Assembly (NCBI GenBank): GCA_964459555.1
Contig: CAYWNE010000005.1
Coordinates: 5,644-69,643, forward strand
Origin: an uncultured Burkholderiaceae bacterium
Lineage (GTDB): Bacteria; Pseudomonadota; Gammaproteobacteria; Burkholderiales; Burkholderiaceae_D
DNA: 64,000 nucleotides
Direction: 5' to 3'
Shown: piece after piece, positions 1-64,000 of the stretch
Numbering within the stretch: the first letter of the stretch is position 1
Layout of the letters: each line of letters starts with the position of its first letter
Notes under the pieces: generated by a model
Told to the model about the DNA's origin: nothing
Seen by the model: the letters and a program-made list of their open reading frames with translations, nothing else
Database searches by the model: none
Program-made: the position numbers and the translations under genes

Positions 1-291
1 CGTCAAGCCCATGAAGCCAGTTAAAGCGAAGACCGACAAAATACCCCAAGCACTGTTACGCAGTTTTGCGGTCAAGAACAGTAAGGCGAAGTAGCCAACT
101 AAAGTGACAATAATGCCCATCGAGGGCAGCGCGTAGGCAACGCTGATACCTGCAGTGATCGCCGAAAACAATAAAGTCATAGACAGCAACATGTACGTGT
201 TGCGCAATACTTTATGCCCGGCGATGCTGCGGTCATCGGTGTAACTCACCGTTTGCGCGTCGCGTTGATAAGGGCGGTCTAAGTAACTCAT
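1..291 (-). CDS. BAX inhibitor-1/YccA family inner-membrane protein (C-terminal part runs off the window)
   Basis: Absent from the ORF track because it leaves the window. My translation of the reverse strand from the ATG at 291 gives MSYLDRPYQRDAQTVSYTDDRSIAGHKVLRNTYMLLSMTLLFSAITAGISVAYALPSMGIIVTLVGYFALLFL... The HKVLRNTY-LLS-TL-FSAIT signature matches E. coli YccA/YbhL-type proteins, and hydrophobic helices follow. Confidence 0.7.
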   Translation of the reverse strand, partial: MSYLDRPYQRDAQTVSYTDDRSIAGHKVLRNTYMLLSMTLLFSAITAGISVAYALPSMGIIVTLVGYFALLFLTAKLRNSAWGILSVFALTGFMGLT

Positions 292-492
292 GATGTTCTC
301 CTGAAAACAAGCAAGCCCAGCTTGGTGCAACTACGGCGAAACAAAACGAAGCTGTGCGTATTGCGCGCCGACCTTGTCGACCATGCGGCAAGATGACGGC
401 AGTATAGGTCGACCACATAAACAAGAAAAGTCGAATATAATTTACAAAAGCATCGACTTTTTCGATGTGTTCCCATCTTTGCTAGGACTCAT

Positions 493-1437
493 ATGGCTAG
501 TCTCAACTATAAACATCTGCATTATTTTTGGACCGTCGCCAAATGCGGCAGCATCGCTCGTGCCAGTGAACAATTGCACGTCACGCCGCAGACTATTAGT
601 GGTCAACTTAGCTTGTTCGAGGATATTCAAGGCGAAGCATTGTTCGAAAAGTCGGGGCGTAATTTGGAATTGACGGAAGCCGGGCGTTTGGTGTTCGCGT
701 ATGCCGATGAAATTTTCCAATTGGGGCAAGAGTTAGAGCAGGTCTTGCAGCATCATCCTACAGAGCGCACCGTGCAATTGCGTGTTGGCGTCTCCGATGC
801 GGTGGCAAAGGCGGTGGCCTACAAGTTGCTGGAGCCAGCATTACGTTTGCCGCAGACCTTGCGTATCAATTGCCGCGAAGGGAAGTTAGAGGACTTGCTG
901 GGCGAACTAGCGCGCCACAAGCTCGATATCGTGATTACCGATACACCTTTGCCGCCCTCAAGCAAAGTCCGTGGTTTTAGTCATCCGCTTGGCGAATGTG
1001 GTTTGAGCTTTTACGCTACGCAGGCCTTGCGTGATGCATATCCACAGAGCTTTCCAAAATGCTTACATGGCGCGCCAGTGTTATTGCCCGGTGAAGATTC
1101 GGCCTTGCGTTCTCGCCTCTTGCAGTGGTTTGAGCAAAAAGGAGTACGCCCGCGAATTGCAGGAGAATTTGATGACAGTGCTTTGATGAGTGCCTTTGGT
1201 CAAGCCGGAGTTGGCTTTCTCGCCAAGCCAAGCGCGATCGCCGATATGATCACGCGTCAATATGATTTGCAGCTGGTAGGCAGCACAGATGAAATCAAAG
1301 AGCAGTTTTATGCAATCACGGTGCAGCGGAAAATTACACATCCGGCGGTGCTGGCGATCAGCCATGCGGCACCGCTGGCGATTATCAATGGCAAATTGCA
1401 GGCTCGAGCGCGAGAAAAGAAAAGCCTTGCCTCATAA
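493..1437 (+). CDS. nhaR: LysR-family transcriptional activator, NhaR-like
   Basis: 314 aa. The N-terminus LNYKHLHYFWTVAKCGSIARASEQLHVTPQTISGQL and the C-terminal EFDDSALM..FG and ITHPAV blocks align along the whole length with E. coli NhaR as I remember it. It is divergent from the YccA-like gene. Confidence 0.75.
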   Translation: MASLNYKHLHYFWTVAKCGSIARASEQLHVTPQTISGQLSLFEDIQGEALFEKSGRNLELTEAGRLVFAYADEIFQLGQELEQVLQHHPTERTVQLRVGVSDAVAKAVAYKLLEPALRLPQTLRINCREGKLEDLLGELARHKLDIVITDTPLPPSSKVRGFSHPLGECGLSFYATQALRDAYPQSFPKCLHGAPVLLPGEDSALRSRLLQWFEQKGVRPRIAGEFDDSALMSAFGQAGVGFLAKPSAIADMITRQYDLQLVGSTDEIKEQFYAITVQRKITHPAVLAISHAAPLAIINGKLQARAREKKSLAS

Positions 1438-1490
1438 GTGCTGTCTGCGACTCACTTGTTGAAAGCGAGTCGCGACGGCACGATGTGTGA

Positions 1491-2969
1491 CTAGGCTTTG
1501 CCTGACCAGAGTGCTTGGGCCTTAGCAAAAACTTGTGCACCGACTTTGCGACCAAGAGTACGACCAGCTTGATCGCCGTTAGTAAAGTGGATACCACCGT
1601 ACAGGCGTGACATACCTGCTTCGTCCGCTGCCGCGGAGAAGGTTGCCCATTCCAATTTCACTTCCGCCGTGGGCGCACTTGGTTCGACCTTGAGACTAGC
1701 TTTCGCCTGCGTGTAACTTCCACCAAACGCATCGCTACCAGTAAACTGTTTCAACACTTCGGCACCTGCAGCACTGAAGGCACTATGACCGGATGTGTGT
1801 TCAGAGAATGGCGGCGTTGGGAAAGTCGTGGGTTGATATGGACGCCACGCCTCACCTTTGATATCAACGATACCTGCGCTGACGCCGCCAGCGCCATAGC
1901 CTTTGATGGTCTTGCCCGTGTTGAGGTAACGGATTGCGGTGACAGGACGGACATAATCGTAAAAGCGTTTGGATTCCCACGTGGCGATACTGGCGTCGAG
2001 CATGGCATTGCCCATGGCGAAGAAAAGTTTGACGTCTTTGTCGTCATCGTTTTTGTCGCGTGCCGAAACAAACTGCGCGAATAAACAGAAGTGGCCAGGT
2101 GGTAATTCTGAAGAAGGACCATCGGCCCAATATTCAGCGATGACTTTTTGTTTGTCAGTTAAATTCGCGGTGATGCGAATAATTTCTTCAGCTTGCGCCA
2201 CGAACTCAGAACTTCCAAACGCCGCTGGAGCTGAAGGACGGAATTGGAATGCTGTGGCCAATGCGAACGGCGTGACATTGCGCCAGTGTGGTGCAATGAA
2301 CGATGGTGTTTTAACGACGCCTGCCGCATCGGTGAAAGTCAGTGGTTGCCAGTGATCGGGGGCAGCGATTGCACTAGCCGGTGTTTCACCAGTGAAAACC
2401 GTCGCCAAATTCGATGGCTTATAGTCAGTGTAGTCAGCGAAAGCGACACCAGAGGCTGTCAAATTCCCCAATTGATTTGAGCCATCGGCATGGCGTGCCG
2501 CCAAAATAATTTTCGCGGTCGCATTGCCGATCCCTTCAGCTGTCGTGGTATCGCTGCTGTTTGAGAGGGGAAATTCTAGTTTGCTCATCAAGGCCTCGAA
2601 GCGGGCGCGCTCAGTCGGATATTGATCGACCAAAACTTGAAACGCGGCATAGCTGATCGCTTTGGCCTTATTCATGGCAGTGCGTTCTGCTGCAGGGCGG
2701 CGCAGGCTTGCACCGGTCGTGGTGGCAAGCGCGAGGTCATCATAGGCTGCCCAAGCGTCATACATGGCAGTGTGAAGGATCGCCAAAGCACGCGCCAGCA
2801 TGGGCGGGCCCGGTTTAACGACGCGAATCGCTTCGAGTAAGGCGTTATTCCAAGGAACGACCACTTTCGGCGCTGCTTTTTCAGGAATCGGAGAACTGTT
2901 TTTGACGTCGCCACAGGCCGTCAGAAAAGCGGCGGATGCCGAAGCTACAAGGAAATTGCGTCGTTTCAT
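1491..2969 (-). CDS. PAP2-superfamily vanadium-dependent haloperoxidase / acid-phosphatase-related lipoprotein
   Basis: 492 aa. Signal peptide with lipobox (FLTAC). All three PAP2 motifs are present: K-x6-RP (KRFYDYVRP), SGH (TSGHSAF) and SR-x5-H-x3-D (SRLYGGIHFTNGD). Confidence 0.75.
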   Translation of the reverse strand: MKRRNFLVASASAAFLTACGDVKNSSPIPEKAAPKVVVPWNNALLEAIRVVKPGPPMLARALAILHTAMYDAWAAYDDLALATTTGASLRRPAAERTAMNKAKAISYAAFQVLVDQYPTERARFEALMSKLEFPLSNSSDTTTAEGIGNATAKIILAARHADGSNQLGNLTASGVAFADYTDYKPSNLATVFTGETPASAIAAPDHWQPLTFTDAAGVVKTPSFIAPHWRNVTPFALATAFQFRPSAPAAFGSSEFVAQAEEIIRITANLTDKQKVIAEYWADGPSSELPPGHFCLFAQFVSARDKNDDDKDVKLFFAMGNAMLDASIATWESKRFYDYVRPVTAIRYLNTGKTIKGYGAGGVSAGIVDIKGEAWRPYQPTTFPTPPFSEHTSGHSAFSAAGAEVLKQFTGSDAFGGSYTQAKASLKVEPSAPTAEVKLEWATFSAAADEAGMSRLYGGIHFTNGDQAGRTLGRKVGAQVFAKAQALWSGKA

Positions 2970-3390
2970 GGGAACCTTAAGAAAAGAAGATTGGGGAAGA
3001 AGTTGAATGGGAAGTGAAAGTGGGCAAGGTGTGTCATCGTCAAAAGCTCATTTTCGCAGTGCGATTGACCACTCTCATTTGTGATCTGAAAGGAAAGATT
3101 ATGTCCTATCAATAAAACCTTCTCAATCAATTTGATCGATTGCAGACCACATAACAACAGTGGCGACCATTCATATCGCTGAATTTGATGTCTGACGACT
3201 TTGACCCATCACTTGGTTTTTGATTTTTTCCCGAATCAAAGATGCGAAAGCGCCGTGTGACGAGACCACTTAAGCAAGACTTCGAGCGAACCGGGTTACT
3301 TGAATTTATGTGCGAGAATGTGAAAAGCTTTGTAGCATCAAGGCACATTCCGTCCGTCAGCTTGCAATCCAATATTTTTCATACTCTCTT

Positions 3391-4014
3391 ATGCTCGACA
3401 CAAGACATTTGATTCGCTCGATGGAGCAACTGGAAGCATTGTTTGATCCTGTAGTGGATGCGGTTCGCAAGAAAGAAGTCTCGTATATCCATGAAGTTTA
3501 TCGTCCCATGATTGAGGCTTCGCCTTTTGCCGTCTTGGCTACCAGCGGAGTTCATGGGCTCGATGCGTCGCCACGCGGTGATGCTCCCGGATTTGTGAGA
3601 GTCGTTGACGAGAAAACTTTGATGCTGCCTGAGCGTCGCGGCAATAACCGCGCCGATAGTTTGCACAACATTTTGCAAGATCCACGTATCGCATTGTTGT
3701 TTATGATTCCTGGCGTTGGTGAGACTTTGCGTGTCAATGGTCGTGCTGAGATCTCTGTTGATCCGGATTTATTGCAGTCATTTGCGGTCGACGGGAAACC
3801 ACCAAAATGCGTGTTGATCATCCACGTCGAATCAGTTTTCTTTCAGTGCGCTCGTGCAATCCTACGTTCACAACTGTGGCAGCCACGCGCGTCAGGTGAA
3901 AAGGCCAGTCTGCCAAGCGCAGGCCAGATGCTAGCGGCACTGACGCATGCTCAGATCGATGGCGATAAATACGATCAAGAATTACCTGCGCGTCAGCGAG
4001 CCACTTTGTATTGA
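3391..4014 (+). CDS. pyridoxamine 5'-phosphate oxidase family (FMN-binding split-barrel) protein
   Basis: The ORF 3310..4014 is trimmed to the internal ATG at 3391 (MLDTRHL...). The block ASPRGDAPGFVRVVDEKTLMLPERRGNNRADSLHNILQDPRIALLFMIPGVGETLRVNGRAEIS is typical of the PNPOx-like family. The exact start is uncertain. Confidence 0.7.
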   Translation: MLDTRHLIRSMEQLEALFDPVVDAVRKKEVSYIHEVYRPMIEASPFAVLATSGVHGLDASPRGDAPGFVRVVDEKTLMLPERRGNNRADSLHNILQDPRIALLFMIPGVGETLRVNGRAEISVDPDLLQSFAVDGKPPKCVLIIHVESVFFQCARAILRSQLWQPRASGEKASLPSAGQMLAALTHAQIDGDKYDQELPARQRATLY

Positions 4015-4023
4015 GGATGAGAG

Positions 4024-4446
4024 ATGATTGCTATCGCACAAACCGATCAAGAAATCCGTGAATGTTTTTCGGTGATGGAGCACTTGCGCCCACATTTGGT
4101 GTTAGAGACTTTTCTTGAACAGGTCGAACGTATGCGCCACCATCATCAATACCAGCTCATCTATTTGCGCGATGAGCATGTCGTCTGTGTGGCTGGTATT
4201 CGCATTGGTGAATGGTTACATACAGGCCGATACTTGGAAATTGAAGATCTGATTACTCTGCCACAGGCGCGTTCTCAATCCTACGGCGAGCAAATTTTTC
4301 ATTGGATCCTAGACTACGCGAAACAAGAAAGGTGCCAGCAAGTACGCCTGGTCTCAGGCGTCGCGCGCGAGGCGGCGCATCGTTTCTATTTAAAACAGGG
4401 CATGCGTTTTGAGGCGAAGTATTTTTCGATGGATGTGCGTGATTGA
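4024..4446 (+). CDS. GNAT family N-acetyltransferase
   Basis: 140 aa. It has an acetyl-CoA-binding-type core (QVRLVSGVAREAAHRFYLKQGM). It lies 9 nt after the preceding gene. A decayed paralogous copy lies at 8720-9056. Confidence 0.75.
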   Translation: MIAIAQTDQEIRECFSVMEHLRPHLVLETFLEQVERMRHHHQYQLIYLRDEHVVCVAGIRIGEWLHTGRYLEIEDLITLPQARSQSYGEQIFHWILDYAKQERCQQVRLVSGVAREAAHRFYLKQGMRFEAKYFSMDVRD

Positions 4447-4518
4447 TCCTATGGCGGTTTCGTCTTAATAGGCGCGATGCTTTGCGCCCTAGTTTAGTAG
4501 CTCTTTCGTGAGGATCGC

Positions 4519-5241
4519 TCAAAGTTCGAGCCGTACTGATTCGATGATTTTTTCGAATTCGTCCCGATTAACTTCATAATCAGAGTCAAAGCACCAAAGC
4601 GTGAGGTAGATGTTTTTTTTACCTGAACGATAGTGCGTGGCAATAAACTTGAGTGGCGCGCGACTCGGAATATGCGTGCCAGAGTAAGTAAGAACAGCGG
4701 CGTCTTTGCCTCCAATCTGTCTTTCAAGAAAACCGTTGGAATGAAATTCTTCTAGTTCCTCTGCGTGGCGTCGATAGAGTGCGTCACGTGTATCAGACCA
4801 AACAATCAGAGGATTTTGTTCGAATACGCTGATCGCCATTGCTGCGTTGCGTATTCGATTTTTCATGAAGAAGAGGTACATTGGGCTAGGTGATGACGCT
4901 TCTTCCCATCCATCGCCAAGTGAAACCTGTACTAATTGCTCGTTCTTAATCAGCTGTCTTTTTGCTTGAGTTGGAACTTGCGACGATGTTGGTTCGCGTT
5001 GCGAAGATGGATCGCGAGGCAGGGCTATTTTAAAACCTTGGGAATAGTGAGTTCGCAAACATTCCTGGACGTTTTGATTATTGAGATCAATGCTTGATTG
5101 ATCGAAGTATGCTTTGTCATATTGAGAGGCCCTAGGAATGCCGAACACCCAGGAGCCACAATCATTCGTGCGTGATATTGTTTTTGGCAATGAGCATGAG
5201 CATAGTACGAATGCGATGAGGATCGAACTCAGGAGTTTCAT
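4519..5241 (-). CDS. hypothetical lipoprotein
   Basis: The ORF 4519..5277 is trimmed to the ATG at 5241, giving MKLLSSILIAFVLCSCS (signal peptide plus lipobox). I recognise no family. Confidence 0.5.
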   Translation of the reverse strand: MKLLSSILIAFVLCSCSLPKTISRTNDCGSWVFGIPRASQYDKAYFDQSSIDLNNQNVQECLRTHYSQGFKIALPRDPSSQREPTSSQVPTQAKRQLIKNEQLVQVSLGDGWEEASSPSPMYLFFMKNRIRNAAMAISVFEQNPLIVWSDTRDALYRRHAEELEEFHSNGFLERQIGGKDAAVLTYSGTHIPSRAPLKFIATHYRSGKKNIYLTLWCFDSDYEVNRDEFEKIIESVRLEL

Positions 5242-5623
5242 GTAAGATTTTTCTAAATGGTTTGCGGGATTGACCAATCATAGGCCAAACAAAGCGGACA
5301 TGAATTATAAGATGCCTAATCGTCTTGTGCCGTAGTCGCGCGCCAAAGTTTCCTCTTTTCGCTGCAAACATTCAAGGGGTATTGGGCTGTCATCGCGATC
5401 AATTATCTTTAGCAGGATTCACTATTCGCTGTTCGAAGGATTTGGCGGGGCTCATTTTGGGGGCGTTGATTGAAATCAGACGTAAAGAAACTTAGGGGCG
5501 ATCCCCTGAACTTTGTAGGCCGATAGAAAGCCAGCGGGTTCTTGTGGCGCGAGCTTTAGAAGTGGTCTACCGGTACTCGAGTCGAAGGTCCACAGAGGGT
5601 CTATGAAGTAGCTTTGGCTCCCT

Positions 5624-6514
5624 TTAGGTTTGAACTTTCTGCATATCTGAGACGGCGATGTCGATGAATGCCCTGACTTTGGGAGTTAAGTAGCGAGAAC
5701 TTGCGAATACGGCGTGTACGGGAGCGGAGGGAAGCGACCAATCGTCAAGGACTTCGATCAGACTGCCATTCTTGACGGCTTCTTTCACGACGATACGCGG
5801 CAGTTTTGCTAACCCCAGTCCCTGCAATGCAGCATCACGAACCGCGAATACATTATTCGCCGTTAGGCGTGGCTCGAAAGCTAGTTTGATCTGCTCTAGC
5901 CCTCGGCTGAACGTCCAGCTTGGCGTCATGTTGTCGCTCACGAAGGCAAGGATTTGGAACGCTTTGAGATCGTCTGGTTGACGTAATTTCTGGTGATGCT
6001 TCAGGTAGTTTGGTGCAGCAAAAACGCCATACTCGAGATTCCCCAATTTGCGCGCAACCAAGCTTGAGTCTGGTAAAGGTCCGACCCGAATCGCGAGGTC
6101 GTAACCTTCGTGCACGATGTCGATGACGCGATTGGTAAAGTCAGCTTTGATTCCAGTGTGCGGAAACTGATCGAGGTAAGTTCTGATCCATGTACTCACC
6201 GCGATCATACCGAACTCAGTCCCGCACGTAAGCTTTAGTTCCCCGCGAGGCTCGCCCTGCGCTTTTTGCATAGCACGCTCGGTCTCTTCCACCGCCGCCA
6301 ATATGCCAATCGCGCGTTCGAAAAATTCACGCCCAACCTCTGTGAGTGAAAGCGAGCGCGTGGTGCGCTCCAACAAACGCACGCCGAGTTCATTTTCGAG
6401 CTGGCTAACCACGCGCGACAAATAGGCTTTTTGCGTATTCAAAACCTCAGCAGCTTTGGTAAAGCTGGCCTTTTGCACGACCTTGACAAAGACTCGAAGC
6501 GCGGAAATTTCCAT
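5624..6514 (-). CDS. LysR family transcriptional regulator
   Basis: N-terminal wHTH (FTKAAEVLNTQKAYLSRVVSQLENELGVRLLERTTRSLSLTEVG) followed by a LysR substrate-binding domain. The track start at 6535 is TTG; the ATG at 6514 (MEISALRVF) is more likely. It is divergent from the DJ-1/PfpI gene. Confidence 0.85.
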   Translation of the reverse strand: MEISALRVFVKVVQKASFTKAAEVLNTQKAYLSRVVSQLENELGVRLLERTTRSLSLTEVGREFFERAIGILAAVEETERAMQKAQGEPRGELKLTCGTEFGMIAVSTWIRTYLDQFPHTGIKADFTNRVIDIVHEGYDLAIRVGPLPDSSLVARKLGNLEYGVFAAPNYLKHHQKLRQPDDLKAFQILAFVSDNMTPSWTFSRGLEQIKLAFEPRLTANNVFAVRDAALQGLGLAKLPRIVVKEAVKNGSLIEVLDDWSLPSAPVHAVFASSRYLTPKVRAFIDIAVSDMQKVQT

Positions 6515-6531
6515 TGTTATCTCTTTCAGCA

Positions 6532-6549
6532 ACAAATAGTGCTATTTGT
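6532..6549. promoter_or_regulatory. perfect 8-bp inverted repeat (ACAAATAG-tg-CTATTTGT), candidate LysR operator
   Basis: Read directly from the sequence. It sits 18 nt upstream of the LysR ATG, in the divergent LysR/DJ-1 intergenic region. That is the usual location of LysR autoregulatory boxes. Confidence 0.35.
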
Positions 6550-6618
6550 CTATATTTATCACACTTTGGCTAACAGATAAAGTGTCATCACTGATTAAGA
6601 CTTTGGGAGAAATTCAAG

Positions 6619-7389
6619 ATGAGCCTGGCCGATACCAACCCTGTGAACAAACAAAGTACAAAGCGTATTGCGATCGTTATTTCGAACCCAAGCGTGTCGA
6701 CTACGACCTCGTGGCCGGTTGGCTTCTGGTGGAGCGAATTGACCCACCCCTACCTCTGTTTTACTGAGCACGGCTATGAGATTGAGATCTTTAGTCCGCG
6801 GGGTGGCAAATGTGAGGCGGATGCGATGAGCGATCCGAACGACCCCAGCGGCTACAGCAAGAGTGATCTGATTAGCCAGGGTTTTATTCACACCGCTGAG
6901 CTGATGCAGAAGGTGGCGAATACATCGAGCGTGGCAGAAATGGATGTCAATGCCTTCGATGCGATCGTTGTAGCTGGCGGGCAAGCACCGATGTTTTCCT
7001 TTGAGAACGAGACCTTGTTACAGGCAAAGTTCGTCGAATTTTATGAAGCCGGGAAAGTTGCTGCCGCACTTTGTCATGGTACGGCGATTTTGGCCTATGC
7101 AAAATTGTCGAACGGTGAGTATCTAGTGCGCGGTAAGACCGTCACGGGGTTTGCCAATTGCGAAGAAGACTTTGCCGATAATGCGGTTTGGAGTTACGGT
7201 CTACTGCCGCGAAATCAACACGTCATGCCATGGCGTATTGAAGACAAACTCAAGGATCTGGGGGCGAACTTTATTCAGGCGGGTCTGTGGCGAAGTTTTG
7301 CGGTGCGAGATGGCAACCTGATTACAGGTCAGCAAAACTTCTCGGGTATGGAGACGGCTTACAAAATTATTGAAGCCTTGGGACGTTAA
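6619..7389 (+). CDS. DJ-1/PfpI (type 1 glutamine amidotransferase-like) family protein
   Basis: 256 aa. It has a nucleophile-elbow cysteine in the context AAALCHGTAIL and the IVVAGGQAP block typical of the family. Confidence 0.75.
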   Translation: MSLADTNPVNKQSTKRIAIVISNPSVSTTTSWPVGFWWSELTHPYLCFTEHGYEIEIFSPRGGKCEADAMSDPNDPSGYSKSDLISQGFIHTAELMQKVANTSSVAEMDVNAFDAIVVAGGQAPMFSFENETLLQAKFVEFYEAGKVAAALCHGTAILAYAKLSNGEYLVRGKTVTGFANCEEDFADNAVWSYGLLPRNQHVMPWRIEDKLKDLGANFIQAGLWRSFAVRDGNLITGQQNFSGMETAYKIIEALGR

Positions 7390-7455
7390 TGAACACAACT
7401 AACGCCACCTTCTCTGCTTGGGAAGCAGCGCGAAATGAGACTAAAGAGGAATGAA

Positions 7456-8082
7456 ATGTCGATTGCGATTATTGGTGCAGGAAACGTAGGTGCGGCACTC
7501 GCAGCAGCACTGTCAAGCAAAGGTCAGAAAGTCGTACTGGGCGTGAACACGCCCGGCAAATATCAAGCATTGATGCATCGTCTAGGGGCAAACGTGTCGA
7601 TGAGTACGGTCGCTGATGCGCTTGCACAAAACGACTTGATTATTCTCGCGGTGCCTTATCTCGCGCTTCAAGGCATCGCGAACCAGCTCACAGATTGGCA
7701 AGGGAAAATCGTGGTCGATGCCACCAATCCACTTGCCCCTGGCCTTACGGGACTTCTGTTGGGGACGAATACCTCGGGTGCCGAAGAGTTTTCTAAGCTG
7801 GCGCATGGCGCGCGTGTGGTGAAGGCCTTTAACACCATAGGAGCCGAGCATCTCGAAGATGCGAGTTTTACGGGCGGTATGCCTATGATGCCGATCTGCG
7901 GTGATGATGCTGAAGCGCGATTGCGCGTGAAGAGTTTGGTAAGCTTGATTGGATTCGAGGCCATTGATATGGGCTCTCTATCCGCCGCGCGTATCATCGA
8001 GCCGATGGCGATGGCTTGGATTCATTTAGCGATCAAACTTGGCGCGGGACGGAATTTCGCCTTTGGAATGCTGAGGAAATAG
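7456..8082 (+). CDS. NADP-binding oxidoreductase, NADPH-dependent F420 reductase (NpdG)-like
   Basis: Rossmann motif IAIIGAGNVGAALAAAL at the N-terminus. The overall layout resembles F420_oxidored-type proteins. I chose the start at ATG 7456, which is preceded by AAGAGGA. Confidence 0.7.
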   Translation: MSIAIIGAGNVGAALAAALSSKGQKVVLGVNTPGKYQALMHRLGANVSMSTVADALAQNDLIILAVPYLALQGIANQLTDWQGKIVVDATNPLAPGLTGLLLGTNTSGAEEFSKLAHGARVVKAFNTIGAEHLEDASFTGGMPMMPICGDDAEARLRVKSLVSLIGFEAIDMGSLSAARIIEPMAMAWIHLAIKLGAGRNFAFGMLRK

Positions 8083-8413
8083 TGCCGTAGTGCAGTGGCG
8101 GGAGATTTTGATTGCGGGGTACGGCGGTCAATAGGTGTCTCCCAACGGGACAAAATCAAACGCTATAGGCACTTGTAATAGTGAATGGGTTGTCTTTTGT
8201 GATGCGAACTCGGCTAATTTCTATGCTTGTCATCTGCTCAAGATTGATCTCTTCAAAAGGAGACTGGTCAAAACGATAATCTGTCACGATTGTTACCCAA
8301 GAAGCTTGCCGGAATCGAATATAACAAGAGGGTGATGTTGTTGTGACGCTGATGCCAGCAAGCTAATGACGACTCCGACCACTTGCAGCGTGTTACCGAG
8401 CAATTCTTCGTTT

Positions 8414-8499
8414 CTTCGAATACTTCATCGCCATTTTCTGCTAAATATTGTTAGCATGACCGACTTCCTTCATGACCCACAACATGTAGCGGATATCCA
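8414..8499 (-). pseudogene. about 86-bp remnant of the 3' end of an S46 peptidase gene
   Basis: Nucleotide alignment by eye to 10760-10845 and 21050-21135. The shared block is ...catgac(c/t)cacaacatgtagcgga(t/c)atcca, the antisense of ...MDIRYMLWVMKEV. There is no intact ORF. Confidence 0.7.
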
Positions 8500-8719
8500 A
8501 GCGAATCGATTGACCAGTTCAATGCCATCACGCGCAGAGAAATCAATAGAAACCATGGAAATCAACGAACAGCTTAGGAAGCCATTTGAATTTCATTGTT
8601 TCCTAAATTGAAAGAGATGGCCTAGCAAATGTGAGTCCATTTGTTCTGTTGCTTCTTGAGATGGATGTCTATTCAGTTCTCCATTCAGTTCGATCCTTGC
8701 ACTCACAATTAGAATTGCA

Positions 8720-9056
8720 GACCTTTCTTGAACAGGTCGAACGTATGCGCCACCAACATCAATACTAGCTCATCTATTTGCGCGATGAGCATGTCGTCTG
8801 TGTGGCTGGTGTTCGCATAGTTGAGTGCTTACATACCGGCCAATACTTAGAGATCGAAGATCTGATTACTTTGCCAGAGGCGCGTTCTCAATCCTACGGC
8901 GAGCAAATTTTTCATTGGATCGTCGACTACGCGAAACAACAAAGATGCCAGCAAGTGCGTCTCGTTTCTGGCGTCGCGCGCGAAGCGGCCCATCGTTTCT
9001 ATTTGAAACACGGCATGCGTTTTGAGGCGAAGTATTTTTTTTCGATTGATGTTTGA
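8720..9056 (+). pseudogene. 5'-truncated GNAT acetyltransferase paralog with an in-frame stop
   Basis: Collinear with 4108-4446. Homology starts mid-gene. The codon CAG of ...caataccagctcatc... (copy 1) is TAG here (...caatactagctcatc...), and there is an indel near the 3' end. Confidence 0.75.
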
Positions 9057-9152
9057 TTGATCGATTCTGTAATCGAACGTCGTCGGGTAGCCTCGATGTT
9101 TCCTTCATTTCGACTCATGAAAAATGCCGCAGAGACGGGCGCACTCAGCCCT

Positions 9153-9671
9153 CTATTTTTCTGCAGGCACAGGATCAACTCGGTGTTTCTTATACCGACC
9201 TTTTTCATCAAACAATACGGCGAATTCTACTAAACGCAAGGGCATTAATTTCGCTTTGTGTTGGACCAGGTAGGCATCGACTTTTGCTTGAGCATATTGT
9301 TCTGGTAGCGCGGTTTGGTAGCGCAAGAGCGTATATGAATTGGAGAAGCGCACTCGAGTGGTTTCGCCCAAGGTTTGTAGCACTTGATCGAATGTCCTAG
9401 GTTCTTGCTGCAGAAAGAGGATTGTTTTTTCGTAGTCGATGATGGGGACGCCCTTCACATTGATTGGTACTAGATAACAGTCTTTGAGTTTGGCCAGATG
9501 TTCGGGGATGGTAATGTCTTTTGGTTGCTTGAGTCTTCGAGCAAAGGCTTTGGGATCTTCTCGCCATTCTTCTTCGGTGGGGAAGCTGCATGCCGTGAGG
9601 TTAAATAGAATGCCGATAAGCAGCAGGGCACGGGGTATCAGTTTGCTTTGATGAGCTCGGTCGTATCGCAT
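9153..9671 (-). CDS. hypothetical lipoprotein
   Basis: 172 aa. Signal peptide plus lipobox (LFNLTACS). It lies 3 nt downstream of the preceding ORF, so a two-gene operon is likely. No family recognised. Confidence 0.5.
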   Translation of the reverse strand: MRYDRAHQSKLIPRALLLIGILFNLTACSFPTEEEWREDPKAFARRLKQPKDITIPEHLAKLKDCYLVPINVKGVPIIDYEKTILFLQQEPRTFDQVLQTLGETTRVRFSNSYTLLRYQTALPEQYAQAKVDAYLVQHKAKLMPLRLVEFAVLFDEKGRYKKHRVDPVPAEK

Positions 9672-9674
9672 TGT

Positions 9675-10553
9675 TCAGTCTTCCACGAATTCAATTTCAA
9701 TCAGGGTGTCGTCAGGCCATGATGTATCGCTCAAAGGGGGGGTGAAGCTTAGTTCTTCCAATGGGTGAAGTTGGAGCCAGCCATTTTGGAGATCGCCTGG
9801 ACCAAAGATTGAAATGGGATGTAATCGTTGCCCATAAAGACTTCGCAGAGGAAGTTGTACGTGACGACTTCCATGCGAGAGACTTACTTTGAAGATAGGG
9901 TGTTCTGCAAGGAAAGGAATTGTTGGTTTCTCGAAGAGGCAAGGATTCGATAGCACGGCGAGAAGCGCGCGTTTGCTCAAACTTACGATATCAGTTTTTT
10001 CTCTGAATCGAAGGGTTTTTACGAAGACCTCACAATTCACACGCAGTTCGCCGAGCCTTAGTCGATTTTCTGGAAGATCCGGCGACTTAACCTCCGCTAT
10101 AAATCGTAGTTCTGTTTCCGAGTAGTTCGACAAAATAACGGCATCCTCTTTGAAAGCCAAATCGTTGTTAGGCAGTTCAAATCGAAAATCTTCCGTGATG
10201 TGAATGGGCGTTTCAAAGGTCTCACCAGCTAAGCGCAAGCGTACTTGTTTGAGGTCGACCTCAGGCTTAAGCGGAATTAAGCGAAACCGCAAGACCGCAC
10301 CGGGTACACGTGCTCGCAAGGATTCAAATAGTTGTCTACCGCCATCGAGAAATCGATAGCTTCTTTCCTCGGGGTGGCGCGTGTGGTTAATCACCACACT
10401 AGACTGATCGGTCTGAGCTTGCGCACAGGAAGGACTAAGTATCGCGACAATGAGTAACCCAATGATCGTCAAATTAATAAATACTGCTCCCCATGAGGGA
10501 ATGGTAACTTGATGAACAGGCAAAGACATAGGTAGTCGAAAGCGCATGGCCAA
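9675..10553 (-). CDS. hypothetical exported/membrane-anchored protein
   Basis: 292 aa. It has an N-terminal hydrophobic segment (GAVFINLTIIGLLIVAILS..AQA). No family recognised. Confidence 0.5.
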   Translation of the reverse strand: MAMRFRLPMSLPVHQVTIPSWGAVFINLTIIGLLIVAILSPSCAQAQTDQSSVVINHTRHPEERSYRFLDGGRQLFESLRARVPGAVLRFRLIPLKPEVDLKQVRLRLAGETFETPIHITEDFRFELPNNDLAFKEDAVILSNYSETELRFIAEVKSPDLPENRLRLGELRVNCEVFVKTLRFREKTDIVSLSKRALLAVLSNPCLFEKPTIPFLAEHPIFKVSLSHGSRHVQLPLRSLYGQRLHPISIFGPGDLQNGWLQLHPLEELSFTPPLSDTSWPDDTLIEIEFVED

Positions 10554-10725
10554 GAATTTAAAAAATGCTTATATTGCCACGGTGTAGATTTTTTATCTAT
10601 TCCAAAATGAAATATAGCGGCTGTCAAATTTCTTGCCTCTTGCGTTCTTCCGGTAAGTAAACAAAAAAAAACCGCAAGGCCACAAGTGTATGACCCCGCC
10701 GTTCTTCAAGAAAATTCTTCAAAGA

Positions 10726-10980
10726 TTACTTCTTGTTCTTCACTTCCTTCGGATACTTAATCGTCATCTCTTTCAAAATATTGTCAGCATGATCGACTTC
10801 CTTCATGATCCACAACATGTAGCGGACATCCATGTGAATGGCGCGGGTGATTTTGGGGTCGAAGTACCAATCTTTGGTGATCGACTCGTAGGTGGAATCA
10901 AAATTCAAACCAATCAATTCACCGCATTTGTTCATCACAGCGGAGCCAGAGTTACCGCCTGTGGTGTCGGCACTGGTCAA
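10726..10980 (-). pseudogene. C-terminal fragment (about 84 codons) of an S46 peptidase gene, with its terminator
   Basis: LTSADTTGGNSGSAVMNKCGELIGLNFDSTYESITKDWYFDPKITRAIHMDVRYMLWIMKEVDHADNILKEMTIKYPKEVKNKK differs at only 4 residues from the C-terminus of the intact gene at 21015-23171. Homology stops abruptly at about 10980. The downstream terminator region (about 10663-10710) is also homologous. Confidence 0.8.
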
Positions 10981-11086
10981 GTAGGCGATTGTGAATGCCG
11001 ACAAAAGCGGGAGCTTATCGGTTGGGCTTTGTTATTCTGTCGGTCTTCACGTTTCGTTCCCCTAGACCCTTTGAGGCGAATAGTCG

Positions 11087-12214
11087 TCAAGAATCGTCTT
11101 GTCGCTCAAAACGCTGAAGAGAGTAGTCGACCATGCCTTCGACGCTTCCATAACTCGCGAAAGCTTCGCGCAGCAGACTAGCATCGCTTCCTGTATGAGA
11201 AATTCTATAAACGTGCTCGAGGGCATCGACCGAGCCTAAAGCTTCGGCTGATGGTCGAAGTTTTCTTAAGGTGGTTAAGATGTCCTCTCGAAGTGGAACT
11301 TGTTCATAAGTTTTGGGATGAACGATGGTGCCATCAAGGCCGAAGCGGCACGCTTGAAATCGATTGTAGTTGTACACGAGATAGTCATCTTCTGCCGGCG
11401 GGTCCTCGTTGCGCTCTAGCAGATATTTGCAAAGAGCCTGCAGATAGCAAGCCAAAGCGGCCGCGCGATCGACAGTCAGTGGCGTATCGCATACCCGTAG
11501 TTCTATCGTGCCATATTCAGGTTTCGGTCTGATATCCCAATAAAAATCCTTCATACTTTTCGCTACGCCTGTCATTTCCATTTTCTCGAAATAGTGTTTT
11601 CTGAACGCGTCCCATTCTAGGAAGAATGGTGCCCGACCACTTAAGGGAAAGGCGAATACGGAATTTAAGCGCGCGGAGTTAAATAAAGTATCGTGTCCTT
11701 GCACATAGGGGGACGATGCCGATAGCGCAATAAAATGGGGAATGTAGCGATTTAATGAATGCAAAAGAAATAAGGCTTCGTCACCGCTAGTGCACCCGAT
11801 GTGAACGTGCTGACCAAAAATCGTAAACTGCTTGGTCAAATATCCATACAATGCCGAGACCTCCTGAAAGCGAGGCTTCTTATAAATTCGCCTATCTGAC
11901 CAGATTTGGAAAGGATGTGTACCGCCACCGCAAATGCCGATGTTGAGTTGGTTTGCAGCGCGGAGCAGGATACTTCGTATGTCCTGTAATTCTTTGAGGA
12001 GTGTGGTGTGATTGGTGTGAATACTGGTGGCGATTTCAAGCATACTTTCTGTCACTTCAGGAGTAACAACGCCAGGAAAAGGAGCTCTGGATAACAACTC
12101 CAAGATGTCTGGGCTCGCCGCCATCAAATCAAAGTCACTTAGGCTCACGAGTTGCAATTCAAGTTCGACACCCATGCTGAGTGCTTGTGAATGTTTAAAA
12201 TTCTCTAGTGACAT
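11087..12214 (-). CDS. ybdK: carboxylate-amine ligase, YbdK/GCS2 family
   Basis: 375 aa. Family blocks [38 protein letters not shown] and [19 protein letters not shown]. Its start lies 1 nt after the stop of the upstream antiporter gene. Confidence 0.8.
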
Positions 12215-12215
12215 T

Positions 12216-13403
12216 TTATACCTCCTTATTTTCCGGAACTTCGTGCGCCCAAATCAAGACTTTTTGAAGAAGAATGGGGCCAAAAATTTCTAAAATAATT
12301 GCAGCTGTCGCTAACGGAGCGAGCTGATCGACGAAGTGAATACCAATGAAACGAGTCTGTTCCAGTACCAAGATAACGAATGCAGAAATTGGCATGGAGG
12401 CAAGGCCCACGAGTGCACCCTTGCGCCAAGAAATGCCGCTGACTCGCGAAAAAATTCCAATGCCGAAAACCTTGCAAAGCAAACGAACCGTCAGGATAGA
12501 GAATCCAAGACTTATGCCCATCAAAACTTGCCGCCATTCGATTGTCGTGGCGATAAATACGAACATCATGACTGCCAGTAAATCACCGATAGCACCGAAG
12601 CCGCGCTGAGACGCGTTTAGGACTATTCGACGATGCCTCACGAAGAGCCCGAAGGTCAGTGTGGCGAGAACAGGGGACAGCTTTAGACTATGGGTTAATG
12701 CGACGATTAAAATCACCGCAATCGTAAATGCTAACGTGCCATCTTGATGTAGGCGTTTACTCAACCGCAGTATCCCTGGGATGACGATCCCAAAGCTTGC
12801 GCCGATGAAGCCAGAGACTATTAGCGCAATGATGCTGTTGTACGCGGCGCTCCAAAGGTCGCCAGAGGTTTTGAAAATCTCTAAGCCAACAACGATCTTG
12901 AAGATGAACACGGCAAGTACGCAATTTAAAACAGACAGGTGCAAGCTACGCTCAGTCACTTGACCAGAACTCTTTTGTTCGTTTATTACGCGAAGAATTG
13001 TTGCCGGTGAAGTTGCCATAGAGAGCGCGGCGAGAAGTAGTGCGGTGATAGTTTCTTGGTTGAAGACGATTGCGAGAAAATAGACACCGATAAATGTCAA
13101 TGAGGCTTCGGTGATACTGGCAGCTGTGAGCCATGGATTTCCTCGAAGCCATCTTAAATTAATGCGATAGCCGCTCTCAAACAAGATGAGCCCGAAAGCG
13201 ATGTTTGCAATCAATAACATCAAAGGAGACGGCACCGATGGGAGTAATCCTAACTGTGATGGTGCGAGTAAAAAACCAGCGACCGCATAGGTACTAATTC
13301 TTGGCAATCGCAAACAACTATTTGCAAATTCGCCGACTGTCCAAGCGATGAGAATGGTAAGCGGCCAGGCTAACTCATTTTGCAGTGTAGTGAAATCGAG
13401 CAT
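12216..13403 (-). CDS. cation:proton antiporter (Na+/H+ exchanger, CPA family)
   Basis: Polytopic membrane protein with about 11-12 hydrophobic helices. The ORF 12216..13487 is trimmed to the ATG at 13403 ([15 protein letters not shown]), which is preceded by AAGGAG. Confidence 0.7.
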
Positions 13404-13506
13404 GTTGATTCTCCTTAAGCACTTAAGTTGCTTACTTCGAGTAATGAATACAAATACCTTTTGCAGCTCTGTGTCTGGTGAGACCAATAAATGGGATGCG
13501 TTGCGC

Positions 13507-14121
13507 CTACATCCATGGTGAGATGACCGGACAGGTTGTGGAGGAGTGGAAGTACTCAGATCGACCGCTTATTGGGTATTCTTTTTCTATCGTTAGTCGT
13601 TGGTTTCCAAAGCGTATGGAGAGCGTTCCGTTTGACTTGCCGTAGCGTACTGAACTCTGGCAGGCAAAGCTGAAGGGATCATCTTCAGCGCCTTCGAATT
13701 GGCAAGATTCCGATACATTTGTTTGGCTTTTTGTCTCACTCCCATCGGGCGCGATCGAGAATAAATCATACTTTTTACTGATTTTGTCGACGTTTATCCT
13801 TGAGTAAGTGCGAGAATCTGTGCAGCCATTATTGTCACAGGTTCTGCATTGATCTAATTGATAGTCCCGGCTGAGGGGAATAGTCGTAGTGGCTACGGAC
13901 TTACCATCCATTGCTGGCACATCGCTGCGCTCATAAATGAAGAAACTGATCGCAACCAAGATAATCAAAACGGTCAATCCCATTTTTAAAATGATCTTCA
14001 TACCTTGAGTGGAGCGAACTGTTATTTCCGGATTGTTCCTTTTTCTTTTTTTAATCCTTACGAAACCAAAAATGAGAAATACGACAGCAATTGAAGCGAT
14101 GGATACTTCGAGATAGGTCAT
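13507..14121 (-). CDS. hypothetical membrane protein with a Cys-rich extracytoplasmic domain
   Basis: 204 aa. Two N-terminal hydrophobic helices separated by KKRKRNN, then a domain with 7 Cys (CRTCDNNGC, CQFEG, FACQ, TTCP). No family recognised. Confidence 0.45.
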   Translation of the reverse strand: MTYLEVSIASIAVVFLIFGFVRIKKRKRNNPEITVRSTQGMKIILKMGLTVLIILVAISFFIYERSDVPAMDGKSVATTTIPLSRDYQLDQCRTCDNNGCTDSRTYSRINVDKISKKYDLFSIAPDGSETKSQTNVSESCQFEGAEDDPFSFACQSSVRYGKSNGTLSIRFGNQRLTIEKEYPISGRSEYFHSSTTCPVISPWM

Positions 14122-14154
14122 TTAAAACACTCCAAGAAGGTCGTCGAACAAAAA

Positions 14155-15414
14155 TCAAAGTACAACAAATGCGATTATCGCGACGAAAGTTGGGATTATT
14201 GCCCCTATGAAGAGTCCGGCAGCACCAACAGATTCATCGGTAAAGCCCGCCTTCAAGATCGCGACACCTGCCGGATTAGGTGCATTGGCGATAACAGTTA
14301 ATCCACCGCCGGCCACTGCACCAGCCACGAGACTATATTTCGCTTGATCGGAGATATCTGGGATGAGAGACCCAAGATAGGTAAGGGCCGCATTATCTGT
14401 AATGGCGGTCAGTGCTGTCGTTCCAAAAAATAAAGTTCTTGGCGACAGTTCAGTAATTAATGGTTGCAACCACCATTGTTGAAGACCACCAAGCACCACG
14501 AGGCCCGCGAGAAAGAATGAAACCAATAAAGCTTCTTTGATCAGTAATGGGTTTTGATATTGTTCGTAGGCTTGCGCAATGCCAAGAAACATCAGGAACA
14601 AACCCAAAAACGCCACGGGGTGATGGGCAAGCAATACAACTGCAATCAAAAACGAAAAATGAACCATCGTTAACAATGGAGGAATCGAATGCTCATGTTC
14701 ATCAAGGTTTGTCGATACTTCCTGATGCAAGTGTTTTCTTAAAACAAAAATGGCGAGACTAGCGTTCAGAAGAACCGCAATCGCAGCCTTCCAGCCGAAG
14801 TTCGTCAACATGAGGTGCGAGTCCCATTGCCATGCACTAGCGACCATCAATACGGGCGGCGCGGCAAATGAACTCAGCGTGCCGCCAATAGAAATGTTCA
14901 CGAACAAAATTCCGAGCACAAAGTACTTTATTTTCTCAGGCACCCAGGGTTGGAAAACAGTGGCGCGCAACAAAAGTGCGGCGATCGTCATGGCCGCTGG
15001 CTCTGTCACTGCAGAACCGAACAAAGGTACAGCGGCCAAGCTAAGCCATACTTTGCTTCCATCGGCACGGAAGGGCAGACTTTTCGCAATTTGATTAATA
15101 ATCGATGCGATACATTGCAATATGGGACGTGACGCTGAAATGACCATGACGACGAATACGAACAAAGGTTCGGTATATCGTCTTGATTCCACGTAGGTTA
15201 AAGCTTGAGCGCCCCCAGAGGCAAATGCCATGCAGAAAATTAATATGATGGCCCAGAATCCAAAAACAATTTCAACTTCGCCGAGTAAATGGAAAAGACC
15301 GCGATGGTGAGGAAAACGATGCGATAGGCGTTCGAATTGCTTGGCCAGAAATGTATGTGCAAGCGCGGCTGCAAATAAAAAAGCCGCAATATATTCGATA
15401 TTCATACTGAACAT
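14155..15414 (-). CDS. putative Na+/H+ antiporter family membrane protein (Na_H_antiport_2/DUF1504-like)
   Basis: Polytopic. The N-terminal block IAAFLFAAALAHTFLAKQFERLSHRFPHHRGLFHLLGEVEIVFGFWA matches what I remember of this family. The track start at 15429 is TTG and lies inside the leader element. ATG 15414 or 15405 is more likely. Confidence 0.55.
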   Translation of the reverse strand: MFSMNIEYIAAFLFAAALAHTFLAKQFERLSHRFPHHRGLFHLLGEVEIVFGFWAIILIFCMAFASGGAQALTYVESRRYTEPLFVFVVMVISASRPILQCIASIINQIAKSLPFRADGSKVWLSLAAVPLFGSAVTEPAAMTIAALLLRATVFQPWVPEKIKYFVLGILFVNISIGGTLSSFAAPPVLMVASAWQWDSHLMLTNFGWKAAIAVLLNASLAIFVLRKHLHQEVSTNLDEHEHSIPPLLTMVHFSFLIAVVLLAHHPVAFLGLFLMFLGIAQAYEQYQNPLLIKEALLVSFFLAGLVVLGGLQQWWLQPLITELSPRTLFFGTTALTAITDNAALTYLGSLIPDISDQAKYSLVAGAVAGGGLTVIANAPNPAGVAILKAGFTDESVGAAGLFIGAIIPTFVAIIAFVVL

Positions 15415-15420
15415 AGGCGT

Positions 15421-15490
15421 AGGGTGCAAAAAACGAGCGAGGCGGCCCGACCTTCGCTGTATCCTGCGTCACCGTTTGGTGCGCACCCTT
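15421..15490 (-). promoter_or_regulatory. structured 5' leader, copy A (candidate cation-responsive riboswitch with a terminator-like hairpin)
   Basis: The RNA sense strand reads AGGGUGCGCACCAAACGGUGACGCAGGAUACAGCGAAGGUCGGGCCGCCUCGCUCGUUUUUUGCACCCU. It shares a near-identical core with 20783-20836, and the variable hairpin shows compensatory changes. GCGAAGG/CCUCGC followed by U6 resembles an intrinsic terminator. Confidence 0.6.
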
Positions 15491-15588
15491 TTTGCATTCT
15501 AATCGATTTCTTTGATTTTGTTTCCGCATCGATTGGCGGTTTTTTTAGATCAGGTTTTGATTACATTTGCGTTGAGTTGAATGGTTGA

Positions 15589-16419
15589 TCAAATTGGATC
15601 TTTCTGAAGTATTTTCCGAATTTTCATTGCATCGCGAATACGATGCGATTTCGCCTTTGCATTGAGCAATACAAGCGTGGCTGTTCGTTTCGCCAATTTG
15701 AGTTTCATGATTAAGCAATTCCCTGCCTCATTCGTGAAACCCGTCTTCGACATGAGGACATCCCAACCAGATTTTCCGATAAGTCTGTTCGTATTGTGAA
15801 AAATTCTTGTGCGTCCTCTTACATCGAATTCGTCTGAAGTTTCCGTCGTTATTTCTTGAATAAGCGGGTATTTTGATGCTGCTATAGCCATCTTCATTAG
15901 GTCCGAGGCAGTTGATGTGTTTTGGCTCGATAATCCGGTGGGCTCATTGATCGTGGTTTTTCGCATTCCTAAAGTTTGTAATTTCCAATTCACCGCATTC
16001 TTGAATGCTTCTAGTCCGCCAGGGTAGGTTCTAGCGAGCGCAGATGCCGCTCGATTGTCAGATGACATCAATGCCAATTGCAGAAGTTCTAAACGAGAAA
16101 ATTCTTCGCCGACCGGTATTTTGGAACGACTATGTTTAAGGCGATCTACATCAGACTTTTCAATTCTGATCAACTGTTCGAAATCAGGCTTGCTATCAAT
16201 GACGACCATCGCCGTCATTAATTTTGTGAGTGAAGCGATTGAGGTCTGCTCGTCAGCATTTTTCTCGACAATGATTTCACCACTTTCATCGTCGACTACG
16301 AGTACATGTTGTGTTTGAAAATCGGTCGCATAGGCAGAGAAACTAGCGAGAACAAGAAATAAGAATGAGTATAATTTGAACAGCCGTAGCGCGGACGAAG
16401 TAATTCTTTTCATGCACAT
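15589..16419 (-). CDS. pbpG: D-alanyl-D-alanine endopeptidase (PBP7-type, peptidase S11)
   Basis: 276 aa. Signal peptide, SxxK (SLTKLMT), SxN (SDN) and KTG (SKTGFT) motifs in the canonical order. Confidence 0.8.
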   Translation of the reverse strand: MCMKRITSSALRLFKLYSFLFLVLASFSAYATDFQTQHVLVVDDESGEIIVEKNADEQTSIASLTKLMTAMVVIDSKPDFEQLIRIEKSDVDRLKHSRSKIPVGEEFSRLELLQLALMSSDNRAASALARTYPGGLEAFKNAVNWKLQTLGMRKTTINEPTGLSSQNTSTASDLMKMAIAASKYPLIQEITTETSDEFDVRGRTRIFHNTNRLIGKSGWDVLMSKTGFTNEAGNCLIMKLKLAKRTATLVLLNAKAKSHRIRDAMKIRKILQKDPI

Positions 16420-16556
16420 AATCTACATTGACGATTGTGGAAGAAAGTCAGACGATTGCAACGAGGTCGCCATCTCTACAACTCGCAAAGGAGACGTGGT
16501 TACATCATGTTTCGCATGAATTGACCACGTCTGCGATTTTGATATTTGGATCGTCG

Positions 16557-17084
16557 TTATTTTGGTAAATAGACGATATCAGCACGGCGGTTTTCTGCCC
16601 ATGCAGCCTCATCATGTCCGTTGGCCTTCGGCTTATCTTTACCAAACGATACAGATTCAATTTGAGATTCGGTCACACCCAAAGTGAGCATGACTTTTTT
16701 CACCGCGTCTGAGCGTTTTTGGCCGAGTGCGATATTGTATTCACGGCCACCACGTTCATCGGTATTTCCTTGGATGAGAATCTTTTGTGCTTTGTGCGTC
16801 GCCAAGTATTTTGCGTGTGCTTGCACGAGCGCTGTGAATTCTGGCTTCACTGCGTAATTGTCATAGTCGAAATAGACACTGCGCTTTGCGAGCACACCTT
16901 TCGGGTCGAGCAAGGGATCGATCCCTTGTGCCACAACAGGCGCGACTGTTCGCGTATCCGCAGGTTTCGGTTGTGTAACCGGTGCGACAGGGGCAGGCGT
17001 CTCAGCAACCTTGACAGGTGAACTGCAGGCAGAAAGGAAGGCGATAGTTGAAACAAGTAAAGCAGTGCTGTTTGTCATTCTCAT
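16557..17084 (-). CDS. OmpA-family peptidoglycan-associated lipoprotein (Pal-like)
   Basis: 175 aa. Lipobox (FLSACS), a Pro/Ala/Val-rich linker and an OmpA_C core (NTDERGGREYNIALGQKRSDAV...NRRADI). It is not in a tol-pal cluster, so I do not call it pal. Confidence 0.8.
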   Translation of the reverse strand: MRMTNSTALLVSTIAFLSACSSPVKVAETPAPVAPVTQPKPADTRTVAPVVAQGIDPLLDPKGVLAKRSVYFDYDNYAVKPEFTALVQAHAKYLATHKAQKILIQGNTDERGGREYNIALGQKRSDAVKKVMLTLGVTESQIESVSFGKDKPKANGHDEAAWAENRRADIVYLPK

Positions 17085-17205
17085 GGAAATACTCCTTGGT
17101 AAGAAAAGAACGTTTTAAGACTCTTATAGTATTGAGAGTTCCACGATTCTCTGGCCTGAGTGTTTCTGCCTTAAAGCCAATATTTCCAGAGGTGAATCTG
17201 ATGGT

Positions 17206-17706
17206 TTACATCGTGAATGGTAGAGGCAAGTTTTCAAATCCTTCATCCACCACTTCAATACTCTTGATCAGTCCGGCAAGACCGAATTTGAGATGTGATA
17301 AATCAGCTTCATCTAAGTTTCTAAGGGCTTCGGGCAATAGGCCTCGGGCTGGCTTTGGAGCTTTCAAGAGCAAAGCAACACCTTCCTCCGTGAGACTCAC
17401 GCGAACAGCACGTTGGTCATTGGGATCTCTCGTTTTTTTTACGAAAGATCGTTTTTCCAAGGCATCTATCAAGTTACTCGTTGTGGTTTGATGCACCGCT
17501 AGACGATGTGCTAATTCACCGACCCGTAAATCGTTTTCCTCGTAAAGTTCTTGCATTAGCCAAAGTTGCGCACCGTTCACCCCGCATTGCTTTTCAATCC
17601 AAAGTGAGTGTTGCTGTGCAGCCCGGATGACAACCCTTAGCTGCTTTAAAATCTCCAATGAACTTGGCACCACGACCTGTTCAGATGAAAGATGTTTTTT
17701 TGGCAT
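17206..17706 (-). CDS. MarR family transcriptional regulator
   Basis: The ORF is trimmed to the ATG at 17706 (MPKKHLSSEQ). Winged-helix core: LRVGELAHRLAVHQTTTSNLIDALEKRSFVKKTRDPNDQRAV. It is divergent from the ClC gene. Confidence 0.8.
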   Translation of the reverse strand: MPKKHLSSEQVVVPSSLEILKQLRVVIRAAQQHSLWIEKQCGVNGAQLWLMQELYEENDLRVGELAHRLAVHQTTTSNLIDALEKRSFVKKTRDPNDQRAVRVSLTEEGVALLLKAPKPARGLLPEALRNLDEADLSHLKFGLAGLIKSIEVVDEGFENLPLPFTM

Positions 17707-17747
17707 GGCATTTCCTTCGTTTCGTAGTCTAACACATATATAATGGT

Positions 17748-17762
17748 GCAAATATAATTTGC
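17748..17762. promoter_or_regulatory. perfect palindrome GCAAAT-ATA-ATTTGC, candidate MarR operator
   Basis: Read directly from the sequence. It lies in the 124-bp MarR/ClC divergent intergenic region. Confidence 0.35.
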
Positions 17763-17830
17763 GCCAATGTAATTTGATAATTGAGGCCTTCTTGTCGGTA
17801 ATACACAAAAAAGGCTTAGATGCACGTCTT

Positions 17831-19138
17831 ATGAAACTTTCAAATTCGTATCTTAACCAATTTTACCGACAGCTTTTCAGTAGACTTGGCGTCATTTCGC
17901 ATCGTGGGTTTGCCTGGATTATTGGCCCCATACTCATCTCGACCGCTGCGATCAGCCTTGCGCTGGCAAGCGAGGAAGTCGCACGATTTCAAAGGGCAAT
18001 GGTCGGTTATTCCAGATTTCTTCCTCTTGTGTTGTTGCCACTTGGTTTTATGGTTCTAGCGTTTCTCGTAGGCCGTTATTTTAACGGCGCGCAGGGAAGT
18101 GGAATACCTCAAACCATTGCTGAACTAGATAATGCGAGCGATGAAAAAAGCGAGAAGTGCTTATCAGTGCGTATTTTGTTGGGGAAAATTTTGTTCACAA
18201 TAGGCGGCTTATCAATAGGCGCGTCAATTGGTCGTGAAGGGCCAACCGTTCAAATTGGGGCATCGATCATGCATTGGTTCTATGGAAAGGGGCCATTTCA
18301 GAACGCTGAGTTAAGACGTACTTTAATCGTCGCCGGTGGTGCCGCAGGCATTGCGAGCGCGTTTAACACCCCTCTTGCTGGACTAATGTTTGCAATTGAA
18401 GAGCTGAGTAAGAAACATCTTTTTACGGCGAACAGTTCGACCTTAGTCACGATTATCGTTTCTGGACTTATTTCAGTGTCATTCTTGGGAAGTTATACCT
18501 ACTTTGGAACCTCACCCGCACAGCTGTTATGGAGCAACGGAATTGGAGCAATTCTTCTTTGCGCACTAGTCGGCGGTTTGGCCGGGGGCAGTTTTAGTCG
18601 GCTTCTGATTGGATTCTTATTTGATTTGCCAACGCGACTAGCCTCGCTTATTGAAAAGCACAAAATTGTTTTTTCAGGACTCTGCGGATTCCTCATCGCA
18701 TTGCTTGGTCTACTGAGTGATGGTGTTGTCTATGGAACCGGATACGAGCCGACGCGCGCACTGCTTGAGGGGCAGCAAAACATCACTTCAAGCTTTGGGA
18801 TAGCAAAATTTTTCGCGACTTTGCTTTCCGCAGTCAGCGGTATCACTGGCGGGATTTTTGCCCCATCATTGGCAGTTGGCGCAGGGATTGGCGATAACCT
18901 ATCCGCGCTGGTGCCAGTGCTGGCCGACCGCAGTGCAATCATATTGCTGGTCATGGTGGCCTATTTGTCGGGGGTAACGCGGGCACCGGTCACTTCATTT
19001 CTCATCATGATGGAAATGACCAATAGCCACCAAATGCTGATCCCTTTGATGGCAACTTCTGTGATAGCCAGCACGGTAGCTAAATTCGTGTGCCCGGTGC
19101 CGCTGTATCACAAATTAGCGGAACGATTTGCGGCCTAG
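17831..19138 (+). CDS. ClC-family chloride channel / H+-Cl- antiporter
   Basis: Canonical selectivity motifs GSGIPQ, GREGPTVQIG and GIFAPS are present, and the protein is polytopic. The ORF 17759.. is trimmed to the ATG at 17831 (MKLSNSY). Confidence 0.85.
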   Translation: MKLSNSYLNQFYRQLFSRLGVISHRGFAWIIGPILISTAAISLALASEEVARFQRAMVGYSRFLPLVLLPLGFMVLAFLVGRYFNGAQGSGIPQTIAELDNASDEKSEKCLSVRILLGKILFTIGGLSIGASIGREGPTVQIGASIMHWFYGKGPFQNAELRRTLIVAGGAAGIASAFNTPLAGLMFAIEELSKKHLFTANSSTLVTIIVSGLISVSFLGSYTYFGTSPAQLLWSNGIGAILLCALVGGLAGGSFSRLLIGFLFDLPTRLASLIEKHKIVFSGLCGFLIALLGLLSDGVVYGTGYEPTRALLEGQQNITSSFGIAKFFATLLSAVSGITGGIFAPSLAVGAGIGDNLSALVPVLADRSAIILLVMVAYLSGVTRAPVTSFLIMMEMTNSHQMLIPLMATSVIASTVAKFVCPVPLYHKLAERFAA

Positions 19139-19220
19139 ACAAAACCTCATAGGCAATGTGACTCTAGTGACCAGAAAGCCAGGATTATCGAAAATTCTGG
19201 CTAATTTTTTGGCTTCGAAT

Positions 19221-20405
19221 TTATTGAGATTCAAGTAAGCCCAATTTTCGCATTAGTGGTGTCATGGTTAAACCCTGAACCACAACCGAGAAGGCAACGA
19301 CGGCGAAAGCCATCGTGATGATTTCGGCACGGAAAGGTATGTCCTGTGGAAGACCGAGTGAGAGTGCCAATGCCAAGGCTCCACGGAGACCACCCCACAC
19401 AAGAATATGCTGGTGTGCCATGGAAATGCTCTGACTCGACTTTCTAAAGATCGCCGCAAGTGGATAAATCGCCACTGCGCGTCCCAGTAAAACGAATACG
19501 ATGGCGACAGCCGCTGGCATGAGAAGAGATGAGAAAGATTGCTTTGCTTCGTGTATGCCTATTAGGATGAAGATTAAAGAATTGGCGACAAAAGCAGCGA
19601 ATTCCCAGAATGCTTCGACCGATTCATGGCCTTTCTCGGTGATAGCACCAAGATGTCCACGATTGCCAATGATTAATCCAGCGGTGAGTGTCGCCAGTAC
19701 GCCGGACCAATGAAAATGCTCCGCCGCGAGGAAGGAACTATAGGCGGCGACGGTGGTAAGTGTGAGCTCGACTAGGTGGTCACGCGTTTTGCCAGCGAGA
19801 TAAAGAGTGATGAATGCGATGACAGTGCCACAGGCCACGCCGCCTCCAACAATTTCTAGGACGTTGATGGTCGTTTCTACCGCGGTCGGGGCTTTGCCAG
19901 ATGCGAATGCAAGTACCAGCCCAAACAACACTGCAGCAGTTCCATCATTAAAGAGGCTTTCTGATTCGACTAAGATCCGTAGCTTACCTTTCACACCAGC
20001 TTCCTTGAACGTGGCAATGACAGAAACGGGATCGGTAGCGGCAATGAGGACGCCGAAAATTGCGGCAGAAATTAGCGGCCATCCCAAGATCCAATACATT
20101 CCTGCCGCGGTGACTAACGCCGACAAGATGAGACCCACGCTCGCCAAAACGAGGACGACGGGCAGCACTTTTCTGAGCTCGCCCCATTTCAAGGCGATCG
20201 CTGCCTCAAAAATGAGCGGGGGCAGCAAAGCCGAAAAAATGAGCTCCTTCGTCAGTTGAATACCTGGAGTGAACGGCAGGAAGGTCAAACCGATCCCCGC
20301 AAACAATAGTCCTACGGTATAGGGGAAATGGAATCGCCGCGCCAACATGGCGACAACGGCTGCTAGAAGCAGTAGAAATTCGATACTTTCAATATGTGTT
20401 TCCAT
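19221..20405 (-). CDS. Na+/H+ antiporter, CPA1 (NhaP-type)
   Basis: Polytopic, with the ATDPVSV block typical of NhaP/CPA1 exchangers. The track start at 20420 is TTG. ATG 20405 (METHIESIEF) is preferred, but the start remains uncertain. Confidence 0.75.
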   Translation of the reverse strand: METHIESIEFLLLLAAVVAMLARRFHFPYTVGLLFAGIGLTFLPFTPGIQLTKELIFSALLPPLIFEAAIALKWGELRKVLPVVLVLASVGLILSALVTAAGMYWILGWPLISAAIFGVLIAATDPVSVIATFKEAGVKGKLRILVESESLFNDGTAAVLFGLVLAFASGKAPTAVETTINVLEIVGGGVACGTVIAFITLYLAGKTRDHLVELTLTTVAAYSSFLAAEHFHWSGVLATLTAGLIIGNRGHLGAITEKGHESVEAFWEFAAFVANSLIFILIGIHEAKQSFSSLLMPAAVAIVFVLLGRAVAIYPLAAIFRKSSQSISMAHQHILVWGGLRGALALALSLGLPQDIPFRAEIITMAFAVVAFSVVVQGLTMTPLMRKLGLLESQ

Positions 20406-20481
20406 ATCGCTGTCTTTCAAATAAGTGATGAGTCGTGACAGGCTTGATTAGCCTTTTCAGTTTTCGTTTCTGTCCGCTCGG

Positions 20482-20763
20482 TTAAATTAATTTTCCGAAA
20501 ACATCAATGACAGCATCAAGTGAAGTAATTGAGTCATGGTCGATTTCTCTAGCAAGAATGGTTTGTTTATTAGGATCGAGAAGTTCCTGATTAAATTCAA
20601 AAGCAATGACGAAAATGCCGACTGAAAATTGAATTCTTCTGGAGAGAAGCCAGATACCCAAATAGTACCGTGCTAAGTCAAAGCAGACGAAGAGCGTGGT
20701 CAATTGGATGAAGAAGGTCGCGACATAGCTCGCGACAATAGAGACTATTGTGAGCTTTTCCAT
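20482..20763 (-). CDS. hypothetical small membrane protein
   Basis: 93 aa with two hydrophobic helices. It is the first ORF after leader copy B and lies 61-76 nt upstream of the NhaP-type gene, depending on which start is used. No obvious Shine-Dalgarno sequence, so coding status is uncertain. Confidence 0.4.
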   Translation of the reverse strand: MEKLTIVSIVASYVATFFIQLTTLFVCFDLARYYLGIWLLSRRIQFSVGIFVIAFEFNQELLDPNKQTILAREIDHDSITSLDAVIDVFGKLI

Positions 20764-20782
20764 GGGAGTAAATGACAGAAAG

Positions 20783-20836
20783 TGCGAGGCGGCCCGACCA
20801 TCGCTGTTCCTGCCACATTCCTATGAATGGGCACCC
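20783..20836 (-). promoter_or_regulatory. structured 5' leader, copy B (same motif as 15421-15490)
   Basis: The RNA sense strand reads GGGUGCCCAUUCAUAGGAAUGUGGCAGGAACAGCGAUGGUCGGGCCGCCUCGC. The core GCAGGA(N)ACAGCGA(W)GGUCGGGCCGCCUCGC is shared with copy A, while the flanks are unrelated. Confidence 0.6.
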
Positions 20837-20952
20837 GCGGAGATTTTAACGTAATTGTGTAAATAAGTTAAGACTGATCATTATCCATGTGCGTGAAAAA
20901 TGCAGGGTACGGTTTAGAAACACAACAAACTGAAAAATGTGCAAATCTGGCT

Positions 20953-20997
20953 CAAAAAAAAACGGCGAGGTCACTAGTGTGATACCCCGCCGTTTTT
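20953..20997 (-). terminator. intrinsic terminator of the S46 peptidase gene (A-run/T-run flanked, potentially bidirectional)
   Basis: aaaaaaaacggcgagg...ccccgccgtttttt: a GC stem flanked by an A8 run and a T6 run, 18 nt downstream of the stop codon. Confidence 0.7.
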
Positions 20998-21014
20998 TAA
21001 GAGGCTTTCAAAGA

Positions 21015-23171
21015 CTATTTCTTACTCTTCACTTCCTTAGGATATTTAATCGTCATCTCTTTCAAAATATTATCGGCATGATCGACTTCCTTCATGACCC
21101 ACAGCATATAGCGGATATCCATGTGAATGGCGCGCGTGATTTTGGGGTCGAAGTACCAATCTTTGGTGATCGATTCGTAGGTGGAATCGAAATTCAAACC
21201 AATTAATTCACCGCGCTTGTTCATTACGGCGGAGCCAGAGTTACCACCCGTGGTGTCGGCGCTAGTGAGGAAGTCGACCGGTACGGTGCCGAGTGCTGGA
21301 TCTTTGAAGATGCCGTAGCGCTGTTCTTTGATCGCAGCCAATAAATTTGCAGGCGCGATGAAAGGATCTTTGCCGGTGTGTTTCTCAGCGATACCTTCGA
21401 CCGTGGTGAAGGGGCCTTTGGTGACGCCATCACGTGGTGAGTAAGAACCGACTGTACCGTAGGTGACACGCAAGGTGCTGTTGGCATCAGGGTAGACGGG
21501 TTTGCCTTCGCTCTTCTTCCATGCGATCACGGCTTCCATGTATTGCGGAACGATGAAGTCGAGTTGACCATCGACTTCTTTGCGACGGTTTTCTAATGAC
21601 ATACCGATGTCATGTAACTTCACAGCCCATTGAATGAAAGCATCGTCAGATTGTTGGAAAGCGGCGCGATCTTTGTCCATCCATGCCAAGCGCTTGGCAG
21701 TGTCGGTCAATTGCGTTTTGCTGTACATCGCAGCAACCGCATCAGCGCTCGGCAGCAAGGCGTCGAGGCCTTGTGGATGTTTATCCATCTTGGCATATCG
21801 TTGCAATGCCGCTTGCAAACGCGCTTGATCAACCTTGGCAACGAAGGATTGTTCCAAGCGCGTCAGGCGACCTTTGATCAGCGCCAAGTCACGTTCTTGA
21901 TAACCAGATTCGCGCTGTGCATTTGGTTTTTCTTTTTCGATCGCCAAACGATACAGTGCACGTGCGCTGCTGAACAAATCGCTATTGGTGGCGACCGCGT
22001 ACGCTAACTCTTCTTGTGACAGCGCCATGTCTTCGGCGATGACCGCATCAAGCTTGGCCAACAAGGCTTTCGCTTCTGCCGGTGTTTTACTGGAGTCGAT
22101 CAACCAATTGCGGAAAGACGTATCTTGCGCATCTTTGATGGCTGCGATGTCTTTGCGTGCGAAGCCATCGATCAAGCCTTGGGTTTTCTTTAAACGATTA
22201 TTGATGCCTTTGACCACGCTGGCGTAACGGACTTCATCGTCGGCATTGCCCTTGGTTGCGGCTTCAATCGTCGCGATATCGGCCAACATTTCGGCGGCGC
22301 GTACTGGGTAGTCGGTGTCACGCGCGAAACGAATTTCTGCAGGCAGTTTGTAGCGGCTGGTACGGCCTGGGTAACCCGCTAACAAAATCGGATCGCCGTT
22401 CTTAATCCCTTCAGCAGACACCACCAAGAAATCTTTGGATTTGTAGGGCACATTGTCTGGTGACGGATCAGCAGGGCGACCATCTTTGCCAACATAAGCA
22501 CGCAAGAAGGAATAATCGCCCGTGTGACGTGGCCATTCGAAGTTATCGATATCACCGCCGTAGTTACCAATCATATCGGGTGGAGCGTAGACCAAGCGTA
22601 CATCGCGAATCATCATTTGACGAATGCGGTAGTACTCCAAACCACGGTGGAAGCTCGGCACCGAGCAACGGTAGGCTTTATCTTGCTCGCAATCGGCGAT
22701 GATTTTCTTGATGCGACTTTGAATTTGTTCGCGACGTTCACGGCCACTCAAATTCGCTGCTAAACCTTGCGTGACTTCTTTGGTCACATTGTCGACCTTG
22801 TCGGTGATATAGATGCGAGTGCTAGCACCGGCTGGCAATTCTTCAGCACGCGTCTTGGCGAGAAAACCATCATTGATGTAATTCTTCTTGGCGCTGGAAT
22901 TGCGTTGAATCGCATCGTAGGCGCAGTGGTGATTGGTGACGATCAAGCCTTCTGGTGAAACGAAAGACGCTGAGCAACCGCCAGTGGAAACGATGGCGCT
23001 CATAGGATGCTTGGACAAATCGGCCAGTTTTTCGGCAGGAATCGTGATGCCGATCTTCTTCAATTCGGCTTTTAGTTGCGGCAGTTGATACGGTTGCCAT
23101 TGACCTTCATCGGCGAAACTTGGCGCGGACATCGCTAATAGCGCCGCGGGTAGGGCGAGCTTTTTGAACAA
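21015..23171 (-). CDS. S46 family serine peptidase (dipeptidyl-peptidase 7/11-like), secreted
   Basis: 718 aa. Signal peptide (AMSAPSFA), an N-terminal catalytic His context (LIVTNHHCAY) and a C-terminal catalytic Ser context (TTGGNSGSAV), as in DPP7/DPP11-type S46 enzymes. Confidence 0.85.
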   Translation of the reverse strand: MFKKLALPAALLAMSAPSFADEGQWQPYQLPQLKAELKKIGITIPAEKLADLSKHPMSAIVSTGGCSASFVSPEGLIVTNHHCAYDAIQRNSSAKKNYINDGFLAKTRAEELPAGASTRIYITDKVDNVTKEVTQGLAANLSGRERREQIQSRIKKIIADCEQDKAYRCSVPSFHRGLEYYRIRQMMIRDVRLVYAPPDMIGNYGGDIDNFEWPRHTGDYSFLRAYVGKDGRPADPSPDNVPYKSKDFLVVSAEGIKNGDPILLAGYPGRTSRYKLPAEIRFARDTDYPVRAAEMLADIATIEAATKGNADDEVRYASVVKGINNRLKKTQGLIDGFARKDIAAIKDAQDTSFRNWLIDSSKTPAEAKALLAKLDAVIAEDMALSQEELAYAVATNSDLFSSARALYRLAIEKEKPNAQRESGYQERDLALIKGRLTRLEQSFVAKVDQARLQAALQRYAKMDKHPQGLDALLPSADAVAAMYSKTQLTDTAKRLAWMDKDRAAFQQSDDAFIQWAVKLHDIGMSLENRRKEVDGQLDFIVPQYMEAVIAWKKSEGKPVYPDANSTLRVTYGTVGSYSPRDGVTKGPFTTVEGIAEKHTGKDPFIAPANLLAAIKEQRYGIFKDPALGTVPVDFLTSADTTGGNSGSAVMNKRGELIGLNFDSTYESITKDWYFDPKITRAIHMDIRYMLWVMKEVDHADNILKEMTIKYPKEVKSKK

Positions 23172-23650
23172 TTGATTCTCCTTGGAAGCGTCTTGTTATT
23201 TGACTTGTGGTCATCGAGAGGAAATACAGGGCTGAGAGTATAGCGCTGATCGATCAATTCGGCGACGCGGATGCTTGCCTTATCGAGAACAAGGCAATTG
23301 GTTGTTGCGTAGGGGCAGATTCTTGTGGCGAATTGTCCACGTGTTTCTCGGTGAAGGTCGAGGCTTGGCGCGGGCATAAAAGCAACGCTTCTCAAACATG
23401 GTTTTGCTTGATGAGCTTGTTGGATATTTGGACTGCAATCCGCGCGAGGCTTTACCTTGCGGGCTACGGCCAAGCGTCAGAGCGATGTCCTTGTCTTTTT
23501 TGTAGTTGTTTTAGTGTTCATTATTATCATGCACTTAGGTCACTCAGGCTGGCACATAAATTTCAAACCAGAAACTAACTATGCTAAAGTCAAACTGAAC
23601 GCACCACAGCGGGGCGTTTTCTTTGCGATTAGGCGTCTTCATCGCTGTTT

Positions 23651-24553
23651 GTGTCCATGAAAATATTCGTTCTTCGATGTTTGCTAGGCTTGTCTTTTTT
23701 GCTTGTGTTAACAGCAGGATGGTCTACGCCAGTTGCCGAAGCCGAGGTGATGCAAGTGATTCATCCCGCCGATGAAGAGCCGGGCGATCCGCGTTTTAGT
23801 GATGTCAAAGAGATTTTGCGTATGGCTTTGGAAAAGACCGTTGCTGAATTTGGTCCGTATCGATTGCGCGCCTCGACGCAACATACTAATGGTTTGCGCT
23901 ACCTCAGCAATTTAGCCCGTGAGAGTGATCTGAATGTCGTTTGGAGTTCAACCACTGTCGAGAAAGAGCGCAACTATTTGCCGATTCGTATTCCCTTGCG
24001 CAAAGGGATTATGGGTTATCGACTCGTGTTGATCCACAAAGATCTGCAGGCTCGCTTGCAGCAAGTTCGTAGTCTCGATGATTTGAAAAAATTGAGTGTG
24101 GGGCAGGGAGTTGGATGGGACGACGTGAAATTGTATGAGGCAATCGGTATGAGAGTGATTGAAGCCAAATACAGTAATTTGTTTCGCATGTTGAGTTACA
24201 AGCGGTTTGATCTTTTCCCGCGCGGCATCAATGAAATCTTCAATGAGTATGAGAAGGAAGCTCCGCAGAATCCTGACTTAGTGGTCGACGAGAGCCTATT
24301 GATTTACTACCCTTGGCCGTATTATTTTTTTGTGTCGCAGTCAAACAAGAAACTTCATCAGCGTCTGGAACTCGGTTTGCGAAAGATGATGAAAGATGGC
24401 TCGTTCGATGCCATTTTCTGGAAACATAACGGCAAAGCGATAGAGGCTGCCAATTTCAAAAAAAGGCGCATCATTTATTTGCAAAATCATTTGCTACCAA
24501 AGGAAACCCCGCTTGATGATCCTGCACTTTGGTATCGTCCTAAGCTAAATTAG
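23651..24553 (+). CDS. periplasmic substrate-binding-protein-like protein (PBP type 2 fold), orphan; paralog 1
   Basis: 300 aa with a signal peptide. It has long conserved blocks shared with 31285-32220 (EILRMALEKTVAEFGPY, LPIRIPLRKGIMGYR, IEAKYSNLFRMLSYKRFD, YYPWPYYFFV). No ABC permease or ATPase gene is nearby. It lies 2 nt upstream of the TonB receptor gene. Confidence 0.55.
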   Translation: MSMKIFVLRCLLGLSFLLVLTAGWSTPVAEAEVMQVIHPADEEPGDPRFSDVKEILRMALEKTVAEFGPYRLRASTQHTNGLRYLSNLARESDLNVVWSSTTVEKERNYLPIRIPLRKGIMGYRLVLIHKDLQARLQQVRSLDDLKKLSVGQGVGWDDVKLYEAIGMRVIEAKYSNLFRMLSYKRFDLFPRGINEIFNEYEKEAPQNPDLVVDESLLIYYPWPYYFFVSQSNKKLHQRLELGLRKMMKDGSFDAIFWKHNGKAIEAANFKKRRIIYLQNHLLPKETPLDDPALWYRPKLN

Positions 24554-24555
24554 AC

Positions 24556-26976
24556 ATGATCGACCAACATAGTCATCGTTCGCGTTATCGTTGGCAGGTG
24601 AAAATACTGTGTGGTGTCATCATGCTCGCGCTCGAAGCCCAAGTGTATGCCCAATCTTCGTTGGACAGTTCAAAGAAGAGTGATGCGGGCGAGACCCTCA
24701 CCAAAGTGACACCTGCTACTTCGATCGTGATTGAGGCGCAAAAAAGTCGCTCTTCTTTAGGCATGTCTGCCCAGCTGATTCAATCGCAACTACCGGGCAC
24801 GAATCCATTGAAAGCGCTACATCAATTGCCGGGAGTGACGTTTCAATCTGCTGATCCTTGGGGAAATAATGAGCAAAATTTTTCCTTGTTCATTCACGGA
24901 TTTAGTGCACAACAACTCGGATATACACTCGATGGCGTTCCACTCGGCGATCAACAATATGGCAATTACAATGGTCTGTCGCCACAGCGCGCTGTGATCA
25001 GTGAAAATCTTAGGAGCGTGGTCTTGAGAGCCGGCGCGGGCGACTTAGCCACTGCCTCGACCAGCAATCTCGGCGGCACCATAGAATTTTTCTCAAATGA
25101 TCCGCTGCCACGACAGAAGTGGACGGTTTCACAAACCATAGGAAGTTATGCCGCTAGTCGCACTTATTTGCGTTACGACAGTGGTGAACTTGACGATGCA
25201 AGTCAAGCTTTCTACCTGTCCGCCGTGCGTCTTCGCGCTAGAGCTTGGGACTTCGATGCGGTGCAAGGCGGTGAGCATTTTAATGCAAAGTGGGTTAAGT
25301 ATTTGCCACGAGCGAAACTGAGTGCTTATTACAGCTATTCCGACAAAACTGAACCGAACGAAGATAGTACAGTGAATGGCGGGCGCGAACGTTTCGTGCC
25401 CTACACACGTCCGTTCACCTATCCTAATTTTTCGCTAGCGCTCAGCTATTTGAATGCGCAAGGGCAACCGCCACAACAAGATGGTGCGAATTATCGTAAT
25501 TACTTTGGCGTGGCCCAACGACGTGATCATCTCGCCTACCTGAAGCTTGATCAACAAGCCGATGCAAATGTCACTTGGAGCCATCAGCTGTATGCACACA
25601 TCGATAACGGACTTGGTGCGGTTGCTGGGCCTATCGGCGTTGCAGGTTTGCCTGACCTGTTTCGAGTGTATTTTCCGGCCCAAGACTTGAAACAGAGTTT
25701 CGGCGGTTCAGGTTATGCGGTTCGCACTACCGAATATCAAATCGATAGAGCAGGCATCTTGACTGGCGTACAGCAAACACTCGGCGAACATCATTGGCAA
25801 GCCAATCTGTGGATAGAGCACAATCGCTCCAGCGCTTACCGACGTTGGTATGCACTCGATCGGCAACATCCACTGACACCGTATCAAGTGCCACGTGACC
25901 CTAAGATTACCCAGTACGGCAGTGAAATCGATAACAAAGTTCTGCAGTTTTCCATACAAGACGAGTGGCGACCACGACCTGATGTGCTGCTGCAATCAGG
26001 GTTGAAGTCGAGTTTGCAATTTGCTGATGGGCGTTTTCCGATACAGCCTCAACCTGGCGCGATCCTAGGCGGATCGCTAGCTCTACCTGAGGGCAGTATT
26101 ATCACGCGCCAATGGTTTTTGCCTCAGTTTGGACTGGTGTGGCAGTTAGATAAAGAACAGAATAAGCAACAAGAGCTATATTTGAATCTGCAAAAGAATG
26201 TGCGTCAATTTGTGACTTATGGCGCGGTGGGATTATCGCCTTGGAGTTTAAGTAATCAAGCAGCCTTCGATCTGTTCAAACGTAGTGTGAGCCCAGAGAC
26301 GGCAAAAACCTTAGAGTTGGGTTGGCGTAGCAAGCAAGCGGCATCAGCACAGTTGAATGCTTTGACGGGCATCACGAACATTGAGATGCAAGTGACCGGA
26401 TATCTGGTGCAATTCAACGACCGTCTCTTGCAAATCAACCCAAATCCATCGATCTCCTCCATCGTTAATGGTAATCCCATCTTAGCGAATGTCGGCTCGG
26501 TCAAGACACAAGGCGTCGATCTGGCGATGAATCTGCATTGGGGGGACAACTGGTCATGGTCGAATGCGCTGTCCTATAATAGCTCGCAATATCAAGATGA
26601 TTATTTCAATGGCACCGCGCGGGTTGCCACCGCTGGTAAGCAAGTGCCGGCCTCGCCACAGGTCTTGAATAAATCGCGTCTCGCCTATCGCACGGAAGGG
26701 TTTGAGTGGCAGTTGAATTCAGATTTTGTTGGGCAGCGCTTCGCTACCTACACCAATGATATGCGGGTGCCTAGCTATCATCTGCTTAGTATGGGATTAC
26801 GCTATCGTATGCCAATCACGGCTCTGAAATTTGCGCCGTCTCTGCATTTCAATCTCACCAATCTGAGCAATCGTCAAGGCGTTTCGACACTACAAGTCGG
26901 TGCTGCAAGTGGCGTTTTCAATAGTTTTCCGATTCCGCCACGGCAGGCCTTCGTCGGTGTGAGCGCTACATATTGA
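24556..26976 (+). CDS. TonB-dependent outer-membrane receptor
   Basis: 806 aa. Signal peptide, a plug-type region (LPGVTFQSADPWGNNEQNFSLFIHGF, LDGVPLGD), a long beta-barrel-like region and a C-terminal aromatic residue (..VSATY). Confidence 0.85.
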   Translation: MIDQHSHRSRYRWQVKILCGVIMLALEAQVYAQSSLDSSKKSDAGETLTKVTPATSIVIEAQKSRSSLGMSAQLIQSQLPGTNPLKALHQLPGVTFQSADPWGNNEQNFSLFIHGFSAQQLGYTLDGVPLGDQQYGNYNGLSPQRAVISENLRSVVLRAGAGDLATASTSNLGGTIEFFSNDPLPRQKWTVSQTIGSYAASRTYLRYDSGELDDASQAFYLSAVRLRARAWDFDAVQGGEHFNAKWVKYLPRAKLSAYYSYSDKTEPNEDSTVNGGRERFVPYTRPFTYPNFSLALSYLNAQGQPPQQDGANYRNYFGVAQRRDHLAYLKLDQQADANVTWSHQLYAHIDNGLGAVAGPIGVAGLPDLFRVYFPAQDLKQSFGGSGYAVRTTEYQIDRAGILTGVQQTLGEHHWQANLWIEHNRSSAYRRWYALDRQHPLTPYQVPRDPKITQYGSEIDNKVLQFSIQDEWRPRPDVLLQSGLKSSLQFADGRFPIQPQPGAILGGSLALPEGSIITRQWFLPQFGLVWQLDKEQNKQQELYLNLQKNVRQFVTYGAVGLSPWSLSNQAAFDLFKRSVSPETAKTLELGWRSKQAASAQLNALTGITNIEMQVTGYLVQFNDRLLQINPNPSISSIVNGNPILANVGSVKTQGVDLAMNLHWGDNWSWSNALSYNSSQYQDDYFNGTARVATAGKQVPASPQVLNKSRLAYRTEGFEWQLNSDFVGQRFATYTNDMRVPSYHLLSMGLRYRMPITALKFAPSLHFNLTNLSNRQGVSTLQVGAASGVFNSFPIPPRQAFVGVSATY

Positions 26977-27048
26977 GTCTTACATTTTGGCTTGGTGCTA
27001 TCGTGCGCGTTCAGTGAACTCTGTCGCTCCGCACCTCTATAGCGCGAT

Positions 27049-27672
27049 TCAAATCAGCTTGAGTTCCTGCACCCGGTGAATGAGTTGTACCACATTGTTG
27101 ACCTCGAGCTTGCGCATCAAATTTTCTCTGTGTTTGTCGACAGTTTTGGCAGAAAGGCTTAATTGTTCCGCGATCTCTGCAGTCGCCCGACCTTGGTAAA
27201 TCAGCGCCATGATTTGCAGTTCGCGTGGCGTGAGATCGGTCTCAGTGGCATCGATGTGTTCTTGCACTGTGTGGCTAACGATAGTTTGTGATGAATGGCC
27301 AAGTAGGATTTGCTGTAGACATTGTAGGAGGTCTTCCGGCGACGCTTCTTTTTGCATCACACCATCGGCTTTCGCATCACGCATTTGCTTGAAAATGATG
27401 CCGGAGTTTGCCCCGGTTAAAGCGAGCACTTTCATGTCGGGGTAGCGTTGTTTGCAATAAGCGAGCACCGCACTCGATTCACCGCCAGGCATGTGGTAGT
27501 CGAGAATCATCAAGTCAACACGCTGTTCCTGAAGGTAAGGCAACACCTGATCGAGGCGGCCAAGTTCGGCCACCACTTGGTAGCCTGCTTGTGTGTGCAA
27601 CAGAAATTTCAGGCCTTGGCGGAACAAAGCGTGGTCGTCGACCAAGAGTATGAGTACAGTGTTTTCAGACAT
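27049..27672 (-). CDS. NarL/FixJ (LuxR-type) response regulator
   Basis: Receiver domain (LLVDDHALF...DLMILDYHMPGG) plus a LuxR HTH (LTPRELQIMALIYQGRATAEIAEQLSLSAKTVDKHRENLMRKL). Confidence 0.9.
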   Translation of the reverse strand: MSENTVLILLVDDHALFRQGLKFLLHTQAGYQVVAELGRLDQVLPYLQEQRVDLMILDYHMPGGESSAVLAYCKQRYPDMKVLALTGANSGIIFKQMRDAKADGVMQKEASPEDLLQCLQQILLGHSSQTIVSHTVQEHIDATETDLTPRELQIMALIYQGRATAEIAEQLSLSAKTVDKHRENLMRKLEVNNVVQLIHRVQELKLI

Positions 27673-27872
27673 GAATGCTTTTTTATTTATGAAGTCGAGA
27701 AAGAGTTTTCTTTAATACCACGATAGCGCTGGATAGCGCTGGTGCAGGTGGCCTCTAGTATAGAGTAAGCTTCGGATTGCAGTGCTACAATACCAGCGCT
27801 GTTGTACGAGAAGCTGGCGAGAATCTCTTCTTGCCACACACGACATCAATCCGTCGCACTTTTTTCCCGCTT

Positions 27873-29738
27873 ATGTTTCGTATTTTGCTCTTGCTTTCAT
27901 GGCTCCTGTGTTGCTGTTTGCCTGTTTCCGTGCAGGCAGAGCCAAGCTCGATTTGTCGCATCACCAAGGAGCTAGACAAACTTGCCTTGCAAGCATGTAG
28001 TGCTGAAGTAAGCGTGCAGGACCTACCCGCTCACTTAAGCACTGAGCGCGAGCGCCAACAAGGGCAATGGGTACGATTGCGACTTTCGGCATTGCCGATG
28101 AACGCCGTGTTGGACATCGGTATTCCTGATGCCTATTGGATAGAAGTTGTTTCAGTTGAGGCAAACACATCAGTTGCCAAGCGTGTGCTGCGCCTTAACG
28201 AACAATCTTCGTTTCATGAGCGCCCGGTTTTGCATCGCAATCTCTTATTGCATCTTGATGCATCAGAATCTTCTCGCGATGTGTATATTCACTATCAAAC
28301 CCACGTCAAAACACCATTGCAGATGCATCTTTATTCGGAGCGGAGTTTCGCTCAACACGATGCCATCGCCAATTTGCTCAATGGTTTGATTTTTGGTTTG
28401 ATGTTGATCGTTGTGCCCTTGGTAATCTTAGTGTTCCGGTCGGTACATAATTCGAATTACCGCACTTACGCTGGGTTGGTGTTGGCAAATCTGGCGTTTC
28501 TGGCGCAAGTTGATGGCTATGGCTTTCAGTTTTTATGGCCAGAGAGCCCGCAATGGAATATGAAAATGCCAGGCATTTTTGCCTTGATCGTGCCGTTGTG
28601 GCATATCGTCTTCGCCATTCGTTTTTTACAAATGCGGGTGCGCATGCTCAAACTGTATTTATGGCACATCGGATTCTTTTGGTTGGTCGCCTTCGTGCTG
28701 ATTTTGCAGATCACGATTGGGGTTGATGAAATTGCTTTGCCGGTGGCACTTTCGTATTCGATCTTGGCCTTGATCGCGGCTTTGCGTGGCGTACAAATTG
28801 GTGTCCCAGCTGCGACCTTTTACCTTATTGGTAATAGTATCGAAATCTTTTTTGTGGTCTTCATGCTTGGTGTGAGCATTACCTTCACCAATCCATTTCC
28901 CTTCATCAGTGTCTTAGATTATCCGAAGCTTGGTTATATCGGAGAAGCCGTGTTTTTCGCAGCGGCGGTGTGGAGTCAAATACGTCTCTTTAATGAGCGC
29001 CAAGCGGAACAAAGAGTGCGTCGCTTAGCCGAGACTGAACAACTACTCAAAGCGGAACGTGACAAAATCGAAGCCTTGGAAAAAGCCAAGCAACAGCAAT
29101 TGCAATTGGCATCGGCGAGTCACGATATTGCACAGCCTTTGGCTGCACTTCGATTTGCAGCGGCGGCGCTAGGTCAGAAGGCCGAGAATCGCGCTGTCGC
29201 TGAACATCTTGAGCAAACTTTGAGCTATGCACAGAGTATGTTGCGAGACATGATCTCGCGCAGCAAAGAGGAGCATGTGACGACTGACGAAGAGGTCGAT
29301 GTGCACCAACTCTTGCAACAGCTCACGCGAGAATTCGAAGCGACGGCAAGGCAGAAAGGCCTGCGATTGAATATTCACGATTGTTCTTTGAAGTTCACAG
29401 GTTCCTCCTTACTGTTGTATCGCATTTTGAGCAATCTGGTATCGAACGCATTACGCTATACCAGTAAAGGGAGAGTTGTGGTTGGCGTACGGCGCAAGGC
29501 CGATACGATAGTGTTTCAAGTGTGGGACACTGGACCGGGCATTTATCCTCAGCAGTTGCAACTCTTGTTGCGTGCCTTTGAGCGCGGCGAACATGCTGCG
29601 CAAGCAGCAGAGGGTTTTGGTTTGGGACTGTATATTGTGAGTAGTTTGTGTCGGCAATGTGATTATCGCCTATCCATTGCTTCAGAGCCCGGCAAGGGTT
29701 CGGTGTTTTCTTTGCATATCCCTAAGCAAAAGATTTAG
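27873..29738 (+). CDS. sensor histidine kinase with a 7TMR-DISM-type periplasmic and 7-TM input module
   Basis: Trimmed to ATG 27873 (MFRILLLLSWLL, signal). A periplasmic domain of about 170 aa is followed by about 7 hydrophobic helices and a coiled coil. Then come the H-box (SHDIAQPL), N-box (LSNLVSNALRYT) and G-boxes (DTGPGI, GFGLGL). Confidence 0.8.
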   Translation: MFRILLLLSWLLCCCLPVSVQAEPSSICRITKELDKLALQACSAEVSVQDLPAHLSTERERQQGQWVRLRLSALPMNAVLDIGIPDAYWIEVVSVEANTSVAKRVLRLNEQSSFHERPVLHRNLLLHLDASESSRDVYIHYQTHVKTPLQMHLYSERSFAQHDAIANLLNGLIFGLMLIVVPLVILVFRSVHNSNYRTYAGLVLANLAFLAQVDGYGFQFLWPESPQWNMKMPGIFALIVPLWHIVFAIRFLQMRVRMLKLYLWHIGFFWLVAFVLILQITIGVDEIALPVALSYSILALIAALRGVQIGVPAATFYLIGNSIEIFFVVFMLGVSITFTNPFPFISVLDYPKLGYIGEAVFFAAAVWSQIRLFNERQAEQRVRRLAETEQLLKAERDKIEALEKAKQQQLQLASASHDIAQPLAALRFAAAALGQKAENRAVAEHLEQTLSYAQSMLRDMISRSKEEHVTTDEEVDVHQLLQQLTREFEATARQKGLRLNIHDCSLKFTGSSLLLYRILSNLVSNALRYTSKGRVVVGVRRKADTIVFQVWDTGPGIYPQQLQLLLRAFERGEHAAQAAEGFGLGLYIVSSLCRQCDYRLSIASEPGKGSVFSLHIPKQKI

Positions 29739-29913
29739 TTCAAAAAATAGAACTCAAAAAGATAAAGTTTCTAAGACATTTCTTTCTTACTATCGATAGG
29801 TTTGATCGAATACGGTGTTTTCCGTATGGGTTCTAGCTCTTCACTTCTCTAAACTTTCTTTCATCGAGTCCTGCCATTCGGAGCAGGCACAATCAGATGT
29901 GAAGGAGAGGAAA

Positions 29914-31110
29914 ATGTTAGCAGCTGTGTTAGTGACTTTGTGGCGTTGGACCATGGCCGTTTGCGATTGGCGTGCGCATTGGCGTTTCTTGACCGGTCGT
30001 GCAGCAATTGATGTCGCGATCATCACCAATGTTCGCGACGAACAAGAAAAGCATTTGTTCTGGGGCAGTTTGAAACCGCGTGATGGTCATTCCTCGGGCG
30101 CCCGTATTTACATGAATGGTGTGGCGGGACGCGTACGTGGCATCTATGTGACGGCCGCTGAATTGATGACCAAGTCAGGCCGTCAACTAGCAAAACAGCA
30201 GTTTATCAATGCCGTCAAATGGGCTGATCAACGTGGCGCCAAAGTGGTGCTGTTGGCCGCCTCGACCAAACGTTTATTCGGCCGCGATGGCGCCGAATTG
30301 AAAGCGATGTTCCCACATATCCTGTTCACGATTGGTGACAATGGCACATCGCTGTTGCTGTGCCAAGATATCGCAGCAGCTCTACGCAAAGCCAAGCTTG
30401 GAAAACAAAGCCGCGTGTTAGTGATTGGGCCTTACGGTATTTTGGGAACCGAAGTGACTCGCTTTTTGCTCGCACAAGGCTATGAAGTTGTCGGCTTTGG
30501 TACCAATTCAAACTTACTAAAAGAATTCGCGACCAATTTTCCGATTGATTTGCATTCGGAAATCACACAAGTCGGAAAAGTGGATGCGGTGTTTGCTTGC
30601 ACTCACAGTACTGAGGCGAAGTTAACAGCTGAGCGCGTTGAATACTTGCGTCGCGCCGATCGTAAGTTGTTAGTGGTCGATGTTGCTGAACCAGCCAATC
30701 TCGACATCGATGATTATCAGCGTTGTGAGCACGTCGTCGTGCGTCAAGATGCTGGCAATGCTTACTCACCGGAATTGCGTTTTGTGTTGGGCAAGCTGTC
30801 CTCCGGTATGTTGAATTTAGCGCCGAATAGTGTGTTTGGTTGTTTCGCTGAATCGCTCACGCTTTACCGTGCGATCTACCTTGACTATCAACATACCTTG
30901 CTGAATCAAGATTGGTTCCAGATTAATCGTCTGAATCTTGCTGTGTTGGCCCATAACTTTGAGACCAATCATGTGACACCCCCCAAAGCCTGCTGTTTTG
31001 GTAAGCCAGTGAAAAGCTTTGAACTGCAGTACGTTCAGAAGTCAGAACAAGCGGCGCGCGAAACACAACAGCGGATGGTGATCGGTGAGCAATGTAGCCA
31101 GGCTAGTTAA
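29914..31110 (+). CDS. COG5322-type NAD(P)-dependent oxidoreductase related to cyanobacterial acyl-ACP reductase
   Basis: Trimmed to ATG 29914, which is preceded by GAAGGAGAGG. It is collinear with my memory of cyanobacterial AAR: FTIGDNGTSLLLCQDIAAAL ~ FTTGNTHTAYVICRQVEAAA; VLVIGPYGILGTEVTRFL ~ VAVVGATGDIGSAVCRWL; VFGCFAESL ~ MFACFAEAM. The assignment is from memory, not from a search. Confidence 0.55.
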   Translation: MLAAVLVTLWRWTMAVCDWRAHWRFLTGRAAIDVAIITNVRDEQEKHLFWGSLKPRDGHSSGARIYMNGVAGRVRGIYVTAAELMTKSGRQLAKQQFINAVKWADQRGAKVVLLAASTKRLFGRDGAELKAMFPHILFTIGDNGTSLLLCQDIAAALRKAKLGKQSRVLVIGPYGILGTEVTRFLLAQGYEVVGFGTNSNLLKEFATNFPIDLHSEITQVGKVDAVFACTHSTEAKLTAERVEYLRRADRKLLVVDVAEPANLDIDDYQRCEHVVVRQDAGNAYSPELRFVLGKLSSGMLNLAPNSVFGCFAESLTLYRAIYLDYQHTLLNQDWFQINRLNLAVLAHNFETNHVTPPKACCFGKPVKSFELQYVQKSEQAARETQQRMVIGEQCSQAS

Positions 31111-31127
31111 AAAAATATAATCGAACC

Positions 31128-31157
31128 CAAACCAGCATCGGCGATGCTGGTTTTTTT
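31128..31157 (+). terminator. intrinsic terminator
   Basis: aaaccagcatc-ggc-gatgctggttt followed by a T run, 18 nt after the stop of the oxidoreductase gene. Confidence 0.8.
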
Positions 31158-31284
31158 ATTTCTTGTGTTGCGAAATCGTGTAGTGCTCTTGTCGCTCAAA
31201 GCAGCTTCATCGAAGAACTTACTTGCCTTGCGTCCCCCCTGTGCTACAGTAAGCCGCATAAAAAGAATTTTGGGGATGGTGGGG

Positions 31285-32220
31285 ATGAAGGCGATCAAGC
31301 AGCGACCTCGTTGGCTCCGTATCGTTGTGTTCATAGGCAGCCTAGCGCTTTTGGCTTCGGGCGGGTTTGCGTATGCTCAAGGTATGACAAATGCCAAGCC
31401 TAGTAGCACCTCGGTGATGCGCATTATTTACCCCGCCGATGAAGATAAAGATGACGGTCGATTTGCCGATCTCAAGGAAATCTTGACCATGGCATTGGAG
31501 AAGACCAAAGCTGAATTTGGCCCGTATGAGTTGCAATCGTCGCTGAACTTTATGAATGGGCGGCGCGCTCGTGCGAGTCTTGATAGCGGTGAGCTGACGG
31601 TGATATGGACCTCCACCAGCGTCGAAAAAGAAAAGGCCTTGTTACCGATTCGTATCCCAATTCGCAAAGGAATACTTGGCTATCGTGTGCTTTTGATCAA
31701 TGCCGATCAGCAAGCACACTTCGATCGCATACAGAAAGCAGCAGACTTGCAGCAGCTGAGAATTGGACAAGGCACCGGGTGGGATGATGGTCGTCTTTAC
31801 CGCCATCTCGGCGCCGAAGTCATCGAAGCGAAATACAGCAATCTGTTTCGTATGTTGCGTCACGAAAAATTTGATGCGATCCCGCTTGGCATCAATGAAG
31901 CGATGGCCTCTTTGCAAAGCGCTCAGGGAGCCGAGGGGCGTTTGACGATAGAGAAAAATATCTTAATTTACTATCCCTGGCCCTACTATTTTTTTGTCGC
32001 GCGACATCAAGAAGTTTTGCACAAACGATTGGAGATCGGATTGCGTCTCATGCTCAAAGACGGCAGCTTGGATGCCATCTTTTGGAAATACAATGCCAAG
32101 GCAATCGAACAACTGAATCTTAAACAGCGACGCTTGATTCGGATCGAAAATCCCTTATTGCCACCTGAGACTCCCTTGAAGGATGCCAGTCTCTGGTACA
32201 CGCCGAATATGCATAAGTGA
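31285..32220 (+). CDS. periplasmic substrate-binding-protein-like protein, orphan; paralog 2
   Basis: The long track ORF 31144.. crosses the terminator, so it is trimmed to ATG 31285 (or 31276): MKAIKQRPRWLRIVVFIGSLALLASGGFAYA (signal). It is collinear with 23651-24553 along the whole mature protein. Confidence 0.55.
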   Translation: MKAIKQRPRWLRIVVFIGSLALLASGGFAYAQGMTNAKPSSTSVMRIIYPADEDKDDGRFADLKEILTMALEKTKAEFGPYELQSSLNFMNGRRARASLDSGELTVIWTSTSVEKEKALLPIRIPIRKGILGYRVLLINADQQAHFDRIQKAADLQQLRIGQGTGWDDGRLYRHLGAEVIEAKYSNLFRMLRHEKFDAIPLGINEAMASLQSAQGAEGRLTIEKNILIYYPWPYYFFVARHQEVLHKRLEIGLRLMLKDGSLDAIFWKYNAKAIEQLNLKQRRLIRIENPLLPPETPLKDASLWYTPNMHK

Positions 32221-32328
32221 AGATGAAAAAAAGCGCATCGCTGCACAGGCACAACGATACGCTTTGAAAAACGCGAGAGCGCGTTTCGAACTTGATTGCC
32301 TAAGCGTTTGACTTAGGCATTCTCTTGC

Positions 32329-35139
32329 TTATTGTGTTACTACACTCACATCATCAATCAGGAAGGAAGTCGCTGTCACTGAGCCTTCGGTTCCCAAGAA
32401 ATAGATGCGAATGGTTTGACCTTTGTAGGCACTGATGTCGAAAGATTTGCTGATATAGCTGCTGCCTTTATTGAGGTTGGAATAGGTTGCCAAAGTACTC
32501 AAAACGGTGCCGCTACTATTGCGAATCTGAACCTGTAGAGTGTCATAGGCTTGTGTCGTTGTGGTTTCATCCGACACGACCTTCAACCAGAAGCTTAAGG
32601 TGGTTGATGTGCTGGTGCTTGGGATGCTGATAGTCTGGTAGAGGCTATCGACGTGAGCCGCACCATAACCATTGAGCCAAGCTTTGTAGGTGCCAGCACG
32701 CGCGGCTTGAGTCGTATCATTGCTGATTACTCCAGCGGTCGCGGTCCAAGAGCTTGAAGCGCTTTCAAAACCACCGTTCACGATCAATTGCTTCGATACC
32801 GTGTTGTTGACGCTGAATGTGACCGTGCTAGATGTACCGATATTGCCAGCCGCATCGTAAGCCTTGGCGACCAAGCTGTGGCTACCATTACTCAAAGTTG
32901 TGGAATTCAACGTTGTGCTGTAAGGCGCGGCTGTGAGGGTCGATTTCAATGTGCCATCAACGTACAACTCCACTTTGCTCACGCCTACGTTGTCGTTGGC
33001 ACTAGCGCTCAAGGTAATCGTGCCGCTGGTGCCAGATTCGCTCGCGGTAACTGTTGGTGCAGTGGTGTCAGGTACAGGATTGTTGATACTGAAACTGACC
33101 GCGCTGGAACTACCGACGTTGCCTGCTGCGTCATAGGCTTTGGCGACATAACTATGACTGCCATTGGCGAGCGTCGTCGAATTCAAACTCAAGGTGTAAG
33201 GCGCTGCTGTGGCTGTACCTTTCAATACACTATCAACATAAAACTCGACTTTGCTGACGCCCACGTTATCACTGGCGGTGGCATTGAGAGTGATGGTGCC
33301 ACTTGTGCCACTTTCACTGGCAGTGACGGTCGGTGCTGTGGTGTCACCCGTCGCGGTACCTTGGCTGACCCAGATTGGCGCTGACCACAAAATATTACCG
33401 TCGTCTTGAGTGAGCTTGGCGTAGTAGAAGTGTTCGCCTGTACTTGGAGTAATGGTCGTGATGGCCGTGTTACTGAGTTGAGTGACCGTACCATTGCGAC
33501 CCGGCACACCTTCGAAGATCTGTACTGTGCTGACAGTGCGGCCTGCGCTGTTAGCGAAGTTCGTTGTCAGCGTGAGGCTGCCCGAATTGCTGAAGCGTTC
33601 GCCCATCATGTGGCCATTCGCAGTCAAGACTAGTTGCGAGTTTTTATCCATGGTGGCGAATACGCGGCGTGCCTTCAAAGCTGCGATAAAGTTCGCGTTA
33701 TTGAGTGGCAAGCCATTTGGAATCAATACGCCATTGCGGTTGGTGTAAGAGGCACCCCAGTTCGCGCAGTGATTGTCTTGGTTGGTCGTGAAGGCTACGT
33801 GGAAACCAGCTTCAAGCGCTTTGTTACAAGCACCTTCATAAGTCGAACGGCTAGTTTCCGTTTCCGTTGTATTGGTTGAGAACGCGGACGTGTTTAAGAC
33901 TTCACATGCGACCATCGCTTGATCGCCATCGGCCGTGTAGGCGAGTGGTACACCGTTGACGAGGAATTGACCGCTAGTGGAAGGATGATTGAATTGACCA
34001 ATCCAACCGCGTTGACGCATTAATGTATAGAGGCCAGCGTAGTCATTTTTGGTGGTCAAGGTATCAGCGATCAATTGATTGCTGCTGTTGTATTCCCAAC
34101 CCAAGAGTTCATTGGAGTTGAAAATATTCATGTGGCCGCCGTTGTTGATGACACCCCATTCGAGTCCATAGATCCCGAGGAAATTAGGATTGCTAGCGTT
34201 AAAGCTAGTCGCAGCGTTCAAGCCAGATTGATAGAGATTTTTGGCAGTCGTTGGGTTAGCGCTGGCGTTTGTGGCATCGGAACCATCGTACATGTGGTTG
34301 TGTTCCGATGTCATCAAGAAGTCCAAGCCCTTGTTCATCGCATATTGGTAGGCATCAGTCGGACCATATGCTGCCGACTGGGGATTTTGGGCGCCAGTAC
34401 AAGCACTGAGGTTGCCGCCACCATCACTATGGTTGGTTTGACTGTGCAAGTTGCCGTAATAGACGGTGTAAGGCAGGGCACTGGTCGCAGGAACAGCAGG
34501 TGCCATCGCCGTTTTGGAGGAAGCGGCAGCGGGTGGTGCACTCATCGTGCGAGCAGACTTCGCCGTTTTTAGACCGGCAAACGGAGGCATGGCAACTTGT
34601 GCGCTGCTGCCAACTTGCATAGGCCATAGTTGTTCGGTGACCTCTGCTTTGTTGTGCAAAAGTACTTCATTTACCACTTGTGCGGCCGGCTTACGTGAGT
34701 GATTGACGATCTCTTTACTTTCGATTGCCGCGGCGCTCAGGCGCAGTTGATAGACGCCATCAGGTAAAGCGCTGCTACTGCTTCGGCCAGACCAGTAGAC
34801 CTGCTTGAGCACAGTTTGATTGAGTAGTTTTTCCGTGCCTGTCCAAGTTTGCGCGACGCGACCGCTTGGCGTGAGCAACTCTAGTTTCCAGGCAACGATT
34901 TGCTCTTTTTGATTCAGTGGAAAACTGAAATCAAGCGTAAAGGTGCGGGATTCATCACCGGGGCGCGCATTGGCGGCCGCACGGTAAGGTACGTGCACGC
35001 TGGCTTCGAACTCATGGTGATCTGAAATGGCGGCGTAGCTTGATGCGGCCAGGCCAAAACTTAAGGTGCTGACTGCAAGGCAAATAGCGGACAAGCGACC
35101 GGCTCCGGACTGACGCCGGATATTCTTTAGATTAAACAT
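32329..35139 (-). CDS. large secreted multidomain PHP-family metallo-phosphoesterase-like protein (FlgD-Ig-like N-domain, PHP core, 2 Ig-like repeats, C-terminal CBM-like jelly roll)
   Basis: Trimmed to ATG 35139 (MFNLKNIRR..., signal ...SSYAA), which is preceded by GAGGGAGAGGA. PHP-type His clusters are present (YYGNLHSQTNHSDGGG; LMTSEHNHM; GQFNHPS). The C-terminus NGGFES..W...FLIDDVSV resembles CBM4/9-type modules. Confidence 0.6.
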   Translation of the reverse strand: MFNLKNIRRQSGAGRLSAICLAVSTLSFGLAASSYAAISDHHEFEASVHVPYRAAANARPGDESRTFTLDFSFPLNQKEQIVAWKLELLTPSGRVAQTWTGTEKLLNQTVLKQVYWSGRSSSSALPDGVYQLRLSAAAIESKEIVNHSRKPAAQVVNEVLLHNKAEVTEQLWPMQVGSSAQVAMPPFAGLKTAKSARTMSAPPAAASSKTAMAPAVPATSALPYTVYYGNLHSQTNHSDGGGNLSACTGAQNPQSAAYGPTDAYQYAMNKGLDFLMTSEHNHMYDGSDATNASANPTTAKNLYQSGLNAATSFNASNPNFLGIYGLEWGVINNGGHMNIFNSNELLGWEYNSSNQLIADTLTTKNDYAGLYTLMRQRGWIGQFNHPSTSGQFLVNGVPLAYTADGDQAMVACEVLNTSAFSTNTTETETSRSTYEGACNKALEAGFHVAFTTNQDNHCANWGASYTNRNGVLIPNGLPLNNANFIAALKARRVFATMDKNSQLVLTANGHMMGERFSNSGSLTLTTNFANSAGRTVSTVQIFEGVPGRNGTVTQLSNTAITTITPSTGEHFYYAKLTQDDGNILWSAPIWVSQGTATGDTTAPTVTASESGTSGTITLNATASDNVGVSKVEFYVDSVLKGTATAAPYTLSLNSTTLANGSHSYVAKAYDAAGNVGSSSAVSFSINNPVPDTTAPTVTASESGTSGTITLSASANDNVGVSKVELYVDGTLKSTLTAAPYSTTLNSTTLSNGSHSLVAKAYDAAGNIGTSSTVTFSVNNTVSKQLIVNGGFESASSSWTATAGVISNDTTQAARAGTYKAWLNGYGAAHVDSLYQTISIPSTSTSTTLSFWLKVVSDETTTTQAYDTLQVQIRNSSGTVLSTLATYSNLNKGSSYISKSFDISAYKGQTIRIYFLGTEGSVTATSFLIDDVSVVTQ
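32791..33342 (-). repeat. two tandem 276-nt (92-codon) Ig-like domain repeats inside the PHP-protein gene
   Basis: TTAPTVTASESGTSGTITLNATASDNVGVSKVEFYVD...AKAYDAAGNVGSSSAVSFSINN is followed directly by TTAPTVTASESGTSGTITLSASANDNVGVSKVELYVD...AKAYDAAGNIGTSSTVTFSVNN. The period was measured from codon positions 33342 and 33066. Confidence 0.85.
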
Positions 35140-35707
35140 CGTTTCCTCTCCCTCATGTTTTGTGCTCGGCAGTGTGACCAAGACAAAACATGGTTTTGCG
35201 AAATGAAGGCTGCCGACTCAGGGACATTGTGTGAACCTGAGAAATGACGGGCTTCTCTTCTTGTTATTAAATAAACTTTTGCGAGTTGCGTTTTTGGAAT
35301 GTTTTATTCCGAATTGCAACTCTTTTTGTCATGTTTGTTTTGCAAACAGCGCAAGCCTGACACAGCTGTATGACATTTCAATTACAGACTGCCATGTCTT
35401 TTTTGCACCAAAATAATTCGTTTAGAAAAAATACAGGTCTGCACTAGGGAGGACTTGAGTTTGAAAGGCTGAGAGAGGGATTTAGAGTGTTTACTCTAAG
35501 TGGTATTCAATGCTGAAAAGCGTGGCAAAAAAGGCACGCTATTTTGTTAGGGCAATATGGCTTTTTACCAGTGGAAATTCATTTCCTAGGCAGCAAAGCT
35601 TTGCGGTTTTTTCTGAATGGATCTTTGGATGTGGGCGTGTTGCCACAGAAGGAGGAGAGACTCCGAGCACGTTACAGGCATCTTGGCTCGGAGTCCTTGA
35701 TTCGAAC

Positions 35708-36766
35708 TTAGTTGATCATCTCATGCGCTAAACGACGTGGCACTTCCCAATCCAATTCCCAGTCACGTTTCTTTTCCATGGCATCGATATGCTTGAGTTT
35801 CTTGCCTTCGACGAATTTACCGGACAACAGATTCTTGGGTTTGCTTGGAGCGGAAACATAGCCACGCTCTTCCCACAAAGAACGCTTGATGGTGGTGGCG
35901 GCGAGAATGCCGTAGTCGGCGCCGCAGGTAATGCCTTTTTCAGCGACCACGGCTTCACCGGCCTTGATGTATTTAGCGGCGTAAATGGTGGTCTTACTGG
36001 CGATCCAACGACCGCTGTGAATCTCACCATTGAGACTCGTGATTTGGCCTGCAGCGCGAATCGTGCCCCAAGCGCTGATGTCGCCATTGGTATGAATCGA
36101 GTCCGCTTGTAAATTACCTTGGCAAATCACTTCGCCCGCGTAGATGCCGCCATGCACGGCTATGTCGGTTTCTGAGAATAGTTCACCTTTGACGTTGATA
36201 TCGCCATCGGCGGCCACGGCGATTGCGCTCAGATGGCCACCGACGTATTGAATCTCACCGACATCCAGCACGTCGTCGAGTTGTAAATTGCCGTGACAAT
36301 CAAGCACGTCGCAAGCCAAGTAACCAAGAACTTGCACATCGCCATAACCACCGAAGGATTCCTGATGCGCATCGCGCTTGAGGATGCTGGGGTGAACCAA
36401 TTTGTCGATATAGCTGCTGCCATCTTTGGCTGGCTTGGCTTGATCGAGTTCCAACAAGCGCGCCATCCATTCAGCATTGCAACCAGTCTTCAGCATGTGT
36501 TCGACATCTACGTCGCCAGCACAATCGAGAGCTTGGCCAACGTACAGCGACTGCACGTGGATATCGCCAGTGACGGTCAATTTGCCGAGGCAGAAGACTT
36601 CTTCCGCTTCGAGATTGCCATCAACCAGCAAATCACCACCAACGATGACTTGCTGAGTGATTTGTAGATCACCTTGAATATGGGCGTCGCCGGTGCAAGC
36701 GAATTGTTTGCGCTTGAGTTTTTTAGCGAGGAAAGGAGCGGGTGCGGTGGTCATAGTGAGATCCAA
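35708..36766 (-). CDS. hypothetical protein with degenerate beta-helix-like repeats
   Basis: 352 aa. G-D/N-hydrophobic repeats recur every 15-20 residues (GDLQITQQVIVGGDLLVDGNLEAEEVFCLGKLTVTGDIHV...; GDINVKGELFSETDIAVHGGIYAGEVICQGNLQADSIHTNGDISAWG). There is no signal peptide. The family is not recognised with confidence; bactofilin or FapA-like are only guesses. Confidence 0.4.
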   Translation of the reverse strand: MDLTMTTAPAPFLAKKLKRKQFACTGDAHIQGDLQITQQVIVGGDLLVDGNLEAEEVFCLGKLTVTGDIHVQSLYVGQALDCAGDVDVEHMLKTGCNAEWMARLLELDQAKPAKDGSSYIDKLVHPSILKRDAHQESFGGYGDVQVLGYLACDVLDCHGNLQLDDVLDVGEIQYVGGHLSAIAVAADGDINVKGELFSETDIAVHGGIYAGEVICQGNLQADSIHTNGDISAWGTIRAAGQITSLNGEIHSGRWIASKTTIYAAKYIKAGEAVVAEKGITCGADYGILAATTIKRSLWEERGYVSAPSKPKNLLSGKFVEGKKLKHIDAMEKKRDWELDWEVPRRLAHEMIN

Positions 36767-36796
36767 TGAGGGTCCAAGTTAACAATCAAACGGTGC

Positions 36797-37279
36797 TTAG
36801 TTCATTAAAGCGTTGAGTAGCCCGCCTTCGGCCAATTCGCGAATCACGCGAATGGTATCAACATCGGCCTCGTGATACGCAGAACGACGATATTCGTCAT
36901 ACATTTCATTGGCTTCGTCTTCAGCGGCGGTATGGCTGTCTTCGTAGCAGAAGCGCACGAAGAGATGTTCGGGTTCCGGTTCCTCGATCGTCATTCGCAG
37001 CGTTGAAGGTGGAATTTCATTTTGCGCAGGCACTTCATAGTGCACATAGTCGTTGTGTTCCAAGCGCACGTAATCTGTTACAAAGAGTTGACCATACTGA
37101 ATTTCGCGCGTCATTGAGACTTCGGTGCGATCGGTGATGGCGACTTGATCGATATATGAGACAAACATCTTTGGTGACTCAGCGCGCAGAACTAGTCCGC
37201 GCCACAGTTGTTCACGTGTGATGACTTCGATCATCGGGTTAGAGAGGTCGTTGATTTCGACCAAGTGTTCAAATTTCAT
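36797..37279 (-). CDS. SRPBCC-fold protein (DUF1857/AtaL-like)
   Basis: 160 aa. The N-terminus MKFEHLVEINDLSNP...LTREQLWRGLVLRAE-P..F resembles the DUF1857 family as I remember it. Confidence 0.45.
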   Translation of the reverse strand: MKFEHLVEINDLSNPMIEVITREQLWRGLVLRAESPKMFVSYIDQVAITDRTEVSMTREIQYGQLFVTDYVRLEHNDYVHYEVPAQNEIPPSTLRMTIEEPEPEHLFVRFCYEDSHTAAEDEANEMYDEYRRSAYHEADVDTIRVIRELAEGGLLNALMN

Positions 37280-37357
37280 GTGATTTCCCAGCGAATACGT
37301 GATGCCTCAGTTCTGTGGCATCGAATGAGGCGCTAGTTTACACCTGAAAGCGAGCAT

Positions 37358-37753
37358 TTACGCGGAAGCTGCATCTTTAATCGCGGTGACTTCGATTTCA
37401 ATTTGCATACGAGGGTCCGCTAGTCCCGCCGAAATCATCATGGCAGCAGGGCGAATTTCGCCAAAATATTCCTTCAATATTGGCCAGCACCGTGGGAATT
37501 GATCTGCATCGGGCAAGACATAGGTGACGCGGACGACATCCGCTAAACTTGCTCCAGCCTGGGTTAATGCAGCTTTGATATTCTCAAGGCATTGTTTAGT
37601 TTGGCTTTCGATATCGTCCGCAATGGTCATCTTGCTGTAGTCGAAACCTGTGGTGCCAGAGACGAAGACCCAATCACCGTGAACCACGGCGCGCGAGTAG
37701 CCAATTTGTTCTTCAAAACTTGAACCTGAACTGATGCGGTAGCGAGTTGTCAT
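37358..37753 (-). CDS. RidA/YjgF family protein
   Basis: 131 aa. GYSRAVVHGDWVFVSGTTG...DVVRVTYVL...RPAAMMI...IEIEVTA fits the RidA-fold pattern. Confidence 0.75.
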   Translation of the reverse strand: MTTRYRISSGSSFEEQIGYSRAVVHGDWVFVSGTTGFDYSKMTIADDIESQTKQCLENIKAALTQAGASLADVVRVTYVLPDADQFPRCWPILKEYFGEIRPAAMMISAGLADPRMQIEIEVTAIKDAASA

Positions 37754-37765
37754 GGCGATCTCTTT

Positions 37766-38557
37766 TCAATTTTGGGGAGGTGCATGTGTTTCCCGTATCC
37801 AGTTGTTGATGTGCTCGACGGTTTGTGCCTCGATGCCGACATAACCATGGAAGTGATAGGCTTCGCAAGCATCGCCGCTCGGTTCGCTACCCCCGCGCAT
37901 CCACAGCAATTGTTTGCGAGGGCTATTCTTTAAGCGCTCAAGTATTTCCGGCACGAATGATGGAAAGCAGACATGGCAGGAATCGTTTTCGTGATGAACC
38001 ACCAACACGGGAATGCGAATCTGACCCAGTGCTTGAAAGGGAATTGCACCCACCTTTTTCGATGACACAATACTCGATGTGAGGACGATGCCAGCGAGTT
38101 TTTGATTGCCAAAGGCTATCGCTGCCGCGGTTGCCGAAACCGTGCCACGGCTGGTTCCGATCAGCCAAATAGGCTGCTTTAATTCCTTCTTTGCATAGTC
38201 AACGACCGCTTCAATATCCGTAAGGTGGGCCTCACTGACACGCTCTTTGTAATCAAGATCCTCGATATCACTGGGTTTGCCCATGATGATCAGATTGAAT
38301 TTCGCGGCACGAAAATAGGGAGCTGAACGCACTAGAAAATTGCGGCCATCTGCTTCGCCATTGACCATTTTGCCGAAGCCACCAGCACCTCCCGGCAAAA
38401 TAATCAGGGTCGCCACTGCCTCCTCAGCCTTGCTAGTTACAAGAGCGACAGTGATGTTGGGCCGCGTAGGAATGCGTACAAATTCTGCAGCAAAACACGT
38501 CGCGGCACTGAGGTAAAGGCTCAGAACAAACCAGAATATAGACAGTTTCACTTTCAT
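37766..38557 (-). CDS. secreted alpha/beta hydrolase
   Basis: 263 aa. Signal peptide, a nucleophile elbow GTSRG and a late HHENDSCH region consistent with the Asp/His of the catalytic triad. Confidence 0.65.
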   Translation of the reverse strand: MKVKLSIFWFVLSLYLSAATCFAAEFVRIPTRPNITVALVTSKAEEAVATLIILPGGAGGFGKMVNGEADGRNFLVRSAPYFRAAKFNLIIMGKPSDIEDLDYKERVSEAHLTDIEAVVDYAKKELKQPIWLIGTSRGTVSATAAAIAFGNQKLAGIVLTSSIVSSKKVGAIPFQALGQIRIPVLVVHHENDSCHVCFPSFVPEILERLKNSPRKQLLWMRGGSEPSGDACEAYHFHGYVGIEAQTVEHINNWIRETHAPPQN

Positions 38558-38613
38558 ATGGGCTCCAAACGAGGCGACGTTTGTCTGCGATCGTCACTTA
38601 ATGTTGACGATAC

Positions 38614-39015
38614 TTATTTTGGCGGAATGGCATAAGTGCAAACTACATGCGCGACAACTTCGTTGAGACCTTCGGAATACAAAGAGACTTCACCAACGGC
38701 TTGAGAACGACCAACTTTGAGCAAGGAGCAAACTCCAATAATTGCCCGATCAGCAGCAGGTTTGCGCAAGAAATTAATGGTCAGATTGGCCGTCACCGCC
38801 AAGGGCACGATGCCAATCTTGTTGAGCAAAGCGACATACATGGCGACGTCGGCTACCGTCATCAAAACCGGGCCAGAGACTGTGCCACCAGGGCGCAGGT
38901 GGCGTTCATCGATCGCTTGCCGAACCGTGGCCGTGTTTTCCGCTAAGGCTTGAATGACCACGCTACTTTGTGGGAACTCCTGTAGCAGAAATGCCTGAAG
39001 TTGTTCGAGCTCCAT
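38614..39015 (-). CDS. PaaI-family hotdog-fold thioesterase
   Basis: 133 aa. The HLRPGGTVSGPVLMTVADVAMYVALL core is typical of PaaI/YdiI-type thioesterases. Confidence 0.7.
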   Translation of the reverse strand: MELEQLQAFLLQEFPQSSVVIQALAENTATVRQAIDERHLRPGGTVSGPVLMTVADVAMYVALLNKIGIVPLAVTANLTINFLRKPAADRAIIGVCSLLKVGRSQAVGEVSLYSEGLNEVVAHVVCTYAIPPK

Positions 39016-39193
39016 TGTCGATGCATCCTTTCTAGGAACATGTTTCTCGTTAATAAAAACTAAATGTAGCCTTCAATTTTAATCACGTTCGCTCTGCTCT
39101 AGTTTATGTAGAATGAGCTCGTTAAATGACGAGTCACTGCGCCAATCCTCAGCGCACGATTATGCCCTAAGCTTCCTTTTATGTGAGATTGCC

Positions 39194-40585
39194 ATGTCTG
39201 AATTAATACCAAAACGTCGTGGATTTTTGAAAACTCTAGGCGGCTTAAGTGCCAGTCTTGCTGCTTTGTCTGCAAGCCAAACAAATGCACAAGTGAAGGG
39301 CGCATCGAATTTGGCGCGTAGCAAGACCGCCCAATACATGGGTGACTTTGCCGCGCCTAAGCTTGACAAAGTAAAGGTGGCGATCATCGGCGTTGGCGCG
39401 CGTGGATCAGGCCATGCGGCGCAACTGGCGGAGATCGAAGGCGTGCAGTTCGTCGGCATTTGCGATGTGGTTGAAGCGCGCGCACGTAAATCGGAAGCAG
39501 CAGTCACCAAGTTCGGCCATACACCGAAATTATATTTTGGCGATGAAAACGGCTGGCGCGCAATGTTGGCAGAAACCAAACCCGATGCGGTTTTCATTGC
39601 AACACCGTGGAGTACCCATGCACCGATGGCGATCGCCAGTATGAAGGCGGGTGCGCATGCCTTTGTCGAAGTGCCGATGGCAACGACGATTAAGGATTTG
39701 TGGGAGATTGTCGACACCTCAGAAGCAACGGGGCGTCACTGCATGATGATGGAGAACGTTAATTACGGTCGTGAAGAATTGTTGTACTTGAACATGGTGC
39801 GCCAAGGTGTGCTCGGCGATTTGCTGCATGCGGAGGCCGCTTATATTCATGCCCTACGCTTCCAAATGGAGAATGGCGATTCGACGGGTTCATGGCGCAC
39901 GTTTGAATACGCTAAACGCAATGGCAATTTGTATCCGACGCACGGTTTAGGTCCCGTCGCACAGTATATGAATCTGGCGCGTGGTGAAGACAATTTCGGT
40001 CGTATCAGCTCCTTCTCATCACCGGCCAAAGGTCGTGCAGCTTATGCACAAAAGTCGACCAAACTGACGACACCCAAATTCAAAGAATTGGATTTCAAAG
40101 GGGGTGATATCAACACCTCGATCATCAAGACTCAACTTGGTCGTACCATCATGATTCAATGGGACGAAACCACACCGCGTCCTTATACACGTTTGAACAT
40201 GATCCAAGGTGTGAATGGCGTGTTGGCTGGCTTCCCGAATCGTATCTCGGTGGAAGGCATCACCAGCAACTATCACAAGTGGGCGGAAGGTAAAGAATGG
40301 GAAGCGATCGCGCAGAAATACGAGCATCCGCTCTACGTGCGCCTCGGTGAATTGGCCAAGAAAATGGGTGGGCACGGCGGCATGGATTTCTTGATGCTGT
40401 ATCGTATTATCGAATGCCTACGCAATGGCGAAGCTCTGGATCAAAACGTCTATGAAGGTGCGTTCTGGTCAGCGGTTGGACCACTCAGTGAAAAATCGGT
40501 TGCGGAGGATGGCAACTCTCAAGTGTTCCCCGACTTTACGCGCGGTGATTGGAAGAAAACTAGTCCGTTGAAAGTAATTGCCTAA
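39194..40585 (+). CDS. Tat-exported Gfo/Idh/MocA oxidoreductase-fold protein, GH109 (alpha-N-acetylgalactosaminidase)-like
   Basis: Trimmed to ATG 39194 (MSELIPKRRGFLKTLGG, a twin-arginine signal). It has a Rossmann motif IIGVGARGSGH, and the block MMMENVNYGREELLYLNMVRQGVLGDLLHAEAAYIHALR is characteristic of GH109-type enzymes. Confidence 0.75.
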   Translation: MSELIPKRRGFLKTLGGLSASLAALSASQTNAQVKGASNLARSKTAQYMGDFAAPKLDKVKVAIIGVGARGSGHAAQLAEIEGVQFVGICDVVEARARKSEAAVTKFGHTPKLYFGDENGWRAMLAETKPDAVFIATPWSTHAPMAIASMKAGAHAFVEVPMATTIKDLWEIVDTSEATGRHCMMMENVNYGREELLYLNMVRQGVLGDLLHAEAAYIHALRFQMENGDSTGSWRTFEYAKRNGNLYPTHGLGPVAQYMNLARGEDNFGRISSFSSPAKGRAAYAQKSTKLTTPKFKELDFKGGDINTSIIKTQLGRTIMIQWDETTPRPYTRLNMIQGVNGVLAGFPNRISVEGITSNYHKWAEGKEWEAIAQKYEHPLYVRLGELAKKMGGHGGMDFLMLYRIIECLRNGEALDQNVYEGAFWSAVGPLSEKSVAEDGNSQVFPDFTRGDWKKTSPLKVIA

Positions 40586-40809
40586 GTCTTACACCAATGA
40601 TGCTTCGTTAGTATTTGGGCTTTATTGCACATTTTTTGAAAGACAGTGTAAAGCTTACTATGGTTCACTTGAGTGTGTCCGGCGCGAGTTACATTCGACG
40701 TCCGCGGACACAGGAAATTGTCTTTAGTAAGTGCCGCATACTCTGGAGAATTTAATTGGCATGATGTTTGCAGTGCGTTTCTCTAACAATGATTTCGATG
40801 GAGAAGCTA

Positions 40810-42240
40810 ATGCAATTAAAGATCATTTTTGTTTTTTTCAGTGCTTTGTGTGGCCTGTTATGGCAAGCGCACAGTTACGCCCAGACCAATATCGCGTCAA
40901 TTGATGCGGATGCTAGTCAAGCAAAAAAATTAATTCGACGTCTCGATGTTCAAGCCGCCAAAAGCTTTCCCGCAAATGGCCCCGGTGCTGTTGTTCTCGT
41001 GATGAAGGGACATCAGGTGCTGTTACGTCGCGCTTATGGTCGCGCTAACATTGAACTAGGCGTCATCATGAAGCCCGAGCATCGATTCCATGTCGCTTCC
41101 GTGGGAAAGCAATTTACAGCTGCTGCGATATTGCAATTACAGGAAGAAAGAAAGCTTAAAGTTGAAGACCCTATTCGCCAATATTTTCCAGACGCGCCGC
41201 TAAGCTGGGATGCAATCCAGATCAAGCATTTGTTGAGCCATACTTCGGGTATTCGTAATCTCTTCTTGAATGAGGCCTTTCGGCAGGGTGCATATCTTCC
41301 TCATACACCACAACAGCTTTTTGAGTTGGCGATTAAGGAACCGACAGTGGGGGCTGCGGGTCATCAATTTCACTACGCGACAGTCAATTACACCTTGCTC
41401 GCCATGATTATTGAGAAGGTGAGTGGACAAAAATATTCCGACTACATTGAGCAACATTTGCTGCGAGCCGCCGGCATGCAAGACACGATTTTTGATCAAA
41501 CGCAGGGTCTAGTGAAGGGGGTAGTCAGCCCCTACCAAAATGGGCCAAGATTGGCTGAACGTTTTCATCCTAGTGTCGGTTTTGGAGGAGGTAGTTTTTA
41601 TTCGACTGCAGATGATCTTGCGAAATGGACTTTCGCTTTGCATTCAGCCAAGCTAATTTCGTTGGAGAGCTTGAAATTGATGCAGACGCGTTTTGTGCTT
41701 GATACGGGTGCATCAATTCCTTATGGTTTTGGGCTGCGGCCGCATCGTTTGCGTCAACAGGTTTATCTGCAAAGTAATGGCGATATTCAAGGTTATCATA
41801 CCGAGACCGCGTACCTTCCACAATCAGACATTTTCGTTGCTGTGTTGAGCAATGGCGAATCCTTGCCATTCGGATTACAACCACTGGCGAAGCACTTAGG
41901 TATGATTGTAAGTGATGGTGACTATAAGGAACCGAAGCCGGTTCATGTAGACGAATCTGTGTTGCAGGAATGGTCTGGAGTGTATGCAGCTGGGAATGAT
42001 GCCTATCAGGTACGTTACAAGGATGGAAAGCTGTGGATTGCCTTACCAGGGGAAGGCAAATGGAATTCTCTGTCGCCAATAAGCACGACTGAATTTTTCT
42101 ATGACAGCAACCCTGATTTTCGTCTGAGGTTTAGCCGCGATGCCGAAGGGCATCGACATTCTCAGTGGTTTGAATTTGAGGCACTCGATGATGAAACAGA
42201 TCCGGTTTTGGATTGGCAAGGCCCGGTCACGAATTTGTAA
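40810..42240 (+). CDS. beta-lactamase-fold serine hydrolase (class C / PBP-like) with an extra C-terminal domain
   Basis: Trimmed to ATG 40810 (MQLKIIFVFFSALCG, signal). It has SxxK (SVGKQF) and YxN (YATVNY) motifs. Confidence 0.75.
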   Translation: MQLKIIFVFFSALCGLLWQAHSYAQTNIASIDADASQAKKLIRRLDVQAAKSFPANGPGAVVLVMKGHQVLLRRAYGRANIELGVIMKPEHRFHVASVGKQFTAAAILQLQEERKLKVEDPIRQYFPDAPLSWDAIQIKHLLSHTSGIRNLFLNEAFRQGAYLPHTPQQLFELAIKEPTVGAAGHQFHYATVNYTLLAMIIEKVSGQKYSDYIEQHLLRAAGMQDTIFDQTQGLVKGVVSPYQNGPRLAERFHPSVGFGGGSFYSTADDLAKWTFALHSAKLISLESLKLMQTRFVLDTGASIPYGFGLRPHRLRQQVYLQSNGDIQGYHTETAYLPQSDIFVAVLSNGESLPFGLQPLAKHLGMIVSDGDYKEPKPVHVDESVLQEWSGVYAAGNDAYQVRYKDGKLWIALPGEGKWNSLSPISTTEFFYDSNPDFRLRFSRDAEGHRHSQWFEFEALDDETDPVLDWQGPVTNL

Positions 42241-42268
42241 ACGTGTGACCTTAAGCGCGGAGGCGCGT

Positions 42269-42310
42269 GATCTTCTGTCGCGGGAGGGCAATCCCGCGCG
42301 ACAGAAGATC
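42269..42310. terminator. 17-bp-stem inverted repeat between convergent genes (terminator or REP-like hairpin)
   Basis: gatcttctgtcgcggga-gggcaa-tcccgc(gc)gacagaagatc. There is no clear U tract on either side. Confidence 0.45.
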
Positions 42311-42340
42311 AGCTAAGCCCTAGTGTTGGACGAGGCAGGA

Positions 42341-42760
42341 CTAGTTTGCGCGACCACGGCCGCCGAGCAAGCTGCCTCCGGCAAGTGCTATTAAGCCTGA
42401 GATCCAGAACCATAGTGGCGGTGGCATCATTAAATTATTGGCGACACCAGCGAATACGAGCAGCGCGCCCAAGACCATTACCGCACCTGGCAATTGAGCC
42501 TCACTCCCGGCGATCTTACGGCAGAGCCAACACCCTGCGGCGCTACCCAAGAACCAACCGACGATGACCACTACCAAAGAGCCAATTGGTGCGCTCGCAA
42601 ACAGTGCTCGCATCGTTTCCTTGTCCTTAATGCCTTCAGCTGCTTTCGCCAGGTCTGGGTAAAGCACTTTGCCATTGATCGTCTCGATCACCATCATGAT
42701 GGCACTAGCAAGGACAAATCCGATGACGACAGCAGCGATGTTTTTGAGAACGGATTTCAT
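42341..42760 (-). CDS. hypothetical inner-membrane protein
   Basis: 139 aa with 4 predicted hydrophobic helices. No family recognised. Confidence 0.5.
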   Translation of the reverse strand: MKSVLKNIAAVVIGFVLASAIMMVIETINGKVLYPDLAKAAEGIKDKETMRALFASAPIGSLVVVIVGWFLGSAAGCWLCRKIAGSEAQLPGAVMVLGALLVFAGVANNLMMPPPLWFWISGLIALAGGSLLGGRGRAN

Positions 42761-42923
42761 GTTTAGCCTCCCTTATTTTTTTACTGGATGTGAGTCTAAG
42801 CCAAGCATGAATAGGTTTGGGATATTTTTAGTTGAGCGTAGTGATCAGGCTACATACTCGCAGCTTTATGACGATCAATCATGTTGTATCACCGTAATGC
42901 CATTGCTTGCATTTTGTGTGAGA

Positions 42924-43853
42924 TTAATCTGGGCGGCTCTGACATGCCTCACCATGACGATCAAATTCCAACTCTTTCATCAGCTCATCAATAAACACCC
43001 GCGTTCGGGCTGGCATCAAGCGTCGTCCGGGAAACACGGCCCAGGCATTGAACTCCGGCGAATGCCATTGCGGCAGTACGCGAATCAGGCTGCCGTCTTG
43101 GATATGGCAACGAGCGAATTGCTCTGAGAGTAAGGCGATGCCGTGACCATCGAGCGCGAGCCGCCGCAACATTTCTGGCGAGTTGGCGGTGGCGATGCCA
43201 GGCGGTATGCCTTCCCATGTTTGCTCGCCATTCTTCAATCGCCATGGCGCCGCTTCGCCGCTGCGACCTAGTAGACGCAAGGTCATATGTTCCATCAGCG
43301 CCTCAGGCTCTTGTGGTTCGCTGTGGTTTTGAAGATAACTGGGAGCCGCATACAGCGCCGCAGAGAATACCGCAAGCAGACGCGCGGCGAGCGATGCATC
43401 ATCGGGGAGGCTTCCCATGCGTATCGCCAAATCGAAATTCTCACCAATAATATCGACGCGACGCGGTGATAAATCCATTTCCAGAGTGATCGCTGGATAC
43501 TTGCGCAGGAAGCGGCCGATCATGCTGGAGATCGTTTGATTGGCGAAGTCTGCTGGCATCGAAACCCGTAGCCGTCCGCTCGGTTCGGATTGTCGCAATT
43601 GAGTGAGAGCTAGTGTCGCTTCTACCTCTTCACTAACCTGCTGAGCATGCGCCAAGACATGGTTACCAAAATCGGTCACCACGAGTTTGCGAGTTGTACG
43701 CAGAAGCAAGCGCTCACCCAATTGATTTTCCAAGGTACTCAGTCGTCGCGATAGCGTGGACTTCGGCACATTGAGCCTTTGCGCAGCCTTACTGAAACTG
43801 CCTTCACTGACGACGCGGGCAAACAGTAATAGGTCATTGGGATCGAGTTGCAT
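42924..43853 (-). CDS. LysR family transcriptional regulator
   Basis: 309 aa. wHTH ([44 protein letters not shown]) plus a LysR effector domain. It is divergent from azoR. Confidence 0.85.
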
Positions 43854-44040
43854 AAGGCTGGCTTCCTTCGAAATCGCGCGATGCGGGGTAATTCAATTGG
43901 TTCAAATTTGGAACAATCATATCCATTTTATGGTCTTCCGGATAGATATTGGAACATATAAAGTGTGCTTACTTTCTCAGCAGCGATCAAAAAAGCGGTT
44001 TCGCTGTTTACCTCAACAGAACACACTAAGGAGCAATATC

Positions 44041-44640
44041 ATGAAAATCTTGCAAATTAATTCCAGCGCACGTGTAGCAGGTTCCCATTCCACAGCGATT
44101 GCCAACCAAGTGAGCGCACGCTTACTTGAACAACATCCCGAAGCGAGTTTGGCCTTGCGTGACTTGGCGGTGACTCCACAACCAACTTTGGACGAAGTGG
44201 CCCTGCAAGCGCTATTCACACCTGCCGACAAACGTACACCGGAGCAAGCGGCGCGGGTGGCTTTGGATGACGCCTTGATCGCAGAAGTGCAAGCAGCGGA
44301 TGTGTTGGTAGTTGGTGCGCCGATGTACAACTTCGGTATTTCTGCCCAGTTGAAGAATTGGATTGATGCTATTTCACGCGCACAAGTGACTTTCCGTTAT
44401 ACCGCCAATGGTCCTGAAGGTCTGCTGAAAGGCAAGAAAGTGTATGTGGTGTTGACGCGTGGTGGTATGTACCGCAACACACCGAACGACACGCAAATGC
44501 CTTATTTGAAAGCTTTCTTTGGCTTCCTCGGCATGACGGATGTGGAGTTCATTTATGCAGAAGGTTTGGCGATGGGCCCCGATGCCGAAGTTAAAGCGCT
44601 ACATGAAGCCCAAACACAAATCGAAGCAGTTTTGGTATAA
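44041..44640 (+). CDS. azoR: FMN-dependent NADH-azoreductase
   Basis: The track ORF 43756.. is trimmed to ATG 44041, which is preceded by [17 protein letters not shown]..., [36 protein letters not shown] and [21 protein letters not shown] align along the whole length with E. coli AzoR. Confidence 0.85.
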
Positions 44641-45028
44641 GCACATCGACACTGGGGAGAACAAGATAAGCGCATTCAAAAAATATGGCACGGCGACTTT
44701 GATCGCTTTATCTGCATTGATTTTGTTGGCAGGCGGCGGCGCTAAATTGGCAGGTGTACCGGAAGTGCATATGAGCTTTGGCATCTTGGGTTTGCCATCG
44801 TGGTTTGCTTACTTTATAGGCGTCTGTGAAGTCGCAGGGGCAATTGGCCTCTTTATTCGACCATTGCGTGCGCTTGCTGCCGCTGGAATTAGCGGGATCA
44901 TGCTGGGCGCGGTGTACTTCCATGTGATGCACACGCCACTGGCACAAGGCATTCCAGCGCTGTTCGTTTTGCTCTCAAGCGTCTATATCGCTCTGCAAAG
45001 CCGAGATCAATTGTTTAAAATGAAGTGA
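44603..45028 (+). CDS. DoxX family membrane protein
   Basis: Four hydrophobic helices and a DoxX-like pattern ([11 protein letters not shown]...EVAGAIGLF...GAVYFH). The start is uncertain: the only in-frame ATG near the mature N-terminus (44603) overlaps the azoR 3' end. Confidence 0.6.
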
Positions 45029-45097
45029 AATTACGGTCGCCCTTAATGTAAGCACAATGCAAGCTCAAGGCGACCTTAGAAAAGATAGGACATCATC

Positions 45098-46015
45098 ATG
45101 AAAACAGCAGTGACAACCGAACACATCCAACAATCTCGCGCCGTCGAGCAATTGGTGGTGGGACAGGCTACCTCCGATGGTGCTGGCGTGAAGTTGACAC
45201 GGGTCTTGACCCAGCCTTATCAATACCGACTCGATCCGTTTTTGATGCTCGATGCCTTTGGTAGTGATAATCCTGATGAGTACATCGCCGGTTTTCCTGA
45301 CCATCCGCATCGTGGTTTTGAAACCATCACCTATATGCTTGAAGGACGCATGCGTCATCGCGATAGTGCCGGCAATGAAGGCTTGCTCGAAAACGGTGGT
45401 GTGCAATGGATGACCGCAGGGCGTGGCGTGATTCATTCTGAATTGCCAGAGCAAGAACAAGGTCGCATGGAAGGTTTTCAGTTGTGGTTGAATCTGGCCG
45501 CCAAAGACAAAATGTCACCAGCCTGGTATCGCGATTTTAAGAATCACGAAATTCCTGAAATCGAAACCGAACAAGGCGTGCTGGCACGCATTATTGCCGG
45601 TCAAAGCCATGGTGTGGCCGGTGCGATGAGCCGTGTGACGACAGAGCCGATTTATCTTGATGTACACATGCCAGCGGGGTCGCAGTTCAATCAAGCCATA
45701 CCGGTGGACTTCAATGCCTTTATTTATGTGTATCGCGGCGAAGTCAGCATTGGCGAGCAACAAGTTCCTTTGCAGCGTATGGCGATTTTGAAGAAATGGC
45801 CTGGTGCAGATGGCGTGAAAATTAACGCCAGTGTCGATGCACGATTTATTTTGGTGGCCGGTCGCCCATTAGGCGAAACGATTGCGCAGTATGGTCCGTT
45901 TGTGATGAATTCGCAGGAGCAGATCTTTCAAGCGATTGATGATTTCCGTCGTGGGCGTTTGGTTGAAACCATATCGAGTAGTAACGGGCAGGGCGTTCTT
46001 GCGGTTAGTAGTTGA
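45098..46015 (+). CDS. pirin family protein
   Basis: 305 aa. Cupin metal site FPDHPHRGFETITYMLEG, plus QWMTAGRGVIHSE. Confidence 0.85.
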   Translation: MKTAVTTEHIQQSRAVEQLVVGQATSDGAGVKLTRVLTQPYQYRLDPFLMLDAFGSDNPDEYIAGFPDHPHRGFETITYMLEGRMRHRDSAGNEGLLENGGVQWMTAGRGVIHSELPEQEQGRMEGFQLWLNLAAKDKMSPAWYRDFKNHEIPEIETEQGVLARIIAGQSHGVAGAMSRVTTEPIYLDVHMPAGSQFNQAIPVDFNAFIYVYRGEVSIGEQQVPLQRMAILKKWPGADGVKINASVDARFILVAGRPLGETIAQYGPFVMNSQEQIFQAIDDFRRGRLVETISSSNGQGVLAVSS

Positions 46016-46042
46016 GTAAAGACCTCGTAGCGAATACAAAGT

Positions 46043-46076
46043 AAAACGGCTCTATGCAAACACATAGAGCCGTTTT
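46043..46076. terminator. bidirectional intrinsic terminator between pirin and the eCIS-like operon
   Basis: aaaacggctctatg-caaaca-catagagccgtttt: a perfect 10-bp stem flanked by an A4 run and a T4 run. Confidence 0.8.
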
Positions 46077-46096
46077 CTTATGCGAAGCCGCTAGGC

Positions 46097-64000: not shown

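Follow-up and report, generated by a model that had tools for sequence, protein, structure and literature searches.

Two members of the nhaA-I/Li+-I riboswitch class precede antiporter genes in an uncultured Burkholderiaceae bacterium and probably act on translation

Two 5' leaders of an uncultured Burkholderiaceae bacterium, both in front of cation-transport genes, share a motif that looks like a structured RNA. This raises the question of what the motif is, which ion it would sense and how it could control the genes behind it. The window, that is, the whole stretch of 64,000 nucleotides analysed here, had been given an initial annotation from its letters alone, in which the motif was proposed to be a cation riboswitch, with nhaA-I as one candidate and a new class as another possibility. 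Our analysis makes it highly probable that the two leaders, called here copy A and copy B, are nhaA-I/Li+-I elements at the 5' end of antiporter mRNAs; both are likely to act on translation.

A comparison with Rfam (nhaA-I, nhaA-II, DUF1646) had been proposed as a check of the motif; it was run with cmscan against Rfam 15 and gave matches to nhaA-I only. In the scan of the whole window, copy A matched RF03057 (nhaA-I) with 54.5 bits (E 5.4e-08) and copy B with 49.2 bits (E 1e-06), in each case over model positions 1-55 of 55. Both alignments are full-length, untruncated and well above the gathering score of 37 bits, and the pair forms the sole Rfam matches above gathering score in the 64 kb. 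Sensitive local scans (141 nt around each copy, E<=10) recovered the RF03057 match again in both copies, without a rival family. The DUF1646 (Na+-I) model gave no match near either copy in these local scans at E<=10, and nhaA-II (Li+-II) was found neither in the window at gathering score nor near either copy at E<=10. Other names that came up locally at E<=10 (CRISPR-DR17, Xoo2, DnaX, narK and mir-3003) scored 11-14 bits and were rejected as noise.

Copies A and B are ordinary members of the published nhaA-I/Li+-I riboswitch class. The proposal of a cation riboswitch is thus borne out by full-length matches to RF03057 above gathering score and to no other family, and the membership of both copies rules out a new class, since this one was already known. 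A custom covariance model was not built because Rfam already has one. The conserved blocks GGGUG, GCAGG and GGU-CGGGCC-GCC are all found in both copies. Their sole departure from the conserved nucleotides is the same in both, an A that replaces the highly conserved U after GCAGG. This base is U in 25, A in 3 and C in 1 of the 29 aptamers of an alignment of related sequences (A1); the count was taken from A1, because a tally by regular expression is unreliable, the expression also matching inside P1.

The nhaA-I motif is said to have been discovered by Weinberg et al. in 2017. A riboswitch candidate found earlier, it was validated as the Li+-I riboswitch by White et al. (Sci Rep 2022, PMC9646797). 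These authors described Li+-specific reporter activation at pH 9 and 1:1 binding with a KD of ~20-30 mM by in-line probing, a response to Na+ that is about tenfold weaker, and the loss of response upon mutation of conserved G nucleotides (PMC9646797). Selective binding of Li+ and activation by it were demonstrated for the members from A. caulinodans, P. monteilii and R. eutropha, the class occurs in Betaproteobacteria, and ion binding turns expression ON so that the toxic ion is exported (PMC9646797). From family membership we infer that both copies described here would be selective for Li+.

Both leaders lie on the minus strand and, read in RNA sense, contain the shared motif as it had been described. 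Copy A reads A-GGGUGC-G-CACC-AAAC-GGUG-A-C-GCAGGA-U-ACAGCGA-A-GGUCGGGCCGCCUCGC-UCG-UUUUUU-GCACCCU-ACGCCU-AUG, and copy B reads GGGUGC-C-CAUUC-AUAG-GAAUG-U-G-GCAGGA-ACAGCGA-U-GGUCGGGCCGCCUCGC-ACUUUCUGUCAUUUACUCCC-AUG. Their parts are collected in Table 1. The hairpin formula given in the initial annotation has the inner hairpins right and omits a bulged base on the 3' side of P1 (A in copy A, U in copy B). Similarly, the interval 15421-15490 assigned to copy A does contain the aptamer, while its part at 15421-15437 is the segment with U6 and GCACCCU. The window contains a 24-nt 3' core, ACAGCGAWGGTCGGGCCGCCTCGC, at two places and no more, 15437-15460 and 20784-20807, both on the minus strand; it was absent from 100 of 100 dinucleotide-preserving shuffles with 2 mismatches allowed. 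From the end of copy A to the start codon of the PF07399 gene there are 23 nt, and from copy B to the 93-aa ORF 21 nt.

Table 1. Positions in the window of the two leaders, their predicted regulatory parts and the genes that follow them
Feature	Position	Strand	Description
Copy A aptamer	15438..15488	-	RF03057; P1 15484..15466, linker AGGAUACA 15465..15458, P2 15457..15437, loop CGGGCC
Copy A 5' AGGGUGC	15483..15489	-	GGGU has no partner in the aptamer consensus; the segment would form one strand of the closing helix proposed for the OFF state
Copy A U6 tract	15428..15433	-	May be a weak terminator-like tail, pair with the GCGAAGG arm in another hairpin, or serve as a U-rich spacer
Copy A GCACCCU	15421..15427	-	Perfect complement of 5' AGGGUGC; -13..-7 of AUG 15414
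Copy A -10-like box TAGAAT	15496..15501	-	Ends 7 nt before GGG; kept in the L084 ortholog
PF07399 (Na_H_antiport_3, formerly DUF1646) putative Na+/H+ antiporter, 419 aa	14155..15414	-	Pfam 591.8 bits; start AUG 15414
204-aa ORF	13507..14121	-	No Pfam match; likely copy A operon
PF00999 cation/H+ antiporter	12216..13403	-	Likely copy A operon
GCS2/YbdK-type ligase	11087..12214	-	Likely copy A operon
Copy B aptamer	20785..20836	-	RF03057; P1 20832..20812, P2 20804..20784
Copy B putative expression platform	20761..20781	-	UUUCUGUCAU (20781..20772) can pair with GUGGCAGGAA (P1 3' end plus conserved linker); AUG 20763..20761
Copy B promoter-like site	20843..20871	-	TTAACT, 17 nt, TAAAAT (-10 box 20848..20843, ends 6 nt before GGG); 9/12 matches in promoter scan
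93-aa hydrophobic ORF	20482..20763	-	No Pfam match; after copy B
PF00999 CPA1 Na+/H+ exchanger, 394 aa	19221..20405	-	Pfam 213.6 bits; after the 93-aa ORF

The comparison of the two copies already points to a selected RNA structure. In the cmscan alignments, the inner hairpins of P1 (CACC/GGUG in copy A, CAUUC/GAAUG in copy B) differ in sequence and in length and their pairing is kept, and the third P1 pair is G-C in copy A and C-G in copy B. These alignments confirm what had first been read by eye, namely that pairing is kept and that the closing pair covaries between the copies. By folding, P1 of copy A has -8.9 kcal/mol and P2 -7.2 kcal/mol (-8.6 for P2 when taken beside the competing stem discussed below). 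Folding z-scores of the whole leaders are modest, -1.2 for copy A and -1.6 for copy B.

The same structure is seen in related leaders. Their P1 sequences are unrelated to one another, and 26 of the 28 regular-expression hits fold as hairpins at this place; the two that do not (L002 and L010) were mis-delimited by the expression. Since MAFFT, with which the 29 aptamers of A1 were aligned, misaligns the variable P1, pairs were counted only in P2 and at the two outer positions of P1, and every P1 was folded on its own as a check. Standard pairs fill 97.3% of the counted cells, and 11 cells are changed on both sides. Double-sided changes fall on two P2 pairs, one of them A-U against U-A (10 versus 12 sequences) and the other a single exchange of G-C to C-G. 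The covariation score of A1 was reached by none of 500 shuffles, and pairing collapses when the partners are slid by one to three columns; because the sequences are related, these figures confirm the published covariation of the family and are not an independent proof of it.

The gene context of both copies is the usual one for nhaA-I. Each copy precedes cation-transport genes on its own strand, PF07399 and PF00999 by Pfam, as had been noticed before. White et al. counted pfam07399 among the 'NhaA' associations and listed, as genes downstream, "sodium/proton antiporter", "cation/H+ antiporter", DUF1646 and many hypotheticals (PMC9646797). The start of the PF07399 gene agrees with its relatives: the N-terminus MFSMNIEY aligns with homologues, and a second in-frame ATG (15405) is TTG in L084, an orthologous locus on a related contig. 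The genes at 11087..14121 on the minus strand are likely the rest of the copy A operon, because they follow on the same strand with short gaps. The gene order is the same in L084 as far as its contig reaches, which is to the PF00999 gene. Behind copy B, both genes are predicted by gene callers on related contigs. The only homologues found for the 93-aa ORF are proteins 91-96% identical to it, and it is weakly constrained. From GGG to the start of this ORF, six related contigs differ at 3 positions only.

Among 80 loci that encode PF07399 homologues (61-71% identical, mostly from Burkholderiales), at least 39 have an nhaA-I aptamer directly 5' of the gene, 33 by a strict regular expression and 6 by Rfam among the 11 regex-negative loci tested. 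The DUF1646 motif was found in none of these 11 loci when they were scanned with Rfam. The nearest relatives of the window itself are metagenomic contigs and a "Burkholderiaceae bacterium" MAG.

Both riboswitches and all ion-transport genes lie within a segment of ~10.3 kb (about 11005-21007), whose GC content is 46.5% versus 49.8% in the rest of the window. This cassette is flanked by direct repeats of the 3' end of an S46 peptidase gene together with its terminator, and a third, shorter fragment of the same 3' end is found at 8404-8506. The neighbours of the cassette differ in close relatives.

With 5-8 nt allowed between its end and GGG, a hexamer of the form TAnnnT was found in 25 of the 28 related leaders, both copies included; the actual distances were 6-8 nt. 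In two relatives (L085 and L086), the DNA on the 5' side of copy B is unrelated to that of the window, yet TACAAT stands 7 nt before GGG; from GGG on, one base differs from the window. As the -10-like box ends 6-7 nt before GGG, the aptamer probably begins at about the 5' end of the transcript, with a predicted start for copy A at the aptamer or 1-2 nt before it.

Folding of the complete leaders suggests that both copies are likely translational ON switches. In copy A, all 7 nt of the 5' AGGGUGC can pair with GCACCCU, a segment 6 nt from the AUG on its 5' side. Their duplex has -12.5 kcal/mol, whereas shuffling of the start region gives -5.6 on average (p ~0.002). Five pairs of this closing helix are present in both the minimum-free-energy and the centroid fold, stacked on P1, and its addition to the aptamer fold changes the energy from -18.4 to -23.2 kcal/mol. 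The folding and shuffle tests agree with the expression platform proposed at the outset, in which 5' AGGGUGC would pair with GCACCCU. No Shine-Dalgarno sequence is recognisable in either leader, and in copy A GCACCCU occupies its expected site. Without ion, 5' AGGGU(GC) would pair with GCACCCU at -13..-7 and bury the ribosome landing site. In the aptamer GGGU presumably helps to form the ion site instead, because it is conserved and unpaired in the consensus. Pairing of the start region as such (-12..+6) is no better in copy A than in shuffles (0.27 versus 0.31), because the helix lies upstream of the AUG.

The putative platform of copy B is built in another way. Its minimum-free-energy fold is also the centroid (-31.2/-31.4 kcal/mol versus -18.5 for the aptamer only). 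P2 persists in this fold; GUGGCAGGAA is bound to UUUCUGUCAU, UCC.AUGGA, with the AUG at 20763 inside it, is taken up by the 5' arm of P1, and GGGU is paired to GCUC of codons 3-4. The OFF state of copy B, without ion, may thus be one in which the linker GGCAGGAA is sequestered by UUUCUGUC, the AUG is covered by the 5' arm of P1 and GGGU is held by codons 3-4. Aptamer pairing takes up 66% of the nucleotides of the start region versus 32% with shuffled spacers, and 14% of the shuffles are as high, so that this value is not significant alone. As ion binding requires GGGU, the linker and an intact P1, it would compete with the OFF-state pairings of either copy and free the start site.

A similar tendency is seen in the related leaders: in 24 of 28 cases, pairing between start region and aptamer is higher than when the spacer is shuffled (mean 0.63 versus 0.47), a count that overstates independence because the leaders are phylogenetically related. 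A helix from GGGUGY to the start was considered as a universal platform of PF07399 leaders and rejected, most GC-rich leaders being no better than shuffles; it was kept for copy A only. In the validated A. caulinodans construct, whose sequence is given in PMC9646797, the AUG is immediately preceded, in our reading, by ACCUGC, which is complementary to the GCAGGU linker. The anti-linker design proposed for copy B therefore has a precedent. That most Li+-I members control ribosome access is an untested suggestion of the same work (PMC9646797).

Two other accounts of these leaders bear on whether they work as RNA and at which step. The similarity of the copies could be due to chance or be that of a repeat at the DNA level only (an operator bound by a protein, say, or a fragment copied by duplication), without any function as RNA. 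The copies are 5.3 kb apart within one ~10-kb cassette, and a duplication could account for the 24-nt core that is identical in them. This account has a negligible probability. Both copies match a curated covariance model over its full length (E-values of 5e-8 and 1e-6); the pairing of P1 is kept despite its differing sequence and length; the element keeps its strand and its place with respect to the -10 box and the start codon; and it recurs, with covariation, in front of homologous genes in dozens of genomes of Burkholderiales. The Rfam scores, the homologous loci and the covariation effectively refute the repeat reading. It is also improbable that copy A acts on transcription, with P2 or a competing CGGGC/GCUCG stem, followed by U6, as a terminator on which the ion decides. 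A terminator scan does list CGGGCCGCCTCGCTCG followed by TTTTTT on the minus strand. The competing hairpin, CGGGC-CGCCUC-GCUCG, uses the P2 loop and thereby excludes the aptamer, which is the logic of the Na+-I and Na+-II terminators, and an extended form of it is contained in the minimum-free-energy fold of the full leader. Runs of U after P2 occur in 5 of the 28 related leaders, some of them from GC-rich genomes, and 23 have none. However, the competing stem has only 5 bp and -5.1 kcal/mol versus -8.6 for P2, and when copy A RNA is cut off at the U-tract, as a nascent transcript would be, the aptamer fold persists. With P2 itself in the role of terminator, the ion would turn the exporter OFF, which is the wrong sign. 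The U6 tract reported in the initial annotation is present, but it does not follow the 3' hairpin directly: UCG lies between, or 2 nt when one more A-U pair is assigned to the stem, so that the run is 2-3 nt away from P2. In the 97%-identical orthologous leader L084 the tract is UUUAUU, and terminator-like sites are not clearly above shuffles (11 versus 6.8 +/- 2.9 expected). There is no separate terminator stem in either copy, the only candidate being the 5-bp stem of copy A, weaker than P2. For copy A, the evidence against a terminator outweighs the evidence for it, and the original reading of P2 and U6 as one is weakly supported, given the UUUAUU of the relative, the U-runs in 5 of 28 leaders only and the wrong regulatory sign. 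We keep a translational ON switch as the likely mechanism of both copies.

The identity of the ion is a different matter. Rare nhaA-I variants, named "Na+-II", sense Na+ and have C, not U, at the position numbered 54 in D. propionicus, where the single base change C54U shifts the ion specificity; they occur in Deltaproteobacteria only, before genes of unknown function and with a separate terminator stem (PMC9646797). By means of the M4 oligonucleotide (Supplementary Table II, PMC9646797), position 54 was mapped to the base just 5' of CGGGCC. Both copies read GGU-CGGGCC, with U at the mapped specificity position, which is the Li+-I state. That the nhaA-I fold of these leaders responds to Na+, or to Na+ and Li+, like the Na+-II variants, is unlikely. 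It would fit with the first gene after copy A, since PF07399/DUF1646 is a classic target of Na+ riboswitches (PMC9646797), with the ease with which C54U changes specificity in this same fold, with the departure of both copies from the consensus U after GCAGG, and with the U-run after the copy A aptamer, the terminator-bearing variants being the Na+ sensors in PMC9646797. The window copies are also like the D. propionicus Na+-II RNA in their two-hairpin fold and CGGGCC loop, copy A in its downstream U-run as well. However, the features proper to Na+-II are absent from them: the C 5' of CGGGCC; GGGGUCC and GGAGG, where our copies have GGGUGC and GCAGG; a strong terminator stem of its own with U8 behind it; a host among the Deltaproteobacteria, the relatives found here belonging to the Burkholderiaceae; and downstream genes of unknown function. 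GGGUGC and GCAGG are common to both copies and the three tested Li+ binders, and the tested Li+-I aptamers of the betaproteobacterium R. eutropha share the same core. The lack of a match to the DUF1646 (Na+-I) model at E<=10 also speaks against Na+. A further account, very unlikely in our opinion, is that the copies form a subtype whose ion preference has changed to Na+ or to both Na+ and Li+, or whose platform combines transcriptional and translational control, and that a movable cassette of ~10 kb for ion homeostasis carries it. It is suggested by the A after GCAGG, by PF07399 and CPA1 genes rather than a canonical NhaA, and by the U-tract of copy A.

Ordinary Li+-I membership, which we prefer, also agrees with a comparison with the named classes. 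Like Li+-I (RF03057), the window copies have a variable P1, a 7-bp P2, a 6-nt loop, all conserved blocks and U at the specificity position, and they lie in 5' leaders of Na+(Li+)/H+ antiporter genes, including pfam07399, in a proteobacterial host. They differ from it by the A, not U, after GCAGG, by a P2 3' arm that is one base short and leaves a bulged base in the 5' arm (a base also missing in many Burkholderiales members), by the lack of a recognisable Shine-Dalgarno sequence and, in copy A, by the U6 after P2. With Na+-I (DUF1646 motif; PMC9337991) they share a two-stem architecture, action as an ON switch of cation-handling genes and overlapping gene associations (DUF1646/PF07399, nhaD, oadG); Na+-I, in contrast, has its own conserved nucleotides in lower P1 and the P2 loop, and terminator stems that compete with P2. 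Li+-II (nhaA-II) has the same ligand and the same kind of regulated gene, but its sequence and architecture are unrelated and it is reported from some Gammaproteobacteria only (PMC9646797). Among the papers of 2023-2026 that were searched, no solved structure of a Li+ or Na+ riboswitch was found.

In summary, any Rfam-based annotation would pick up both copies, and for the window itself the finding has little consequence beyond correct labelling. For the class, it is a modest addition that in PF07399-associated members the aptamer starts, judging from predicted starts, at the transcription start. The trend in start-region pairing would also support the published suggestion that most Li+-I riboswitches act on translation. 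For the organism, by analogy with the validated members, Li+ would be expected to induce the PF07399-204aa-CPA-YbdK operon and the 93aa-CPA1 operon, and alkaline or sodium stress may perhaps do so too.

Both nhaA-I (Li+-I) riboswitches lie in an ion-transport cassette of 10.3 kb (about 11005-21007 in the window), which is the interval between a full S46 peptidase gene and a copy of about 330 nt from the 3' end of that gene. Besides riboswitch A, which precedes the PF07399 antiporter operon, and riboswitch B, which precedes a 93-aa ORF and a CPA1 exchanger gene, it contains the PF07399 gene, two CPA genes and genes for a ClC protein, a MarR-family regulator, an OmpA-like protein, an S11 carboxypeptidase and YbdK. 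The MarR and ClC genes form a divergent pair located between the two riboswitch operons, and this pair belongs to the conserved cassette in relatives too. The GC content of the cassette is lower than that of the rest of the window (46.5% vs 49.8%).

The same cassette was found in close relatives (four loci, L084 to L087, were compared) with different genes adjoining it. In L084 the neighbour is a DUF4124 gene, while in L085 and L086 the cassette is adjoined by 267-aa and 172-aa genes, both of which are present in the window on the opposite side (9148-10400). An rve transposase follows the OmpA-like gene in L085; an integrase was not among the genes seen in the cassette. Upstream of riboswitch B, comparison of L085 (1788-1950) and L086 (4516-4678) with the window (20740-20900) revealed that homology fades just before the aptamer, and that both relatives carry a promoter-like TACAAT in place of TAAAAT, at an unchanged distance to the GGG that opens the aptamer. 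The pattern resembles what a recombination junction at the putative transcription start of riboswitch B would leave.

In both aptamers the base following the conserved GCAGG linker block (RNA sense; window positions 15460 and 20808) is A, against a highly conserved U in the family consensus. Among 29 aligned PF07399-associated aptamers, A occupies this position in only three and C in one.

Neither the 93-aa nor the 204-aa ORF of the riboswitch operons has a Pfam match. An ORF of equal length to the latter occupies the equivalent position in L084 (7722-8336). For the 93-aa ORF, a search among 5.8 billion proteins retrieved only homologues of 91-96% identity, and codon comparison gave 8 synonymous and 8 non-synonymous differences, compared with 22 and 2 in the adjoining CPA1 gene. 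Either it encodes a small, lineage-specific membrane protein under weak constraint, or it is no real gene.

Features of the ion-transport cassette and its borders
Feature	Position	Strand	Remarks
93-aa hydrophobic ORF	20482-20763	minus	directly after riboswitch B
204-aa ORF	13507-14121	minus	riboswitch A operon, between PF07399 and CPA antiporter genes
MarR-family regulator	within 17206-19138	minus	
ClC chloride channel or antiporter	within 17206-19138	plus	
S46 peptidase, full gene	21015..23171	minus	
Second S46 3'-end copy, ~330 nt	10662-11004		86-90% identity; ORF fragment 10726..11004
Short S46 3'-end piece, ~100 nt	8404-8506		80-84% identity

The window holds three occurrences of the S46 peptidase 3' end with its terminator hairpin: one at 20953-21290 and the two copies in the table. 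This arrangement looks like the result of modules having been successively added to that end of the gene.
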